Positions 1-64,000 of a DNA stretch of 64,000 nt are shown one piece after another. Both the position numbers and the translations under genes were made by a program. This stretch comes from an uncultured Thermotogae bacterium (GTDB taxonomy: Bacteria; Bipolaricaulota; Bipolaricaulia; RBG-16-55-9; DRXL01). The stretch lies in NCBI GenBank assembly GCA_964473325.1, contig CAYYOG010000004.1:48258-112257 (forward strand), in the 5' to 3' direction. Position 1 is the first letter of the stretch. Each line of letters opens with the position of its first letter. The notes beneath the pieces are model-generated. The model made no database searches, had not been told where the DNA came from, and worked only from the letters and a program-made list of their open reading frames with translations.

Positions 1-2
1 GC

Positions 3-791
3 ATTGACTTTTCAGATATTTCGCTCGTCGGCGCGACGTATGGGCCAGGGCTGGTCGGCCCGCTCCTCGTCGGGCTGTCGTATGCCAAAGCCGTCGCGTA
101 TGCGCTGAAAAAGCCGTTCGTCGGCGTCAATCACTTAGAGGGGCACATCTTCGCCCACTATATAGAGAACCCTGACGCGCCTCCGCCGTTTCTCGCGCTC
201 ATTGTCTCCGGAGGGCACACGCTCTTGGCAGAGGTGCGCACCTACGGCCAGTACGAAGTCCTGGGCGAGACGCGAGATGACGCTGCTGGAGAAGCCTTCG
301 ACAAAGTGGGAAAGCTCTTGGGCTTGGGCTATCCCGCCGGAGCAGCGTTAGATACATTAGCTCGCCAGGGCAACCCCAAAGCGATTGCACTCCCAAGGCC
401 GATGCTCGATTCAGATTCTTTAGAGTTCAGTTTTGCTGGGCTGAAGACGGCGATTGTCTATTATCTGCGCGATCACCCCAACGCTGACAGAGCTGACGTC
501 GCGGCGTCGTTTCAAGAATCTGTCGTAGACGTCTTGGTCGAGAAGGCGCTGCGGGCCGCGCAGCAGCTCCATATAAAAAAGATTGTCGTTGTGGGCGGAG
601 TGGCCGCGAATTCACGGCTGCGTGAGCGCTTACTCGCTCAGAAAAATTTTGAAGTCTTCTTCCCAAAGATGGAGCTGTGCACCGACAACGCTGCCATGAT
701 CGCGGCCTGCGCGGCGTTTCGGTATAGAGTTCTTGGACAAAGTGATTCTCTCGATTTAGCCCCGCAGCCGGGCTTAGCTCTCGTTTCCTAA
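3..791 (+). CDS. tsaD: tRNA N6-threonylcarbamoyladenosine synthase TsaD (5' truncated by window edge)
   Basis: Frame is open from the window start: IDFSDISLVGATYGPGLVGPLLVG...VNHLEGH...GETRDDAAGEAFDK...FSFAGLKTA...GGVAAN...CTDNAAMIA, all TsaD/Kae1 motifs. Confidence 0.95.
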   Translation: MDFSDISLVGATYGPGLVGPLLVGLSYAKAVAYALKKPFVGVNHLEGHIFAHYIENPDAPPPFLALIVSGGHTLLAEVRTYGQYEVLGETRDDAAGEAFDKVGKLLGLGYPAGAALDTLARQGNPKAIALPRPMLDSDSLEFSFAGLKTAIVYYLRDHPNADRADVAASFQESVVDVLVEKALRAAQQLHIKKIVVVGGVAANSRLRERLLAQKNFEVFFPKMELCTDNAAMIAACAAFRYRVLGQSDSLDLAPQPGLALVS

Positions 792-2024
792 AAAATTGCC
801 GCGCACTTCTAAGACGTTTAATTCTGTCACTTCTGCAGCTGTGCCCAGAAGCTCGCTTATGCTGGGGCGCGTCCGCCCACCGTCCCCAGAGACTAACTCT
901 TTGATATACAAGCCCCCCTCGCAGTGAACCGTGATCAGAGCTTCTGGTGGACTGAGCAGTTCCCCAGAGATCTCCAGCACGCGCCGCGTGCGCACCAAAT
1001 CTGCCCGACGATGAGCGACTCGCGCGGGCGTGCGCTGCTCAATCGTCGCGCCGCGCAAGCGCTCGAGCACTTCTTGCAGTTGCTCAAGTTTGATTGGTTC
1101 CGCAAAGCGCACCTTGGCTTCATAGACTTTTTCCGCTTCAGTGTTCTTTAGTTTCTCGACCACCGAGCCCTTGACAAATTGCAGCTCGCTCACCTCGACC
1201 TTCCCTGCAGCGTTTTCATTGATCTCTTTCTGAAGCTTCTCTAGATCAAGCGTGCGCACTTTTGGTTCTTTAATCTCAATGACAAAGGGGCGGCCCGTGC
1301 CCAGCATCAGCGCGTCTATGTCTTCTCTACCCGCACCGTGAAAAGCTGTGCCCGTGCCTTGTGTCTCGCGCAAGAGCGGCGGGCTGATCAGCTCTTCCAC
1401 GCTCTCTTGATAAGTCTTTCCTGTAAAATTACACTCTGGGCAACCGCGCCCACGACATCTCCGACAGGGCCACCTCGTCTGAGGGATCGTCCGCACGAAT
1501 TTCTTATAGCGCCCGTAGATGAAGAGCGGGTTGATCCGAAGGTGTAATTCAGATTTTTCAAGGTCCATCAGCAGAACGATCTCGGGGTCGAGAAAATCCA
1601 CGACAACGGGGTGACCACGTTCTGCAAGCAGCATCCCGAAGAGCCGCCCGACCTCTCTATTGAATTCTTGCTTGAACGGCTCGCCCTGCAGCTCATACTT
1701 CTCTGTGAGGGCCAGCTCAGCGCTCTCTATGTGCGACGGCACCCGCGTGCCCATCAGGTACGTGCGAAATTCTATGCCTTCAACGGCTGTGAGAGCACGC
1801 GTGGCCCACCGCTGAACTTGAGAGAAGATCCCCTTGCAAACGCGACAGCTCTGCTCATTCTCTACAAAGACGTGCCCCTCCATATTGAGTACAGTACGCA
1901 GGGAGCGCCCTCTCTGGGCGTTGCGCAGCCCCCTCCCCACGTGCGAGAACGCCCGCCCAAGACAATGGTCACAGAGATCACCTTCAGCGAGTATCTGACG
2001 CGCTTTCTCTAATAGAGCGGACAT
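774..2024 (-). CDS. pus10: tRNA pseudouridine(54/55) synthase Pus10, archaeal type
   Basis: N-terminal LCDHCLGR; THUMP-like region (EPFKQEFNREVG); YGRYKKFVRTIPQTRW; Zn motif CRRCRGRGCPEC; catalytic FHGAGREDID..LGTGRPFVIE; C-terminal QRTPARVAHRRAD and CEGGLYIKELVSGDGGRT. Confidence 0.93.
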   Translation of the reverse strand: MSALLEKARQILAEGDLCDHCLGRAFSHVGRGLRNAQRGRSLRTVLNMEGHVFVENEQSCRVCKGIFSQVQRWATRALTAVEGIEFRTYLMGTRVPSHIESAELALTEKYELQGEPFKQEFNREVGRLFGMLLAERGHPVVVDFLDPEIVLLMDLEKSELHLRINPLFIYGRYKKFVRTIPQTRWPCRRCRGRGCPECNFTGKTYQESVEELISPPLLRETQGTGTAFHGAGREDIDALMLGTGRPFVIEIKEPKVRTLDLEKLQKEINENAAGKVEVSELQFVKGSVVEKLKNTEAEKVYEAKVRFAEPIKLEQLQEVLERLRGATIEQRTPARVAHRRADLVRTRRVLEISGELLSPPEALITVHCEGGLYIKELVSGDGGRTRPSISELLGTAAEVTELNVLEVRGNFLGNES

Positions 2025-2101
2025 GCGACCTTGGTCTCTCCCTTCGTCTGGGGTAGATTATATCCCACCGGAGGTCCGCCTGACAGCGAGGTCTGGGCAC
2101 T

Positions 2102-3217
2102 GTGAAAAATAATATTCGAGGCACACAGCGAGGAAAACGTCGACGTTTTGCTCTATGTGGGCTTGCCCTTGTCGGGTTTACGATGTTACTCTTTGTTCTC
2201 ACCCAGCCAGAGCGTCCTGCGCAGCCGGTCTCCAAGGCTGCGCTCGTTCCCATCAGCAAGAAAGTCCCGACGATCTCAAATCGTGATTCATCTTTGGGAG
2301 AGCTTCCTCAAGTCCGTGCGGTCTATCTGCCGGCGGCCGTCGCTGCTAACCCCAAAAAACTCCAAGAAATCATAGAGAACTCCCAGCGTCTTGGGTTCAA
2401 TGCCCTTGTGATAGACATCAAAGACAATCACGGCACGGTCGCCTATGACACAAAAGTCCCGTTAGCGCAGAAGATCGGTGCGCGTCTCAATCTCTTACAG
2501 CTTGATGAGCTTCTGCCCCGACTGAAAAAGCTCGGCTTCTATGTAATCGCCCGACAGGTGCTCTTCTATGATCCCAAGCTAGCTGGGCATCTGAACCCAT
2601 TGCCGAGTGAGAGAGAGCCTCAGCGGTGGGTCTCCCCAGCCGACGCGCGCGTCCAAGAGTACAATCTCGCGATTGCTGCAGAAGTCGCGTCGCTGGGCTT
2701 TGATGAGCTGCAGTTTGATTATATTCGCTGGCCCGACGGGGGAGCGTATAAGCCCGTCTATGCCGAACGCTACGATGCTATCGAGAGATTTCTGCAGCGC
2801 GTCTCGGAGAGATTACACGGAAAGATTCGGCTTTCGGCGGACGTCTTCGGTCGGACGCTCTGGGGGTGGAATCTCAAAAAGATAGACCCCATCGGGCAGC
2901 ACCTGGAGACGTTCAGTAGATTTTTCGACGTGCTCTCGCCGATGGTCTACCCGTCGCATTACGAGACGGAAGCGCTCCGTTCCGATCCCTACGGGACGGT
3001 GAAAAAAGCCTTAGAGAGCGGGCTGAAGCGCAATCTCAAATTGAGACCCTTCTTGCAAGCCTTTGAGATGCGCATTCCCGCTCATATGAGCTATGCGCGC
3101 TACATTCGCGAGCAGATCCGCGCAGTGCGCGAGCTGGGATTAGAGAGCTATCTTTTCTGGAACCCCAGAGGAGACTATACAGCGCTCTGGAGGGCACTGG
3201 AGGCAGGATCTCCTTAG
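2102..3217 (+). CDS. Membrane-anchored putative glycoside hydrolase (DUF4015-like TIM barrel)
   Basis: N-terminal TM segment; VRAVYL, NALVIDIKD, GFDELQFDYIRWP and SPMVYPSHY motifs; start codon uncertain. Confidence 0.75.
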   Translation: MKNNIRGTQRGKRRRFALCGLALVGFTMLLFVLTQPERPAQPVSKAALVPISKKVPTISNRDSSLGELPQVRAVYLPAAVAANPKKLQEIIENSQRLGFNALVIDIKDNHGTVAYDTKVPLAQKIGARLNLLQLDELLPRLKKLGFYVIARQVLFYDPKLAGHLNPLPSEREPQRWVSPADARVQEYNLAIAAEVASLGFDELQFDYIRWPDGGAYKPVYAERYDAIERFLQRVSERLHGKIRLSADVFGRTLWGWNLKKIDPIGQHLETFSRFFDVLSPMVYPSHYETEALRSDPYGTVKKALESGLKRNLKLRPFLQAFEMRIPAHMSYARYIREQIRAVRELGLESYLFWNPRGDYTALWRALEAGSP

Positions 3218-3298
3218 CGCCTCGACTGGGAAAGAGGTGCTCCCCCTCTTGACAATTGTAGGGATTTTATGTTATCTTTATTCGATGAGGAGTTAGCT

Positions 3299-4075
3299 AT
3301 GCACGCGAAGCGATGGCTGGGGTTGGTCTTCCTTCTCATAACGATAGGGCTGTTTGTGGGGCACTACCTCGGGAGTAGCCAGCAGGAACAATCAGCCATC
3401 GATCCAGTCAAGGCGGAGCAGATCTTTCAAGAGCTGAGGGAGCTTCTCCTCACCGCTACGGATGTCAACGAAGTGATGATAGGCCCACAATGGCTTCTGA
3501 CCCCGCCGTGGTTTCAGCCCTGGACATGGTCTCTGCAGGCCACAGGGCGGCTCGAAGCCCAGCGGGAAGAGCGCTTGGGTAACCCTATTAGCGCTGCTGC
3601 AGTCTTTCAAAAGCGCGGCCGCACCCGTGAGGAAGCCATCCGCCTCACGGTCGTCTTGCTCTATTATATGAACGAAGAGATTGTCGAACAGTTCTTCGCT
3701 TCTGGGCCAGTGGAAGTCATCGGCTTTGGCACGCCGGCAGACCTTCCCAATGAAGTCGTCGCTCCTATTCGGGCAGCGCTCAAGGACTGGGTCGATGACA
3801 TTCAGATCTACAAATACGATCCCCATGAACTTGCTCTGACTTTCCGAAAGCACGTGGTTCGCAGGATCGATGTTGAAGCCCCTCTGCGAGCCGGAAGGCT
3901 CTCTATCCTACAGCAAGGTGTCATCGTTGGGGCGTTTCGGAGCCCTCTGCTGTCACCGGAGGAGCGCACAAAATCCGAAGCTGAGCAGTTGAAGCTTATA
4001 GCCGACCGTCTCATCGCTCTCACGCGCCGGCAGATCGAGCGCCTGGAGAAAGGGCCTGTCGGCTTGAGGAGGTGA
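3299..4075 (+). CDS. Hypothetical membrane-anchored protein
   Basis: Long ORF with GAGGAG SD before ATG 3299; hydrophobic N-terminus WLGLVFLLITIGLFVG. Confidence 0.65.
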   Translation: MHAKRWLGLVFLLITIGLFVGHYLGSSQQEQSAIDPVKAEQIFQELRELLLTATDVNEVMIGPQWLLTPPWFQPWTWSLQATGRLEAQREERLGNPISAAAVFQKRGRTREEAIRLTVVLLYYMNEEIVEQFFASGPVEVIGFGTPADLPNEVVAPIRAALKDWVDDIQIYKYDPHELALTFRKHVVRRIDVEAPLRAGRLSILQQGVIVGAFRSPLLSPEERTKSEAEQLKLIADRLIALTRRQIERLEKGPVGLRR

Positions 4076-4161
4076 TCTGCTTTTTCACGGAAGACTGTAA
4101 AAAAAAGCCCCTCAGCCTGTAGCTTTTCAACAAGACTTAACTTACAAAGGAGGTTGGTCAC

Positions 4162-5457
4162 ATGAAGAAGATGGCTCTCCATAAAATCTTGGGTGTAGCT
4201 CTCATTGGTGCGCTCGTTGGGATGGTTATCATTGGGTCAGGGTCTTCGGTGATGGTGACGGCGCAGCAGGCTCAGCCCATCCCCAGCGCCAATGAGGACG
4301 TGCGGATTGCAGCAGGGTTGCTGTTGGCTCAAGAGCTAATCAACATCACCTCGAAGGAAGCAGTAGTTCTTGGAGGGATGCTGAAACTGGCTGCAGCACC
4401 TATGCCAGGCTGGGATGTGGTAGGAGGAACTGGGCTGACTTCTCAAAGCCGCGCGGCTGCTAGCTCCAGCGGCTTGGCTCGCAGCGAGGTACTCTTGGCG
4501 CCTGCAGCCCCGGAGTTCCAGGTGACTCCTACGGTCAAGATTAAGAACCCCTTGCTGCAGCGAGCTGGCACCGCCCAGAACACTATGCTCACCACCATCC
4601 ATAGAGTGATAGCTGAAGCCGAGGCTGCCGGCCAGATGGAACTCGCTTATACCCTCGCCTCGATATATTTGACCAACGGGTTGCTCAACTTCTTCAACCG
4701 CGGCGTGGCTATTGGACTAGAGCGGATTGAGAACTGTCTTGCTGGCAAAGACATTACGCTGGAAATCACCGATCCCAGCACCGGGAGGAGCACGATTTTC
4801 CCCGTAGAGTGCAGCAAGTCCAAAGCCTTGCGCGCGGTAGTCGCTGCAGAGATCGCCCCTGGTGCGTACTCCTTCTTCGGTCCCTTAGCCGACATCGGCT
4901 GCGAACAGCTCCTCGAGCTGGCTACCGATGCGAAGCAGCTTGGCTTGAAAGCCGGCCTGAAGTTGGCTACGGCGCGTGCTTACGTCCAAGGGGTTCAGAT
5001 CTTCGCCGGGGTCTTTGGGGACTGCATCCCTGCTGATGTGGATGCGCTCATCGCTGCAGCTAAGCAAGCTAAAGAAAACAAACATCAGGAGCTGCTGCAA
5101 GAGCTTGTGGGCTATGACTATCAGCTCTACAACGATGCCGATGGCAGCCCCATAGCAATGTACTCGTCGTTTACCAAGCGGCGTGGGCTGGCCAAGCTTT
5201 TCGAAGACGCTGAGACCTCACTGCTGGAGCAGCTCGCTCAGGATGCTAACACCCCTGAGATCGGCCTAGCAGCTTATTACGCTCTGGGAGATCGCTGGGC
5301 AGACAAACCTGAGGCGGAGCTGCGCGCGCTCATGGCTGATGAGAATGCGACGCCTGCGGTACGCCGTGCTGCGACGAAGGCACTCTTGCTACAGCTAGGT
5401 CGAGCATTTGACGTCCAGTGCTTGCAGAACTTGGCCAACGGCCAGGAGTGCAAGTAA
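4162..5457 (+). CDS. Exported hypothetical protein with helical (HEAT-like) repeats
   Basis: AAGGAGG SD; signal-like N-terminus; repeated xLxxLAxx..xxLxxAAxxAL segments; followed by a hairpin. Confidence 0.7.
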   Translation: MKKMALHKILGVALIGALVGMVIIGSGSSVMVTAQQAQPIPSANEDVRIAAGLLLAQELINITSKEAVVLGGMLKLAAAPMPGWDVVGGTGLTSQSRAAASSSGLARSEVLLAPAAPEFQVTPTVKIKNPLLQRAGTAQNTMLTTIHRVIAEAEAAGQMELAYTLASIYLTNGLLNFFNRGVAIGLERIENCLAGKDITLEITDPSTGRSTIFPVECSKSKALRAVVAAEIAPGAYSFFGPLADIGCEQLLELATDAKQLGLKAGLKLATARAYVQGVQIFAGVFGDCIPADVDALIAAAKQAKENKHQELLQELVGYDYQLYNDADGSPIAMYSSFTKRRGLAKLFEDAETSLLEQLAQDANTPEIGLAAYYALGDRWADKPEAELRALMADENATPAVRRAATKALLLQLGRAFDVQCLQNLANGQECK

Positions 5458-5483
5458 CATCTATAAAGTAAGAGCAGAGTGTA

Positions 5484-5530
5484 CACAGCCCTGTCGAGCT
5501 GTCAAGCTTGGCAGGGCTGTTATTGTTTTA
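5484..5530. terminator. Probable bidirectional intrinsic terminator
   Basis: ACAGCCCTGTCGAGC-TGTCAA-GCTTGGCAGGGCTGT hairpin followed by a T-rich tail, between convergent genes. Confidence 0.7.
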
Positions 5531-6637
5531 TCTTCCCTGAACTGAGAATGGATCGGTCGCGTCGCGCAGCGCGTCCCCCATAAAATTGAACGCCAAGACA
5601 GCGATAATAATAAAGAATCCCGGGATCATCAGCCACGGGTGATACGTCAGATTCGTGATCGTGCTGTCGGTAAACTGATTTAAAAGCTGGCCCCAGCTTG
5701 TCATGGGATCGCGAATGCCAAACCCCAGAAAGCTTAACGAAGCTTCGGCTAAGATCAGCCCCGGAATGCCCAGCGTGGCACTGACGATTAAGTAGCTGAG
5801 CGTATTAGGCAACAGATGCTTAAAGATAATGCGGGCGTTGCTGGCGCCCATCGCTCTCGCAGCGAGTGCGAACTCTTGCTCTCTCAAAACCAAAAAGAGC
5901 CCGCGTAACGCTCGGGCTGTCCCGCCCCAGCCTAAGATTGACAGAATCATAATAATCAATAAGAATGAGATCGCCGGCGGCAATCCTGGGGGCAAGATCG
6001 CTGCTAACGCTAATAACAGGGGCAATCCTGGGAAGGAGTTTAAGACTTCAATCATTCTTTGGATGAAGATGTCCCAGCCGCCGCCAAAGTACCCGGAAAT
6101 CCCGCCAAAGACGATCGCTAACGTTAAGCTAATCGCTAACGCTAACGGCCCAATGGAGAGCGAGACCCAGCCCCCTATCAGCGTGCGTGAGAAGAGATCG
6201 CGCCCGACATCGTCGGTGCCGAAGAGAAAGATCTGTCCTGGAGAATTGGGATCGCGCTCGCCTGTGCCAAACAGGTGAATGTCTGTAGGGATGAGCCAAA
6301 AAAGTTTATAGGGGTCGCCCTTGACGAAGAACTTGATGGGATAGACTAGATCAGTGTTCTCACGATAGATCCAGCGTCCACGAGGGTCGCGCTCGCGCGA
6401 GAGCCCATAGACGAAGGGCCAGCTTAAGCGCCCGTCTTTATCAAAAAAGTGAATCTTCGTCGGCGGGGCGAACGCAAAGCGTCGGTGCTGTGTTGCGTAA
6501 TCATATGGGCTGATGAAGTGCGCAAAGAGCGTGAGCATCGTAAGCAAGACGATAACGATCCCACCTAGGGCGCCGAGCTTATGGCGTCGGAACCGCCGCC
6601 AGATGAGTTGCCCCTGACTCACGGGTCTTTCAGTCAT
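5528..6637 (-). CDS. oppC: Oligopeptide ABC permease OppC/DppC (system 1)
   Basis: IWRRFRRHKLG, FGTDDVGRDLFSR, EAA-like FALAARAMGAS loop. Confidence 0.9.
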   Translation of the reverse strand: MTERPVSQGQLIWRRFRRHKLGALGGIVIVLLTMLTLFAHFISPYDYATQHRRFAFAPPTKIHFFDKDGRLSWPFVYGLSRERDPRGRWIYRENTDLVYPIKFFVKGDPYKLFWLIPTDIHLFGTGERDPNSPGQIFLFGTDDVGRDLFSRTLIGGWVSLSIGPLALAISLTLAIVFGGISGYFGGGWDIFIQRMIEVLNSFPGLPLLLALAAILPPGLPPAISFLLIIMILSILGWGGTARALRGLFLVLREQEFALAARAMGASNARIIFKHLLPNTLSYLIVSATLGIPGLILAEASLSFLGFGIRDPMTSWGQLLNQFTDSTITNLTYHPWLMIPGFFIIIAVLAFNFMGDALRDATDPFSVQGR

Positions 6638-7778
6638 AGCGAATCCGGGGATCGACCCACGCGAGCATGATATCTGCTAAGAGATTGCCCAGCAGTAATA
6701 AGATCGCGAAGAACATCAGCAGCGTCTGGACTAAATAATCGTCATAGGCGCGCAGGGCTTCGTAAAAGAGCCGTTCGACTGTGGGGAAATTGAGCACGAT
6801 CGCCGTGATGAGCGCACCGCCGATCAAGCCGGGAAGACTCTGCCCAAAGATGCTGATCATCACATTGAGGGCGTTGCGCAGCGCGTGCTTATAGATGACG
6901 ACGCGCTCACTCAATCCCTTAGCCCGCGCGGTCATAATATATTGAGAACCTAGAATGTCGAGCATCTGCCCGCGCATGACGCGCATAAGCCCCGCAATCG
7001 ATGAGCTGCCAATCACCAAGACTGCTGGCCACAAGTGCCATAGATAGTCAAGCCATTTTCTGAGCGACCAATCCCACGGCCAGGGTGACCCGCCCATGTG
7101 CTCTTGCACGAAGAGCCCCCCTACAGACGCTCCGGGATTGCCTGGGCAGAAGAACTGCCAGCCCCAACCGCACAGCGTCGGCGTGAGCGAGACGACGAGC
7201 CAGTACATTAACACTAACGCCAGGAAGAAATTAGGGATTGAAAGCCCGGCAAACCCTAAGAGCGTGAAGATATTGTCGCCAAGAGAGTATTGTCGCGTCG
7301 CGGCGTAGATCCCCAGTGGCAGCGAGATGAGCCACGCAAAGAGAAATGTTGGCACAGTCACTAAAAGCGTGAGAGGCAGGCGCTCCCAAAAGAGCGTTGA
7401 GACGGGTTGGTTGGTCTCGAACGAAAACCCAAAGTCGGGGTTCCAATGGATGAACGGAAATTTAGCGCTCACTGACCAGACTTTCCATCGTTGTCCGGTT
7501 GCGGGGTCAGAGCTCTCACTGCTGAAGAGAATCCCTTTGAGCCAGCGCCAGTAGCGCTCCGCGCAGCCGCTCCATTGCCATTGCAAAGGCTCGCAAGGCT
7601 TCTCGAGCCCTAAGTGCTTGGCAATGTTTTGCAGTGTCTCTTGGGAGATGCGCTCGTTTAGTTTGTATTTTGTCAAGAAGTCGCCAGGAGCGAGCTGGAC
7701 GACCACGAACGCGACGATGGAGATGACAAACATCGTCGGGATCATATAGACGAGACGGCGCACAATATAGTTGAGCAT
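6630..7778 (-). CDS. oppB: Oligopeptide ABC permease OppB/DppB (system 1)
   Basis: MLNYIVRRL start, LAPGD, YIMTARAKGLSE, YAWVDPRIRY-like C-terminus. Confidence 0.9.
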   Translation of the reverse strand: MLNYIVRRLVYMIPTMFVISIVAFVVVQLAPGDFLTKYKLNERISQETLQNIAKHLGLEKPCEPLQWQWSGCAERYWRWLKGILFSSESSDPATGQRWKVWSVSAKFPFIHWNPDFGFSFETNQPVSTLFWERLPLTLLVTVPTFLFAWLISLPLGIYAATRQYSLGDNIFTLLGFAGLSIPNFFLALVLMYWLVVSLTPTLCGWGWQFFCPGNPGASVGGLFVQEHMGGSPWPWDWSLRKWLDYLWHLWPAVLVIGSSSIAGLMRVMRGQMLDILGSQYIMTARAKGLSERVVIYKHALRNALNVMISIFGQSLPGLIGGALITAIVLNFPTVERLFYEALRAYDDYLVQTLLMFFAILLLLGNLLADIMLAWVDPRIRYD

Positions 7779-7786
7779 AGAACATG

Positions 7787-7843
7787 CTCTCACCCCCGGC
7801 CCCTCTTCCTACTAAGTAGGGAGAGGGGAGCACGGGGTGGGGA
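7787..7843. repeat. Palindromic repeat family A, copy 1 (intergenic, oppA1-oppB1)
   Basis: CTCTCACCCC...CCCCTCTTCCTAC-TAA-GTAGGGAGAGGGG...GGGGTGGGGA nested hairpin. Confidence 0.8.
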
Positions 7844-10474
7844 TTACCTCCGTCGTTGTTCGTTCTTCCACCACAGGGTGTCGGCGAACGCTAGTACGCC
7901 CCAGTTGGGTTTAAAATTCTCGTTATTGCCCAAATCGGCCTTGCTTGCATAGAGAAACTGCTGATTGACCAGGTAGATATAGGGAAGGTTCTCCGAGACG
8001 AGCCGCTGAAACTCTTTATAGATACGCTTCACTTCGTCGTCATCAAAGGTCGTGGCTCCCAGATCGAAGAGCTCGTCCACGCGCTTCTCCCACGCCGGGG
8101 GGCTCTCTTTCGAAGAGTAGCGCCAGAAGTGTAAGCGCCCGTTGGTCTTCCAGACATTGGAGCCGTTGTTGGGTTCTGGGCCGCCGGTCAGCCCTAGTAC
8201 TATCGCTTCGAAAGTGCTCGTCGTCAGTTGATTCACTAAAGCGTTGAAGTCCATCGGGCGAGCGTTAGCTTTCACGCCAATCTTGGCAAAGTCATTGACC
8301 AAGAGCGAGACGATCTTCTCCCGGATCTGGTTGCCCGAATTGGTCGCCAAAGTAAACTCTAATTCGCGGTCCTTCTCTGGGCCAAGGCTGGCCAAGTCCG
8401 TAGGGCGGTCTTCGGGGTTTGCGAAGTTCTTTAAGAACCCATCAGTGATGTTGCGCACGCCGTCGCCATCTGTATCTTTGAGGCCGATCTCGTCGAGCAG
8501 TTGGGCTGCTCGCTGTAAGCTGTACTCGTACTTGGCGAACGACTCGCTCTTGTCATAGTAGGGTGAGGGGATACTGACGGGACTCCATTGAGGAATCGCT
8601 AGCCCGTTATAGATATTTTCGATGATCGACTCTTTGTCGATAGCATGAGCCATAGCGCGACGGAACTGCACATGGCGGAAGACAGCTTGTAAGGCTCTAT
8701 AGAACGGCTTGGTGGGGTCGACCTTCTCTACATCTTGGTTGAATGCCAGATACGTCTCACCGAAGGTCGGGCCGTCGCGCAAGAGCTTCCAATGGTTGAC
8801 GCTGTTAAAGCAGATCGTGACGTCGCTCGACCTCTGAACACAGTCTTTTTCAATATCTTTGACGCCTTCCATTAACAGCGGCCAGTCCTGAGGCCGCGGC
8901 CCAAAGACATCAGTCTCGCCAGACTTAAACTTTAAGAACGCTGTGTTGAGATCGGGCACGACAAGAAAGACAAACTGATCGAAGTACGGCAACTGCACCC
9001 CGTTGGGATCGATCTTCCAATAGTACGGGTTGCGCTCCAAGATGACTTGCTGGTCGACGTCGTAGCGTACGAAGCGATACGGCCCTAACCCCACAAACTC
9101 GCTGGCAGGCGTGCCCAGGCTCCACGTATTATTAAAGAGCTCAGGCGAGACGCCCGCCCACTTGCCTGCCTCGGCCTGTTCGAGCACTTTCTGGGCATCG
9201 TCTGTAGCGCGCTGCAAGGCTTCGATCAGCTCGGCTTGCTCCTCCCTGACAGCGGCCTGCAAGGCTTGTAATGTCTCTTTGATGCTCGTGACACGTGCGC
9301 GCACTTGGTCGAGTTGTTGAGCGTTCACGGCCTCGCCCAGCGCCCCAAGCTTCTTATCAAGATCTGAAAGCTTCTCTGCAGAGACGCCTTGCAGATCTTT
9401 TCTGTTGTCTTCGATGACTTTCTTCAAGCCCTCAAAGTACCCCCGTGCGCCGGGGTTAAGCTTGGCGACTTTGTCGGCCAACTTGAACTTGGGCAAGATA
9501 GCAAACGTCAACGACCAGAAGATGGGTCGGAAGGGTTTCGGCATAATGACTTTGACGGTCTCGTCGTCAATTTTGACGAACTCTAATGGCTTGCCCTCAA
9601 CGTAGAGCAAATCGCGCCCGGCAGAGTTCACTTCAGGGTTGAGATGCAGATCGTTGTACGTGAAGAGCACGTCGTCGGCGCTGAAGCAGCACGTGCCGTC
9701 GGACCAGCGCACGTCACGGCGCAGGTGCAGCGTGAGCTCTTTTTTATTCTCAGAGAGCTCCCAAGCGACGGCGAGGCCCGGCGTGGGCGTGTAGTCCTCC
9801 CAGCGCGTCTCGATCAGCCCGGCGTGCATCAGACCTGTTATGTCTGTAGAGCTCGTCTCTTGGGCGACGACGGGATTGAGCGTCTTTGGCCCGCTGATGG
9901 TGCTGATAACAATCTTCCCTCCGGGGACACCGGGCTCTCTTAGTCCCTCAGGAGCGCTGACGACCTTGGCATCAGCGGGGATGACGCCGCCTCGCAAGGG
10001 CTGCGGCTCAATCACAGTGATCTCTATTTTTTGTCCAGCCAGCTCGACGGTCTTCGGGCCAAACGTGGCAAAGCCACGGATCTGGAAGTGTACGTGCTTT
10101 GTCTCTCCGGGCAAAAGCTTCGCCGTCTGGGTCCCAAGGCGCTCCCCATCGAGCGTGAGTGCGATCTCTTCCGTGGCTTCACTTGTCCCTGGATTGTGCA
10201 AATAGACATTGAATGCCACGGTCCCGTCTCTAACAACGAGGCGGTTGCTGGGGAAGACTTCTATTCGTGTGACGGAGAGCGCACCGATCTGCCCTAGAGT
10301 TTCTTTTGGCTCTTCAGCTCTCTCTTGAGGAGGCTGTGCTGGCTCCTTGGGCTCCTCTACTCTTGGTAGCAGTTGTTGCTCCGGGGGCTTCACTCCCGGC
10401 GGTACCCCTTGGCACCCGCTGAGCCAGACCCCAAGCCCGACTATCGCGGCGAATACTATCAGACTCTTGTTCAT
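7844..10474 (-). CDS. oppA: Peptide ABC substrate-binding lipoprotein (family 5) with CARDB-like Ig domain and helical insertion
   Basis: SD AAGGAG; lipobox LSGC; GPKTLNPVV, LRRDVRWSDG, VGLGPYRF and LERNPYYW motifs. Confidence 0.88.
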   Translation of the reverse strand: MNKSLIVFAAIVGLGVWLSGCQGVPPGVKPPEQQLLPRVEEPKEPAQPPQERAEEPKETLGQIGALSVTRIEVFPSNRLVVRDGTVAFNVYLHNPGTSEATEEIALTLDGERLGTQTAKLLPGETKHVHFQIRGFATFGPKTVELAGQKIEITVIEPQPLRGGVIPADAKVVSAPEGLREPGVPGGKIVISTISGPKTLNPVVAQETSSTDITGLMHAGLIETRWEDYTPTPGLAVAWELSENKKELTLHLRRDVRWSDGTCCFSADDVLFTYNDLHLNPEVNSAGRDLLYVEGKPLEFVKIDDETVKVIMPKPFRPIFWSLTFAILPKFKLADKVAKLNPGARGYFEGLKKVIEDNRKDLQGVSAEKLSDLDKKLGALGEAVNAQQLDQVRARVTSIKETLQALQAAVREEQAELIEALQRATDDAQKVLEQAEAGKWAGVSPELFNNTWSLGTPASEFVGLGPYRFVRYDVDQQVILERNPYYWKIDPNGVQLPYFDQFVFLVVPDLNTAFLKFKSGETDVFGPRPQDWPLLMEGVKDIEKDCVQRSSDVTICFNSVNHWKLLRDGPTFGETYLAFNQDVEKVDPTKPFYRALQAVFRHVQFRRAMAHAIDKESIIENIYNGLAIPQWSPVSIPSPYYDKSESFAKYEYSLQRAAQLLDEIGLKDTDGDGVRNITDGFLKNFANPEDRPTDLASLGPEKDRELEFTLATNSGNQIREKIVSLLVNDFAKIGVKANARPMDFNALVNQLTTSTFEAIVLGLTGGPEPNNGSNVWKTNGRLHFWRYSSKESPPAWEKRVDELFDLGATTFDDDEVKRIYKEFQRLVSENLPYIYLVNQQFLYASKADLGNNENFKPNWGVLAFADTLWWKNEQRRR

Positions 10475-10510
10475 AATCTCGTCTCCTTTGGTTCCCATTA
10501 TAGCTGACGG

Positions 10511-10705
10511 TCAGCGGCTACGTCCATACTGGGCTACCCCAATCAGCCCCATTACTAAGCCGACCAACGATGCCCCGTATGAGAAGAAGCTCAAAGCGAA
10601 GCTAGGCTGTATAACCCTTATGACCATTAAGAAGGGCAGGATGGCCCCAGCGAGGAGAAGCACGGTAGCGAGAATGAGAAGCCGCACGGGAGCTGAGACT
10701 CTCAT
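10511..10705 (-). CDS. Small two-TM membrane protein in the opp operon
   Basis: ATG overlaps the oppF stop (TGATG); 64 aa, almost entirely hydrophobic (MRVSAPVRLLILATV...). Confidence 0.65.
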   Translation of the reverse strand: MRVSAPVRLLILATVLLLAGAILPFLMVIRVIQPSFALSFFSYGASLVGLVMGLIGVAQYGRSR

Positions 10706-11667
10706 CAACGATAGAGCCAGCATTCTACCAGGTGCCCCGCAGAGGGCTCGAACTCTGGGGGTATCTCTTTATCGCACAGTCCGGCCATGAATGCTGGGCA
10801 GCGCGGGTGGAACCGGCAGCCCGATGGGGGATTCACCAAACTCGGAGGCTCCCCCGGCGGAACTTTCTTGAATGTTTGGGCGTTCGCGGGGTCAGGATCG
10901 GGAATAGCTGCTAAGAGCGCTTGGGTATACGGATGTTTCGGGTCTTTGAGGAGTTTCTGCACCGGGGCTTTCTCGATGAGCTTGCCCGCGTACATCACAA
11001 AGATCCGTTCGGCAAAGTAGCGCACCGTCGAGAGATCGTGTGTAATATAGATTACAGTCAGATCGTGCGAGCGCTGCAAGCCGCGCAACAGCTCCAAGAT
11101 CTCGACCCTCACCGACGCATCGAGCATCGAGACCGGCTCATCAGCGACTATAAATTTGGGCTTTAAGATCATAGCCCGCGCGATAACTAAGCGTTGCTGC
11201 TGCCCCCCAGAGAGCTGATGTGGGAATTTATAGAGAAAATCTTCGACAGGGGTGAGCTTCACTTCTTCTAAAACTTCTCGGATGCGTTGCTCTCTGTCAC
11301 CACGAAAGTTATTGATCACTAACGGCTCTGTTAAGATGCGATGGACGTCCATAAATGGGGGCAGGGCCCCATAGGGGTCTTGCTGGATGTACCCGATCTG
11401 GGCACGATACCATCGCAGATCTCCATCGAGAGGGCGGCCCTCAAAGAGCACCTGGCCCTGAGTAGGGCGATAGAGCCCTAGGATAGTCCGAGCGAGCGTC
11501 GATTTCCCGCAACCGCTCTCGCCCACAACAGCGATCGCTTCGCCGTGGCGCAACTCAAAGCTGACGCCGTCCACGGCGCGGACAAAACCCGCCCGCCCAA
11601 ATGCCCCACGACGCAACTCAAAGTGCGTATGCAGATCCTTCACGGATAAGAGCATCTTGTCTTGCAT
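10705..11667 (-). CDS. oppF: Oligopeptide ABC ATPase OppF/DppF
   Basis: Walker A GESGCGKS, LSGGQQQR, ADEP, C-terminal CRFHPRC Fe-S motif. Confidence 0.92.
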   Translation of the reverse strand: MQDKMLLSVKDLHTHFELRRGAFGRAGFVRAVDGVSFELRHGEAIAVVGESGCGKSTLARTILGLYRPTQGQVLFEGRPLDGDLRWYRAQIGYIQQDPYGALPPFMDVHRILTEPLVINNFRGDREQRIREVLEEVKLTPVEDFLYKFPHQLSGGQQQRLVIARAMILKPKFIVADEPVSMLDASVRVEILELLRGLQRSHDLTVIYITHDLSTVRYFAERIFVMYAGKLIEKAPVQKLLKDPKHPYTQALLAAIPDPDPANAQTFKKVPPGEPPSLVNPPSGCRFHPRCPAFMAGLCDKEIPPEFEPSAGHLVECWLYR

Positions 11668-11675
11668 AGTCTCTT

Positions 11676-12680
11676 TTATCTATATAACCAACATTTGACC
11701 AGCCGTCCACCTTGGACTTCGATCATGGGTGGCTCCTGCTCGCACTGCAGGAACTTTGAAGGGCATCGTGCGGCGAAGCGACACCCCGTGGGAGGGTTAA
11801 TAAGACTGGGCGGCCGCCCTGCGATGAAATCGAGCGGACGGTCTTCGCGCAGGCGGGGCACGCTCGCCATCAGCTTCTGCGAGTAGGGGTGTAAGGGGTT
11901 AGGGTAAAAATCTTCAGCCCTCCCCCATTCGACAAATTGTCCCGCATACATAATAGCCACGTGATCGGCGAGTTCACTCGACGTAGCGATATCATGGGTG
12001 ATGAGAATATAGCTCTTCTGAAGGTCTTTTTTTATGTTCTTGAGCACGTTCATGATATTCGCTTGGGTGAGGACGTCCAGAGCCGACGTGGGCTCATCGA
12101 GAATAATCAAATCGGGATTGGTCACCAGTGCCATAGCGATCACGACGCGCTGGCGCATCCCGCCGCTCAGCTCAAACGCATATCGCTGCAAAAAATCCAC
12201 GGGAACGCCAACGAGCTGGACGGCCTCGCGCGCTCGCGCCCACGCGCTCCTCTTGTCCATATTATTATGAATAATCAACGGCTCGGCGATTTGATCTCCG
12301 ACTTTCAGAACGGGATTGAGCGAGTTCATCGCCGCCTGAGAGACCATAGAGATCTTCGTCCAGCGCACTTCTTTGCGAAAGCGCTCCTCGCTCCAGAGCA
12401 TGACGTCAACGCCGTCGATCTCCACCCGCCCACTGTAAGTGTGGACGTTGCGTGGTAAGAGTCTCAAGATGGCTCGCGCGAGCGAGGTCTTCCCGCAGCC
12501 AGATTCCCCTAAGATCGCTAGGGCTTGATTACTCTCCAGCACAAAACTGATACTGTCAACAGCTTGTACGACTCCTTGCGTCGTGCGAAAGTATAATTTT
12601 AATTCTTCAACGCGAAGCAAGGGGCTGGCCAACCCCAGCCTGGTTCCTACGCGATTTTGTATCTCTGTCTTCTCTCTCAT
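11676..12680 (-). CDS. oppD: Oligopeptide ABC ATPase OppD/DppD
   Basis: GESGCGKT, LSGGMRQR, LDEPT, CRFAARC; likely start MREKTE overlapping the upstream stop (ATGA). Confidence 0.92.
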   Translation of the reverse strand: MREKTEIQNRVGTRLGLASPLLRVEELKLYFRTTQGVVQAVDSISFVLESNQALAILGESGCGKTSLARAILRLLPRNVHTYSGRVEIDGVDVMLWSEERFRKEVRWTKISMVSQAAMNSLNPVLKVGDQIAEPLIIHNNMDKRSAWARAREAVQLVGVPVDFLQRYAFELSGGMRQRVVIAMALVTNPDLIILDEPTSALDVLTQANIMNVLKNIKKDLQKSYILITHDIATSSELADHVAIMYAGQFVEWGRAEDFYPNPLHPYSQKLMASVPRLREDRPLDFIAGRPPSLINPPTGCRFAARCPSKFLQCEQEPPMIEVQGGRLVKCWLYR

Positions 12681-14035
12681 AGCTCTCTCAATCTCGGATT
12701 GAAGATGCGGTCCAACGCAAACCCTAACAACGAGAAGCCCAACGCCGTGAACATCAGCAGCACCGAGGGGCTGAGCACCCAGTAATAATAGCCCTTGTAG
12801 AGTGCGCCATTGTTCTGGGCATCGTTGAGGACCTTTCCCCACGTCGGCAGAACCGGGTCACCCAATCCGAGCAGTCCCAGCGACGCTTCTAAGAAGACTA
12901 GCCCAGGAATGAGCGTGACAAACCCCGGCACTAAGATGGGGATGATCCGCGGGGCCATATAGCGCACGATAATTCGCAAGTTGCTCGCCCCATAGGCTCG
13001 CGCGGCTTCTATATAGGGCGACTCTTTGATCTGCAAGAAGATCGCGCGATAGACTTTGATCGCCGCAGTGAAGATCGACAAGAGCGTAATGGCGATCATC
13101 ATCACCCAGATGCTGCGCGAATAGAACGTCCCGATGATGATCAAGATGGGCAAGTACGGCAAGATGATATTCACTTCTGTGATTCTCTGGATAAGCGCAT
13201 CGACCCAACGTCCGTACCACGCCCCAATGGCAGCGATAATCAGGGTCGTTAGGCTAGTGCCTACGGCAACGATAAATCCGAATGCCAAGGCAACCGGAGC
13301 GCCCCATAACAAGGCAACCATGAGATCACGGCGCTTGTGATCAGTGCCGGCGAGCCCGTGTACCTTGCCGTAGACGACAAGCTTAGCGTCCATATCTGAG
13401 TTCTCTTCAAAGAGCGTTCCCGTGATCTGGAGCTCGTAGCGCCCCTTGAGCGGGGCTTGGCCGGATGGGGTGAGGAAGAGCCCGATTTCCGGAGGGCGAT
13501 TCCCCAAGCGTCGCTCTAAGCGCGTATCTTGGGAGATGCTGTAGCGTTCGCTCGCAGTGAGCTTGCGCTCGCCCAGGGAGATCTCCCGGCCGTCAGGGGT
13601 GCGCCAGCGCAGCACCGCGTAGGGCAAGAGTTCAGCATAATTGGCTGTTAAGAAGAGCGTAATCTCGCTGGGGAAGTCGTCATAAGTGTAGTTGAACGCC
13701 AATGAGATTGTGACAGTCTTATCCGAGCGAGTCTTACTGACTTGGCCCTGCACCCTTCTCGCTTGCCAGGGAGAGGTGCTGAGAGGAAGGGTGCTGACGA
13801 CGATTGTCTCTGGGAGTTTTTTCGCCGAGAAGAGATTGAGCCACGCGGGCCGAGCGTAGCGTGGGCTCTCCTGCCAGACCTCTTCGCCGCCGCGCCACAG
13901 CTGAATCGCTTCGTCATACGGGAGGATGATCACCGCGGCGATAGCTAAGAAAATCAGCGCTATGATGATGGCTAACCCGACGAGGGCTGAGGGGTATCGG
14001 CGGATCTGCTGGAGTCCAGTACGGAGGGCGTTCAC
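12677..14035 (-). CDS. oppC: Oligopeptide ABC permease OppC (system 2) with large extracytoplasmic loop
   Basis: LAGTDHKRRDL, YIEAARAYGAS, LDRIFNPRLR. Confidence 0.88.
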   Translation of the reverse strand: MNALRTGLQQIRRYPSALVGLAIIIALIFLAIAAVIILPYDEAIQLWRGGEEVWQESPRYARPAWLNLFSAKKLPETIVVSTLPLSTSPWQARRVQGQVSKTRSDKTVTISLAFNYTYDDFPSEITLFLTANYAELLPYAVLRWRTPDGREISLGERKLTASERYSISQDTRLERRLGNRPPEIGLFLTPSGQAPLKGRYELQITGTLFEENSDMDAKLVVYGKVHGLAGTDHKRRDLMVALLWGAPVALAFGFIVAVGTSLTTLIIAAIGAWYGRWVDALIQRITEVNIILPYLPILIIIGTFYSRSIWVMMIAITLLSIFTAAIKVYRAIFLQIKESPYIEAARAYGASNLRIIVRYMAPRIIPILVPGFVTLIPGLVFLEASLGLLGLGDPVLPTWGKVLNDAQNNGALYKGYYYWVLSPSVLLMFTALGFSLLGFALDRIFNPRLREL

Positions 14036-15114
14036 ACGGTACCACCCTCCGCGCCGACCTTCACTCGCGGGTCCACGAGAGCGTAGATAATATCGAGCAA
14101 GAAGACTGTCAATGCCAAGAGATACGCATAGATCACGGTCGAAGCGATGATGACCGGAGTATCATAAAGTCCGATTGCTTGGAAGGTGAGTCGTCCGATC
14201 CCTGGCCAGTTGAAGACCGTCTCTAAGATAATAGCACCGCCCCATAGCCCGATGAGCAGGAACGCGAACTGTGTAATAATGGTGGGCAAGGTTGGGCGCA
14301 GAATATAGCGGCGTTCGATTATGCCTGAGGGCAATCCCTTGGCACGGGCCATTTCGACGTAATCCTCGCTGGCAAAGATCAAGAAGAACGTGCGCCGCGA
14401 GTAGATTGCAAGAAAGATCGAGCTGAGCCACAAGGCCAGCATGGGCAAGATCATGTGTTTGAGGACGCTCAGCGCGTACTGCAGGATGTCTTTAGGTGGC
14501 GGGGCGTCGACCATGCCTCCAAAAGGCAAGATCTTCAAAAGCGACGCGAAGATCAAGATGAGAAAGATCCCGTAGAACCACGCGGGCGCGGCCGACGTCG
14601 GCGTCAACGCGATCACTAATTTGTCTAAGAAGCTCCCGTAGCGGCGCGACAGCCACAGCCCGGCAAAGAGCGAGAAGAAGAAAAACAAGAGATTCGCCGT
14701 GCCAAAGAGCAGCAGCGTCGCTGGGAGTCTCTCGAGGAGAATCAAGCGCACTTGGCGTGAGCCGGAGTCGCTGGAGAGCTGCTCGGCACGTCCTAGATTG
14801 AGTGAGAGCGCGTCCCACAGATAGGTAAAGCTCCGCACCATGAAGGGCTTATCGAGCCCTAAGCGCTTGTATTCGAGCTCCTTGCGCTGATCTATGATAC
14901 GGCGCAGTTCACTAGGGGGGAGCCCCTGCAAGGAGCGATCCCCCAGCACTGCAGCCCCGATGGCCTCGTCGATCTGGGCCTTACGGATCACGTCGACGTA
15001 GCCGCCCATATTGGCGATCAGAATAGCTAAGTAGACTCCAATCACTACTGTGACCGCCAAGGCGACGACACGATAGACCGTGTATATGAATACTCGTCGC
15101 AGTGTTTCGAACAT
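14032..15114 (-). CDS. oppB: Oligopeptide ABC permease OppB (system 2)
   Basis: LERLPATLLL, YVEMARAKGL, YALVDPRVK. Confidence 0.88.
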   Translation of the reverse strand: MFETLRRVFIYTVYRVVALAVTVVIGVYLAILIANMGGYVDVIRKAQIDEAIGAAVLGDRSLQGLPPSELRRIIDQRKELEYKRLGLDKPFMVRSFTYLWDALSLNLGRAEQLSSDSGSRQVRLILLERLPATLLLFGTANLLFFFFSLFAGLWLSRRYGSFLDKLVIALTPTSAAPAWFYGIFLILIFASLLKILPFGGMVDAPPPKDILQYALSVLKHMILPMLALWLSSIFLAIYSRRTFFLIFASEDYVEMARAKGLPSGIIERRYILRPTLPTIITQFAFLLIGLWGGAIILETVFNWPGIGRLTFQAIGLYDTPVIIASTVIYAYLLALTVFLLDIIYALVDPRVKVGAEGGTV

Positions 15115-15131
15115 ATACGTATTCTCGGGAT

Positions 15132-15182
15132 CTCTCCCCCGGCCCCTCCTCTCTAAAACGGGAAGGGGACTCGGGGGTTAGG
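15132..15182. repeat. Palindromic repeat family A, copy 2 (intergenic, oppA2-oppB2)
   Basis: CTCTCCCCCGGCCCCTC...GGGAAGGGGACTCGGGGGTTAGG; left arm nearly identical to the copy at 7787. Confidence 0.7.
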
Positions 15183-15188
15183 TCTTCA

Positions 15189-17831
15189 TCACTGCACCGT
15201 GACGAACGTGGTCTCCTCCGTCGAGGGGATGCTCACAAGCTTCGAGACGACGATCACCTGGAGGCGGTTGCCTCCGGCGGCCAGTTGGGCCGTCTGCTCT
15301 GGGCTGAGCGCGACGCGCCACAACCCGTCATGGACCACCTCAGCTTCGCCAACGAGCGTGAGCTGGCCCGTCGCATCGAAGACCAAGAACTTCACAAAGT
15401 CTATATCTTTCACAGCATAGGGCTCGCCCTTGAACGTCACTTGGACGTCAAACGTCGCGGTGTCGCCGATCTTGACTTCTATCGGTCCAGAGATATCGAC
15501 ATCAGCAATGCGGGGCTCGCTGAAGCGCAGCCATTTCTCTGGGCCATCGGGGAAGTCCGCAAATCTCTTGATGACGATATTCTTCTCGACGGGGTGGACC
15601 GAATCAAGGAAGAATGGCCCGTTGCCAATCCAGAAGTGCTTGTGTGCGTTGTACCATTCGCCGAGAAGTCTATAGCGCTCTTTCGCTTCTTGGGGGGTGA
15701 TGAACTCTTTCAGGGTGTTTTCGTAAGGGATAAAGCCTTGCTCGAATGCTTGAGCGCGGTATTTCTCTAAGATCGCCAATGCTGGACCGGCGATGTAGCT
15801 GGCCCGCTCGACTTTGAGCTTATCGGACTTCGCTGCGGAGAACGCCAGCTCTTTGTTCTGTTCGGCTAAGATCCCGACAGCTAAGGATTGCAGGGGGACA
15901 GTCGTGAAGAGATAGCCTGATCGTGACGAGGCGATCCACTCGGCATCAGGGTAGAAGAGATCGCTATAGACCTCGACGATGAGTGGGTCTTTTTGCACGA
16001 TCTTCAGCCCGCGGAAGTGACGCATGAACGACTCAAACGCCGGTACGGCAGCTTCGTCGTAGATGGGGCTTTCGGGCTTGGCTCGCTCAAACGTCAAGAT
16101 AAACCCGATCACGCAGTCGGCCAAGGAGATCTGTGAGCCGTCGTGCCACTTCATCCGGAAGAGGTTCTCTGGATAGTAGATAACGGCCTTGGTCTTGGCT
16201 GTGACTCCTTCAGGGTACTTTTCGCGTACCGTGATAAATCGTTGATTGACGGGGTCCCAGTCAGCCCACGCCTCTTCGGGAACTTTGATCTTGGGGAGGA
16301 ACTCTAACTTCAGCCACTCAAGGGTCCGTGTGACAGGGATGCCCTCTTGGACATAGACGTCTACGAACTTGACGCGCTGCGGCCAGTACAGCCCGGTGAA
16401 GGGGTCAGGCAGAGTATCTGCATCTACAGTAGCACGGATGATCATCGTGTCGAAGATCCAGTTTGTACCCGCGACAGGGTTCCACGGCTCGGTCATCAAG
16501 CTGGGCACACCCCAGACGAGTCTTTCTACTTGTTGGCGCCCTTCTACACGCAGTGTGAATGGCCACAGCGCTGAGCCGGACATCCCCCCGGCCAAGTCCG
16601 ACGCTAATCTCACTTCAGCGCGGCGTGCCCAGACGTCAATCGTATCGGCCAACCAGACCCGCACCGAATCTTTCATCGCCAGGCGCAGGGCTTTCTCCAT
16701 CAGTGCTTGGCGCTCTTCGATGGTCTGGTAATCACGGCGTCCAAGGCGATTGGAGACCTCATCAAATTCTGGCTCAGGGGTGTATGCCTGCCAGAGCGGG
16801 TCAGGGCGCCCTCGGGAGGTGTAATAGAAATCGAAGTTGCCCGCCAGATCGCGATTCACAACGGTCGAGACCCAGCCTGCTGTGTAGAGGTGCCATCTGC
16901 CGTCAGCGGGATCGCTGCCGATCCAGATGGGCGAGGCCTCAGCGGCTGTCTTGTACTGACGATCAACTGTAAAGCCTAAATCTTCTAAGAGATTCGCGAT
17001 GTAGTCGCCCACCTCGCGGCGCTTATCTTCAGTACGGATGATGAAGATCAGCTTGACCGGCTGGTTATTATAGTGCCATTTGTTGTTTCGGAGCTCTGCG
17101 CCGAGCTTCTGCATCTCTTCGGTGATGACGGCGCGGGCCTTGTCAGGGTTTGGAGCATAGTACGCTTCGAGCGCTTTGGCAACGTGAGCAAGGCGGGCAT
17201 AGTCAGGGAAGACCGTGTTGATGGGCAAGTATCTGGGCACAGCCAGGCCGCCATAGATCTCTTGGGCGATGATGTTTCTATCGACGAGCCAGTTGAGTGC
17301 CTCACGGATTGCCGGCACGGAGAAGGGATTGAGCACCCCGTTCTTGAACGTCGGCCCCACGGGGTTGAGCGTGAGCTCCACAGACCCACCATAGGACGTC
17401 TCGTACCCCAAGACCGGTGAAACCCTCACTTTGCGGGCCAATTCTGGGTCGCGGATCCCAAATGCGTAGAGATCTATCTTGCCCGCGATGAGCATATCGA
17501 GCGCTTTCGCTTGATCGGGCTCCTGCACGAAGACGACTCCATTGATAAGCCCCACAGGAGGCTGGACTTGCGGCTGTTCTGGGGGCAACGTCGGCTGCTC
17601 TCCCGGCGTGACGGCTGCTGTGGGAGGAGCTGGCGGAGGTGTGGGTTCAGTCGCAGGTGGCGGTGTTGTTGGAGGTTGCGTCTCTGTCGGCGGTGGTGTC
17701 GTCGGTTGCTGCGTGACTTCTGGAGGTCGTGTCGGCTGTGGCCGTTGCCACGGCTGGGCAATCAGCAGAATCGCTATCCCGATGACAACTAAGACCCCGA
17801 TAGTTAACCAGATCCGGCCCTTCTCAGTCAT
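15189..17831 (-). CDS. oppA: Peptide ABC substrate-binding protein (system 2) with Pro/Thr-rich linker and C-terminal Ig-like domain
   Basis: N-terminal TM, PTTPPP repeats, ELTLNP, AIREALNWLVDR, KWHDGSQI, IGNGPFFLDS. Confidence 0.85.
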   Translation of the reverse strand: MTEKGRIWLTIGVLVVIGIAILLIAQPWQRPQPTRPPEVTQQPTTPPPTETQPPTTPPPATEPTPPPAPPTAAVTPGEQPTLPPEQPQVQPPVGLINGVVFVQEPDQAKALDMLIAGKIDLYAFGIRDPELARKVRVSPVLGYETSYGGSVELTLNPVGPTFKNGVLNPFSVPAIREALNWLVDRNIIAQEIYGGLAVPRYLPINTVFPDYARLAHVAKALEAYYAPNPDKARAVITEEMQKLGAELRNNKWHYNNQPVKLIFIIRTEDKRREVGDYIANLLEDLGFTVDRQYKTAAEASPIWIGSDPADGRWHLYTAGWVSTVVNRDLAGNFDFYYTSRGRPDPLWQAYTPEPEFDEVSNRLGRRDYQTIEERQALMEKALRLAMKDSVRVWLADTIDVWARRAEVRLASDLAGGMSGSALWPFTLRVEGRQQVERLVWGVPSLMTEPWNPVAGTNWIFDTMIIRATVDADTLPDPFTGLYWPQRVKFVDVYVQEGIPVTRTLEWLKLEFLPKIKVPEEAWADWDPVNQRFITVREKYPEGVTAKTKAVIYYPENLFRMKWHDGSQISLADCVIGFILTFERAKPESPIYDEAAVPAFESFMRHFRGLKIVQKDPLIVEVYSDLFYPDAEWIASSRSGYLFTTVPLQSLAVGILAEQNKELAFSAAKSDKLKVERASYIAGPALAILEKYRAQAFEQGFIPYENTLKEFITPQEAKERYRLLGEWYNAHKHFWIGNGPFFLDSVHPVEKNIVIKRFADFPDGPEKWLRFSEPRIADVDISGPIEVKIGDTATFDVQVTFKGEPYAVKDIDFVKFLVFDATGQLTLVGEAEVVHDGLWRVALSPEQTAQLAAGGNRLQVIVVSKLVSIPSTEETTFVTVQ

Positions 17832-17894
17832 ATATCTTCCTCCCTTGCTCTGTCATGAGCTCCCCTTTAGCCTACCATATAGAGCATTAAGAAT

Positions 17895-18083
17895 TCAAAT
17901 CGCTTTCTGGACCTTGCCGGCCTTCAAGCAGCGCGTGCAGACTGTAATTTTCATGGTTCGGCCGTTGACGATGGCGCGCACGGTCTGCAAATTGGGCTTG
18001 AACGTTCGATTGTTGCGATTCCCGGCAAAGCTCACTTGATTGCCAAACTTTGTCGTCTTGCCACAGATAGCACATGCGGGCAT
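17895..18083 (-). CDS. rpmB: 50S ribosomal protein L28 (Zn-ribbon type)
   Basis: MPACAICGK..FGNQVSFAGNRNNRTFKPNLQ..VCTRCLKAGKV. Confidence 0.95.
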   Translation of the reverse strand: MPACAICGKTTKFGNQVSFAGNRNNRTFKPNLQTVRAIVNGRTMKITVCTRCLKAGKVQKAI

Positions 18084-18246
18084 AGCATTTGTCACCCCTA
18101 TAGAGTATTGAGATTGTATTATCTCAAAAAACGGAGCTGTTCGCAAGGAGCTCTCGATTTGACTCCCCCCCCCTTTACTATATATATCAACCAAGGAAGC
18201 CAATAAAGGGAACACCGGTTCATTCGCTTGGAGGAGGTTGGTCGTG

Positions 18247-19722
18247 ATGAGAGGCCTATCGGTAGGGGTTAGCTTAATCTTTAGTGTTTTCTTGATTGCT
18301 CTTCCCATCGGTGCAGCGCCCATCTCTGGGGAAGCCAATATCGGCCTTGTCCTGCGCTCCGCGACGTGCGGCATCGATGCCGATGGCGATACGTTCGTGG
18401 ACGAAGATCCCCCTAATACTATTGACGACGACGGGGACACGCTCATCGACGAAGACGACTGCTCGAAGATCGATCTGAGCGTCTTGAAGTTCGAGTCAGA
18501 TCTGGTAGTGAATCTCTCTATCAGTGGGCTGCAGATCACCAGCACGTCGGTGTTCACGTTCAAGGGCTTAGAGTACCAAGCGTTCAGCTTCGCTATGACT
18601 GTCGGGGCGCTCTCGTTTAGTGACGTTATCGTCTTTGCGCCTAGCGTCACGGAGATCGCTTTAGTGCGCAACGCGAGCAGCCTCAGTGTGCGCTATTGTA
18701 TTTTAGACTCTGCGCCGGGGAGCGTCAGCCCGCCGTTTCGGAGCTGTCCGCTCTTTGATAGTCGTTTATATTGGCTCTTAGAGGGCGATGGCTTCTATCA
18801 TCCGACGGTCGCGAATCTGATCCTCGCGCAGATCTTCGACGAAGGAGGAATGCTCCTGCCTAAGACGCTGACGCTTCGGAAGAAAGTCGCTGATCTTGCG
18901 TTTAATATTGCTGGCATGACAGTAAGCACCCGCGCGCTCTTGGCCAATCTGGGGAGCGTTTCAGCGCCGGAGTTTCGAGTAGGGCTGGTGCTAGGGCTGG
19001 AGGGCCAGACGGTGAGCGGGATTCTCATCCGCAGCGAAACGTGGATCGGCGCACGACAAGGTTTAGAGTGCTTCGCCGAGTGCAAGCCTCTAGAGCGTCT
19101 CTATCTGGGGATCGTCACCGACGAGTTTAGCTTCCAAGAGGAGAAGCTCTTCGTGCGCAACGTAAAGTTTCTTGGCATGACGTTTCACTTTCTGCTTGAA
19201 GTCGGCGCTGTCTGCGCCGAAGATTTCCTCTGCTATGCTGAGGTGAATACGATCATCCCAGTTCAGCCGCTCGGTCTAGAATTCAATAATACTCTGCGAT
19301 TTGGCCCGGGGATACGCGAGCACTTTGATGCTCTGAGCACAACGTTGCGCTTCGGAGACGCATCGGTCTTGGCGCTCTGGTACTTCTACCCACGCACCGG
19401 CTCATGGAAAGCACAAATAGCCCGTATCATCAGCTCATTTGATCCACCAGGTCTGACGGTCTCAAGCGATGTGCAGCTGTGCACGGGAACGGCGTATCTC
19501 TTCTGCTCCAGTGGGGTCACCAAGCACACGGTTTCGCTGACGGCAACGATTGGCGATCTCTCGCTCGACACAAAACTGATCTTCATCGGGTTGATTAAGA
19601 ACTTCTATCAGCTCTGGCTCGATGCAGCCTGGAAGCTAGGCGGGGTCGAGCTGTCTAGCTCTATCGTGCTCTCAGTGAAATATCTCAATGCTTTCGCAAT
19701 GGGGATCACAGTGAGGTTCTAA
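18247..19722 (+). CDS. Exported beta-rich protein, probable outer-membrane barrel, with acidic metal-binding loop
   Basis: GGAGG SD; signal peptide; DADGDTFVDEDPPNTIDDDGDTLIDEDD; alternating hydrophobic strands; terminal GITVRF. Confidence 0.6.
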   Translation: MRGLSVGVSLIFSVFLIALPIGAAPISGEANIGLVLRSATCGIDADGDTFVDEDPPNTIDDDGDTLIDEDDCSKIDLSVLKFESDLVVNLSISGLQITSTSVFTFKGLEYQAFSFAMTVGALSFSDVIVFAPSVTEIALVRNASSLSVRYCILDSAPGSVSPPFRSCPLFDSRLYWLLEGDGFYHPTVANLILAQIFDEGGMLLPKTLTLRKKVADLAFNIAGMTVSTRALLANLGSVSAPEFRVGLVLGLEGQTVSGILIRSETWIGARQGLECFAECKPLERLYLGIVTDEFSFQEEKLFVRNVKFLGMTFHFLLEVGAVCAEDFLCYAEVNTIIPVQPLGLEFNNTLRFGPGIREHFDALSTTLRFGDASVLALWYFYPRTGSWKAQIARIISSFDPPGLTVSSDVQLCTGTAYLFCSSGVTKHTVSLTATIGDLSLDTKLIFIGLIKNFYQLWLDAAWKLGGVELSSSIVLSVKYLNAFAMGITVRF

Positions 19723-19724
19723 CT

Positions 19725-22700
19725 ATGCGCCCTATAAAACTCACCTTCGCAGTCGTTCTCGTAGCTCTGGGAATCGGCCTATGGCTCAGTGGGGTTCCGG
19801 CATACGCGCAGTTCACGATCACCAGGACATCATCTCCTATCTTTTACATTGACAGCGGCGTCAGCCCACCGCTCAGGGCAATGTATGTTTCTTACAAAAT
19901 CTGCAACACCAGTGGGACCAACTATCCAGACATCTGGGTGAATATTAGCGGTTTTACTGGTGGGATCGTCTCATTAGCTCCCTATGAGGACGGTGTGGTG
20001 CATCTTGGCACGATCAACGCGGGGCAATGTAAGGCAGCGTTCTTCTACCTGCAAGCGAGCGGGCCAACAACTACACCGCAGTCGCACACGGTGCGCGTCT
20101 TTGCTGGACCTCCGTCGGGCACACCGCTGGCCAGCGCGACGTTCTCGTTTACGAGCGTCGAAGAGACCATCAAGGCGAGCGCTAACAAAGTCCATACTGT
20201 GGTCATCAGCACCAATGATCCCATACTCGGAACGCTCATTGTTATCACCGTGACAGGCGAATCCGGCGTAATAGGCGCAGCACGAGTGATGTCTTATACG
20301 CCTGCATCGTACACGACATGGCGTGCGGATTGCTTCATGCTCTACAGGACGACGATCACCCTTACTGGGGGCAACACCGGCACGTTCACCGATCAATTGC
20401 TGATACCACCCGACTCGCTTCCCTCTCCGGCAAACACGAATTACACGGCAATGTACACATTTCGTGTAGCGGATGTGTGTACTCTCCCGACAACAGTGAG
20501 CCCTGTGGCCTATATCAGCAGCGGGATGGAAGTGAAGCACACAGACACGGGCAATTTCGGCGCACTGCCCCCTGTCAACCCTGTGAGTAATAACCTCGTC
20601 ATCCTTAGCAAGACAGCAACACCAGATACTTTGCCGGGAACGGGCGGTGTAGTAACTTATACGATAACATTAGCCAACGGCGCTGCCGATGACGTTACCC
20701 TCGACGATGTCAGAGACACACTGCCCACGACTCCAGCTATACCAACGTATGTAAGCGGGTCATCCCAGTGGGACGGCTCACCAGTCCCTGATCCTGTTGT
20801 ATCGGGCAATATATTAACTTGGTATGGGTTCTTAACGATCCCTGCTGGTTCAACTGCGGCGTTAAGGTATCAGATAGCATTCCCCGCGATCAACTGCGTC
20901 TCGTACCACAACAGCGCCGTTGGTCATATCGGATCAGCGCAGATAGATACGACTCTTGATACAACAGATAATGCCCCCGCTCAAGAGACCGTGAACGTGG
21001 GAACCAATTGTCAGGATCTAGCGATCACCAAGACCCACACGGGCAATTTCGTCGTCGGCCAGCAAGGGGTGTACACAATCACTGTGACGAACGTTGGTGA
21101 AGCAAGTACAACAGGAACGATCACAGTGACTGATACGTTGCCTACAGGACTAAGCTACGTTTCTGCCACGGGAACGGGTTGGAGCTGCTCTGCTATGGGA
21201 CAGATAGTCACGTGCACGAACCCTGGGCCCTTAGCTCCCGGCGACAGCACGAGTATTACTATCACCGTAAACGTGCTCCCTGGGGCCTACCCCAGCGTGG
21301 ACAACGTGGCAACAGTTTCAACGCCTGGCGATACCAATACTTCAAACGATCAAACAACTGATACAACACTGGTCGATGCTCCAGATCTCGCTATTCAAAA
21401 GACCCACACAGGGGACTTCATCGTAGGGCAAGATGGGACGTACACCATCACCGTGACGAACGTCGGCACTATCCCAACCACAGGAACGATCACTGTCACA
21501 GACACGCTGCCCAATGGATTGAGTTTTGTCTCCGGGGTAGGCACAGGCTGGAGCTGCTCTGCCGTTGGACAAACAGTCACCTGCACCAATCCTGGCCCGC
21601 TGGCTCCTAGCGCAAGTAGTACTCTCACTTTAACAGTCAGCGTCGGCCCTGGAGCAGTGCCCAGCGTCACAAACAGCGTCACGGTCTCTACTCCCAACGA
21701 CCCAAACCCCAATAACAATACTGCTGATGACCCCACTGTGGTGTTATCAGCACCAGATCTAACAATTGTTAAGAGTCATAGCGGCGATTTCATCGTCGGG
21801 ACTACTGGGACGTACACGATTACCGTGACCAATATCGGCTTTGGGAGCACGACGGGGACGATCACCGTGACGGATACGCTGCCCACAGGGCTGAGCTTCG
21901 TCTCCGGGACGGGAACGAATTGGACGTGCTTTGCCGTTGGGCAGACCGTGACGTGCACGAACCCTGGCCCGCTCAACCCCAGCGACAGCAGCAGCATTAC
22001 GCTCACGGTGAGTGTGGACCTAGACGCTTATCCATCAGTCATAAATACAGCAAGCGTCTCTACACCAGGCGACATTGATCCTGATAACAATAGCGACGAC
22101 GATCCCACAGATGTCCTTGCGCCTGATCTGCAGATCACAAAGAGCCACGTGGGGAACTTCGTGGTCGGGCAACACGGCGTCTATACAATCGCGGTCACCA
22201 ATACTGGGATGGCTCCTACGGTAGGGACGATCACTGTTACAGATAATTTGCCCCTCGGACTGACGTTTGTCTCAGGGGTAGGTCCGGGCTGGACGTGCTT
22301 TGCTGACGTCCAAACCGTGACGTGCACGAACCCCGGCCCGCTCAACCCCGGCGATAGCAGCAGCATTACGCTCACCGTCAGTGTCGGCCCAGAAGCCGTT
22401 CCTAGCGTCACTAACTCCGCGACGGTGACAAACCCTTACGATCCTGATCCGTCCAATAACACCGATGACGACCCAACCGATGTCGAGCCGGTTGCTGATC
22501 TGCACCTCATCAAGACCGTCGACAATCCCAACCCCAACCTGGGCGATACAATCACCTTTACAGTGACTGTCACCAACGACGGTCCCAACACCGCGACGGG
22601 CGTCGTAGTGACCGATCAATTGCCTTCAGGACTGACGTTCGTCTCGTACAGCGCCAGCCAAGGGACCTATAACAACGTCACCGGAATCTGGACGGTCGGA

Positions 22701-24932
22701 ACACTCAATGTCGGCGCGAGCGCCACGCTCTCCATTCAAGCCATCGTCTCGACTGTAACCCCCATCGTCAATACCGCGGAAGTGACCGCGTCGGATCAGC
22801 TCGATCCCGACTCGACTCCCAATAACAATGACCCCACGGAAGACGATCAAGCAACGGTGATCGTCGCGGGCCAAGTCGCTGATCTGAGCTTACAAAAGAC
22901 CGTAGACAACCCCACGCCGGGAGTGGGAAGCACGGTGACCTTCACGATCACGCTCTCCAACGCCGGTCCTAATACCGCGACCAATGTAGCCGTGCAGGAT
23001 CAACTGCCGACAGGGCTAGGTTTCGTCTCTTACGCGGCTAGCCAGGGCACCTATAACACCATCACTGGGGTCTGGACCGTGGGCAACGTGCCTGCTGGAT
23101 CTACGGCCACGTTGACTATAGTCGCCCTGGTGACAGCGCCGGGGGCGATCACGAACAGCGCTGAAGTGATCGCAGTGGATCAACCCGATCCCGATTCCGT
23201 CCCCAATAATAACGATCCCACCGAGGACGACCAAGATGACGCGGTGATTGAGGCTCAACCCGCCGATCTCACGATTACCAAGAGCCATTCCGGGAGCTTT
23301 GCTGTAGGTTACACCGGTACATATACGTTAACTGTTACGAATATCGGCGCGGGGAGCACGACTGGGCCGATTATCGTCACGGACAATCTGCCGATGGGAC
23401 TAACGTTTGTCTCGGGCACCGGGCCAGGCTGGACCTGCTCAGCCGCTTTGCAAGTCGTCACCTGCACGAACCCCGGCCCGCTCGCCCCCAGCGCTAGCAC
23501 AACTATTACGCTGACAGTCAACGTCTTAGAGGGGGCATTCCCCAGCGTGACCAACCGCGTCACCGTCACGACGCCCGGCGACGGCAACCCTGACAACAAC
23601 TCCGACGACGACCCGACAGATATCGTCGCCCCCGATTTACAGATCACCAAGAGCCATACGGGAAGCTTCGTTACTGGCTCTACCGGTGTCTATACGATCA
23701 CCGTGACGAACGTGGGCAACGGGCCAACGTATGGCCCTATCGTCGTCACTGATACGCTGCCGACGGGGCTGACGTTCGTGTCGGGGACTGGGCCAGGGTG
23801 GACCTGCTCAGCAGCTTTGCAAGTCGTCACGTGTACGAACCCCGGCCCGCTCGCCCCTGGGGCAAGCACGACGATCACCCTCACGGTGAGCGTCTCTCGT
23901 GACGCCATCCCCAGCGTCATAAACACTGTGACTGTCTTCACGCCGGGTGATATAAACCCCGAGAACAACAGCGACGATGACCCAACTGACGTTGAGATTG
24001 GCCTAGGACAAATCTGCGGCTTCAAGTGGCTCGATCTTGACGCCGATGGCAACCGAGCTGAAAACGAGCCGTATTTGCCGGGCATTACGATCACCCTTGT
24101 CGGCGTGGACGTCTTCGGTAACCCCGTCACCCTCTCGACCGTCACCGACGAGAACGGGCAGTATTGCTTCACTGGACTTGTGCCAGGGACGTATCTCATC
24201 TGTGAGGCACCGCCCGAAGAGATCTCGTTCTTCGAGACCTTCCCCGTCAGCGGACCCGTTTGCCCCAATGGCACCATCGGCTGGCTCATCAATTTGGGGG
24301 ATGGGCAGAATCTGCATCGCATCAAGTTCGGGAACGCCCCCGACGAGCCGTCGCTCGCCCCGTTGTCTGTGACAGTGATCCAAGCCGTCGCGACCCCGCA
24401 CGCGGTCTACTTCCGCGCCATCGGCCAGGGGATCAAAGAGATCGCCGTTGAACTCTTCGACCTAAGCGGGCGAGCGATCTATCGCAGCGGGTGGCAGAAG
24501 AATAACTTCGTGTGGACCTATCAGAACGAGCGCGCCGGGCGCGTCGCTCCAGGAGTCTATCTCTACTTCATGGGCGTCAAGGGCCACGACGGGACAATAA
24601 TCAAAACAGAGCTGCGTAAGCTGGTCATCTCGCCCAAGCCTTCTATCGTCGAGCAGCTCGTGGCTCAAGCGTCTCCGACGGTTCTGGTACGCTCGCAGCG
24701 CGAGGGGATTCAGTTTACGCTCATGAGCCATCACGAGTTCCGTGTGCAGGTCTTCGATCTGAGCGGACGACTCGTCTACACGAGCGACTGGGGGAATACG
24801 AATATCCTCTGGAAGCTTCAGAATAATAAGGGCCAGCGCGTTGCCAAGGGCGTCTATCTCTACGTCGTCACCGTGTGCAGCCCTGATGGGGAGATCACGC
24901 GAACGAAGCTTCAGAAGCTGATCGTGAAGTAG
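19725..24932 (+). CDS. Large surface adhesin: about 9 DUF11 repeats, SdrD B-like domain, two T9SS-CTD/FlgD-like C-terminal domains
   Basis: DLxITKxH / DLxLxKTVDN...TITVTN.G...VTDTLP repeats; GFKWLDLDADG...TDENGQY.F..L.PGTY; tandem FDLSGR...GVYLY...KL modules. Confidence 0.85.
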   Translation: MRPIKLTFAVVLVALGIGLWLSGVPAYAQFTITRTSSPIFYIDSGVSPPLRAMYVSYKICNTSGTNYPDIWVNISGFTGGIVSLAPYEDGVVHLGTINAGQCKAAFFYLQASGPTTTPQSHTVRVFAGPPSGTPLASATFSFTSVEETIKASANKVHTVVISTNDPILGTLIVITVTGESGVIGAARVMSYTPASYTTWRADCFMLYRTTITLTGGNTGTFTDQLLIPPDSLPSPANTNYTAMYTFRVADVCTLPTTVSPVAYISSGMEVKHTDTGNFGALPPVNPVSNNLVILSKTATPDTLPGTGGVVTYTITLANGAADDVTLDDVRDTLPTTPAIPTYVSGSSQWDGSPVPDPVVSGNILTWYGFLTIPAGSTAALRYQIAFPAINCVSYHNSAVGHIGSAQIDTTLDTTDNAPAQETVNVGTNCQDLAITKTHTGNFVVGQQGVYTITVTNVGEASTTGTITVTDTLPTGLSYVSATGTGWSCSAMGQIVTCTNPGPLAPGDSTSITITVNVLPGAYPSVDNVATVSTPGDTNTSNDQTTDTTLVDAPDLAIQKTHTGDFIVGQDGTYTITVTNVGTIPTTGTITVTDTLPNGLSFVSGVGTGWSCSAVGQTVTCTNPGPLAPSASSTLTLTVSVGPGAVPSVTNSVTVSTPNDPNPNNNTADDPTVVLSAPDLTIVKSHSGDFIVGTTGTYTITVTNIGFGSTTGTITVTDTLPTGLSFVSGTGTNWTCFAVGQTVTCTNPGPLNPSDSSSITLTVSVDLDAYPSVINTASVSTPGDIDPDNNSDDDPTDVLAPDLQITKSHVGNFVVGQHGVYTIAVTNTGMAPTVGTITVTDNLPLGLTFVSGVGPGWTCFADVQTVTCTNPGPLNPGDSSSITLTVSVGPEAVPSVTNSATVTNPYDPDPSNNTDDDPTDVEPVADLHLIKTVDNPNPNLGDTITFTVTVTNDGPNTATGVVVTDQLPSGLTFVSYSASQGTYNNVTGIWTVGTLNVGASATLSIQAIVSTVTPIVNTAEVTASDQLDPDSTPNNNDPTEDDQATVIVAGQVADLSLQKTVDNPTPGVGSTVTFTITLSNAGPNTATNVAVQDQLPTGLGFVSYAASQGTYNTITGVWTVGNVPAGSTATLTIVALVTAPGAITNSAEVIAVDQPDPDSVPNNNDPTEDDQDDAVIEAQPADLTITKSHSGSFAVGYTGTYTLTVTNIGAGSTTGPIIVTDNLPMGLTFVSGTGPGWTCSAALQVVTCTNPGPLAPSASTTITLTVNVLEGAFPSVTNRVTVTTPGDGNPDNNSDDDPTDIVAPDLQITKSHTGSFVTGSTGVYTITVTNVGNGPTYGPIVVTDTLPTGLTFVSGTGPGWTCSAALQVVTCTNPGPLAPGASTTITLTVSVSRDAIPSVINTVTVFTPGDINPENNSDDDPTDVEIGLGQICGFKWLDLDADGNRAENEPYLPGITITLVGVDVFGNPVTLSTVTDENGQYCFTGLVPGTYLICEAPPEEISFFETFPVSGPVCPNGTIGWLINLGDGQNLHRIKFGNAPDEPSLAPLSVTVIQAVATPHAVYFRAIGQGIKEIAVELFDLSGRAIYRSGWQKNNFVWTYQNERAGRVAPGVYLYFMGVKGHDGTIIKTELRKLVISPKPSIVEQLVAQASPTVLVRSQREGIQFTLMSHHEFRVQVFDLSGRLVYTSDWGNTNILWKLQNNKGQRVAKGVYLYVVTVCSPDGEITRTKLQKLIVK

Positions 24933-25586
24933 ATGCGACTTGTAGCGATAGCTTTGATAATCATTGGGCTGAGTGGGTGCCGGCCCGCTCAGCCCAATCT
25001 TCTTCGCAACGGGAGCTTCGAGCAGGGAATTGCGCCGTGGTTCTCACTTGCATCTGAGAATTGGGCAGGGTTCTCGATCACGGATCGTTACGCTAAGGAC
25101 GGGCGCTTTTCAGCGTATCTGGCTCTGCGCGCTGACAAAAACGATCACGGCGCGAAAGTCTTCGGGCTGATCCAAGAGCTCAGCCCCCAGAGATTTCCCA
25201 AAAAGCTTTTGGGATACTATCGCGTCGAGAACTGGCGGCGCGGCACAGAGAAGCAATATCTGCAGTGCGTCGTGATCGTCTGGGGTGACAGAGCCGTCGC
25301 GCAGTATCAGAATATTCAGATACGCTATATTCTGACGGGCATTGCTGAGCCGCCGTTTGCGATCAGTAACGCGCGCTTTGTCTTCCTAGGGGGCCGTGAG
25401 CCGACCATCGGGCAGTGGGTGCATTTTCAACGCGATCTGCACGCTGATCTTTTGCAGTACTGGGGGCATGTTCCGGAGAATTTTGAAAAGATTCGAGTGC
25501 TTTTTGAGGCGCGCTACGACGACAAAGAGCTCGGCACAGAGCTGGCTGCCGACGTCTACTACGACGCACTCTCCTTAGGGGAGTAA
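24933..25586 (+). CDS. Lipoprotein with carbohydrate-binding (CBM4/9-like) jelly-roll domain
   Basis: Lipobox LSGC; NLLRNGSFEQG start; VYYDALSL end. Confidence 0.6.
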   Translation: MRLVAIALIIIGLSGCRPAQPNLLRNGSFEQGIAPWFSLASENWAGFSITDRYAKDGRFSAYLALRADKNDHGAKVFGLIQELSPQRFPKKLLGYYRVENWRRGTEKQYLQCVVIVWGDRAVAQYQNIQIRYILTGIAEPPFAISNARFVFLGGREPTIGQWVHFQRDLHADLLQYWGHVPENFEKIRVLFEARYDDKELGTELAADVYYDALSLGE

Positions 25587-25587
25587 G

Positions 25588-27654
25588 CTAACGCAGATAA
25601 AGCTCTACGCTGTTTTTCTGTGAGTCCCACAGCACCCCGACGCGTATAAGAGCGTCGGGGAAGAACTCAAGCTCTGTGCCAAGCTGCCCGTCTTTGTGAG
25701 CGAAGAGACGCGCGCGCAGATGCTCGCTCAGTTCAGTCGTCACGCCCACACGCCAGCCAAGACTGTTCTCCCAGAGGCGTTGCCCTGTGCGCGTCGCAGT
25801 CACAGCCCATACAGAGAGCTCAAGCCAGTTTTGAAAGACTCTCCAGCTTCCACTCCATTCAACGCCAATCTGATGAGCGATAGAGTCTTCTTCTATACGC
25901 CGATAGAAGAGCGATAGGCTCTGTTGTGTGCTTAAGCTCGTGATGAGAGGCAGCGTCGCCGTCAGCGACTGATGGGCTTTCAAGCCATCTCGCGCGATGA
26001 GGGCTTCTAGAGACGCTAAGAGTACGCGGTTCTCATAGCGCACAAAGTACGTTGGCAGCAGCGTCTTCCAATTGAAGCCTAGCAGCACGCTATAGAGATG
26101 TTGTCGCAGCGCGTCGCTGCCGAATGTCAGCAGGCTGATGCTGCCAGGCCCTGGCAGAGGAATTAACATCTTAGGCTCCAGCGACAGGCGCGGATCGTAT
26201 GGCGTGATGGGGTAGTCTGTATCGGGGAAGCCGTCCCAAGGTGGGAACGGCTCCGGCTCGATGTGCACTGGCTCCCAACTGTTGATATCAGAAACGTCTA
26301 CGACCTCAAAGAATGTCCCGTCAGCGATTCGATACGCATACGTCTTGAAGAGACCGTCGCGGTCTGACGTGAAGAGCACGAAGTGTCCGTCGGGCGAGAA
26401 CGCTGGGGAGAGATCGAGGGCACGGTCGCGGGTGATTGGGGAAAAGGCCCTCACTCCTAGCTCCTCTCCCGTGGGTGAGCCACGGGAGAGAGGTACTGCA
26501 GGCAGGGTGAGGGCCATCAGATAGATATCTTGAAAGCCGCCGCGGCGCCAGATCGAGAGCGCGATATGTTCGCTATCGGGCGAGATCGCGAACGAGTCTA
26601 TAAAATAATCGTGCAACGGGAATTCTTTCAGCGTCTGCATCTGTTGTGTCGCGAGATCAAAGATCGCCAAGGCTGGCCCTTGATCCCCCCAGCGATGGCG
26701 CGCTACTAAGATTCTTTGTTCATCAGGGAAAAGCGCAGCACGGTAGATCCGCGCACCCTCGGTCAGACGGATCTCTCGGCGTGCCTTGGAGTCGTAGAGA
26801 TAGAGATCGCCGAAGAGAGACGAGTGTTTGTAGATTTCGTGCTTGATGAAGGCCCTCACCCCTAACCCCTCTCCCGTGGGTGAGCTACGGGAGAGGGGTG
26901 CCGCAGGCAAGGTGAGGGCCTCAAACTCGGCAGCGATCTGTGCAAACGATTTCCCAGTCAAACGCCGAAATATCTGATCACGATCGTTCCAAAGCCCCAG
27001 CGAGAGCGTCGCTTTAGGGTCGTTGGCTTGCAGCCGATGCCATTCTTTCAAAAACTCCGGTCCGAAACGCTCTGCGAGGAAGCGCACGAATCTGTGCTCT
27101 CCTCCAATATGGAGACGTGCATCGGGCGGCGTGTTCAAAGCCTCTTCGGCGAGATACTCCCCAATCCCAGCGAGAAGCTCTGAAGATTTTAAGTTTGGTA
27201 AAACGAGCTTGCCCAGCAGCGGCCTTAAGACTTCCGAGATGCCAAAGACATAGTTAGCGCTCACCAACTGCGCGTAGAGCACAAAGACGCTCTGCTCTAC
27301 CCAACCGGGGAATTTGGGGTTGAAGCGCTCAGCGAGATCTCCTTGAGCGACGCAGATCGTGATTCTGTTTTGAAAAACATCGAGCTCCCGGTGCGCTGTA
27401 TCCCTAGCATCGCACAGCACGAGGTCAACTCTCTCAGAGGGTGCATATGCGAGTTTGGTGAGCAAATACTGATACGCGTCCTCGGCAGCGACAGCTGCTT
27501 CTTGGGCGAGGCCCTCCAATCCCGATGGGAATGTCACGCGAAAGTGCTCAGTGTGGATCGTGTGCCAAACTAAACTTGGCTCACCGAGCCGTTGCCCAGA
27601 CGTACCCCACGACAGCCCTAACAGCACTGTGAGAGCGACGACGATAGAGCGCAT
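25588..27654 (-). CDS. Degenerate paralogue of the peptidase-PD40-Omp85 protein, carrying two in-frame palindromic insertions
   Basis: Collinear with 29988-32741 (WHTIHTEHF, GDLYLYD, RRGGFQDIYL, PAFSPDG); no HExxH; shortened barrel region. Confidence 0.75.
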   Translation of the reverse strand: MRSIVVALTVLLGLSWGTSGQRLGEPSLVWHTIHTEHFRVTFPSGLEGLAQEAAVAAEDAYQYLLTKLAYAPSERVDLVLCDARDTAHRELDVFQNRITICVAQGDLAERFNPKFPGWVEQSVFVLYAQLVSANYVFGISEVLRPLLGKLVLPNLKSSELLAGIGEYLAEEALNTPPDARLHIGGEHRFVRFLAERFGPEFLKEWHRLQANDPKATLSLGLWNDRDQIFRRLTGKSFAQIAAEFEALTLPAAPLSRSSPTGEGLGVRAFIKHEIYKHSSLFGDLYLYDSKARREIRLTEGARIYRAALFPDEQRILVARHRWGDQGPALAIFDLATQQMQTLKEFPLHDYFIDSFAISPDSEHIALSIWRRGGFQDIYLMALTLPAVPLSRGSPTGEELGVRAFSPITRDRALDLSPAFSPDGHFVLFTSDRDGLFKTYAYRIADGTFFEVVDVSDINSWEPVHIEPEPFPPWDGFPDTDYPITPYDPRLSLEPKMLIPLPGPGSISLLTFGSDALRQHLYSVLLGFNWKTLLPTYFVRYENRVLLASLEALIARDGLKAHQSLTATLPLITSLSTQQSLSLFYRRIEEDSIAHQIGVEWSGSWRVFQNWLELSVWAVTATRTGQRLWENSLGWRVGVTTELSEHLRARLFAHKDGQLGTELEFFPDALIRVGVLWDSQKNSVELYLR
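26446..26515. repeat. Palindromic repeat family A, copy 3 (in frame within CDS)
   Basis: GGCCCTCAC...GTGAGGGCC ends; inner stem CTCTCCCGTGG/CCACGGGAGAG; 62/70 identical to the copy at 26851. Confidence 0.92.
26851..26920. repeat. Palindromic repeat family A, copy 4 (in frame within CDS)
   Basis: Perfect 10-bp inverted ends GGCCCTCACC/GGTGAGGGCC; inner stem CCCCTCTCCCGT/ACGGGAGAGGGG. Confidence 0.92.
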
Positions 27655-27708
27655 ATCTTATTGTACGCGCTGGGGCGGGGGGCAGGGCAAACGACGTCGG
27701 TGACTTGT

Positions 27709-27737
27709 CGGAATCCCCACCGCGCGCTATAATTTCA
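27709..27737 (+). promoter_or_regulatory. Probable sigma70 promoter
   Basis: TTGTCG-17 nt-TATAAT upstream of the ORF at 27763; coordinates approximate. Confidence 0.55.
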
Positions 27738-27762
27738 GCTTACTATAGTGAGGTGACTTGCT

Positions 27763-28521
27763 ATGCAGCGATGGGTCTCTCTTTTGGTGCTTGGTGTTCT
27801 TGTAGTCGGTTGGCCGAGCTCCTCTGCCCAGCCCCCTGATATCTCTGGGCCATGGGCTCATCTTCAAGTTACGTCATCTCTCACCAATGCCCCTGTGCTG
27901 GGTACGATCAACCTCAAGACCATCACAACTCTACGACTAGAAGTTACACAACAGGGTTCAGAGCTTTCGATTGTCTTCGAGCCTTGTGCCGTCGAGAGCG
28001 AGAGCAGCAGCCCATTCTTTAGAGTGATCTTCCCCGAAGCGTTCGTGAAGCATATGGGGATCGATACCAAGCCGGCACGGCTCGAATCTGGTGGGAGGAG
28101 TTGGCAACTCTTCCAGCCGCGCTACACAATCGTGCGCGGGGTGCGCCTACAAGACCCAGAGAGAGACCCATTGCCCACTGATCCCAATGATCCGAGAATC
28201 TTCGACCAAGATAAAGACGGCAAGCCGGGTATGACAATTCGCGTCAATGTGTTGGGTATTATCGAAGGGGAGATCTATATCATTCAACGAGACTGGAACA
28301 GCCTGCGCAGCACGACGCTCGATACTATGATCATAGACGGGCTCATCGAGTGGGGTAGTGAGCAAGTCGTGCTCGGGGCGAGCAACCCGCTCTTAGCAGG
28401 CCAGAGCGAGAACGTCCCTGATCCCAAGAAAGAGAACAGTTACTTCCGCACGACACGCATTGAACCCAACACGACGTGTGAGCAGATCGTGAAAAATCGC
28501 GATAAGCTCTTCGCTCGGTGA
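27763..28521 (+). CDS. Exported hypothetical protein
   Basis: GAGGTG SD; signal peptide; DQDKDGKPG acidic loop; two Cys; overlaps the next gene. Confidence 0.7.
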   Translation: MQRWVSLLVLGVLVVGWPSSSAQPPDISGPWAHLQVTSSLTNAPVLGTINLKTITTLRLEVTQQGSELSIVFEPCAVESESSSPFFRVIFPEAFVKHMGIDTKPARLESGGRSWQLFQPRYTIVRGVRLQDPERDPLPTDPNDPRIFDQDKDGKPGMTIRVNVLGIIEGEIYIIQRDWNSLRSTTLDTMIIDGLIEWGSEQVVLGASNPLLAGQSENVPDPKKENSYFRTTRIEPNTTCEQIVKNRDKLFAR

Positions 28522-29975
28522 TCCCGATGAGATGGCCTCGCTGGAGCTTTGTCATCGTCGCTCTGATATTTGTAGTGTTGGGGCTGGCAGCGCATGCAGA
28601 GCGCAGCGGGCCTGCTGCGTTGAAGATCACGCCCTTCGTCCAGAAAGCGCTTGCTGAACATAAGCGCGCTGACGTCTTGGTTATTCTCAAAGAGAAAGCT
28701 CACCTCGGCGATACTCAGCGTTTTGCGACGCACGTAGAACGCGGGCGCTACGTCTACGAAACGCTCACGAAAACGGCTCAACGCTCCCAACGGGAGCTTC
28801 GACGCGAGCTCGACGCCAAGGGCATACCGTATCGAGCGCATTATTTAGTGAATATGATCGCTATTCCAAACGCCGATGCCCAGCTCATTCAGGCGCTCGC
28901 GGTGCGAGACGACGTGGCGCGCATCGAGCTCAATCCCAGAGTGAAACAGCTCTCGCTATACTATGAGCCTGAGCAAGAGCGGCAGACTACAGTGCTTTGG
29001 AATCTTCAGCTCATCAACGCTAACAAGGTCTGGGAGATGGGGATCACCGGCAAGGGGGTTGTCGTCGCTGGGGCCGATACGGGCGTGGACTGGCTCCACC
29101 CCGCGCTCATCAATCAATATCGTGGCTACAGCAGCGAAGACGAGATCGCTGATCATAACTATAATTGGTTCGACGCTGTCGAAAACTCTTCAGAGCCTAT
29201 AGATCCTGGCGCTCACGGGACGCTCACGTTGGGGGTTGTCGTAGGAACTGAAGAGTCTATACGCACAGGGGTCGCATTCGAGTCTCAATGGATCGCGTGT
29301 CGGAATATGGACTACGACGGCTACGGCACGCCAGAGAGCTATATCGGGTGCATGGAGTTCTTTCTCGCTCCGTTTCCGTTAGGTGGCGACCCCATGACCC
29401 AGGGCGATCCCAGCAAGGCGCCGCAAGTTATTAATAATTCGTGGGGCTGTCCGCCGTATGAGGGCTGTGAGCCTGACACGTTGAAAGAAGCTGTGGGACG
29501 CGTGCGTGCCGGGGGAATTCTCTTCGTCGCAGCGGCGGGCAACGAAGGGCCAAGCTGTAGCTCTATCATACATCCGCCGGCGATCTATGAAGCAGCGTTC
29601 ACTGTCGGTGCGATGACCCGCGATGATAAGATCGCGCATTTTAGCAGTCGCGGGCCAGTGACGATTTGGGGGACAGAGCAGATCGAGCCGGACGTGAGCG
29701 CGCCGGGGGTGAGCATTCGTGGCCCCATGCCCGGTGGGAGCTATCTCAGCGTCGGGGGGACTTCTTTGGCTGCGCCGCATGTGACGGGCATAGCAGCGTT
29801 GATGCTCTCAGCGGCGCCGTATCTGAAGGGCCGCGTCGAGGTCCTCGAGGAGCTGATCCGTCAGACAGCTGTGCCGAAGATCGGCGACTGCGGTGGCGAC
29901 CGACCCAATAACGCCGTTGGCTGGGGCCGCGTGGACGCGCTCGCCGCGGTGAAGGCCGCGCTGGAAGCAAAATAG
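28518..29975 (+). CDS. Secreted subtilisin-family (S8) serine protease with propeptide
   Basis: Triad motifs GADTGVD, AHGT, GGTSLAAPHV; oxyanion AAAGN. Confidence 0.92.
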   Translation: MIPMRWPRWSFVIVALIFVVLGLAAHAERSGPAALKITPFVQKALAEHKRADVLVILKEKAHLGDTQRFATHVERGRYVYETLTKTAQRSQRELRRELDAKGIPYRAHYLVNMIAIPNADAQLIQALAVRDDVARIELNPRVKQLSLYYEPEQERQTTVLWNLQLINANKVWEMGITGKGVVVAGADTGVDWLHPALINQYRGYSSEDEIADHNYNWFDAVENSSEPIDPGAHGTLTLGVVVGTEESIRTGVAFESQWIACRNMDYDGYGTPESYIGCMEFFLAPFPLGGDPMTQGDPSKAPQVINNSWGCPPYEGCEPDTLKEAVGRVRAGGILFVAAAGNEGPSCSSIIHPPAIYEAAFTVGAMTRDDKIAHFSSRGPVTIWGTEQIEPDVSAPGVSIRGPMPGGSYLSVGGTSLAAPHVTGIAALMLSAAPYLKGRVEVLEELIRQTAVPKIGDCGGDRPNNAVGWGRVDALAAVKAALEAK

Positions 29976-29987
29976 CTTACATCTGGT

Positions 29988-32741
29988 TTACATCCCAAAT
30001 GCCAAATAGACTCGCGGGCTTGGCTCGCCCAGCCCCTGCGCGACGCCAGCCCTCAATGCCCAGCTCACGAAATACCCTGTTGTCAGCGAGAGACTGATCT
30101 CTGCACCAAAGCCGAGCTTCAAACTGTCTATAGTGAGCGTCTCCCCAGCAAGCCCTGCGTCAATGAAGACCCCGCCGCGAAGATCGTCGAAGAAGATCGG
30201 CCAATAGCCCAGCGCGCGCTCGATCGTCGCTAAGGGGAATCTATACTCGATCGACGCAATGAGAGCTTGCTTACCCTGCTGGACTTTTTCGGCGAAGCCC
30301 CGCAACGCAAACTCTCCCATGTGCCCGCCAAGCGAAAAGCCGTCCTCGGCTTTCTCCGCGTCGCTCCAGCCGCCAATAAATCTCAAGCGCAGCGTGTGCG
30401 CCTCTACGAAGGGCAGCCGAAAGACCTCGCTCAGCGTCATGGTGAGCTTTCGATAGGGCTTGCCATCGCTGGGGCTTGTGAGTTGTCCTCTCACTGAGAG
30501 CGAGAGCGTGTCGCGCCAGAGATCTGCCCCGCGCATGCTTCGATAGCTGTATTGCGCAGTGTACGTGTCTTCTGTCCAGGGAGTGGGATGGTCCGGCTCT
30601 TTGGGTGGGCGATTCGCATGGCTGTAGCTTACGCTGAGTTGTTGCTGGCTCAAGATGCTTAGCGCCAGCGGCATCAGCGCGCTGATTTTCTGAACGCGGC
30701 CGTCGCGAGTATCGCTCATGGAGAGCGAGAGCGCAGGCAAGAACTGCGCGAGCGCATAATCAACCGAGTAGAACGGCTTGCTCTGCTCGGGGTCCCAGCC
30801 CGCGACGATCTGATACGCGTGCTTGCCCAAGACGTCTTGTCCAAGAGTAACAACCCCAACAGATTTCCCGTCGCTGAAGGGCAACCAGAGCTTGGGCAAG
30901 AGTGAGGGGATCATATCGTAAGGCTTGAGAGAGAAGTGTGTCTTTTGAAAGCCGGGCCACTCCGGAAGGGTCTCTTTGGTGATCGTGACGGGCTTCCAAC
31001 TTTGCGGGTTATAGGGCATCAGGTGAATATCATAGCCGTCGCTGCTGTAGCTCGTGAACGCGATCGTCGTTCCGTCAGGTGAGACGACAGGGTCGAAAGC
31101 GCCCGTCAAGACGTTCGTGACTTTGTAAAACGAGCCATCGTCGAGCTTATATGCGTAGATATTCGCAACGCGATACTCGCCCCTATCGGAGCTGAAGAGA
31201 ATATACTGCTCATCGGGCGCGAAGCTAGGATCGAGGTCTTCGTCTTTGTCTTGGGTGATGGGCTGGAGCTCGCCGCCTTCAGTGGGCAAGAGATAGATAT
31301 CTTGATACCCACCACGCCGCCAGAGTGAAAGCGCGAGCGCCTTGCCGTTGGGAGAGACAGCAATCGAGTGCACTGTGACGCTGTTGTCAGCAAATTCTTT
31401 GACGGGCGTGATCTTCCCAGATTTCAGATCGAGCTTGGAGATTGCCGTGCTGGCGTCGCGCCCGATGTGATGGGCAAAGTAGATCGTCTGGCCGTCAGGG
31501 GCAAACGCCGCGACATAGGCCCGCGCGCCGTGCGTCAGCCGCCGTTCCCTCTTTTGCTCTAAATCGTATAGATATATGTCGCTGAAGGCGTAATAGAAGC
31601 CGTTAAGGTCGAGCTTGGTGTAGAGCACAGAGCGCCCGTCGGGGGCAAAGGACGGCAGTTCGTTGGGACCAAAGAGAATCTCGTGATCGTTCTCGCCTTC
31701 GGCGCTTATGACTCTCAGTCCATTGCGCCCTGGCCCGCTGTGGCTATAGGCGATCTGCTTCCCATCGGGTGACCACGAAGGTTGCCCGCTCATCCAGCCG
31801 AGCTGGGTCAGCCGTACGCTCGATGTCAAACCCTCGCGGGTGATCGCTTCGATCTCAGCAGAAAATTTCTGACGCAGCCAGGCGCGAAAGCCTGCATAGG
31901 CTTCATCAGCCGACTTACCCAAAGCTTTCTTTAAGATCGTGTCAAAGTTGTCACCGAAGAAGAGCATCAAGAGTGCATTCATCACGCTTGCGGAGTTGAC
32001 GTCGTTGAATTTCTTCATGCTCTCTGGACCGTAGGTCTCCTCGATGTAGTGCAGGAACCAAGAACTAAAATTGTAGACGAGCAGGCCCACCGGTGGCCAC
32101 GCCGCGCGATTATAATAGCGCGAGATCTCATCGAATCTGGGAATCTTGTTGTCTAAGACCAGCTGGCGGACCATCATGATCGTATTGGCGTCGTTGAGGC
32201 GCGACTCGCCCAAATGCTTGTATTTCTCGTAGACAGCTAAACCCTCGATGAACGTGATAGGCTTGCTCGCATTGGGGACGACGATCCTGCCGAAGATCGC
32301 GCGCAGCAGCGCGTTCACTCCCGTTGCAATGTCCAAGTCCATGATGTGCAGCAACTCGTGATAGACCACAACGCGAATCCAGCTATCGAGGCGTACGTTG
32401 GCCCAGTCGGCCAGGCGCATCTGTGCTGGGCCAATATAAATAGTATTTTGGGGGAAGGGCGTGGCTGAGCCGACAATCGAGTCTATAAAGTCAACGATGA
32501 CGATATACACTTTGTCCGTTGGAGCCTTGCCAAACTCGCGCTTGATGATCTCATACGACTCTTCGGCGACAGTTGCCGTCTCATGGGCGATGTTCTCTAG
32601 GCCCTGATGAAAGACAATGACAAAGTGCGGCGTTTCTAGCTGCTGCCAGATGAGCGCCGGATCGAAGATTGTCACTTGGGCATAGCTCACTACAGCGCTG
32701 CAAGCCACGAGAAGCGCTATGAACAGAATGCGACGCGTCAT
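29988..32741 (-). CDS. Gluzincin (peptidase MA-like) + PD40/TolB propeller + Omp85/BamA-type barrel protein
   Basis: Signal peptide; YHELLH and FIEGLA; PSWSPDG, PSFAPDG, PVVSPDG repeats; barrel motifs LRGF and FIDAG. Confidence 0.85.
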   Translation of the reverse strand: MTRRILFIALLVACSAVVSYAQVTIFDPALIWQQLETPHFVIVFHQGLENIAHETATVAEESYEIIKREFGKAPTDKVYIVIVDFIDSIVGSATPFPQNTIYIGPAQMRLADWANVRLDSWIRVVVYHELLHIMDLDIATGVNALLRAIFGRIVVPNASKPITFIEGLAVYEKYKHLGESRLNDANTIMMVRQLVLDNKIPRFDEISRYYNRAAWPPVGLLVYNFSSWFLHYIEETYGPESMKKFNDVNSASVMNALLMLFFGDNFDTILKKALGKSADEAYAGFRAWLRQKFSAEIEAITREGLTSSVRLTQLGWMSGQPSWSPDGKQIAYSHSGPGRNGLRVISAEGENDHEILFGPNELPSFAPDGRSVLYTKLDLNGFYYAFSDIYLYDLEQKRERRLTHGARAYVAAFAPDGQTIYFAHHIGRDASTAISKLDLKSGKITPVKEFADNSVTVHSIAVSPNGKALALSLWRRGGYQDIYLLPTEGGELQPITQDKDEDLDPSFAPDEQYILFSSDRGEYRVANIYAYKLDDGSFYKVTNVLTGAFDPVVSPDGTTIAFTSYSSDGYDIHLMPYNPQSWKPVTITKETLPEWPGFQKTHFSLKPYDMIPSLLPKLWLPFSDGKSVGVVTLGQDVLGKHAYQIVAGWDPEQSKPFYSVDYALAQFLPALSLSMSDTRDGRVQKISALMPLALSILSQQQLSVSYSHANRPPKEPDHPTPWTEDTYTAQYSYRSMRGADLWRDTLSLSVRGQLTSPSDGKPYRKLTMTLSEVFRLPFVEAHTLRLRFIGGWSDAEKAEDGFSLGGHMGEFALRGFAEKVQQGKQALIASIEYRFPLATIERALGYWPIFFDDLRGGVFIDAGLAGETLTIDSLKLGFGAEISLSLTTGYFVSWALRAGVAQGLGEPSPRVYLAFGM

Positions 32742-32759
32742 GGGAGACCTCCTTTGTTA

Positions 32760-33701
32760 TTAGAAACCAAAGAGAAAGTGAAACTGCCCGTCGCCAGTGA
32801 AGACGAAGTCCGCGCGCGCTTTGGCACCTATCGCGTCGAGAGAGAGCAACAAGCTCACGCCCCACGACAGCTGATTCTGCCAGTCTCTCTTTCCCTCGCC
32901 TTGCTTATCGCTGGGCAGCTCAATCTTCCCGGCGCTGACGACTTGGAGGAAGACACCACCCTGCACAAGAAGCTCCAGCGACTGCGGCAACAAGGGCACA
33001 GGTACTGAGACGGTCGTCACGTCGAAAGCTCGCTCGAACTGTACCGACCAGAACTGATCGCCTGTGAGTGTAGTGCGTTCACCTTTGACGCCTTGAACGA
33101 AGATAAAGCCTGGGAACCTGCTCTCGTTCTCAAGAGTGCCATAGCTCACGACGATACTAAGCAGCTCGCGGCGCAGGGAGAGCTGAGTTTGGCTGTACTG
33201 AAACTGTGATGGTAAAACCCCTAGTTGCCACCATCCCACCAGCGCCCGCTGGAAGAACCCCAGCTCGATCTCGAAGGGCAAGCGCAGACTCTGACTGGAT
33301 TCATACATCACGTAGACGATATCGGGCGGATGGGGGTCATACGGCCAGGGCCAGAGCGTCCCGAAGAACCCGCTCAATGTGGGCAAGCCCCACGGGAGCT
33401 TGAGCGTAGCTTTCAGCCCCGCTTCGCCGATGCGCCCTAAGACTGCCGTGCGCGGCCAGTCGAGCATCGCTAGGGTGACATCCCAGAAGTGCAGCCCAGC
33501 TTTATATCGAATCTTCTGGCTTTGCAAGCCATAGGCCAATCCCAGCGATGGCTCCAGCCAGCCGAAAAATTTGTAGCTCCCCTCAGCGCCAAGCAGCAGC
33601 CCGTCCACGCTGTTCTCCTCGATGATAGGATTGAAGCTCTGCGCTGCTACTGGGAGTGACAACGTCAAGAGTGAAACCGATAGTACAACCAAGATCTTCA
33701 T
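32760..33701 (-). CDS. POTRA-less Omp85-like outer-membrane barrel protein
   Basis: Signal peptide; NSVDGLLLG and AYGLQSQKIRY; amphipathic strands; terminal HFLFGF. Confidence 0.55.
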   Translation of the reverse strand: MKILVVLSVSLLTLSLPVAAQSFNPIIEENSVDGLLLGAEGSYKFFGWLEPSLGLAYGLQSQKIRYKAGLHFWDVTLAMLDWPRTAVLGRIGEAGLKATLKLPWGLPTLSGFFGTLWPWPYDPHPPDIVYVMYESSQSLRLPFEIELGFFQRALVGWWQLGVLPSQFQYSQTQLSLRRELLSIVVSYGTLENESRFPGFIFVQGVKGERTTLTGDQFWSVQFERAFDVTTVSVPVPLLPQSLELLVQGGVFLQVVSAGKIELPSDKQGEGKRDWQNQLSWGVSLLLSLDAIGAKARADFVFTGDGQFHFLFGF

Positions 33702-33831
33702 AGAGCCTCCTTCGCTCTCGGTTACTTATTGTAAAGCCGAGGTGCTTTGGTAAGCAAATAGTTCTGCAAATCCCTAGCACGCAGGACACCAGTCCGTGCC
33801 TGTCACAAGGAATACTCGCTATGCTCACAGC

Positions 33832-35292
33832 ATGAAACTCTCAGCAAGGGAGATCACTCAAGCGACCGGCGGGGCTCTCATGGTAGGCTCGCTCGAGGCT
33901 CTTTGCGATGGCGTCTCGATAGACTCCCGCACAATTTGCTCAGGGCAACTCTTCGTGCCATTGCGGGGCGCTCGCCACGACGGGCACGACTTTATCGCTG
34001 AGGCGCTGCAGCGGGGAGCAGCTGGCTTTCTGTTTTCTAGGCCTTTGCCCCCTCACCCCTCTTTCCCCTCTCCCCTCCGAAGGGACTATGGGGTGAGGGC
34101 CGCCATTCATGTCCACGACACCCTGCGCGCCCTAAGCGATCTCGCCCAACGGGCCATCACGAAACTCAACGCTCAGATTGTTGCGGTTGCTGGGAGTAAC
34201 GGCAAGACCACCACCAAAGAGCTGGTCGCTTTTGTGCTCGCTCAGCGGTTTCGCACCCACGCAACACCAGGAAACCAAAACACTGAGATTGGGCTTCCCC
34301 TCACTGTGCTCAATGCCCCAGACGACACAGAGATGCTCGTCCTTGAGATGGGGACGACAGCTCTCGGAGAGGTGCGCCGGCTCTGTCAGATCGCTCCGCC
34401 TCAGATCGGCGTGCTCACCAGTGTCAGCGAGGAGCATCTGGAGACGCTGGACAACCTCGAGAGCGTCATGGAAGCCGAGACGGAGTTACTGGAAGCACTC
34501 CCTCCGTGTGGGCTTGCTGTCGTCAACGGTGACAATCCTGAAGTGCTTACGGTCGCCCACAGAAAAGCTCGCTGTCGGATTGTCACATTCGGGTTTTCCC
34601 CACAGAACGATCTCGTCGCTGAGGGCGTGACGATATCACGCCGAGGGACACGCTTTTTCATAAAAAGCCCGGGATGGCGGGACGAAATGGGCATAGCGCT
34701 CTTGGGACGCCCAGCGGTCCTCGCCGCTTTAGCAGCAATTGCCGTCGCGCAACACCTTGGGCTTTCTTTCTCAGAGATCCGCCGCGGCTTGATGAGCGCT
34801 CGTAGCGTCTGGGGACGGCTCCAGCTTCTCCCTATTCCCGACACAGCGATCACTGTCTTGCACGATGCGTACAACGCCAACCCGGCTTCGATGCGCGAAG
34901 CGATCTTCTGTGCTGCGCAGATTCGCCATCCCGACGAGGAGCTGATCTTCGTGCTCGGGGATATGCTCGAGCTGGGAGCGCTGAGCGAACGTGCGCATCG
35001 CGAGATCGGGAGATTGCTCGCTGACTCCAAGTTCCGGCCGGATCGGCTTATCGTCGTCGGGGGGTGGGCACGGCTCATAGGAGAGGAAGCGGCGCGTGCA
35101 GGCATCCCTGTAGAGTGTTGTGCGACTTCTGATGATGCTGCCCAGGCTGTACCTTTGATATGTGACAGACAATGCTTTGTCTTGCTGAAAGGCTCGCGCG
35201 GGATGCGCCTTGAAAAAGTGCTTGATGTGCTAGCACATCAAGCACTTCTATCTGCATATAGCGATAACCAAGCGCGAGCGAGCCGAACGTGA
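33832..35292 (+). CDS. murF: UDP-MurNAc-tripeptide--D-Ala-D-Ala ligase MurF
   Basis: IDSRTI, VAGSNGKTTTKE, GNQNTEIGLP, LEMG, DAYNANPASM, GDMLELG, LKGSRGMRLE. Confidence 0.93.
   Translation: MKLSAREITQATGGALMVGSLEALCDGVSIDSRTICSGQLFVPLRGARHDGHDFIAEALQRGAAGFLFSRPLPPHPSFPSPLRRDYGVRAAIHVHDTLRALSDLAQRAITKLNAQIVAVAGSNGKTTTKELVAFVLAQRFRTHATPGNQNTEIGLPLTVLNAPDDTEMLVLEMGTTALGEVRRLCQIAPPQIGVLTSVSEEHLETLDNLESVMEAETELLEALPPCGLAVVNGDNPEVLTVAHRKARCRIVTFGFSPQNDLVAEGVTISRRGTRFFIKSPGWRDEMGIALLGRPAVLAALAAIAVAQHLGLSFSEIRRGLMSARSVWGRLQLLPIPDTAITVLHDAYNANPASMREAIFCAAQIRHPDEELIFVLGDMLELGALSERAHREIGRLLADSKFRPDRLIVVGGWARLIGEEAARAGIPVECCATSDDAAQAVPLICDRQCFVLLKGSRGMRLEKVLDVLAHQALLSAYSDNQARASRT
34049..34101. repeat. 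Palindromic repeat family A, copy 5 (in frame within murF)
   Basis: Perfect inverted ends CCCTCACCCC/GGGGTGAGGG; encodes PPHPSFPSPLRRDYGVRA. Confidence 0.8.
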
Positions 35293-35377
35293 CCAAGCTG
35301 GGCCGGGTGCTGACTCCATCAGCTAAAGCTATACTTTTCTTGACTCCACCAGCGTTTTTCATTACACTGGAGCTGTC

Positions 35378-36286
35378 ATGAGCGGCGCAAAGGCCCGCTT
35401 TGCCCTGCTCTCTGTGGGCGCAGCGGTGGCCACAATAGCCCTGAAATTCACGGCGTATTTGCTCACCGGCTCGGTGGGGATTCTCTCCGATACCTTAGAG
35501 TCTTTCGTGAACTTGGCAGGAGCCCTGATCGCCCTGACGGCGCTGAAGATCGCTGCGCGCCCTGCGGACAAGACTCATCCCTACGGCCACGACAAAGCCG
35601 AATACTTCTCAAGCGGCGTCGAGGGCACGCTCATTCTTATCGCGGCTACGAGCATCGGTTATGCGGCTATTAGGCGCTTGCTCTCTCCTGTCCCCCTCGA
35701 ACAACTCGGCTGGGGATTGGCTTTCACAGCCAGTGCGTCACTGCTCAATCTTATCGTCGCGCGAGCGCTGCTAAGCGCTGCAAAACGCTATGATTCGATC
35801 ACTCTCGAAGCCGACGCCAAACACTTGCTCACGGATGTCTGGACGAGTGTGGGCGTCATTGCTGGATTGCTTGCGCTTACGGTGACGGGCTGGCAGTGGC
35901 TCGATCCTGTGATCGCACTCGCAGTCGCTGGGCATATTGTTATTACCGGGGTCAGTTTAGTGCGCCGCTCAATAGACGGTCTGATGGACTATACCCTGCC
36001 CCCTGAAGAACTAGCTCAGCTCGAAGGGATTCTCAAGAATCATCGTGATCAGTTTGTCGCATACCATCAGTTGCGGGCGCGCAAGTCCGGTCCACGGCGC
36101 TTCATCGATCTCCATCTAGTCGTCCCTGGTGAACAGACGGTGCAACAAGCGCATGACTTGTGCGAACAGTTAGAGATGGAGATCGAGGCTGCTCTGCCCA
36201 ATGCGAGCGTCACGATTCACGTCGAGCCTGCCGAAGACGCTGCCTCATGGGACGAAGAGAAACATAGAACCCTAGCCATGCGCTAA
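35378..36286 (+). CDS. Cation diffusion facilitator (FieF-like)
   Basis: SDTLES, HPYGHDKAEY, ADAKHLLTD, HQLRARKSG, DLHL, TIHVEP; TTGACT-17-TACACT upstream. Confidence 0.9.
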   Translation: MSGAKARFALLSVGAAVATIALKFTAYLLTGSVGILSDTLESFVNLAGALIALTALKIAARPADKTHPYGHDKAEYFSSGVEGTLILIAATSIGYAAIRRLLSPVPLEQLGWGLAFTASASLLNLIVARALLSAAKRYDSITLEADAKHLLTDVWTSVGVIAGLLALTVTGWQWLDPVIALAVAGHIVITGVSLVRRSIDGLMDYTLPPEELAQLEGILKNHRDQFVAYHQLRARKSGPRRFIDLHLVVPGEQTVQQAHDLCEQLEMEIEAALPNASVTIHVEPAEDAASWDEEKHRTLAMR

Positions 36287-36309
36287 GTTCTTATCTTTAT
36301 TTCAGCCTC

Positions 36310-37287
36310 CTAGATTGCTGTGCAGGATCCTAACGCCCGCTTCACCAAGCCCTTAGCTAACGGCACTTTATACGCGTTATCCCGCAATGGCTGTGCCCCG
36401 GCAACCGCAGCCTCAGCAGCGCGCTCGGCCAGCTCCTCAGAAAACTTCTGCCCCAGTAATATCTTCTCGCTATCTTTGGCACGCCAGGGGATCGCGGCAA
36501 CCCCGCCCAAGACCAATCTCGCGTCGGTGATGCGCTCGTCCTCAAAGCTCAGCTGCGCCGCAACGCTCACAATCGCAAACGACCAGCTTCCGCGCTCCAT
36601 CGCCTTCAGATACACCCCGCGTGCCTTCTTCTTGGGAGCGGGCACGCGAATCTCAACAATAAGCTCGCCCGGCCCAAGGATCGTCATCTGGCGACGGCTC
36701 TCTGTTGGTTTGGTGTACAGCTCTTCAAGGGAGATCTCGCCGTCAAGATCTGGCCCGACGACGCGAATCGTCGCATCGAGCGCGATCAACGCTGGAGCTA
36801 AATCTGACGGATGCACAGCATGACAGCGATCAGCTCCCAAGACTGCGTGATATTTATTCTCCCCGTCTTCAGCAAAGCATTTTTCTCCGCCCTTGAGCCA
36901 GCATGGGAAGAGTTTATGCCGATAGTACCAGCAGCGAGGTTTCTGACATAGATTGCCCCCAAGAGTGCCCATGCTTCTGAGCTGGGGTGTTGCGGCAGAA
37001 GAAGCCGCTTGAGCGAGGATAGAGAACTTCTCGCGAATATTTGGATGCCTCTCGATCTCGGCGAGCGTTACAAGCGCACCGAGCCGCAGCCCGGCTTTGG
37101 GGCTATAGTGAATCTCGCGAAGCTTTGAAAGCGTCTTGAGATTGACCAAGCGTTGTGGGCTGCGCAGGTGCGCTTTGAGTTCTCCTAACAGATCCGTGCC
37201 TCCGGCGATGGCCTCTGTTGCAGGTTCGCTCAATAGTGCAATGGCTGTCTTGATATTCGGTGCATTGACGTGCTCAAAAGATCGCAT
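36310..37287 (-). CDS. Xanthine dehydrogenase-family FAD subunit (PaoB/YagS-like, with 4Fe-4S insert)
   Basis: AIAGGTDLL, PQLRSMGTLGGNLCQKPRCWYYR..C..KGGEKC, HPSDLAPAL. Confidence 0.9.
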   Translation of the reverse strand: MRSFEHVNAPNIKTAIALLSEPATEAIAGGTDLLGELKAHLRSPQRLVNLKTLSKLREIHYSPKAGLRLGALVTLAEIERHPNIREKFSILAQAASSAATPQLRSMGTLGGNLCQKPRCWYYRHKLFPCWLKGGEKCFAEDGENKYHAVLGADRCHAVHPSDLAPALIALDATIRVVGPDLDGEISLEELYTKPTESRRQMTILGPGELIVEIRVPAPKKKARGVYLKAMERGSWSFAIVSVAAQLSFEDERITDARLVLGGVAAIPWRAKDSEKILLGQKFSEELAERAAEAAVAGAQPLRDNAYKVPLAKGLVKRALGSCTAI

Positions 37288-37291
37288 AGTT

Positions 37292-39571
37292 TCACACTCT
37301 CCCTAAAGCCTTAAGAATCTTCTCGCGCGTGAGGGGCAGCTCATAGATGCGCACTCCCAAGGCATTAGCGACGGCATTGGCAATCGCCGCTGCTGTGGGA
37401 ATGATCGGCGGCTCGCCCACCCCCTTCGCGCCTAGATTGTTCGCTCTCGGATCGGGCCGGTCGACCATCTCGAAAACAATCTCGGGAATATCGAGCGCTG
37501 TGGGAAGTTTATAGTTTTCCAAGTTATCGTTCACGACGATGCCCGTATTTCTATCCACAACGCGCTGCTCGAAGAGCGCATACCCCAGCCCTTGGATGAT
37601 GCCGCCCTCGATCTGGCTTGAGAGCGTCAACGGATTGATAACTCGTCCAGAGTCGTGTACGGCTACAATTCTTTCGACTCTGACTTCTCCGGTCTCCGTG
37701 TCGACCGTAACTTCAGCAAACTGAGCCCCAAACGTATTCACCGTGACGTCTTCGGGGTTGGGCTCACGTGCCCCGCGCCCGATGATCATGAAATTCTCAA
37801 GATTCTTGAGCACTTCATGCACGGCAACGGGCTTTGGGAGTGCTGAGTTAGTGAGTAGCCCATCAGCGATGGTGAGCGAGTCGCGTGGGACTTCGAGCAC
37901 CTGGGCGGCAACGTCTAAGAGCTGCTGGCGTGCATCGTGCGCGGCGACGCGCACTGCTGGGCCAACGCTCGCTACCGTCATGCTCCCTGCGCTCAACGGC
38001 GCATACAGCCCCATCTGCGTGTCCCCAAGCGCGACTGAAATCTTCTCCAGGGGAAAGCCCAGCTCTTCCGCAGCGATCTGTGCTAAGATCGTCTTCGTTC
38101 CCGTGCCGATGTCTTGGGTGCCGGTGATGACCGTAGCGGTGCCGTCGGGGTTGATCTTGACGATGGCGTAAGCTGGAGGCATGCCGTTGCCGCTCCAGAT
38201 CTGCGATGCCATGCCGAAGCCACGGCAAATTCGTCCTGAAGACTCAGCGTGCTTGGGCCATCTAAAGAGCTTCGCCCCGCGCTCGTAGGCTTCGCGCAGG
38301 CCCTTGGTCGAGTAAGGCCGCCCCGTCGTCTGGTCTATCTCTGTATAGTTTTTGAAACGCAGCTCGAGCGGGTCCATGCCCAGCTCTTTGGCTAGCTCGT
38401 CCATGATGGACTCGAGCGCAAAGGTGCCTTCGACGTAACCAGGGGCACGGAAGGCCGACAACGGCCCGGTGTTCGTGAAGACCGTATACTGTTCAGTTCG
38501 TACGTTTGGGCACGCGTAGAGCTCGCGTGCTGGGCCACCAAGCGACGGCGGCCACAGACAATACGCTCCGCCAGTAACGATTGCTTTCAGCTCGAGCGCT
38601 GTGAGTGTGCCGTCGCGCTTGGCTCCGATCTTTACATGCTGCACGCTTGCAGGGCGGTTGCCTGTGGCGAGATTCTCTTCATGGCGATCTAACATAATTT
38701 TGACAGGCCGGCCTGTCATCTTCGCCGCGAGCGCCGCGATCACTGTGTATTTGCCGAGATTGTTCTTGCTGCCGAAGCCTCCGCCCATGTAGTGTTTGAT
38801 CACCCTGACTTTGTGCAGGGGCAACCCCAACAGACGCGCTAAGCCCTCGCGCACCCCAAAGATATGTTGCGTCGAATCCCAGACAGTGAGAGTATCTCCT
38901 TCCCACATGGCAACGCTGCCATGGGGTTCCATGCAGTTATGAAGAGCGCACTGGGTTCTGAACGTTCTTTCTATAACGACGTCAGCCTGAGCGAAGCCTT
39001 GAGCGAGATCGCCCCGTTGGTAGACTTCGGGCTGTCCCCCTAATAAATTGCCGTCGGGGTGGATCTTGGGCGCGTTTGGCTGAAGAGCTTCTCCTGGGTC
39101 AAGCACGAAGGGTAAGACTTCATACTCGACTTCGATAAGTTCGAGAGCGTCTTGGGCGATCTCCTCGTCGTCGGCGATGACGCACGCGACCTCGTCGCCA
39201 ACATAGCGCACGACTTCATCAAATATGAACGTCTGGCGCCGAAAAGATATTTTGGGGGTGTTTTTATAGCTAAGCACGGCGCGGACGCCGGGGAGTTTTT
39301 CAGCACGCTGAGTATTGATATTTTTAATTCTCGCGTGCGGGTGCGGGCTGCGTAGAATTTTGCCGTAGAGCATTCCTGGAAGCTGTACGTCGAATGTATA
39401 GACGGCTTTGCCGGTAGCGCGCTCTGGGCCATCAATCCGCGTGGTCTTTTTGCCGACACATTGTAAGGGGGTCTGGGCTTCCCACGCCGATAGCCCTTCG
39501 CCCTCAACAACGATATACTCTTCTAAGACGCGACCTTCAAACTCTGTTTTTGTTTTTATGATTTTGGGCAT
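37292..39571 (-). CDS. Xanthine dehydrogenase-family molybdopterin subunit (PaoC/YagR-like)
   Basis: ILRSPHPHARI, HNCMEPH, MGGGFGSK, FRAPG, QDIGTGT, AKGVGEPP. Confidence 0.92.
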   Translation of the reverse strand: MPKIIKTKTEFEGRVLEEYIVVEGEGLSAWEAQTPLQCVGKKTTRIDGPERATGKAVYTFDVQLPGMLYGKILRSPHPHARIKNINTQRAEKLPGVRAVLSYKNTPKISFRRQTFIFDEVVRYVGDEVACVIADDEEIAQDALELIEVEYEVLPFVLDPGEALQPNAPKIHPDGNLLGGQPEVYQRGDLAQGFAQADVVIERTFRTQCALHNCMEPHGSVAMWEGDTLTVWDSTQHIFGVREGLARLLGLPLHKVRVIKHYMGGGFGSKNNLGKYTVIAALAAKMTGRPVKIMLDRHEENLATGNRPASVQHVKIGAKRDGTLTALELKAIVTGGAYCLWPPSLGGPARELYACPNVRTEQYTVFTNTGPLSAFRAPGYVEGTFALESIMDELAKELGMDPLELRFKNYTEIDQTTGRPYSTKGLREAYERGAKLFRWPKHAESSGRICRGFGMASQIWSGNGMPPAYAIVKINPDGTATVITGTQDIGTGTKTILAQIAAEELGFPLEKISVALGDTQMGLYAPLSAGSMTVASVGPAVRVAAHDARQQLLDVAAQVLEVPRDSLTIADGLLTNSALPKPVAVHEVLKNLENFMIIGRGAREPNPEDVTVNTFGAQFAEVTVDTETGEVRVERIVAVHDSGRVINPLTLSSQIEGGIIQGLGYALFEQRVVDRNTGIVVNDNLENYKLPTALDIPEIVFEMVDRPDPRANNLGAKGVGEPPIIPTAAAIANAVANALGVRIYELPLTREKILKALGRV

Positions 39572-39574
39572 AGT

Positions 39575-40105
39575 TTATCTCCCTGTGCGCACGAGATCTG
39601 CTGCGCGCAGTGCAGCTTTGAAGATCTTCGGATACGCTCCACAGCGACACAAGTTTCCCGCCAGAGCGCGCTTGACATCCTCGAGTGTGGGGGTGGGGTT
39701 CTTGTCGAGCAGCGCTTTCACGGACATAATTTGCCCTGGGGTGCAAAAGCCGCACTGGAGGGCATCTTCTTCGATGAACGCTTGCTGTATGGGATGGAGC
39801 TTCTCATTGTGAGAAAGCCCCTCGATGGTCTCGATGGACTTGCCCTCACACTCGACGGTGAGGGCCATACACGCGTAGATCGGCTCGCCGTCTACTAAAA
39901 CAGTACACGCGCCGCAGGTGCCCTCATCGCAGGCTTTCTTCGTTCCCGTCAATCCCAGGTCTTTTCTGAGGGCGTCCAGAAGTGTGCGGCGCGGCTCGAC
40001 GAGCACGTCATGCGTTTCGCCGTTGACGATCAGTTTTACAGGGGTTTTGCTCGGCCCGCGGGCAGCGATCTTGAGTTTTCTTGAACGGGCGGCTTTGGTC
40101 GCCAT
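39575..40105 (-). CDS. Xanthine dehydrogenase-family 2x[2Fe-2S] subunit
   Basis: GTKKACDEGTCGAC, QCGFCTPG, GNLCRCGAY; GAGGAGG SD before ATG 40105; no Tat motif. Confidence 0.92.
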   Translation of the reverse strand: MATKAARSRKLKIAARGPSKTPVKLIVNGETHDVLVEPRRTLLDALRKDLGLTGTKKACDEGTCGACTVLVDGEPIYACMALTVECEGKSIETIEGLSHNEKLHPIQQAFIEEDALQCGFCTPGQIMSVKALLDKNPTPTLEDVKRALAGNLCRCGAYPKIFKAALRAADLVRTGR

Positions 40106-40134
40106 AGGAACCTCCTCGCTCACACTCTCGGAAG

Positions 40135-40216
40135 AGTATAGTCGAGCATGACCAGAACGTCAACGAGGGAAGCTGTGTGTGGAGCTCTTGCCTCAAACAA
40201 GCCTAGACGCTATAAT
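40135..40216. promoter_or_regulatory. Back-to-back sigma70 promoters
   Basis: Minus strand TTGACG-17-TATACT (40163-40135); plus strand TTGCCT-17-TATAAT (40188-40216). Confidence 0.7.
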
Positions 40217-40222
40217 CTCGCC

Positions 40223-41242
40223 ATGGCCACGATGCAGCTCGATGGACTTCTGCAAAAGACTAAAGAACTCGAACAGCAAGCTCTGCAAGAGCTGAAGGCG
40301 CTTTCGAGCACCAAGCTCTGCGAAGAATTTCGCGTCAAATATCTTGGGCGCAAGGGCCAGCTCGCCCAACTCTTAGATGAGCTGAAGACATTGCCCCCGC
40401 ACGAGCGCGCCGAGGCTGGCCGCACGCTCAACACCCTTAAAGAGACATTAACTGCTGAGCTGGAGCGACGCTTGGCGGAGTTTGCCCGCATTGAGAAAGA
40501 AGCGCGCCTGCGCGCCGAAGCCCTTGATGTAACGCTTCCTGGACGTCGGCACAAACTAGGAAGTTTGCACTTAATCACCCAAGTCACCAAAGAGCTCGAG
40601 GATATCTTTGTCCGATTGGGCTTTGAGGTCGTCACTGGCCCTGAAGTCGAGACAGATTACTATAATTTTGAAGCGCTCAACATGCCTAAAGATCACCCGG
40701 CTCGCGACGACTGGGACTCTTTCTATATCGAGGGCTTCGACGATCTACTCTTGCGCACGCATACGTCACCGGTGCAGATTCGCGTGATGCAGCAGCGTCG
40801 CCCGCCGGTGAAGGTCGTCGTTCCGGGCAAATGCTTCCGGCGCGACGCGACTGACGCCACGCACTCACCGGTCTTTCATCAGATCGAGATGCTCTGGGTG
40901 GACAAAGGCATCACCTTAGCGCACTTGAAGGGCACCATTCTCGCATTCATTGAGGAGTTCTTTGGGAGGAACTTCGAAGCACGCTTTGTGGGAGATTACT
41001 TCCCATTCACGGAGCCGAGCTTGCAGGTCCATGTGCGGCGCAAGGGCAGCGAACGATGGCTTGAAATTCTCGGTGCGGGCATGGTCGACCCCGCTGTACT
41101 CCAAGAAGTCGACTACGACCCCGAAGAGTACACAGGCTTTGCGTTCGGACTTGGCGTCGAGCGCATGGCTATGCTAAAATACGGCGTGGACGATATACGG
41201 ACGTTCTATCAGAACGATATTCGCTTTATTGAGACGTTCTAA
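40223..41242 (+). CDS. pheS: Phenylalanine--tRNA ligase alpha subunit
   Basis: KYLGRKG, LDVTLPG, NFEALNMPKDHPARD, LRTHTSPVQ, THSPVFHQIE, FPFTEPS, GFAFGLGVER. Confidence 0.96.
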   Translation: MATMQLDGLLQKTKELEQQALQELKALSSTKLCEEFRVKYLGRKGQLAQLLDELKTLPPHERAEAGRTLNTLKETLTAELERRLAEFARIEKEARLRAEALDVTLPGRRHKLGSLHLITQVTKELEDIFVRLGFEVVTGPEVETDYYNFEALNMPKDHPARDDWDSFYIEGFDDLLLRTHTSPVQIRVMQQRRPPVKVVVPGKCFRRDATDATHSPVFHQIEMLWVDKGITLAHLKGTILAFIEEFFGRNFEARFVGDYFPFTEPSLQVHVRRKGSERWLEILGAGMVDPAVLQEVDYDPEEYTGFAFGLGVERMAMLKYGVDDIRTFYQNDIRFIETF

Positions 41243-41271
41243 AGGGAGGGATTCCACGAAGCTGGGCGAAG

Positions 41272-42201
41272 ATGCATCACGAGCCGGAAGAAGAGATCCC
41301 GCCACAACGTGGGTACTGGGTGCCTCAGAACTTCGGAGGGCTGCCTCCGGAGTTCTCTCGTTTTGCGTCGGCGCGTGCGGTCGTTCTCCCTGTGCCGTAT
41401 GATCTGACGACGTCGTATCTAGCAGGCACACGTCACGGCCCTCAAGCAATCATCGAGGCGTCGGAACATTTGGAGCTTTACGACGAAGAGCTCCAGTGTG
41501 AGCCCTATCGCGTAGGGATTCACACCCTGCCTCCGCTGGAGCCTTCAGCAGCTAGTCCCCAAGAGACTCTCCAGCGCGTCGAAGAAGTCATTGCGTGGCT
41601 TGTGGACCATGACAAATTCCCAGTGATGCTCGGTGGTGAACACTCGCTGACGCTTGCGCCTGTGCGGGCGTTCCGAAAAAGATTCAAAGAGTTTTCGGTC
41701 TTGCAGCTCGATGCCCATGCTGACTTGCGTGACAGTTTCCAGGGCACACCATTCAATCACGCTTGTGTCGGGCGACGGATACACGAGCTTGGGGTCAACC
41801 TCGTGCAGATCGGGGTTCGCGCGATTAGCCCTGAAGAAGCTGAATTTATCAGCAGGGCGAGGAATCTGCACGTCTGCTTCGATTATGCGCTGCAGAGCGA
41901 CTCAGCCCAAATTGAAGAAGCTCTCCATAGGCTGCGTACCCTCGTCTATGTGACTATAGACTTAGACGTCTTCGACCCCGCGCTGATGCCCGCTGTGGGC
42001 ACCCCAGAACCCGGTGGGCTCGATTGGTACACTGTGCTCAAGATTCTCCGATACGTTAAAGAAACACACACGGTGCTCGGCTTTGACGTCGTCGAGCTGT
42101 GCCCTATTGCGGGGATAGTGGGGCCGAACTTTCTTGCTGCCAAGCTCGTCTACAAGATGCTCGGCTATTTTCTCAGCACGACGAAAGGAGGTCAGAGATG
42201 A
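41272..42201 (+). CDS. speB: Agmatinase (ureohydrolase family)
   Basis: GGEHS, DAHADL, DLDVFDP, GTPEPGG motifs. Confidence 0.9.
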
Positions 42202-42752
42202 ACGATTTTCCCCTGGTGCCGACGCGGGTCTTCTTCACGAAGGGGGTCGGGACACACAAGGAAGAGCTGCGCTCATTCGAGGCAGCGCTGCGTGATGCAG
42301 GGATCGAAAAATATAATTTAGTCCATGTCTCGAGCATCTTGCCACCGCGGTGCAAGATCATCCCGAAATCTGAGGGGCTCAAAGAGCTCAAGCCGGGGCA
42401 GATCGTCTTCTGCGTCATGGCGCGCTGCTCCAGCGATGAACCTCGTCGGCTTATTGCTGCGTCTATCGGGTGTGCCGTGCCCGCTGACCCTGATGCCTAC
42501 GGGTATCTCAGCGAACACCATGCCTACGGACAGAACGAAAAGCAAGCGGGCGACTACGCTGAAGACCTCGCAGCTTCTATGCTGGCCTCTACCTTGGGAA
42601 TTGAGTTCAACGACACAGCGAACTGGGACGAGAAAGAGCAAGTCTGGAAGATGTCGGGGAAGATCGTGCGCACGCGCAACGAGACGCAAACAGCAATTGT
42701 CAACGGCGACGGGTGGACGACAGTCGTCGCGGCAGCCGTCTTTCTCTTCTAA
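42198..42752 (+). CDS. pdaD: Pyruvoyl-dependent arginine decarboxylase
   Basis: [36 protein letters not shown]; ATGA overlap with speB. Confidence 0.9.
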
Positions 42753-42753
42753 A

Positions 42754-42837
42754 CCAGGCTTCGCCTGCACGCTGCGCGTGGGCTTCATCTTCGCCGGCCC
42801 CTGGCCGGCGAAGGCGTACGGTCCAGGCGAAGCCTGG
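42754..42837 (-). repeat. MITE-like repeat family B, complete copy
   Basis: Perfect 14-bp terminal inverted repeats CCAGGCTTCGCCTG/CAGGCGAAGCCTGG; internal CTTCGCCGGCC/GGCCGGCGAAG hairpin; 84 bp. Confidence 0.88.
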
Positions 42838-42852
42838 CCCACACGCGGAGTG

Positions 42853-42881
42853 TTGACAGAATCACCGATATCGATTAATAT
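42853..42881 (+). promoter_or_regulatory. sigma70 promoter of tRNA-Lys/Glu
   Basis: TTGACA-17-TAATAT, 9 nt before the tRNA. Confidence 0.7.
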
Positions 42882-42890
42882 AAAAGAGCT

Positions 42891-42963
42891 GGGTCGTTAG
42901 CTCAACTGGTAGAGCATCCGGCTCTTAACCGGAGGGTTGTAGGTTCGAGTCCTACACGACCCA
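42891..42963 (+). tRNA. tRNA-Lys (CTT)
   Basis: Acceptor GGGTCGT/ACGACCC; anticodon arm TCCGG-CTCTTAA-CCGGA; GGTTCGAG T-loop; CCA not encoded. Confidence 0.95.
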
Positions 42964-42970
42964 CATCTTT

Positions 42971-43043
42971 GTCCCCATCGACTAGCGGTCTAGGTCACGG
43001 CCCTTTCAAGGCCGAAACGGGGGTTCGAATCCCCCTGGGGACG
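42971..43043 (+). tRNA. tRNA-Glu (TTC)
   Basis: Acceptor GTCCCCA/TGGGGAC; CGGCC-CTTTCAA-GGCCG; GGTTCGAA T-loop; CCA not encoded. Confidence 0.95.
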
Positions 43044-44187
43044 TATCTAGTCTATCGCTCACCAGCTCGATCAAGTCTGTGACTTGAATCTGGCTGCCTA
43101 CGACTTTTGTGGCCTCGTGGAGGTTCACCATGCAGAATTGGCAAGCCGTCACAACAAGATCAGCGCCGGTGTCGATGGCCTGCTTCAAGCGAGTCTCGGC
43201 TAAGCGTGCTTGTTCGTCTTTGATGGGCTCAACCCACATCCTGCCGCCACCGCCCCCGCAACAGAGCGCGCGTTCTCTACAGTCTTTCATCTCGATCAAC
43301 GTGACGCCGGGCATCGCGTTGATGATCTGCCTAGGGGCGTCGTAGATCTTATTGTGCCTGCCCAAAAAGCAAGGATCATGATACGTAACTTTAATCGGTG
43401 GCCCCTCAGCGAAGCTCAATCGGCGAGCTTGGAGAAGCTCTGCAAGGAACTGAACATAGTGCTGCACTTCCCAAGGTCCTGAAGGGTACTCATTTTTGAA
43501 AGCATTATAGCAGTGAGGTGACCCAGCCACGATCTTCTTGATCTTATACTTGTGCCAGAGCGCAGTATTAGTGTCAACGAGCATCTGAAAGAGCCCTTCT
43601 TCACCCAAACGGCGAATGCAACTGCCGCAACAGTTCTCTTCTTCTCCTAGGATGCCAAAGGGAATCCCAGAGTGTATCAAGACACGGACCATAGATTGAG
43701 CGATCTTCTGGGCTCTGGGATCATACGAGGCAGCACAACCGACATCATAGAGTATTTCCGTGTTTTCCGTGGGACGCCCGATATTGAGTGCAGCAGCCCA
43801 TTTAGCGCGTTCGCTCCGTGGCTTGCCCCAAGGGTTTCCGTACCGATCTGTCCCTTTAAAAGCAGCAAAGAGTGCCTTCGTGACGTGTTGAGGTACGCTG
43901 CCATTCTCGACGGCCCGGCTCCGCAGTGAAGCCAAAACTTCTGGAGGCTTGACTGCCATGGGACAGCGTGCCACGCAGGCGTTACAACTCGAGCAAACCC
44001 AGAGCTGCTCAGAACTGAGAACTTCTTCTGGTGCCAGTTGTGCTTTGAGCATTAACTTCCTCGGGTTGAAGCCCACGGTAGTGCTAAAGGGGCAGATGCT
44101 GCCGCAGGCCCCACACTGAAAACAGATATTCGCTTGCCGCAGCCTCGACTCTATGACTTTCTCGATATCAGTTATCTCTGCTGCCAT
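43006..44187 (-). CDS. HdrD/GlpC-like Fe-S oxidoreductase (2x4Fe-4S + 2 CCG domains)
   Basis: CFQCGACGSICP, CSSCNACVARCP, ENCCG, YHDPCFLGR, LCCGGGGG. Confidence 0.88.
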   Translation of the reverse strand: MAAEITDIEKVIESRLRQANICFQCGACGSICPFSTTVGFNPRKLMLKAQLAPEEVLSSEQLWVCSSCNACVARCPMAVKPPEVLASLRSRAVENGSVPQHVTKALFAAFKGTDRYGNPWGKPRSERAKWAAALNIGRPTENTEILYDVGCAASYDPRAQKIAQSMVRVLIHSGIPFGILGEEENCCGSCIRRLGEEGLFQMLVDTNTALWHKYKIKKIVAGSPHCYNAFKNEYPSGPWEVQHYVQFLAELLQARRLSFAEGPPIKVTYHDPCFLGRHNKIYDAPRQIINAMPGVTLIEMKDCRERALCCGGGGGRMWVEPIKDEQARLAETRLKQAIDTGADLVVTACQFCMVNLHEATKVVGSQIQVTDLIELVSDRLDTSPGGFEPPFRP

Positions 44188-44203
44188 ACTCTATCTAGCT
44201 CCT

Positions 44204-46009
44204 TCATAGTGCTTCTGCGACCAGCTCGGCGATCTCTTTGACTGCGATTCGCTTTTCATTCGCAGTAGTTTTAATAGCATCGCTGAACATCACTATGTCT
44301 TTGGGGCACGCTACGACAAGGTACTGTACTCCGTTTAGTGCAACAGCTTCGCGGACGCGACTCTCGCTGGGGCGCTCCTTCAAGTCAGCGAGCTCTTCCA
44401 TCCAGATCCGGCCACCCCCAGCGCCACAACAGTACGAATGCCCAAACGAGCGAGGCATCTCTCTGATCTTTACCCCTAAAGCGCGCAGCACCCGACGCGG
44501 AGGATCATACACCCCGTTGCAGCGCCCCAAATAGCATGGATCGTGATAGGTCAGCATATACTCGAGCTTCTGACGGAGGCGGAGCTTGCCCGTTTGGATC
44601 AGATCGTCTATAAGCTCTGTATGGTGAAGGACTACTTTGTCCCAGTTGTACTCGTTCTTGAGCGCATGGTAGCTATGGGGGTCTGTGGTCACGATCTTTT
44701 CGCAGCGCTCCATCGCTTTGATGTTCTTCTCTCTCAATATCTCGAAGAGCCCTTCTTCACCCACGCGGCGGACGTCTGTGCCCGCGTTCCGCTCTCCCTC
44801 GTAAAGAATGCCAAAATCCAGCCCTGCAGCACGGAAGATCTGTGCTACAGCCCGGGTGATCGGCTGCACCCTTGGGTCATAAGAAGCGTAGTCCCCGACA
44901 AACCATAAATATTCCACCGGCTCTGTGCGGGCATCTTTAATGTGAAAATCGAGCCCTTCCGTCCATTTGGGACGAGCGCGCTCTGACTTCCCAAACGAAT
45001 TGCCATAGCGTGTGAGACGAGCTAGGACATCTTGTAGTGATTGGTCCATCTCACCGCGTGCTACAAGGGCACGACGCATCTCCACGATGAGCGCGACATG
45101 CTCATTGAGAATAGGGCACCGCTCCATACACGCATAGCAAGTAGTGCATGACCAGATCTCTTTGGCTGAGATAGCATCGCCGGCAGGATTTGTCGCGCAC
45201 ATCAGCTCTTTGATATGGTGGATAAGCATCTTGGGCGAGAGCGCGGAACCGCTGTTCAAGGCGGGGCAAGCGCGGTCACAGCGCCCACACGCGGCGCAGG
45301 TCAGGCCGTTGAACAGCTGGCGCCACGTGAACTCTTCAAGGCGTGAGGCTCCCTCCGAGGGCGGTGGCACACTCCCAGGACGTAGCGAACCAAAGAACAC
45401 ACTGAAGGGCGAAGCCACTATGTGCCAGTGGTCTGAGAGCGCCATAAGGGCGACTATGGCCAGGCCAGCTCCTATGTAGATCCACCATACCCATGGAAAA
45501 GAATTCCTCAGGAGAAAAGCAAGAAGCATTACCCCGGAAAGCAGCTTGAGGACTAGAGTAGCATCAGCTGCTCTTTCCAAGCGAGGAGGAGTGAAAATAT
45601 AGCGTCGCACAGCTGCTACTATTAATGCTGTCAGAGCGAATGCACCCAGTACTTCCAGAGCAGAAGCCATCCACGGCACTTCATAAGCATAAGCAATAGG
45701 GGCGAAGGGGAACAGCTCCTTGAACAGGTTCCAGAGAAAGCCGACTGCGTGAAAGACGAACGCCCAAAAGATAAAGAAATGAGCGACACCGATCAGGGGC
45801 TCTTCAAAGAGCTTCTTTTGTCCCAATACATAGGTGAGAACAAGCTTGACCCGCTGAGGGAGTTGATCCCAGCGGTTTTCAGGGCGTGCTCTCTTGAAGA
45901 GGCGAATATAATGTACCGCGCGCCAAATGAAAAGAGAAAAAGAAGCTGCCGTGCCAAGCCAGAGAAGGAGACTTCCCACAAGCGTTGTTGTGGTATGCAT
46001 CTCGCTCAT
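44204..46009 (-). CDS. Membrane-anchored FadF/HdrF-like Fe-S oxidoreductase
   Basis: N-terminal TM domain (AHFFIFWAF), CAACGRCDRACP, CTTCYACMERCP, YHDPCYLGR, YCCGAGGG. Confidence 0.85.
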   Translation of the reverse strand: MSEMHTTTTLVGSLLLWLGTAASFSLFIWRAVHYIRLFKRARPENRWDQLPQRVKLVLTYVLGQKKLFEEPLIGVAHFFIFWAFVFHAVGFLWNLFKELFPFAPIAYAYEVPWMASALEVLGAFALTALIVAAVRRYIFTPPRLERAADATLVLKLLSGVMLLAFLLRNSFPWVWWIYIGAGLAIVALMALSDHWHIVASPFSVFFGSLRPGSVPPPSEGASRLEEFTWRQLFNGLTCAACGRCDRACPALNSGSALSPKMLIHHIKELMCATNPAGDAISAKEIWSCTTCYACMERCPILNEHVALIVEMRRALVARGEMDQSLQDVLARLTRYGNSFGKSERARPKWTEGLDFHIKDARTEPVEYLWFVGDYASYDPRVQPITRAVAQIFRAAGLDFGILYEGERNAGTDVRRVGEEGLFEILREKNIKAMERCEKIVTTDPHSYHALKNEYNWDKVVLHHTELIDDLIQTGKLRLRQKLEYMLTYHDPCYLGRCNGVYDPPRRVLRALGVKIREMPRSFGHSYCCGAGGGRIWMEELADLKERPSESRVREAVALNGVQYLVVACPKDIVMFSDAIKTTANEKRIAVKEIAELVAEAL

Positions 46010-46965
46010 CCTTTAGGCCTTCTAAGGGCATCTACCAAGGCGTGCAGCATATCTGAGGCCTCAGCGACAACGCCGTAGTGTGCCACGTTAAAGATAGGAG
46101 CTGCAGGGTCAGTATTCACTGCCACGATGAGCTCAGAATTTTTCATGCCTTCTGTGTGTTCAGGTGCCCCGCTAATCCCTAACGCAAGATAGAACTTGGG
46201 CTTCACTTGAATCCCTGAGCTCCCCACTTGTCGTGTGGCCGGCAGCCATCCCTGGTCGATCACGGGACGCGAGCCGCAGACCGCTCCACCCAATGTCTTA
46301 GCCAGCTCTTCTGCTACAGCAAGGTTTTCCTGATCGCCAATGCCGCGTCCCACGGCTACTAAGACGTCCAGCTTTGTAATGTCGAGATCGCCTGCTGCTG
46401 GCTCTATGTATTTCACGAATTTCACCTTGGGCGTTTCAGGAAGAGCTACGTGTACTGTCTCGATAGGGGGCATTCGTTCTGTGCGCCGTGCAGGCCTGGC
46501 CCCAGGTAAAATCCCCAAAATGGTCATCGGCGCTTCTGATGCAGCCGTGACCTCGATCTTACCCCCGTACAAGAGACACGTAGCTTGAATGGTACCGTCT
46601 ACTACGAAGACATTTTTGCAAGAGTTCACAAAGGGGACATTCAGCTGTGCAGCAAGCAAAGCTCCCAAATCCCACGACAGATTTGTCAACGGGATCAAGA
46701 GCGCCTTGGGCTGACGCTCCTTCAGGAGCATGGCCAGCGCCTCAGCGTACACTTCCGGTGTAGCGTCGGCTAGGGCCGGGCAGTCCGCATAAAGAACAGC
46801 ATCAGCCTCGCCTAGCTTTTCTCCCAGTTCTCTCATATTATGCCCAAGCAGTACAGCTTCTACTTTAGGAGCCAACTCTCGAGCGAGCGAAAGCATCTCG
46901 TAGGTCACTTCAGAGATCTGCCCTCTCCAGTGCTCAGCGAATACCCATACGGTCATAGCTCTCAC
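46006..46965 (-). CDS. etfA: Electron transfer flavoprotein alpha subunit
   Basis: VAVGRGIG, GSRPVID.GW, QVGSSG, GISGAPEH, AVNTDP.APIF. Confidence 0.92.
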   Translation of the reverse strand: MRAMTVWVFAEHWRGQISEVTYEMLSLARELAPKVEAVLLGHNMRELGEKLGEADAVLYADCPALADATPEVYAEALAMLLKERQPKALLIPLTNLSWDLGALLAAQLNVPFVNSCKNVFVVDGTIQATCLLYGGKIEVTAASEAPMTILGILPGARPARRTERMPPIETVHVALPETPKVKFVKYIEPAAGDLDITKLDVLVAVGRGIGDQENLAVAEELAKTLGGAVCGSRPVIDQGWLPATRQVGSSGIQVKPKFYLALGISGAPEHTEGMKNSELIVAVNTDPAAPIFNVAHYGVVAEASDMLHALVDALRRPKG

Positions 46966-47738
46966 CCTTGTGGAAGAAGGCCACGAGCAGATAGGAGCTC
47001 GCAGATTTTTCTGGCGACTTCTTCAGGAGAGCCTTCTAAAAATTCTGCGCGCTCAGCAACCTGCGGCTTCGCCATGCGAACGACCTTGACTGGACTCGAC
47101 GTTGACACTGCGGGTGCAGCAACGCTCTCGATCTTCTGGGATTTCATGGCAGCCCGAACCTTCACTACGGGCACGTAGCGTGGCGGCTGCTCGGCCGATT
47201 GAATCCCTAGAACTGCCGGCAGAGGGATCTCGAATTCGCCGCGTATCCCGCCGGCATATTCTCGGGTTACGAGAGCCCTCTGATCCGTAATCTTCACCGA
47301 TGAGATGATCCCCAAGTAAGGCAGCTTCAGAGCCTGCGCGAGGCTCGGGGCCAGCAGCCCATCGAGGTCATCAATTGCTTGAACCCCCGTCAGAATAAGA
47401 TCTGCTGGCCACGCCTCAGCGAGAGTCGTCAGGGTTTGGGCAAAAAGCCGCGCGAGGCCAGCAGTACTGGAAACGCTCTGTGGAGCGGAGACCTTGATCG
47501 CCCGATCTGCTCCCTTCGCTAAAGCAGTAAAGAGAACATCATCGACACCGGGAGCCTCCAGCGCTAGAACCGTCACTGTCCCGCCATGACGCTCTTTCAG
47601 AAGCAACGCTTGTTCGAGAGCGTGTTCGTCACGCTCGTTGGCAATGAAGCGAAGATCGGAAAGATCTAAAGAATTTTCAGAAATTTTTAGCTCCTCTACG
47701 ACGTCAGGCACCATCTTGAGGAGAACGAGAATCTTCAT
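46962..47738 (-). CDS. etfB: Electron transfer flavoprotein beta subunit
   Basis: MKILVLLKMVPD, DEHALEQAL, ALAKGAD, LTGVQAID. Confidence 0.92.
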   Translation of the reverse strand: MKILVLLKMVPDVVEELKISENSLDLSDLRFIANERDEHALEQALLLKERHGGTVTVLALEAPGVDDVLFTALAKGADRAIKVSAPQSVSSTAGLARLFAQTLTTLAEAWPADLILTGVQAIDDLDGLLAPSLAQALKLPYLGIISSVKITDQRALVTREYAGGIRGEFEIPLPAVLGIQSAEQPPRYVPVVKVRAAMKSQKIESVAAPAVSTSSPVKVVRMAKPQVAERAEFLEGSPEEVARKICELLSARGLLPQG

Positions 47739-47749
47739 GTTCAGCTCCG

Positions 47750-50140
47750 CTAAACCAAAACTTGTACAGCTTTCTCTATCTCTTCTTCCGTCACGGTAGC
47801 TAATAGCTTTTCTAGCTCTTTGAGCTTTTCCACGAACTTGTCGGCCTCGCTGGCACTGAACCAGCCCAGCTGTAATCGTTCGGGATTAATGCCTTTGGCC
47901 ACAAGCTTCTTCCTCCAGCGAGTAAACCGCTCTTTGGCCTTGAGGTTCCCCTGAATATAGTGGCACTCTCCTTCGTGACACCCGCTCATCAAGACGATTC
48001 CCGCTCCTCTCTTGAAAGCGTGCAGAACGAAGGCCTCATCGATCCGCCCGGAGCACATCGTCCTGATAATTCTGACTGAAGCGGGGTACTCCATGCGAGA
48101 GATCCCGGCCAGATCAGCCGCTGCATACGAACACCAATTGCAAGCAAATACGAGTATCTTCTCTTTCGCGTTGGTTTCCAAAGCCGCATCTATCTGGGCC
48201 AAGATCTGCTCATCGGTGAAGTGGCGTTGCCTGATCGCGTTACTTGGGCACTCGGCAACACAGGTCCCGCAGCCTTGACAGGCAGCCTCGGTGATCTTCG
48301 CTTTCCCGTCCATCTGAGCCGCATGGAATGGGCAGACCTTCTCACAGAGCTTGCACGCCGTACACTGCTCTTCGTTGACTACAGCTGTCAGGGCTTCGAT
48401 CTTGATAGCGCCTTCTTTCATGAGGCGGCTAGCTCTGGAAGCGGCGGCCTTGGCTTGAATGGAGCTCTCTCGAATGTCCTTAGGGCCCTCTGCCGTGCCA
48501 GCGAGGAATACGCCAGCGATAGCCGTATCGACGGGCTCAAGCTTCGGGTGCTTCTCCAAGAAGAATCCCGTCGCGTCGCTTGAAAGATTGAACTTCTTTT
48601 GGAGGTCCTTGCTCCCTGCTCCTGGCTCTAGACCGACGGAGAGTATCACCATATCGACGGTCTGCTCATAGACTTCACTGAGCAAGATATTCTCCCCGCG
48701 GAGGGTGAGACTCTTATCTGGATTCTCGGTGATTTGAGAGGGAATGCCCTTAACGAAACGAATTCCTTCGGTGCGCGCACGCCAGTACATCTCCTCAAAG
48801 CCCTTGCCCTTGGCCCTGATATCTATGTAATAGACTGTGATCTGAGCTGAGGGTAGTTTCTCCTTGAGCAAGAGGGCCTGCTTGATGGTGATCATACAGC
48901 AGATGCCGCTGCAGTAGGGATGGGCCCCAAATGCAGCGTTGGTTGCGCGTGAGCCCACACACTGAATAAACGCTACCCGCTCAGGAGGTTTGCGCGTGCT
49001 GGGCCGGATCAGCTTGCCCCCGGTGGGACCAGTGGGGCTGATAATGCGCTCGAAATCCAGCGTCGAGATGACATCATCGAATCTGCCGTATCCATACTCA
49101 GGAATGCTGCTGGGATCGAAGGCATCCGCTCCGGTAGCGACGATGACCGTGTCCGCATGGATTTGAAACTCTCTTTCGTAAGGGGTGTCAAAACTGATAG
49201 CTTTGGCCTGGCACGCTTCTATGCACCTCTCACACGCGATAAAGTTCTCTTTATTCAAGCACGCTGCAGGATCTATAGCATATTCAGCGGGCACAGCTTG
49301 GGGGAAGGTCTTGTAGATGGCCTTTCTTTGGGAGAGCCCCGCGTTGAACTCGTCAGGGACCGTGATAGGACAAACGGCGACACAGTCGTTGCAGCTGGTG
49401 CAGTCCTTACTCACAAACCGAGCTTTTTGTCTAATGGTCACGGAGAAATTACCCACGTGGCCTTTGACTTCTTTGACCTCAGCGTTAGTTAAGAGCTGGA
49501 TGTTAGGATGGCGAGCCACCTCGGACATCTTGGGCGCTAAAATACACGTGGAGCAGTCCAGGGTGGGGAAGGTCTTGTCCAGCTGGGCCATCCGGCCACC
49601 GATGAACGGCTCCTTTTCTACTAGATAGACTGTATAACCGGAATCAGCGAGATCCAAAGCTGCTTGAATTCCAGCGATCCCGCCGCCGATGACCAGACAA
49701 TGGGAGCCGATGGCGATCTCGCTGTCTTTGAGTGGCTGAAGCAATCGCGCCCGGGCCACCGCCATCTTAATGAGATCTTTGGCTTTTTCTGTCGCTTGAT
49801 GGCCGTTCTTATGCACCCAGCTGGCTTGCTCGCGGATGCTCGCCATCTCAAATAAATACTTATTCAAGCCGGCTCGCTCACAAGCCGCCCGAAAGGTGGG
49901 CTCATGCATCTTCGGCGAGCAGGCAGCGACCACCACTCGGTTTAATTTCTGTTCTTTGATGTCGAGCTCGATCTCGCGCTGGCAAGGCTCTGAGCAGGCG
50001 TACATCATGGTTTTCGCGACCACGACGCCGTCTAAATCCTTAGCGAACTCCGCGACTTCTTTGACATCGACGACGCCGGCAATATTCGTGCCGCAGTGGC
50101 AGATGTAGACCCCAACACGGATTTCTTCTGTCGGTTTCAT
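47750..50140 (-). CDS. hdrA: Heterodisulfide reductase subunit A fused to MvhD
   Basis: VYICHCGTNI, VAACSP, VIGGGIAG, QLDKTFPT.DC, QCVGSR, CSGICC, four CxxCxxCxxxC motifs; C-terminal MvhD FACNWCSY..CSGRID..GCHEGECHY. Confidence 0.92.
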   Translation of the reverse strand: MKPTEEIRVGVYICHCGTNIAGVVDVKEVAEFAKDLDGVVVAKTMMYACSEPCQREIELDIKEQKLNRVVVAACSPKMHEPTFRAACERAGLNKYLFEMASIREQASWVHKNGHQATEKAKDLIKMAVARARLLQPLKDSEIAIGSHCLVIGGGIAGIQAALDLADSGYTVYLVEKEPFIGGRMAQLDKTFPTLDCSTCILAPKMSEVARHPNIQLLTNAEVKEVKGHVGNFSVTIRQKARFVSKDCTSCNDCVAVCPITVPDEFNAGLSQRKAIYKTFPQAVPAEYAIDPAACLNKENFIACERCIEACQAKAISFDTPYEREFQIHADTVIVATGADAFDPSSIPEYGYGRFDDVISTLDFERIISPTGPTGGKLIRPSTRKPPERVAFIQCVGSRATNAAFGAHPYCSGICCMITIKQALLLKEKLPSAQITVYYIDIRAKGKGFEEMYWRARTEGIRFVKGIPSQITENPDKSLTLRGENILLSEVYEQTVDMVILSVGLEPGAGSKDLQKKFNLSSDATGFFLEKHPKLEPVDTAIAGVFLAGTAEGPKDIRESSIQAKAAASRASRLMKEGAIKIEALTAVVNEEQCTACKLCEKVCPFHAAQMDGKAKITEAACQGCGTCVAECPSNAIRQRHFTDEQILAQIDAALETNAKEKILVFACNWCSYAAADLAGISRMEYPASVRIIRTMCSGRIDEAFVLHAFKRGAGIVLMSGCHEGECHYIQGNLKAKERFTRWRKKLVAKGINPERLQLGWFSASEADKFVEKLKELEKLLATVTEEEIEKAVQVLV

Positions 50141-50679
50141 AATGGGAGAGATCGCACCCCGTGCTCGTAGCCTGTGTGAAAGGCTGCTTCGTTCAGTTCT
50201 TGGGCCTTCTTAGGAACGGTATCGAGAATTGCTTGTTGCATCGCTTGAGGACTGACAAGCTTGGTCACCGCCGTGAAGAAGCCCAGCATGACAATATTCG
50301 TGACGACCCTCGTGCCGAGCCCTTCCGCAAGGCGATTGGCCCCAATCTTGTAGATCTGGGCATCGCCATGGTTGTGTGTATTTATAGTGACAAGGTCTTC
50401 ATCGAAAATAATGATCCCGTGGAGCTGGTGAGCACCATAGACGTTATAAGCCTCTTGAGACATAAATACGGCAATATCCGGTTTGATAACCTTCGGGTAA
50501 TCGATAGGGGCGTCAGAGATGATGACATCAGCACTGACTCTGGCTCCACGGCTTTCTGGCCCGTAGGACTGAGTCATGACCGCGTTCTTCTTGTCGAGAA
50601 GGGCGGCTTTCCCCAAAATGAAGCCAGCTGTAACGACACCCTGACCGCCAAAACCGCTCAATCTGACCTCAACTTTCAT
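50137..50679 (-). CDS. korC: 2-oxoacid:ferredoxin oxidoreductase gamma subunit
   Basis: SGFGGQG, SYGPESRG, NIVMLG. Confidence 0.88.
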   Translation of the reverse strand: MKVEVRLSGFGGQGVVTAGFILGKAALLDKKNAVMTQSYGPESRGARVSADVIISDAPIDYPKVIKPDIAVFMSQEAYNVYGAHQLHGIIIFDEDLVTINTHNHGDAQIYKIGANRLAEGLGTRVVTNIVMLGFFTAVTKLVSPQAMQQAILDTVPKKAQELNEAAFHTGYEHGVRSLPL

Positions 50680-51530
50680 GATGTGATGACCCCGGCTTTT
50701 TGTAGCACTTCGCGCTGTCTCTCGAGGAAAGTAGGCCTTTCTCTATCGATGAAGTTTCCCAGCACGATCTTCGAGCCTTTCTTCATGGTGATCCCAATCT
50801 CATGGAGATCGGCGTGCGGGTCAATGACGGAGCTCTCTTGGTACCATTTCATTTCATCGAGTCCCATGCCCAAGTCATTAGGGCGACCAAAGCTCGTAGG
50901 GCATGGGGCTAGGACTTCGATAAAAGTGAACCCGTTCTTCTCAAAGGCTCTGCGGATCGCATCCCGGAGGTGACGGACATGCAGGGTCGTCCACCGCGCT
51001 ACGAAGACTGCGCCCGCTGCCGCAGCCAGATAGGGCAGATTAAACCCGTCCTCCGAATTGCCGTAGGGGGAGGTCGTCGTAAACGCATATTCTGGGGTAG
51101 TTGGCCCCAGCTGCCCCCCAGTCATGCCGTAGTTGAAATTATTCACACAAATAACGTTCAAGTCTATATTCCTGCGGGCTGCATGGATGAAGTGATTACC
51201 GCCGATGGCGAACAAGTCCCCATCGCCGCTGAAGACAGTGACTTCTAAGCTTGGGTTGGCAATCTTCAGGCCAGTCGCAAACGGGATCGCCCGGCCATGA
51301 GTCGTGTGATACGAATCGATGTTCACGTAGCCGGCAACTCTGCCTGTACACCCGATGCCTGAGACGATGATCTGTTTTTCGATGGGGATTGGCGCGCTGC
51401 GCATGGCTTCAATATAAGCCATCATAGCCACGCCGAGGCCGCAGCCAGCGCACCAGATATGGGGCATCCGATCTGCACGTAAGTACACGTCTTCAGGGTG
51501 TGTATCTGCCTTACAAATCGCTGTGCTCAT
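50676..51530 (-). CDS. korB: 2-oxoacid:ferredoxin oxidoreductase beta subunit
   Basis: WCAGCG, SGIGC, HGRA, TPP motif SGDGDL.AIGGNH, NYGMTGGQ, PCPT. Confidence 0.92.
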   Translation of the reverse strand: MSTAICKADTHPEDVYLRADRMPHIWCAGCGLGVAMMAYIEAMRSAPIPIEKQIIVSGIGCTGRVAGYVNIDSYHTTHGRAIPFATGLKIANPSLEVTVFSGDGDLFAIGGNHFIHAARRNIDLNVICVNNFNYGMTGGQLGPTTPEYAFTTTSPYGNSEDGFNLPYLAAAAGAVFVARWTTLHVRHLRDAIRRAFEKNGFTFIEVLAPCPTSFGRPNDLGMGLDEMKWYQESSVIDPHADLHEIGITMKKGSKIVLGNFIDRERPTFLERQREVLQKAGVITS

Positions 51531-51539
51531 GAGAATCTC

Positions 51540-52664
51540 CTAAACGCATTCTTCAATAGCTGCAGTTATAGCTTCGGGAGGCATCATATCTCCCCCAGCG
51601 TGCACAACTCGCTTCACCGGATAACGGGCGAAGCGCTCTACCTCCCGCGCCATCTGGCCCAGGTTCACTTCTGGGACGATGAACTTTCTGTCTGCAAGTT
51701 CCTTGATCTTCTCTTCAGGGAATGGCCAGCACGTGATAAGTCGCAGCAAGCCAACGCGGATCCCGCGCTCCCTGGCCTCTCGCATAGATTTTCTTGCTGA
51801 GCGCGCTGTCGAGCCGTACGCCACGAGCACGATCTCCGCATCTTGCAAGAAATACTCTTCGTATTCGATGATCTCGTGTCTGTGTTTTTGGATCTTCTGC
51901 ACGAGGCGGGCGAGCATCCGTTGATGCGCTTCCGCGGTGGTCGCAGGATAGCCTCGCTCGTCATGGGTCAAACCAGTAACGTGGATTCTGTATCCCTCTC
52001 CAGCGAGCGCCATAGGAGGTACAAGGTCTTCATCGGGCTCAAAAGGCTTGAAGCCATTCTTCCTCAGAGGCCGCTTTCTGTTTATAATCTGTATATCTTC
52101 TTCCTTGGGAATGACGACCCGCTCGATCATATGGCCTACGATCTCATCAGCCATGACGAAAGCAGGCACTCGATATCTTTCGGACATATTGAACGCTTTG
52201 ATCGTGAAGTCGAACATCTCTTGGGGGGAGCTGGGGGCATAGGCGATGACCTCGTAATCGCCATGGGAGCCCCATTTGGCTTGCATCATATCGGCCTGGC
52301 TCGTCAGAGTTGGCAACCCTGTAGAGGGCCCTCCTCGCTGGACATCAATAATAACAAAAGGGGTCTCCGTGATGAACCCCAGGCCAATGTTCTCTTGCAT
52401 CAAAGAGAAGCCCGGCCCGGAAGTAGCAGTCATTGCTTTCAACCCTGCACAAGAGGCTCCGAGAACGGCAGCGATGCTTGCCAACTCATCCTCCATCTGG
52501 ATGAAGTGGCCTCCGACTTGGGGGAGCCTGCGGGCCAACCGCTCGGCAACCTCACTAGACGGTGTAATTGGGTATCCCGCGAAGAAACGGCACCCCGCGG
52601 CAATAGCTCCTTCGGCCGCCGCGAAGTCGCCGTTCATGAAGTGCTCTCCCGTCAGGACTTTCAT
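51540..52664 (-). CDS. korA: 2-oxoacid:ferredoxin oxidoreductase alpha subunit
   Basis: GYPITPSSE, QMEDE, TATSGPGFSLMQE, QRGGPSTGLPT. Confidence 0.92.
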   Translation of the reverse strand: MKVLTGEHFMNGDFAAAEGAIAAGCRFFAGYPITPSSEVAERLARRLPQVGGHFIQMEDELASIAAVLGASCAGLKAMTATSGPGFSLMQENIGLGFITETPFVIIDVQRGGPSTGLPTLTSQADMMQAKWGSHGDYEVIAYAPSSPQEMFDFTIKAFNMSERYRVPAFVMADEIVGHMIERVVIPKEEDIQIINRKRPLRKNGFKPFEPDEDLVPPMALAGEGYRIHVTGLTHDERGYPATTAEAHQRMLARLVQKIQKHRHEIIEYEEYFLQDAEIVLVAYGSTARSARKSMREARERGIRVGLLRLITCWPFPEEKIKELADRKFIVPEVNLGQMAREVERFARYPVKRVVHAGGDMMPPEAITAAIEECV

Positions 52665-52670
52665 TCTCTC

Positions 52671-52926
52671 TCACCCAACTTCGACGCTGTAAATGGCAAA
52701 CTCTGGACAGATCAACATACAGGTCTTGCAGTCTACGCAGGCTTCTTCTTGGCCGGCCTTCACTCGAGGAAGATGGTACCCTTTGCTGTTGATCTCCTCA
52801 GATTCTTCTAAGACTTTCTTAGGGCAGAATGTCCAACAAAAGCCGCATCCCTTACATCGTTCGGGGATGATATGGACGCGCCCTCGAGGGGTTCTCAACT
52901 TCTCTCCGAGGAGTTTTTGTGCACTC
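52671..52926 (-). CDS. korD: 2-oxoacid:ferredoxin oxidoreductase delta subunit (2x4Fe-4S)
   Basis: [28 protein letters not shown]; start assumed near MSAQKL (approximate). Confidence 0.85.
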
Positions 52927-53416
52927 ATACGCTCTTTTTTTAGTATAAATGGTTGACACAAAATTGCCATGACGTTGATCATGATAAGTATTGATTCTAC
53001 ACAGATATCGCTTGCTGGCCCTCTTGATAGATGTCATGACTTCCAACTGCAAAGATCACTACAATAACAAACAGTTACCCCATTGGCTGTAGAATTGCTG
53101 AAGCGCCGTAGTCGCTATGGCTCACCCCCCAGCCTGCCGAGCGAGGCCGTCTGAGTAGCTTTTCTACAGCTTGGCTGGGTCGAGTATCTCTTGCTTGCTT
53201 GGATTCGAGCCAGCCTGTGACTTCACAGACTTGATCGACAAAGACAAAGCTGCGACAGATGTTGGCTGTAAGATGAAACGCGCGAGTGAGTATGAGGAAG
53301 AAACGTGCGGCAGGGCATCGGTTACGTTCCGGACATTGAGCATCTGGGGAGAGCATGGCGAGACTACTCTAACCGATACTGGGGGGCAGAACAAGTTAAT
53401 CCACTCCCAAGGGTTA

Positions 53417-53445
53417 TTGACGTGTACCCTATCAGGTGTTACAAT
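53417..53445 (+). promoter_or_regulatory. sigma70 promoter of tRNA-Gly/Arg/His
   Basis: TTGACG-17-TACAAT. Confidence 0.75.
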
Positions 53446-53458
53446 TATTAAGACCTCC

Positions 53459-53530
53459 GCGGGCGTAGCTCAGAGGTAGAGCACTGGCCTTCCAAGCCAG
53501 GTGTCGCGGGTTCGATTCCCGTCGCCCGCT
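53459..53530 (+). tRNA. tRNA-Gly (TCC)
   Basis: GCGGGCG/CGCCCGC; CTGGC-CTTCCAA-GCCAG; GGTTCGAT. Confidence 0.95.
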
Positions 53531-53533
53531 CCC

Positions 53534-53603
53534 CCAGGCTTCGCCTGGACCGTACATCTTCGCCAGCCACAGGCTGGCGAAGACGAGGCCCACGCGCAGC
53601 GTG
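53534..53603 (+). repeat. Repeat family B, copy filling the Gly-Arg spacer (right TIR absent)
   Basis: CCAGGCTTCGCCTGGACCGTAC..CTTCGCCAGCC/GGCTGGCGAAG..GGCCCACGCGCAGCGTG matches the reverse complement of 42754-42837. Confidence 0.88.
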
Positions 53604-53678
53604 CGCCCGTAGCTCAATGGGAAGAGCAGGGCCCTTCTAAGGCTCAGGTTGCAGGTTCGAGCCCTGCCGGGCGCGCCA
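53603..53678 (+). tRNA. tRNA-Arg (TCT)
   Basis: GCGCCCG/CGGGCGC; anticodon loop CTTCTAA; GGTTCGAG; CCA encoded. Confidence 0.93.
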
Positions 53679-53679
53679 G

Positions 53680-53749
53680 CAGGCTTCACCTGCACCGTAC
53701 GCCTTCGCCCGCCAGAGGCGGGCGAAGATGAAGCCCACACGCAGTGTGT
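53680..53749 (+). repeat. Repeat family B, copy filling the Arg-His spacer (right TIR absent)
   Basis: CAGGCTTCACCTGCACCGTACGCCTTCGCCCGCC/GGCGGGCGAAGATGAAGCCCACACGCAGTGTG. Confidence 0.88.
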
Positions 53750-53827
53750 GAGGGACGTAGCTCAGCCTGGCAGAGCATCGGCCTGTGGAGCCGACCGTCG
53801 CGGGTTCAAATCCCGTCGTCCCTCCCA
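53750..53827 (+). tRNA. tRNA-His (GTG)
   Basis: Encoded G-1 opposite C73; AGGGACG/CGTCCCT; TCGGC-CTGTGGA-GCCGA; CCA encoded. Confidence 0.95.
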
Positions 53828-53828
53828 G

Positions 53829-54251
53829 ATGCGCCATAATATAATAATATGGGTTGGCATAGTGCTGATGGTGGGGGCAATAGGTCTCTCTGGGTGTGCT
53901 CCGCTTGTTGTGGAGGAAGCCCAGCTCGATGAGCCCTTCACACTTTTTGTCCGACAAAAGGCCCAAGTTGGCGATCTCCAGATTCGCTTTATCGGCGTGC
54001 CAGAGGACTCTCGGTGCCCTGTTGGTGTCGATTGCGTCTGGGCTGGAAACGCAAAGATCGTGCTGGGCGTCTCCCTTAAAGGCAGTACGGAAGAGACTGC
54101 AATCACTCTCAATTCGACTGTAGACCCTCAAGAAGCTCTCTACGCGGGCTATCGCATTCGGTTTGTCTCCCTCAAGCCGACGCCCCTCAGTGGACGCGCG
54201 ATCAATCCTGCAGAGTATCGCGTCACTCTGATCGTCTCGCGGGCACCCTGA
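53829..54251 (+). CDS. Conserved hypothetical lipoprotein
   Basis: MRHNIIIWVGIVLMVGAIGLSGC lipobox; EDSRCPVGVDCVWAG Cys-pair motif. Confidence 0.75.
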   Translation: MRHNIIIWVGIVLMVGAIGLSGCAPLVVEEAQLDEPFTLFVRQKAQVGDLQIRFIGVPEDSRCPVGVDCVWAGNAKIVLGVSLKGSTEETAITLNSTVDPQEALYAGYRIRFVSLKPTPLSGRAINPAEYRVTLIVSRAP

Positions 54252-54261
54252 TATTCTTTGA

Positions 54262-54783
54262 TCAGGAGATCACGATCACGAAAAGTTCTTGCGGCCCGTG
54301 CACGCCGATCACGGGCGTCAGTTCTATATCAGCTGTGCGGCTTGGCCCGGTCACGAAGACAAAATCCCGCGGGGTGCGTTCGAGCTCTCTCTGGCAGAAC
54401 GCGAAAGCTTCCTCGAGCGTCTCAACAATCTGATCGGCGCGAATGACAGCAATATGCACTGGCGGTAGCGCCGCGACCAATTCTGAAATCCCATCATGAC
54501 TGATGAGCAGCGAGCCTGTCTCGGCGACAGCAAGTTCAGCTCCTGAAATCCCGACATCGGCGCGGGCGATCTCATGCCCGTTGACAAGCTCATAGCCGTC
54601 TTTGCGCAGCGTGTTCTCTACCCTGTGCGCAAGAGCAAACGGTGCGAGGGCGACAGCGCGGGCGTGGCGCGAGCGTACGATCTCCAACACAAGCTCCAGG
54701 GCGTGCTCTTCAGAGCTAGCGCGGTGAGCTTTTCCCGCGACGCGCTCTAGCTCGTCTATGAAGCGTCCCACAAGATCGTTCAT
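54262..54783 (-). CDS. lutC: LUD-domain protein LutC/YkgG
   Basis: AVAETGSLL, LPPVHIAV, VTGPSRTADIE..V.GVHGP. Confidence 0.88.
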   Translation of the reverse strand: MNDLVGRFIDELERVAGKAHRASSEEHALELVLEIVRSRHARAVALAPFALAHRVENTLRKDGYELVNGHEIARADVGISGAELAVAETGSLLISHDGISELVAALPPVHIAVIRADQIVETLEEAFAFCQRELERTPRDFVFVTGPSRTADIELTPVIGVHGPQELFVIVIS

Positions 54784-56150
54784 TCAAAGATCTTCCCCGG
54801 ATTGAGAATGCCGTTGGGGTCTAACAGCTTTTTGATCTCTTTCATCAGCTCATAGCTTGCGCCGTGCTCGGCTTGCATAAATTTGATCTTGCCCACGCCA
54901 ACCCCGTGCTCGCCCGTTGCCGTGCCGCCCAGCTCTAGAGCGCGCAGGACGATGGCATCGTTGGCCGCGTCGGCGCGGGATTTCTCGTCTGGGTCTTCAG
55001 GATTATAAAAGATCCCGACGTGAAAATTCCCGTCGCCGGCGTGGCCGAAGACCGGTCCATAAAGCGAGTGCTCAGCGAGCTTCTGCTGCGCGAACTCAAC
55101 CATCGTTGGAAACTTTGAGATCGGCACGGCAACGTCGACGACAATGGCGCGCTTGCCGGGATTGAGTGCTGCGGCCGCGTATGCTAAATGATGGCGCGCC
55201 TCCCAGAGCTTGTTGCGCTCTTCTTGCCCTAAGGCGCTCGAAAAGCTTGTGCAGCCGTTCTGCTCGCAGATCTCTTGGGCGAAGCGCAGATCATCTCGTA
55301 CGACTTCTAAAGCATGACCGCGAAATTCTAGAAAGAGCGTGGGTTGCTCAGCAAGCTTAAGATTCTTTAGATAATTAATCGCTCGCATGCAGTCAGGGTC
55401 AAGGAGCTCTAACGCTGCCGGGTCCAAGCCTGACTGCACGATCTGCACGACGGCTTGGGCGGCGTGTTCGAGCGTAGGGAACGCTGCCGTCGCTGCAGAG
55501 ACCTCTTTGGAAATGCCTGTTAAGCGCACTGTGATCTCTGTGAAGATTCCTAGCGTCCCTTCAGAGCCGACGAACAGCCCAACTAAATTATAGCCCGATG
55601 ACGTGCGCATAGCGCGGTTGCCCACTCTGAGGATATCCCCATTCGCAAGCACGACTTCGAGAGCTAAGACATAGTCTTTCGTCGCGCCGTATTTGATCGC
55701 TTGAATGCCGGCAGCGTTATTGGCTACCATCCCGCCGATGGTCGCGGGGGCTCCTGGATCAGGCGGGAAGCAAAGCCCATACTTTGAGAGTTTCTGATTC
55801 AGCGCGGTGTGCGTGACGCCAGGCTGGACGACAGCTTGCAGGTCCTCCGGGTAGATCGCGATGATTTGATTCATTTGCGAAAGATCGAGCACGATGCCGC
55901 CGTAGATAGGGACGGGGTTGGCTTCCATGCTCGTGCCTGCACCCCAGGCAGTGACGGGGATCTTGCGCTCGTTGGCGAATCTCAGGATTTTTGAGATCTC
56001 TTGGGCGCTCTTGGGGTAGATGACGGCGTCGGGCTTGTGTTCGGGGTGATGGGATTCATCGCGGGCGTGGATGAGCAGCTCTGACTCTCCCGTGAGGACG
56101 CGCTCTGGGCCGAGAAGGGCTTGAAGCTCTTGAAGATCTGTATTTTGCAT
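54780..56150 (-). CDS. FAD-binding oxidoreductase (GlcD / D-lactate dehydrogenase family)
   Basis: PDAVIYP, GAGTS, PPDPG..ATIGG, GSEGTLG, GHAGDGNFH, GEHGVG, LNPGK. Confidence 0.9.
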   Translation of the reverse strand: MQNTDLQELQALLGPERVLTGESELLIHARDESHHPEHKPDAVIYPKSAQEISKILRFANERKIPVTAWGAGTSMEANPVPIYGGIVLDLSQMNQIIAIYPEDLQAVVQPGVTHTALNQKLSKYGLCFPPDPGAPATIGGMVANNAAGIQAIKYGATKDYVLALEVVLANGDILRVGNRAMRTSSGYNLVGLFVGSEGTLGIFTEITVRLTGISKEVSAATAAFPTLEHAAQAVVQIVQSGLDPAALELLDPDCMRAINYLKNLKLAEQPTLFLEFRGHALEVVRDDLRFAQEICEQNGCTSFSSALGQEERNKLWEARHHLAYAAAALNPGKRAIVVDVAVPISKFPTMVEFAQQKLAEHSLYGPVFGHAGDGNFHVGIFYNPEDPDEKSRADAANDAIVLRALELGGTATGEHGVGVGKIKFMQAEHGASYELMKEIKKLLDPNGILNPGKIFE

Positions 56151-56204
56151 AGCTGATCAGTACTAAATCCTAACTGAACACGTGCGCAGCGTCAAATCGC
56201 GCCC

Positions 56205-56233
56205 TTGCAGTGCTCGCACTCTTGCCCTATAAT
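56205..56233 (+). promoter_or_regulatory. sigma70 promoter of tRNA-Thr
   Basis: TTGCAG-17-TATAAT. Confidence 0.7.
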
Positions 56234-56246
56234 TTTTTTGTCCAAT

Positions 56247-56318
56247 GCCGGCGTAGCTCAGCGGTAGAGCAACGGTTTCGTAAACCGTGGGTCGGAGGTT
56301 CGATTCCTCTCGCCGGCT
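56247..56318 (+). tRNA. tRNA-Thr (CGT)
   Basis: GCCGGCG/CGCCGGC; ACGGT-TTCGTAA-ACCGT; GGTTCGAT. Confidence 0.95.
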
Positions 56319-56321
56319 CCC

Positions 56322-57908
56322 ATGCGACGCCTTATGCTCGGTATAGCATTCTTTTTTATCGCTCTCGCTCCCCAGACCCTTTCAGGGAATCTCCCATCGT
56401 TCTGCTGGCTGCTGGACTCGCTCTGGCGGGAATTTCTCTCCAGCTCAGGAGAATCTATGCTCTCGAACATCTGCGCTCCTCAGCAATCTCGCAGCCCTCA
56501 ACACGCGCTGGCCCGCATCGCGGCACAGTTCGCAAATATCCAAGTCAATGACCCTTCGACTGATATCCCTGAACAGACTACTCAGAGCGAGACGACTATT
56601 GCGATCTATAAAGATACCGTGCTTGTCGCGTTCGTCGACACGGGGCAGTATCTGCCGGTCACTGTGGGTGTCTCAAGTCTGTCGGGCTATGCTCGATCTG
56701 ACGATGGCGGACAGACGTTTATAGACCTAGGGCGCGTCCCGCCTAGCTCGCGCTCCATCGGGTATTCGGACCCATCGCTGGGCGTGGACAGCCAGGGGAG
56801 TTTTTACTTTGCAAATCTTCAGTACATTCCAGAGCAGCGACGCACGCTCTCAATGCTTGGCGTGGCTAGATCTACAGACGGCGGCAGGACGTTTAGCGAG
56901 CCAGTGCTCGTCGGCGGCACTGACCAAGCAAACTTTCAAGACAAAGAACTGATCGCTGTTGATAACAGCGGGGGGCGCTTCGACGGCAATGTCTATATGG
57001 CCTGGACAGAATTCACCCCCAGTGGCCCACGAATTCTCTTCGTGCGCTCGACCGATGGGGGCAAGACGTTCTCTTCGCCCTTGGTGCTCTCTGACGATAT
57101 CTCTGTGCAGGGCGCAACTCCCGCTGTTGGCCCCGATGGCGAAGTCTATGTCGCTTGGATCGCGTTTGAAGGGAATGAACGCATCTTGAAGATTCGCCGC
57201 TCCGACGACGGCGGGGTCAGCTTTGCTGAGCCGGTCATCGCTACTCAGATCATGCGCACGGCTGATCCCCAGGCGACTCGCGACTGCCGTCGCCAAGCCC
57301 TCAGAGGGGGTATTCGCACGTTAGAGTTGCCCTCCGTCGCTGTCGATCGCAGTCCAGCGAGCCTCTTCCGCAGCGCGCTCTATATCGCATACCAATCTGA
57401 CCCCGATGGTCCCGGCCCAGATATGAGCGACGTCTTCCTCGTCAGATCGTTCGATGGTGGCAAGACCTTTTCGCCACCCGTGCGCGTTAATGACGACCAA
57501 ACTCAGACAGATCAGTTCATGCCCGCAGTTGCCGTCGCTACTGACGGCACCGTCGGCGTCTTCTTCTATGATCGTCGGCTCGATTCCAATAATCTCAAGA
57601 TTGACGTCTACTTTACACGTTCGCGCGACGGTGGCAAGACTTTCGAGCCAAATATTCGCGTGACCGACGTCTCGTTCGATGTGCCCCCGACGTTCGGGCA
57701 ACCCACAAGTTCCACGAATTTCGACGCGCTCCGAGGGATATGCTACATGGGCGATTACAATCAGATAGCTGCTGACGAAAAGTTCTTCTATCTTGCATGG
57801 GGAGATAATCGCAATATTCTCAAAACTGAGAACTACCCCAATGGCCGTCCCGATCCCGATGTCTTCTTCGCGAAGATCCCCGTACAGTCGAGTGTGAAAA
57901 CAAAGTAA
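56322..57908 (+). CDS. Secreted BNR/Asp-box repeat beta-propeller (sialidase-like fold)
   Basis: Signal peptide; six Asp-boxes (RSDDGGQTF, RSTDGGRTF, RSTDGGKTF, RSDDGGVSF, RSFDGGKTF, RSRDGGKTF); GDY near C-terminus. Confidence 0.85.
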   Translation: MRRLMLGIAFFFIALAPQTLSGNLPSFCWLLDSLWREFLSSSGESMLSNICAPQQSRSPQHALARIAAQFANIQVNDPSTDIPEQTTQSETTIAIYKDTVLVAFVDTGQYLPVTVGVSSLSGYARSDDGGQTFIDLGRVPPSSRSIGYSDPSLGVDSQGSFYFANLQYIPEQRRTLSMLGVARSTDGGRTFSEPVLVGGTDQANFQDKELIAVDNSGGRFDGNVYMAWTEFTPSGPRILFVRSTDGGKTFSSPLVLSDDISVQGATPAVGPDGEVYVAWIAFEGNERILKIRRSDDGGVSFAEPVIATQIMRTADPQATRDCRRQALRGGIRTLELPSVAVDRSPASLFRSALYIAYQSDPDGPGPDMSDVFLVRSFDGGKTFSPPVRVNDDQTQTDQFMPAVAVATDGTVGVFFYDRRLDSNNLKIDVYFTRSRDGGKTFEPNIRVTDVSFDVPPTFGQPTSSTNFDALRGICYMGDYNQIAADEKFFYLAWGDNRNILKTENYPNGRPDPDVFFAKIPVQSSVKTK

Positions 57909-57923
57909 CCAAAGGAGGAGCTT

Positions 57924-59039
57924 ATGCGCACCGTCACTCGTACAGTGCTTGTCTTAGGGATGTTGGCTCTCATGGCAGGCTTGTCAGCGGGGCAGCAGCC
58001 CACACTTACCCCGCTAGCGAAGTTCGACCTCGTTGGAGAGATCGTTGCTCTGGCAGCGTGCAATAACAATACCCAGCTTGTCGTTGCTACAAAAGCCGAA
58101 GGCTCGACGACGCTGCGTCTTTTTAATACGCTGACACGCCAACCTGAGGGCACACCCGTCTCCGTCCCACGCACCGACCCCACGGCTCTGGCACTCAACC
58201 CCGATTGCAGTGTCGCGTTTCTTGCGGATGCGATGACCAACTCTGTGCTCATAATCTCCCTGCCCAGCGGAGCCGTACGGACGACAGTCAAAGTCGGCCA
58301 ACGGCCCATCGCGCTGGCCCGTGCCACCCATAACAAAGACCTCTACGTCGTCAACGCTGGCGACGGCACGCTCAGCATCATTGACACTACTACAGCAGCC
58401 TTAAGAACAGATATCCCAACAGTGCCCATCGGCGCCAGCCCGGAAGCCATCGCGCTCTACAGCGCTGGGGCGTTCAATCGCGCGTTCGTTACCCATAGTG
58501 ACCTAAATGCAATCACCGTGACGGATATTAACGATGATCCCAATAACGCCAATCGTTACCAAGTGATCCAGACGGCACGCACCGGGCCGAAGCCCGGCCC
58601 GATTGCTACAGCTCCAGGGACGCTGCTGGGCGATCTCTACGCGTACTTTATTAACACAGGCAACGACACGCTCAGCCGGATCGCGACGACGACATTTCAG
58701 ATAGACTCCGTCGTCCCTGTAGGCGATGCCCCGCGTGCAGTCTTCCTCGATCCCGTTCTGGCGTGCGTCTACACCGTGAACACGGGGACGCGCTCCGGAG
58801 TCGGCTTTGTCCAAGCGTCGTTCATCGCCAGTCCGGGAGCGCAGCCAGGACAAGACCCGTTCCATAGCGTACAGCTGTTGAGCACCGCTGAGCGCTTGAG
58901 CAAGGTCGCGCTCTTAGCGACTCCCACCGTCGCGCTCAGCCCATCGGAGTCACGGGTTGAACGCCAGCTGTGGGTGGCCAACGGGACGAATCCCAGCGAA
59001 TTACTCCTGTACTCGTTGACGGGCTTCTGTACGCAATAA
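57924..59039 (+). CDS. Secreted YncE/YVTN-type beta-propeller protein
   Basis: AAGGAGG SD; signal peptide; VKVGQRP, LYVVNAGDGTLSIID, VPVGDAP. Confidence 0.75.
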   Translation: MRTVTRTVLVLGMLALMAGLSAGQQPTLTPLAKFDLVGEIVALAACNNNTQLVVATKAEGSTTLRLFNTLTRQPEGTPVSVPRTDPTALALNPDCSVAFLADAMTNSVLIISLPSGAVRTTVKVGQRPIALARATHNKDLYVVNAGDGTLSIIDTTTAALRTDIPTVPIGASPEAIALYSAGAFNRAFVTHSDLNAITVTDINDDPNNANRYQVIQTARTGPKPGPIATAPGTLLGDLYAYFINTGNDTLSRIATTTFQIDSVVPVGDAPRAVFLDPVLACVYTVNTGTRSGVGFVQASFIASPGAQPGQDPFHSVQLLSTAERLSKVALLATPTVALSPSESRVERQLWVANGTNPSELLLYSLTGFCTQ

Positions 59040-59042
59040 GGG

Positions 59043-59981
59043 ATGGCTACGGAGCAGCTGCTGCAGAGGTTCTTCGCGCAGGACACTATCGCCCTGGCGA
59101 AGATCATCTCGCTGATAGAAAATCGCGTGCCGGGATATCAAGAGATTCTCGACGCGCTCTACCCCAAGACGGGAAGGGCTTATAGAATCGGGATCACCGG
59201 GCCGCCGGGCGTGGGCAAAAGCTCGTTAGTCGACAAGCTTGCCCCGCTCTATCGTGCGGAAGCGAAAAGGGTCGCGATCCTCGCGTGTGACCCCACAAGC
59301 CCATTCACCGGGGGCGCGTTGCTTGGGGATCGCATCCGGATGCTCAATTTGCTCAGTGACGAGGGCGTCTATATTCGCAGCATGGCCACACGAGGAAGCT
59401 TGGGAGGCTTAGCGAAAGCTGCTCAAGAAGTCGCGCTTGCTCTCGATGCCTTCGGCTTCGATATTATCTTTTTAGAAACGATTGGGGTCGGGCAAGTCGA
59501 GGTCGACATCGTGCAAGCAGCCGATACAGTCGTCTTAGTCTTAGTCCCGCAATCGGGCGACGTCGTGCAGGCGATGAAAGCCGGGCTGATGGAGATCGCC
59601 GATGTCTTCTGTGTGAACAAGGCCGACCAAGGCGAAGCTGATCTTGCCGTGAAAAATCTCCAAACGATGTTGAGTCTGGCAATGCGCGACTGGATGCCGC
59701 CGATTGTGCCCACCGTTGCCTTGACTAATCAGGGCATTGAGAAACTCAAGGAAGCCATCGAGAAGCATCGGGCGTTTCTTGGGGAAGCGGGTTTACAGAT
59801 GCGGCGGCGCGAGCGCCTGCGGGCGTTTCTCCGACAGTTGATAGAAGACGAACTGCGCGCGTCGCTCGGCGAGGGGCTGAAGAACTTAGAGAGCCAGCTC
59901 GAGCGCGTCTGGGCCAAAGAGCTGAGTCCCCATCAAGCAGCACGGGAGCTACGGGCGTTATTGCTGCACCGTGATCGATGA
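59043..59981 (+). CDS. meaB: MeaB/ArgK-family GTPase (cobalamin mutase chaperone)
   Basis: GITGPPGVGKSS, DPTSPFTGGALLGDRIRM, RSMATRG.LGG, ETIGVGQ, VNKAD. Confidence 0.92.
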   Translation: MATEQLLQRFFAQDTIALAKIISLIENRVPGYQEILDALYPKTGRAYRIGITGPPGVGKSSLVDKLAPLYRAEAKRVAILACDPTSPFTGGALLGDRIRMLNLLSDEGVYIRSMATRGSLGGLAKAAQEVALALDAFGFDIIFLETIGVGQVEVDIVQAADTVVLVLVPQSGDVVQAMKAGLMEIADVFCVNKADQGEADLAVKNLQTMLSLAMRDWMPPIVPTVALTNQGIEKLKEAIEKHRAFLGEAGLQMRRRERLRAFLRQLIEDELRASLGEGLKNLESQLERVWAKELSPHQAARELRALLLHRDR

Positions 59982-60674
59982 CTTCAGCTCTAATGGAGGC
60001 TGTGCGCCCTCTTCCGTCGCCGGAGTTGCCTGGCCGGAGATCGTAAATGTCCCTGTCCCCGCTTTGATCTGATAACTGAACTCTAATTTCTGGTTGGCGT
60101 TCATGCCAAGCTGCGCTGCTCGTAAATTCCCCGACACAAGCTGTACTCCTGACGGAAGCGTCTCGCTCACGACCAACGCCCGCAGAGCTGTCTTCGCCGT
60201 CACGACAACGGTGACCGTGAACGCTTGATGAGAACCGAGCGTATCGGGGAGAGTGCGGGTATAAATGATGAAATTGTTCTCGATCTTATCGGTGCGCATG
60301 GACGGTGGAGGCGGCGCCGATGGCTCAATGACAAAGACCGTGCCCGTGGTGGAATCGCTTGCGCCCTTGTCATCAGTGACCGTCAGCGTGACAACGAACG
60401 AGCCCTCCTTTGTGTATTCGTGCTCGGCGAAGATCCCGGTGCCCTGAGTGCCGTCGCCGAAGTTCCAGACGTAGCTGACGATCTGGCCATCGGGATCAGT
60501 AGACATCTCGGCGCTGAAGTGCACCGTCAACGGAACTTCCCCGAACGTCGGGGCAAACTCCATCACGGCAATCGGAGGCTTGTTCTCTGGCTTGGGCGGG
60601 GTCGTGTCACGTGTGCACGCGACAAGACTTAAGCTCAGTGCAAGGGCAAACGCTATCAGTCTTCTCGGTATCAT
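59958..60674 (-). CDS. PKD-domain lipoprotein
   Basis: Lipobox LVAC; S.DPDGQIVSYVWNFGDG..G..AEHEY...VTLTVTDDKG; TTGACA-18-TACAAT just upstream; start approximate. Confidence 0.8.
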   Translation of the reverse strand: MIPRRLIAFALALSLSLVACTRDTTPPKPENKPPIAVMEFAPTFGEVPLTVHFSAEMSTDPDGQIVSYVWNFGDGTQGTGIFAEHEYTKEGSFVVTLTVTDDKGASDSTTGTVFVIEPSAPPPPSMRTDKIENNFIIYTRTLPDTLGSHQAFTVTVVVTAKTALRALVVSETLPSGVQLVSGNLRAAQLGMNANQKLEFSYQIKAGTGTFTISGQATPATEEGAQPPLELKSSITVQQ

Positions 60675-60716
60675 TGCGAAGGTATTGTAGCGCATATGTG
60701 CTCACAATGTCAAGAG

Positions 60717-61568
60717 TCAGTACGACTCTTTTTTCGGAAGCTGAAATTCCCCGATGATCATCGCGAGCACGACGAGCACGCCGCCCAGCCAGCCTTGAGT
60801 GCTAAGCATCTCACCTAAGAGAAAGTACGCGAAGATTGCTGCAAAGACAGGTTCGAGAGCGAAGATCAACGCAGCCGCATACGCGGGCACGACGCGCTGT
60901 GCCAGCGCTTGTAACCATAAGACGAGCGCTGTCGCAAAGATCGCGAGATAGAGCAGCGCAGAAATTTCTGAGAGACTCAGATTTTTGAGCACGTGCACCT
61001 CAGGCACGGCCCAACCCCAACTCAGCAGTGCGACGACAATTATCTGCAACGACGTGAGCACGATGGGCTTGTGATGTGTCGCGATCTCGCCTAAATAGAC
61101 AATGTACAGCGCATACGCGAGCGCTGTCCCCAAGACCCAAAGATCTCCGACGACCAGCCCTTCGTGAGGGTTGAGCGTCATCAGCCCCAGCCCAAGAATC
61201 GCTAAGAGCGCGGCGAACCACGCGCGCATGGGAACTCTGTGGCGCAGCCAGATCGCCCCGACTATCGGGGTGAGGATCACGCTCAAGCCCGTGATGAATG
61301 CAGCTTTCGAAGCCGTTGTCGTGAGCATTCCCACACTCTGGGTGGCGTAGCCCGCAAAGCTCAGCACTCCCAGGATCAGCCCAGGTATGAGCGTTTTACG
61401 CTCCGGCTTCACCCAAAGCAATATCAGTGCCGCGAAGCTGAACCGGATCGCCAGCAGAATGGGCACCGGTACGGTCTCGATGGTCTCTTTGATGATAGCG
61501 AAGGTGCTACCCCAGATCAGCGTCACAAAGACTAAGAGCAGCACCCCGACGATGGGTGAGGGTGTCAT
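60717..61568 (-). CDS. EamA/DMT-family transporter
   Basis: LIWGSTF, TTASKAAFITGL, GDLWVL, FALEPVFA; about 10 TM segments. Confidence 0.88.
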   Translation of the reverse strand: MTPSPIVGVLLLVFVTLIWGSTFAIIKETIETVPVPILLAIRFSFAALILLWVKPERKTLIPGLILGVLSFAGYATQSVGMLTTTASKAAFITGLSVILTPIVGAIWLRHRVPMRAWFAALLAILGLGLMTLNPHEGLVVGDLWVLGTALAYALYIVYLGEIATHHKPIVLTSLQIIVVALLSWGWAVPEVHVLKNLSLSEISALLYLAIFATALVLWLQALAQRVVPAYAAALIFALEPVFAAIFAYFLLGEMLSTQGWLGGVLVVLAMIIGEFQLPKKESY

Positions 61569-61572
61569 CGCG

Positions 61573-63474
61573 TCACATCAAGTGCTTCTTGAAGAAATTC
61601 ACAATCTCGGCGTAGCACTTGACTTTGTTCTCGTACTTCAAGACGTCGTGGCCCTCGTTCTCGAAGATTATATACTCTACCTGTTTGCCCTGGGCGCGCA
61701 GCTCGTTGACTAAATCTGTAGATTCAGCCTCGCGCACGCGCGGGTCGTTCCGCCCTTGAATCACCAACAGCGGGCACGCTAATTGATGGAGATACGTATT
61801 GGGCGAACGCTCGATAAAGAACTCTTTGTCTTTCTCTGGATGGCCTACAGCGAGATAGAAATATGTCTTCCACGTCTCGGGGATGCGCTCGATAAACGTG
61901 AAGAGATTGTATGGACCGAACATGTCGCAGCCAGCCTTCCAGAGCTCTGGGTGCCGCCCTACGAGCATAAGCGTCATGTAGCCCCCGTAGGAGCGGCCCA
62001 TCACACCCGCGCGATTCATATCTAAGCGCGTGTCTTTCTTGAGGAACTCAAAGGCCGCGACATGATCTAATCGATCTTTGCCGCCCCAGTCGCGGTCGAC
62101 TTGTTTCATATATTTGAGGCCGTACCCGGAGCTGCCGCGCACGTTGGGCACGAAGACGGCAAAGCCGTTGAGCGTAAAGTACTGAATGAGGGGCATGGAG
62201 AACCAGGCAAAGTTGGGTCTCTCTTGGCTTTGCGGCCCGCCATGTACGTAGAAGACCACCGGATACGGCGCAACATAGTTGAGCTTCTTCGACGGCAAGT
62301 AGAGCCGCGCGGAGACTCTCAGCCCATCATGACTGATATACGAGGCGTCCTCTCCTGCGGAGAGTAGTTCTTTAGGGATCCCCAAGATGCGCTCGTTGGT
62401 CTGGGGCTTGGCGCGCCCGCCTTCTATTAGATAGAGCTGTGTGGGGGAATTGGCTGTCGAGAACGACGCGATGTAGCGGTTGCGCTTCTTATCATAGTAA
62501 AGAGATTGCACGACGCCGTTGCTGAGCGTGCCCTTTCCGATGATGTTCTTGGTGATCTTGAAGGCGAGCTTCTTCTCGTCGAAGACTCCTTCGTAGACCC
62601 AGGAGCAGCCGTCAATGTTATAGCTGAGCAGATAGCGATTCTCCCTGAGGTGTTCGAGATACTCGAGCTCGCCCATGCCCTTGTGCATCGTGCCCTTGAT
62701 CGTGACGGGCTGAATATCTTCGGGCTTGGTGAGCTTCATATACCCGAGCCCATAGGTGTCTTCAAAGAGCGAGGTGACGAAGAGCAGGCCCTTGTCTCTG
62801 GGCGTGAAGTGACACGAATGAATCGAATTAAGCGGGACTTCCTCGCCTTTGTCACGAGCCTCTATGGGCTTACCGTAAAGTAAAGTTCGTTCTTTATCGT
62901 CGCGCTCGCGAATGTAGACGACGTGATCCCCTGCTGTGTAGCCATCAATGAGAATGAACTTAGAGTGCTCTTTATTGACCCCGGCAACCCAGTTGCCATA
63001 GAGACTTGTGCCCAAGTCTTCAAGCTTCAGTTTTTGTAGATCTACTCGATAGGTCTGATGGACGGGGCTGGTGCGCGGGTCGACTTGGAAGAACGCTGTA
63101 TTTTTGTCGGGGTCACAGTGATGAGCGTGCACTTGCTGGCCCTTGAACTGATCGCCGAAGACGGGTTCGGGGATGCCGCCGTCAATGGGGATGAAGCACG
63201 GCTGATAGTTTTCGTCGCCGTCACGATCTATCATCACTAAGATCTTTTTGAGCTTTGGAAACACGTAGAACGGCACGCCGCCCATGAGCGTGGGGTTCTG
63301 CAGAGCAATATCTGGGGGCAGAAGCGGCTCAGGGACGCTGCCGCCCTTGTTCATCGCGTAGAGACTTAGTCTTCCTGAAAGATCGCTGATGAAATAGACG
63401 CGATCCCCGACGATCTGCGGGCTCATAAAAAGCCGCGCTGAGAGCAACGACTCGATGCGAAATGCCTTATCCAT
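61573..63474 (-). CDS. S9-family (acylaminoacyl/prolyl oligo-) peptidase
   Basis: VHGGP, PNVRGSSGYG, nucleophile GRSYGG, QGRNDPRV, ENEGH. Confidence 0.92.
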   Translation of the reverse strand: MDKAFRIESLLSARLFMSPQIVGDRVYFISDLSGRLSLYAMNKGGSVPEPLLPPDIALQNPTLMGGVPFYVFPKLKKILVMIDRDGDENYQPCFIPIDGGIPEPVFGDQFKGQQVHAHHCDPDKNTAFFQVDPRTSPVHQTYRVDLQKLKLEDLGTSLYGNWVAGVNKEHSKFILIDGYTAGDHVVYIRERDDKERTLLYGKPIEARDKGEEVPLNSIHSCHFTPRDKGLLFVTSLFEDTYGLGYMKLTKPEDIQPVTIKGTMHKGMGELEYLEHLRENRYLLSYNIDGCSWVYEGVFDEKKLAFKITKNIIGKGTLSNGVVQSLYYDKKRNRYIASFSTANSPTQLYLIEGGRAKPQTNERILGIPKELLSAGEDASYISHDGLRVSARLYLPSKKLNYVAPYPVVFYVHGGPQSQERPNFAWFSMPLIQYFTLNGFAVFVPNVRGSSGYGLKYMKQVDRDWGGKDRLDHVAAFEFLKKDTRLDMNRAGVMGRSYGGYMTLMLVGRHPELWKAGCDMFGPYNLFTFIERIPETWKTYFYLAVGHPEKDKEFFIERSPNTYLHQLACPLLVIQGRNDPRVREAESTDLVNELRAQGKQVEYIIFENEGHDVLKYENKVKCYAEIVNFFKKHLM

Positions 63475-63544
63475 GAGTTTTTCCCTTCCTTAGGCTGAGT
63501 ATATACTGCTATCTTACGTCAAGGTTCTTTCTATCTCAAGTGAT

Positions 63545-63568
63545 AAGGGGCAAGGAACCCTTGCCCCC
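63545..63568. other. GC-rich hairpin (terminator or REP-like)
   Basis: GGGGCAAGG-AAC-CCTTGCCCC downstream of the 62-aa ORF. Confidence 0.5.
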
Positions 63569-63600
63569 GACTTTCCCACGTAGCCACGATGCACACCTAG

Positions 63601-63789
63601 CTAATCTTTCGATTCTTCAAGAGTTGTGCGCATCTCGTGTAGCGTCCTTGCCATCTGATCAAGAAGATCCTCGATGCTCTCGCGATCCATCTCCTCCCAG
63701 GCTGCCTCTAAATCGTTGTGTTGCTCGGTCAAGTCATCCAGCAGGGGGTTGAGCTTGTCAATGAGGTCCTTCTTCGAAACGTAAGCCAT
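63601..63789 (-). CDS. Small acidic coiled-coil hypothetical protein
   Basis: GAGGTG SD; 62 aa with heptad-like Leu pattern. Confidence 0.65.
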   Translation of the reverse strand: MAYVSKKDLIDKLNPLLDDLTEQHNDLEAAWEEMDRESIEDLLDQMARTLHEMRTTLEESKD

Positions 63790-63862
63790 AGGCGTATCAC
63801 CTCTGGATTACGAGTTTTGGAAGAGCGTTCTTATTATCTCGTATAGAGCCGAACGATGCAAG

Positions 63863-64000
63863 TCAGTCGCCGCCAAAGCGCGCAAAGATCGTCTCGACGT
63901 GTTTCAAATGATATTCGTAGTTAAACAGCTCGTCGAGTTCTTTAGGGCTGAGCAATTTTTGAATCTCAGGGTGTGCTGCAACAAGCGATCTGAAGTCTTT
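63863..64000 (-). CDS. purB: Adenylosuccinate lyase C-terminus (5' part outside window)
   Basis: KDFRSLVAAHPEIQKLLSPKELDELFNYEYHLKHVETIFARF matches the typical PurB C-terminal helical domain from memory. Confidence 0.75.
   Translation of the reverse strand, partial: KDFRSLVAAHPEIQKLLSPKELDELFNYEYHLKHVETIFARFGGD

Follow-up and report, generated by a model that had tools for sequence, protein, structure and literature searches.

A putative mosaic operon combining 2-oxoacid:ferredoxin oxidoreductase, HdrA-MvhD and electron-transfer flavoprotein genes in an uncultured Bipolaricaulota bacterium

Within the 64,000-nucleotide stretch of Bipolaricaulota DNA analysed here (the window), nine minus-strand genes between 52982 and 43006 encode KorDABC, an HdrA with fused MvhD, EtfB, EtfA, a 601-aa membrane Fe-S protein and a 393-aa HdrD-like protein. 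Comparison with related loci indicates that this mosaic operon is pieced together from two conserved redox modules, korDABC-hdrA/mvhD and etfBA-EtfD-HdrD. We propose, with a probability of roughly 0.45, that HdrA acts as a reversible bifurcation/confurcation hub, with Kor as its low-potential partner and an HdrD-ETF-EtfD-quinone route as its high-potential partner. The features are as follows.

52671..52982, minus strand: korD, delta subunit, two 4Fe-4S motifs (Fer4 families; OGOR_delta 60 bits)
51540..52664, minus strand: korA, alpha subunit, POR_N and PFOR_II (NF006412 573 bits, cut-off 411)
50676..51530, minus strand: korB, beta (TPP) subunit, TPP_enzyme_C
50137..50679, minus strand: korC, gamma subunit, POR (TIGR02175 92.6 bits, cut-off 81.1)
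47750..50140, minus strand: hdrA-mvhD, HdrA2 type (NF040770 HdrA2 1135 bits, cut-off 1100)
46962..47738, minus strand: etfB, small ETF subunit, non-bifurcating type (Pfam ETF)
46006..46965, minus strand: etfA, large ETF subunit (Pfam ETF and ETF_alpha)
44204..46009, minus strand: EtfD-like heme-b/Fe-S membrane protein, 601 aa, about five TM helices, 2x[4Fe-4S] domain, one CCG domain
43006..44187, minus strand: HdrD/TfrB-like soluble protein, 393 aa, HdrC-like 2x[4Fe-4S] domain and two CCG domains
43045..53458, no strand: 10.4-kb operon-bearing island between the tRNA-Lys/Glu and tRNA-Gly/Arg/His clusters
42891..43044, plus strand: tRNA-Lys(CTT) and tRNA-Glu(TTC), left border (ARAGORN; 97% identical in genus-mate G085)
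53459..53827, plus strand: tRNA-Gly, tRNA-Arg and tRNA-His, right border (ARAGORN)

A sequence-only reading had described nine co-oriented ORFs forming one operon; all are present on the minus strand, and Pfam and NCBIfam models returned the domains it had named. The intergenic gaps from korD through the HdrD-like gene are 6, 9, -4, -4, 11, -4, -4 and 16 nt. Because the genes overlap or nearly abut and no terminator-like site was seen on the minus strand within the block, the nine are predicted to be one transcription unit, as had been claimed. Hydrogenase, formate dehydrogenase, separate hdrB/hdrC and acyl-CoA dehydrogenase genes are absent from the operon itself, again as described, with hdrCB and acyl-CoA dehydrogenases lying elsewhere in the genome. 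Nor does the operon hold a gene for a mid-potential donor or acceptor.

KorDABC is predicted to be a four-subunit, 2-oxoglutarate-type ferredoxin oxidoreductase, with the same domain set and delta-alpha-beta-gamma order as KorABCD of methanogens and OorDABC of Helicobacter. Unlike in those systems, the kor cluster is translationally coupled to hdrA (korC overlaps both korB and hdrA by 4 nt), and the 2-oxoglutarate equivalog models, including the beta model that is the top NCBIfam match of KorB, fall under their cut-offs, so that specificity is a prediction only. The true start of korD may be the ATG at 52928, which is preceded by AAAGAG; a promoter-like site lies nearby at 52970-52942.

Along its full length HdrA aligns with the solved methanogen HdrA (8RVU_a; E 8e-231), Cys motifs included; its FlpD domain spans residues 662-779, and its MvhD domain gives a match to 9SW2_D (E 9e-36). 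It thus appears to be a complete bifurcation-type HdrA and a candidate bifurcating flavoprotein, bearing out the assignment of an HdrA-MvhD bifurcation module. Full-length homology and aligned cluster-binding cysteines are shared with MvhAGD-HdrABC of methanogens (PDB 5ODC, 8RVU), and fusion of MvhD to HdrA2 with HdrA2B2C2 of Methanosarcina acetivorans. In contrast to the methanogen systems, the operon has neither separate HdrB/HdrC genes nor hydrogenase genes, and the neighbours of HdrA are Kor and ETF.

The ETF had also been considered a possible bifurcating module, a suggestion that we abandon. EtfB carries DDLDGLLAP at the position of DGDTAQVGP in bifurcating EtfB and lacks RxFxG, while in EtfA, which has a GTG start and a 4-nt overlap at each end of its gene, a Cys replaces the Arg contacting N5 of the bifurcating FAD (LctC R205). 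With all three defining motifs of bifurcating ETFs missing, EtfBA would be a carrier without a second bifurcation site, leaving HdrA as the only candidate.

The 601-aa protein had been labelled FadF-like. Its description as a CCG Fe-S protein holds, and the family now includes a solved member, the ETF:menaquinone oxidoreductase EtfD of mycobacteria, with a structure that appeared in 2026 (PDB 9OJN; PMC13083937). A phmmer comparison with Mycobacterium smegmatis EtfD gave E 1e-72. The two share a five-helix membrane domain, the heme-b His ligand (His77 aligns to His78 of EtfD), all eight cysteines that bind the two cubane clusters, a noncubane-type site in a CCG domain and an etfBA neighbour; His77, His197 and an RRY motif are invariant across 14 family members. 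The window protein differs in lacking every one of the four ligands of D1, the linear [3Fe-4S] cluster, in retaining four of five Cys plus His at D2, where Asp replaces one cysteine, and in having no disordered C-terminal tail. Unlike EtfAB-EtfD, it is accompanied by HdrA and a separate soluble HdrD paralog, and no acyl-CoA dehydrogenase gene is in the operon. ‘HdrF’/DUF224 Fe-S oxidoreductases adjoin etfBA in Desulfobacterium and syntrophs (PMC2702500, PMC6687939); the 601-aa protein is of the ‘HdrF’ type of PMC2702500.

The 393-aa HdrD-like protein resembles the soluble part of EtfD (E 2e-60) and scores 169 bits, under the cut-off, with the TfrB model. Its D2 ligands are complete, and three of the four D1 ligands are present plus an Hdr-type CC.

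Searches of 184 other genomes of the phylum, of 80 HdrA loci drawn from a set of 185,579 species genomes and of 33 metagenome loci did not recover the complete nine-gene order, so selection for the exact combination is unproven. Conservation of the block as a whole therefore fails, even among genus-mates, whereas conservation of its modules is upheld. The korDABC-hdrA/mvhD pair has orthologs in five other Bipolaricaulota genomes (64-80% identity; KorA 64-72%). Four of these (G094, G095, G096 and G051) continue with hdrCB, an Fe-S protein and a fumarate-reductase-like FAD_binding_2 flavoprotein, to which G051 adds malic enzyme and fumarase; the fifth (G101) continues with HdrD. At least five other phyla have clusters of the form korDABC-HdrL-MvhD-HdrD-HdrA/MvhD. 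Of 34 loci of HdrA with MvhD for which the upstream sequence reaches 8 kb or more, 13 have korA upstream; for HdrA lacking MvhD the count is 1 of 19. For the second module, etfBA-EtfD-HdrD stands beside HdrA/HdrL-Mvh genes in G081 and G083, where the HdrD orthologs are 67-70% identical, in metagenome contigs L121-L123 and in a Chloroflexota locus (L081), and an HdrD-etfBA-HdrA-MvhD arrangement is present in Bacillota and Actinomycetota. Such synteny at the level of modules is an argument for a functional link among Kor, HdrA, ETF and the CCG proteins. In the HdrA tree, the Kor-linked proteins group together, the window HdrA and those of the five Bipolaricaulota genomes forming one clade with 100% support, outside the clade that usually accompanies ETF modules. 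The junction of the two halves may be a recent recombination accident, which would count against HdrA as a hub.

The source bacterium is a hot-spring dweller. Its genome also encodes Rnf, Wood-Ljungdahl genes, Mvh and five acyl-CoA dehydrogenases outside the operon. On contig C5 an hdrCB-hdrL-mvhDGA cluster lies directly divergent from a malic-enzyme/PTA gene; genus-mates hold the ETF module at this site, which in this genome sits in the Kor operon instead, suggesting transfer of the module. A quinone pool is plausible, given a gene similar to cytochrome bd subunit I and a MenA-like protein that scores above the cut-off of TIGR00751; against the hub, MqnA was not found in the genome, which is 90% complete.

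The sequence data establish the gene content and cofactor motifs, the presence of the island and the synteny of the modules, and from these we infer physical complex formation, electron path, direction and substrates. With the HdrA flavin as the single bifurcation/confurcation site, the low-potential branch would link that flavin to 2-oxoacid/acyl-CoA + CO2 (about -500 mV) by way of HdrA's own ferredoxin domains and either KorD or free ferredoxin. On the high-potential branch, HdrD would stand in for HdrCB and pass electrons to ETF, the EtfD-like protein and quinone, EtfBA, EtfD-like protein and HdrD forming an ETF:(mena)quinone-type module; alternatively, this branch could lead from or to acyl-CoA dehydrogenases through ETF. 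At the MvhD domain, electrons would be exchanged with a third partner of mid potential, for which the MvhAG hydrogenase of C5 is the likeliest candidate. The system is probably reversible. In the favoured direction, exergonic ETF/quinone reduction would pay for low-potential electrons with which Kor carboxylates succinyl-CoA; in reverse, Kor-derived and ETF-derived electrons would be confurcated to H2. It speaks against the hub that 2-oxoacid oxidation already gives ferredoxin-level electrons, so that bifurcation is unneeded in the oxidative direction.

That two independent systems are merely co-transcribed after recombination, with no electrons passing between them, we consider rather unlikely. 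Kor-HdrA/MvhD would then be a truncated Kor-Hdr remnant and EtfBA-EtfD-HdrD an ETF:menaquinone oxidoreductase for acyl-CoA dehydrogenases. The arrangement was indeed found in a single genome and lies on an island, its HdrA and ETF module are of different lineages, and in mycobacteria EtfD alone suffices to join ETF to menaquinone. Moreover, Acidobacteriota, Planctomycetota and Verrucomicrobiota, phyla unlikely to carry HdrA, have abundant members of the EtfD-like subfamily (55-60% identity), so the module can probably function without HdrA. However, ETF/HdrD(/EtfD) modules adjoin HdrA-type genes in at least four architectures and at least four phyla, Kor-linked HdrA normally has an HdrCB/HdrD partner and the ETF-type HdrD is the only one in the operon, and contig C12 already carries a canonical EtfD with all cluster ligands.

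We regard as improbable a ferredoxin:disulfide reductase, in which Kor reduces HdrA directly and HdrA-HdrD reduces a soluble or protein disulfide, by analogy with HdrA2B2C2 acting on CoM-S-S-CoB, with ETF-EtfD as a side branch. The HdrA2 score above cut-off fits this, as do the Hdr-type CC in both CCG domains of HdrD, with a complete five-Cys motif in the second, and the placing of HdrD directly beside HdrA/MvhD in 23 of 53 related loci. Yet C-terminal alignment assigns the window HdrD to the ETF-linked subtype, with SPHC replacing CxxC, and no DsrC/TusE-type carrier was found. Synthesis of CoM or CoB is not expected in this organism, nor is CoM-S-S-CoB in a bacterium.

The operon lies on what appears to be a horizontally acquired insertion of 10.4 kb. 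Genus-mates G085 (C17) and G078 (C63) have an empty site with the same outer flanks, the tRNA-Gly/Arg/His cluster following directly after tRNA-Glu at 45-50 bp. Island GC is 53.7% against 55.7 +/- 1.1%, and its tetranucleotide correlation of 0.864 is in the 3rd percentile of 279 windows. A mis-joined assembly or non-functional, decaying cargo would agree with this atypical composition, with junctions that both adjoin conserved tRNA genes and repeat-rich spacers, and with the final 12 codons of the HdrD-like gene running antisense into tRNA-Glu. This explanation is very improbable, as all nine frames are intact and full length against orthologs, the internal junctions are free of repeats, and exact matches to KorA and to the EtfD-like protein have been recorded from 3-4 contigs, with 92-95% variants from other assemblies. 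An LctBCD-like lactate system, with a GlcD-like dehydrogenase (56150-54780) and LUD-domain protein (54783-54262) encoded 1.3 kb upstream feeding ETF and a pyruvate-acting Kor supplying reduced ferredoxin, is the least credible reading: LctC is the solved structure most similar to EtfA, but the ETF has neither the b-FAD, NAD and Arg motifs nor the ferredoxin domain on which Lct depends, three opposite-strand tRNA genes intervene, and GlcD-LUD occupies the same place in island-free genus-mates, making its adjacency a by-product of insertion and excluding it from the unit.

The circuit had been put forward as undescribed, which stands for the full combination; Kor-Hdr coupling had already been proposed in 2019, when korABCD-tfrAB-flxABCD-hdrABC clusters of tubeworm symbionts and Thioflavicoccus mobilis were suggested, from genomics only, to encode one complex delivering low-potential electrons directly to Kor (Rubin-Blum et al., PMC6315080). 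In those clusters, too, 2-oxoglutarate:ferredoxin oxidoreductase genes are interspersed with those of a high-potential partner and of an HdrA-type bifurcating module. Here, by contrast, that partner is ETF, EtfD-like protein and HdrD rather than thiol:fumarate reductase, a fumarate-reductase-like version being found in sister Bipolaricaulota genomes but absent from the present one; the FlxABCD NADH module is absent, MvhD is fused to HdrA and HdrD replaces HdrBC. What is new is the full combination on one operon, both halves being known as conserved module kinds.

The logic proposed for HdrA as the hub, in which quinone reduction funds low-potential electrons, is that of FixABCX/EtfABCX, which bifurcates from NADH to ferredoxin and quinone and likewise relies on ETF together with a membrane-associated quinone reductase. 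Whereas Fix carries the bifurcating flavin in its ETF, HdrA would carry it here, and the EtfD-like protein would take the place of FixCX. If true, the operon would encode a functional analogue of FixABCX based on HdrA rather than on a bifurcating ETF.

The nine minus-strand open reading frames lie exactly where the sequence-only reading had placed them, and its domain assignments match the Pfam and NCBIfam results. The window covers positions 48258-112257 of contig C4 in a 1.62-Mb genome that is 90% complete. Successive genes are separated by 6, 9, -4, -4, 11, -4, -4 and 16 nt, and no terminator-like site was found on the minus strand within the block; because of these tight junctions and the lack of such a site, one operon is the only reasonable reading of the sequence. 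Neither separate hdrB/hdrC genes nor flx genes were found in it. The features referred to here are as follows.

43006-52982, minus strand: predicted operon korD-korA-korB-korC-hdrA/mvhD-etfB-etfA, then the genes of a 601-aa EtfD-like and a 393-aa HdrD-like protein
43006-43044: overlap of the HdrD-like gene with tRNA-Glu on the opposite strand
43045-53458: 10.4-kb island between the tRNA-Lys/Glu and tRNA-Gly/Arg/His clusters
43067-43082 and 53223-53238: arms of a perfect 16-nt inverted repeat, TCGATCAAGTCTGTGA
52970-52942, minus strand: promoter-like site, ATGGCA-17-TATACT
52928, minus strand: ATG, possible true start of korD
54262-56150: GlcD-like/LUD gene pair

The annotated korD start at 52982 is probably too far upstream; the promoter-like site falls inside the first 18 codons of the annotated gene, and an AAAGAG motif stands ahead of the ATG at 52928. 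At the other end, the HdrD-like gene terminates 39 nt into tRNA-Glu. Its last 12 residues are unlike those of its orthologs, and the conserved core stops short of the overlap.

In Pfam and NCBIfam, korDABC encodes a four-subunit 2-oxoacid:ferredoxin oxidoreductase (OFOR) set, with alpha (POR_N and PFOR_II), beta (TPP-binding), gamma (POR) and delta (2x[4Fe-4S]) subunits. KorA passes NF006412 (573 bits against a cut-off of 411) and KorC passes TIGR02175 (92.6 against 81.1); against the NCBIfam 2-oxoglutarate equivalog models Kor scores under the cut-offs. Close Kor homologs carry the source-given name 2-oxoglutarate Fd oxidoreductase, and KorA homologs with 70-71% identity are assigned by their sources to Candidatus Bipolaricaulia or Acetothermia. 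The fusion of HdrA to MvhD proposed earlier is borne out. Residues 4-657 of the 796-aa protein match methanogen HdrA (8RVU_a, E 8e-231) with the Cys motifs in register, the C-terminal MvhD/FlpD domain matches MvhD (E 9e-36), and the HdrA2 model NF040770 is passed with 1135 bits against 1100. By these matches the operon encodes a complete bifurcation-type HdrA, with its FAD site, its Fe-S cysteine motifs and the [2Fe-2S] domain of MvhD.

The ETF has a different character. EtfB and EtfA contain PF01012 and PF00766 (the ETF_alpha FAD domain) and match solved ETFs. The motifs that mark the bifurcating type (DGDTAQVGP, RxFxG and an EtfA Arg) were validated by mutagenesis in Ldh-EtfAB (PMC9232219), from which our criteria were drawn. 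In EtfB the b-FAD motif reads DDLDGLLAP instead of DGDTAQVGP, and is of the DDLDG type in all orthologs; the NAD-binding RxFxG is absent, the aligned stretch being APQSVSS. In EtfA, a Cys occupies the position of LctC R205, the Arg that contacts N5 of b-FAD, and orthologs have Cys, Ser or other residues there. With all three motifs lacking, an electron-bifurcating ETF of group 2 (Bcd/Car/Lct/Fix type) is ruled out, and the non-bifurcating pattern is common to all orthologs.

The 601-aa protein is hydrophobic at its N-terminus and contains one CCG domain besides a 2x[4Fe-4S] domain, so the CCG Fe-S nature assigned to it before holds. The family changes from FadF-like to EtfD, since the protein is homologous to Mycobacterium smegmatis EtfD (PDB 9OJN, E 1e-72); its N-terminal 230 residues gave no match in Pfam. 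The cryo-EM structure of EtfD, an ETF:menaquinone oxidoreductase, appeared in 2026 and has heme b in the membrane domain, ligated by His78 and His241 (PMC13083937). We mapped the ligands from that work onto the alignment with the window protein. His78 corresponds to His77 and the quinone-site Phe85 to Phe84; a second invariant histidine, His197 in the last helix, is a putative heme ligand on the strength of its conservation, not of a direct alignment. All eight cysteines of the cubane clusters D3 and D4 are kept. The noncubane D2 site (five Cys and His583) retains four of its five cysteines and the histidine, Cys712 being replaced by Asp throughout the subfamily. For the linear [3Fe-4S] cluster D1 none of the four ligands (Cys503, 538, 581 and 584) remains; D, N, D and S stand in their places. 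His77, His197 and an RRY motif are invariant across 14 aligned family members, and the loss of D1 is common to all close relatives aligned; the paralog on contig C12 of the same genome is the only protein in that alignment to keep the ligands. This paralog, a second and canonical EtfD (685 aa; G000:C12:17441-19498, L117 7442-9499), keeps every D1 and D2 ligand, has a membrane domain like that of QmoC and is encoded alone between MutY-like and radical SAM genes with no adjoining ETF genes.

More than 7,400 proteins match the EtfD-like protein at E below 1e-50. At 55-60% identity the subfamily extends to Acidobacteriota, Planctomycetota, Verrucomicrobiota, Gemmatimonadota and Anaerolineae, where its members are named only "Fe-S oxidoreductase". 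In the operon's own ETF clade (Bipolaricaulota and related metagenome contigs) they are paired with a soluble HdrD. The 393-aa HdrD-like protein combines a 2x[4Fe-4S] domain with a pair of CCG domains and is a soluble paralog of EtfD; it matches the soluble part of EtfD with E 2e-60 and HdrC with E 8e-17. It has a complete D2-type site, and its first CCG domain has the Hdr-type CC, with SPHC replacing CxxC. For an HdrA of the HdrA2 type the expected partners would be HdrB/HdrC with two noncubane clusters, and the expected substrate CoM-S-S-CoB; the counterpart in the operon is this HdrD-like fusion with its two CCG domains.

When five genus-mates were searched with window:39575-59039, G085 and G078 were found to carry tRNA-Lys/tRNA-Glu (95-97% identical), 45-50 bp, tRNA-Gly/Arg/His and then the LUD and GlcD genes; the island is wholly absent from both. 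In tetranucleotide usage the island correlates with the genome at 0.864, a value at the 3rd percentile among 279 windows, and its GC content is 53.7% against 55.7 +/- 1.1%. From the empty site in relatives, the insertion at tRNA genes and the atypical composition, we read this stretch as a genomic island. No integrase was found; the 93-aa ORF has no Pfam match. The inverted repeat lies near the two ends of the island, one arm falling within the HdrD gene at its 3' end, the other within the 93-aa ORF, which lies upstream of korD; no similarity extends around the repeat. The GlcD-like/LUD pair, with no Fe-S partner encoded nearby, keeps its position in genus-mates whether or not they have the island. 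It is outside the unit because it occupies the same place in genus-mates that lack the island, and a lactate/Lct-type system including this upstream pair is likewise rejected as unlikely.

The operon is a mosaic in which each half is a conserved module. Orthologs of korDABC-hdrA/mvhD were found in none of 13 genus-mates, and occur at 64-80% identity in five other Bipolaricaulota genomes. In G094, G095, G096 and G051 hdrC and hdrB come next, then genes for an Fe-S protein and a FAD_binding_2 flavoprotein of the fumarate reductase/TfrA type; the Kor orthologs of G094 and G051 thus cluster with fumarate-reductase-like genes. The G051 cluster runs on with malic enzyme, fumarase alpha/beta and mvhG. 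HdrD lies further downstream in G094 and G096, and directly after korDABC-hdrA/mvhD in G101. These sister clusters (for instance L168, G094:C8, 5560-15604, and L170, G051:C12, 5544-18614) resemble a reductive TCA branch connected to HdrA, for which we found no description in the literature on Bipolaricaulota. Outside the phylum, the closest HdrA-MvhD proteins among the best 80 loci (52-56% identity) belong to korDABC-HdrL-MvhD-HdrD-HdrA/MvhD clusters of Thermodesulfobacteriota, Chloroflexota, Gemmatimonadota, Planctomycetota and Glassbacteria, in which HdrL is a protein of 1100-1190 aa with NfnB/GltD-like and HdrA-like parts. This eight-gene cluster is conserved in at least five phyla (L011 1812-12454; also L006, L007, L008, L012, L014, L019, L021, L023 and L025), and a literature search found nothing linking HdrL with 2-oxoglutarate oxidoreductase. 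Among loci with enough upstream sequence, korA lies upstream in 13 of the 34 with HdrA and MvhD versus one of 19 with HdrA without MvhD. In a FastTree phylogeny, whose supports are SH-like only, the window HdrA and the five Kor-linked HdrAs of Bipolaricaulota form a fully supported clade, sister to 24 Kor/HdrL/HdrD-linked HdrAs; ETF-linked HdrAs fall in another clade, itself well supported.

Orthologs of the EtfD-like protein were found in only three other genomes of the phylum (184 searched). G081 and G083, of the same genus, have etfB-etfA-EtfD-HdrD-hdrC-hdrB-hdrL-mvhD-mvhG-mvhA, divergent from a malic-enzyme/PTA gene. On contig C5 of the window genome this gene diverges straight from hdrCB-hdrL-mvhDGA, with no ETF module between; judged by gene order, the module missing there is the one now in the Kor operon. 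The hdrC and hdrB genes of C5 (G000:C5:48599-50058) are 52-55% identical to those of G083 (L115 6156-7806), and the neighbouring hdrL and mvhDGA are 88-96% identical. This difference suggests that hdrCB was replaced at the very site that lacks its ETF module. Related arrangements elsewhere are HdrD-etfBA-EtfD-HdrA-mvhDG...hdrCB-mvhA on metagenome contigs L122/L123, etfA-EtfD-HdrA on contig L121, etfBA-EtfD-(sensor kinase genes)-hdrCBA-mvhDGA in a Chloroflexota genome (L081 53-15033), and HdrD-etfBA-HdrA-MvhD in Bacillota and Actinomycetota. In L081 and L122/L123, genes for a sensor kinase, a hybrid kinase and a response regulator stand between etfBA-EtfD-like and hdrCBA-mvhDGA, an arrangement that places the ETF module and the Mvh-Hdr hydrogenase under a predicted shared two-component system. 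Judged by gene order, HdrA is found repeatedly beside ETF/HdrD modules, in several architectures, and likewise beside Kor.

Co-conservation of the whole block, by contrast, did not hold up, as the full order was found only in the window genome. It is absent from the best 80 HdrA loci of 185,579 species genomes, and was found neither via the EtfD-like protein in JGI metagenomes and 184 genomes of the phylum nor via an HdrA search of the same phylum. Logan P0006 (EtfD-like, 67% identity) and P0127 (KorA, 82%) each lie on a 47,425-bp contig, probably one and the same contig, from a relative in which this block may also be present. The restriction to one genome, the differing ancestry of HdrA and the ETF module, and the spread of the EtfD-like subfamily outside anaerobes all suit the main rival account, in which two modules are merely co-transcribed after recombination and exchange no electrons. 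We consider this doubtful in itself, though the strongest of the alternatives; against it, ETF-HdrA and HdrD-HdrA adjacency recurs, and the genome holds a separate canonical EtfD. A ferredoxin:disulfide reductase made of Kor, HdrA and HdrD is a lesser possibility, and an assembly artefact is unlikely.

The earlier suggestion that the circuit may be undescribed stands for the full combination; in literature searches for a Kor-HdrA-ETF-EtfD cluster we found nothing beyond PMC6315080, PMC2702500 and the EtfD papers. Kor-Hdr coupling was proposed before from gene order in tubeworm symbionts (PMC6315080). Their kor-tfr-flx-hdr cluster has the kor-hdrA adjacency in common with the window operon, but tfrAB and flxABCD are interleaved in it and the window operon is without both; no TfrA/FrdA ortholog or fumarase was found in the window genome. 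Already known, then, are the family of every component, Kor-Hdr coupling from gene order and the structure of EtfD. New are the nine-gene combination itself, its nature as a mobile mosaic, the recurrent company that ETF/HdrD(/EtfD) modules are seen to keep with HdrA, and an EtfD-like subfamily defined by its predicted lack of D1.

From gene content, cofactor motifs and synteny we infer a wiring. HdrA is the sole operon protein with bifurcating-flavoprotein hallmarks, Kor operates at ferredoxin potential and ETF with EtfD at high potential, and HdrD, a constant companion of this ETF clade, is the sole HdrCB equivalent available to HdrA. On these grounds Kor would form the low-potential branch at HdrA, via KorD or ferredoxin, and the high-potential branch would be HdrD-ETF-EtfD-quinone, or ETF with acyl-CoA dehydrogenases. 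The MvhD domain would be the port for a mid-potential partner, probably the MvhAG hydrogenase of C5. We put the probability that HdrA uses ETF as its high-potential partner through an HdrD adaptor, which would constitute a new class of flavin-based bifurcating or confurcating enzyme, at about one in four.

Two directions can be envisaged for this circuit. In the reductive one, reduction of ETF and quinone would be the exergonic branch, following FixABCX logic built on HdrA. Since the sister clusters pair Kor-HdrA with fumarate-reductase-like genes or the NAD(P)H-binding HdrL, the Kor-linked HdrA theme suggests delivery of low-potential electrons to Kor for reductive carboxylation, and the tubeworm-symbiont proposal points to the same delivery (PMC6315080). 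In the opposite direction, which is equally possible, suits amino-acid breakdown and is the more novel of the two, Kor- and ETF-derived electrons would be confurcated to H2. The window genome encodes Rnf and five acyl-CoA dehydrogenases and has Wood-Ljungdahl genes and two Mvh/Hdr loci. As to the menaquinone pool that an EtfD would need, a MenA-like prenyltransferase scores above the TIGR00751 cut-off (126.6 bits against 102) and there is a gene like that of cytochrome bd subunit I; MqnA, NrfD and DsrC were not found in this 90% complete genome. Such a context is compatible with either direction.

How anaerobes dispose of or use high-potential ETF electrons is an old problem of syntrophy and fermentation, and the source of very low-potential electrons for 2-oxoacid synthases is a second. 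Because ETF/HdrD(/EtfD) modules and Kor recurrently adjoin HdrA, the data suggest a general role for HdrA as a hub whose partners at low and high potential can be exchanged, those seen being Kor, Mvh hydrogenase, fumarate reductase, NAD(P)H modules and ETF. The operon, with nine genes and no other partners in the unit, is the most compact natural test case, and the analysis also defines a large unnamed EtfD-like subfamily without the linear 3Fe-4S site. If the proposed circuit is correct, the operon would tie 2-oxoacid oxidation (about -500 mV) to acyl-CoA dehydrogenation (about -10 mV), linking consecutive steps of amino-acid and fatty-acid breakdown through HdrA. In relatives the ETF module would be tied to the Mvh hydrogenase, so that electrons at the ETF level could be released as H2 with no need for reverse electron transport at the membrane; operating the other way, the circuit would charge Kor for CO2 fixation at the cost of quinone reduction.
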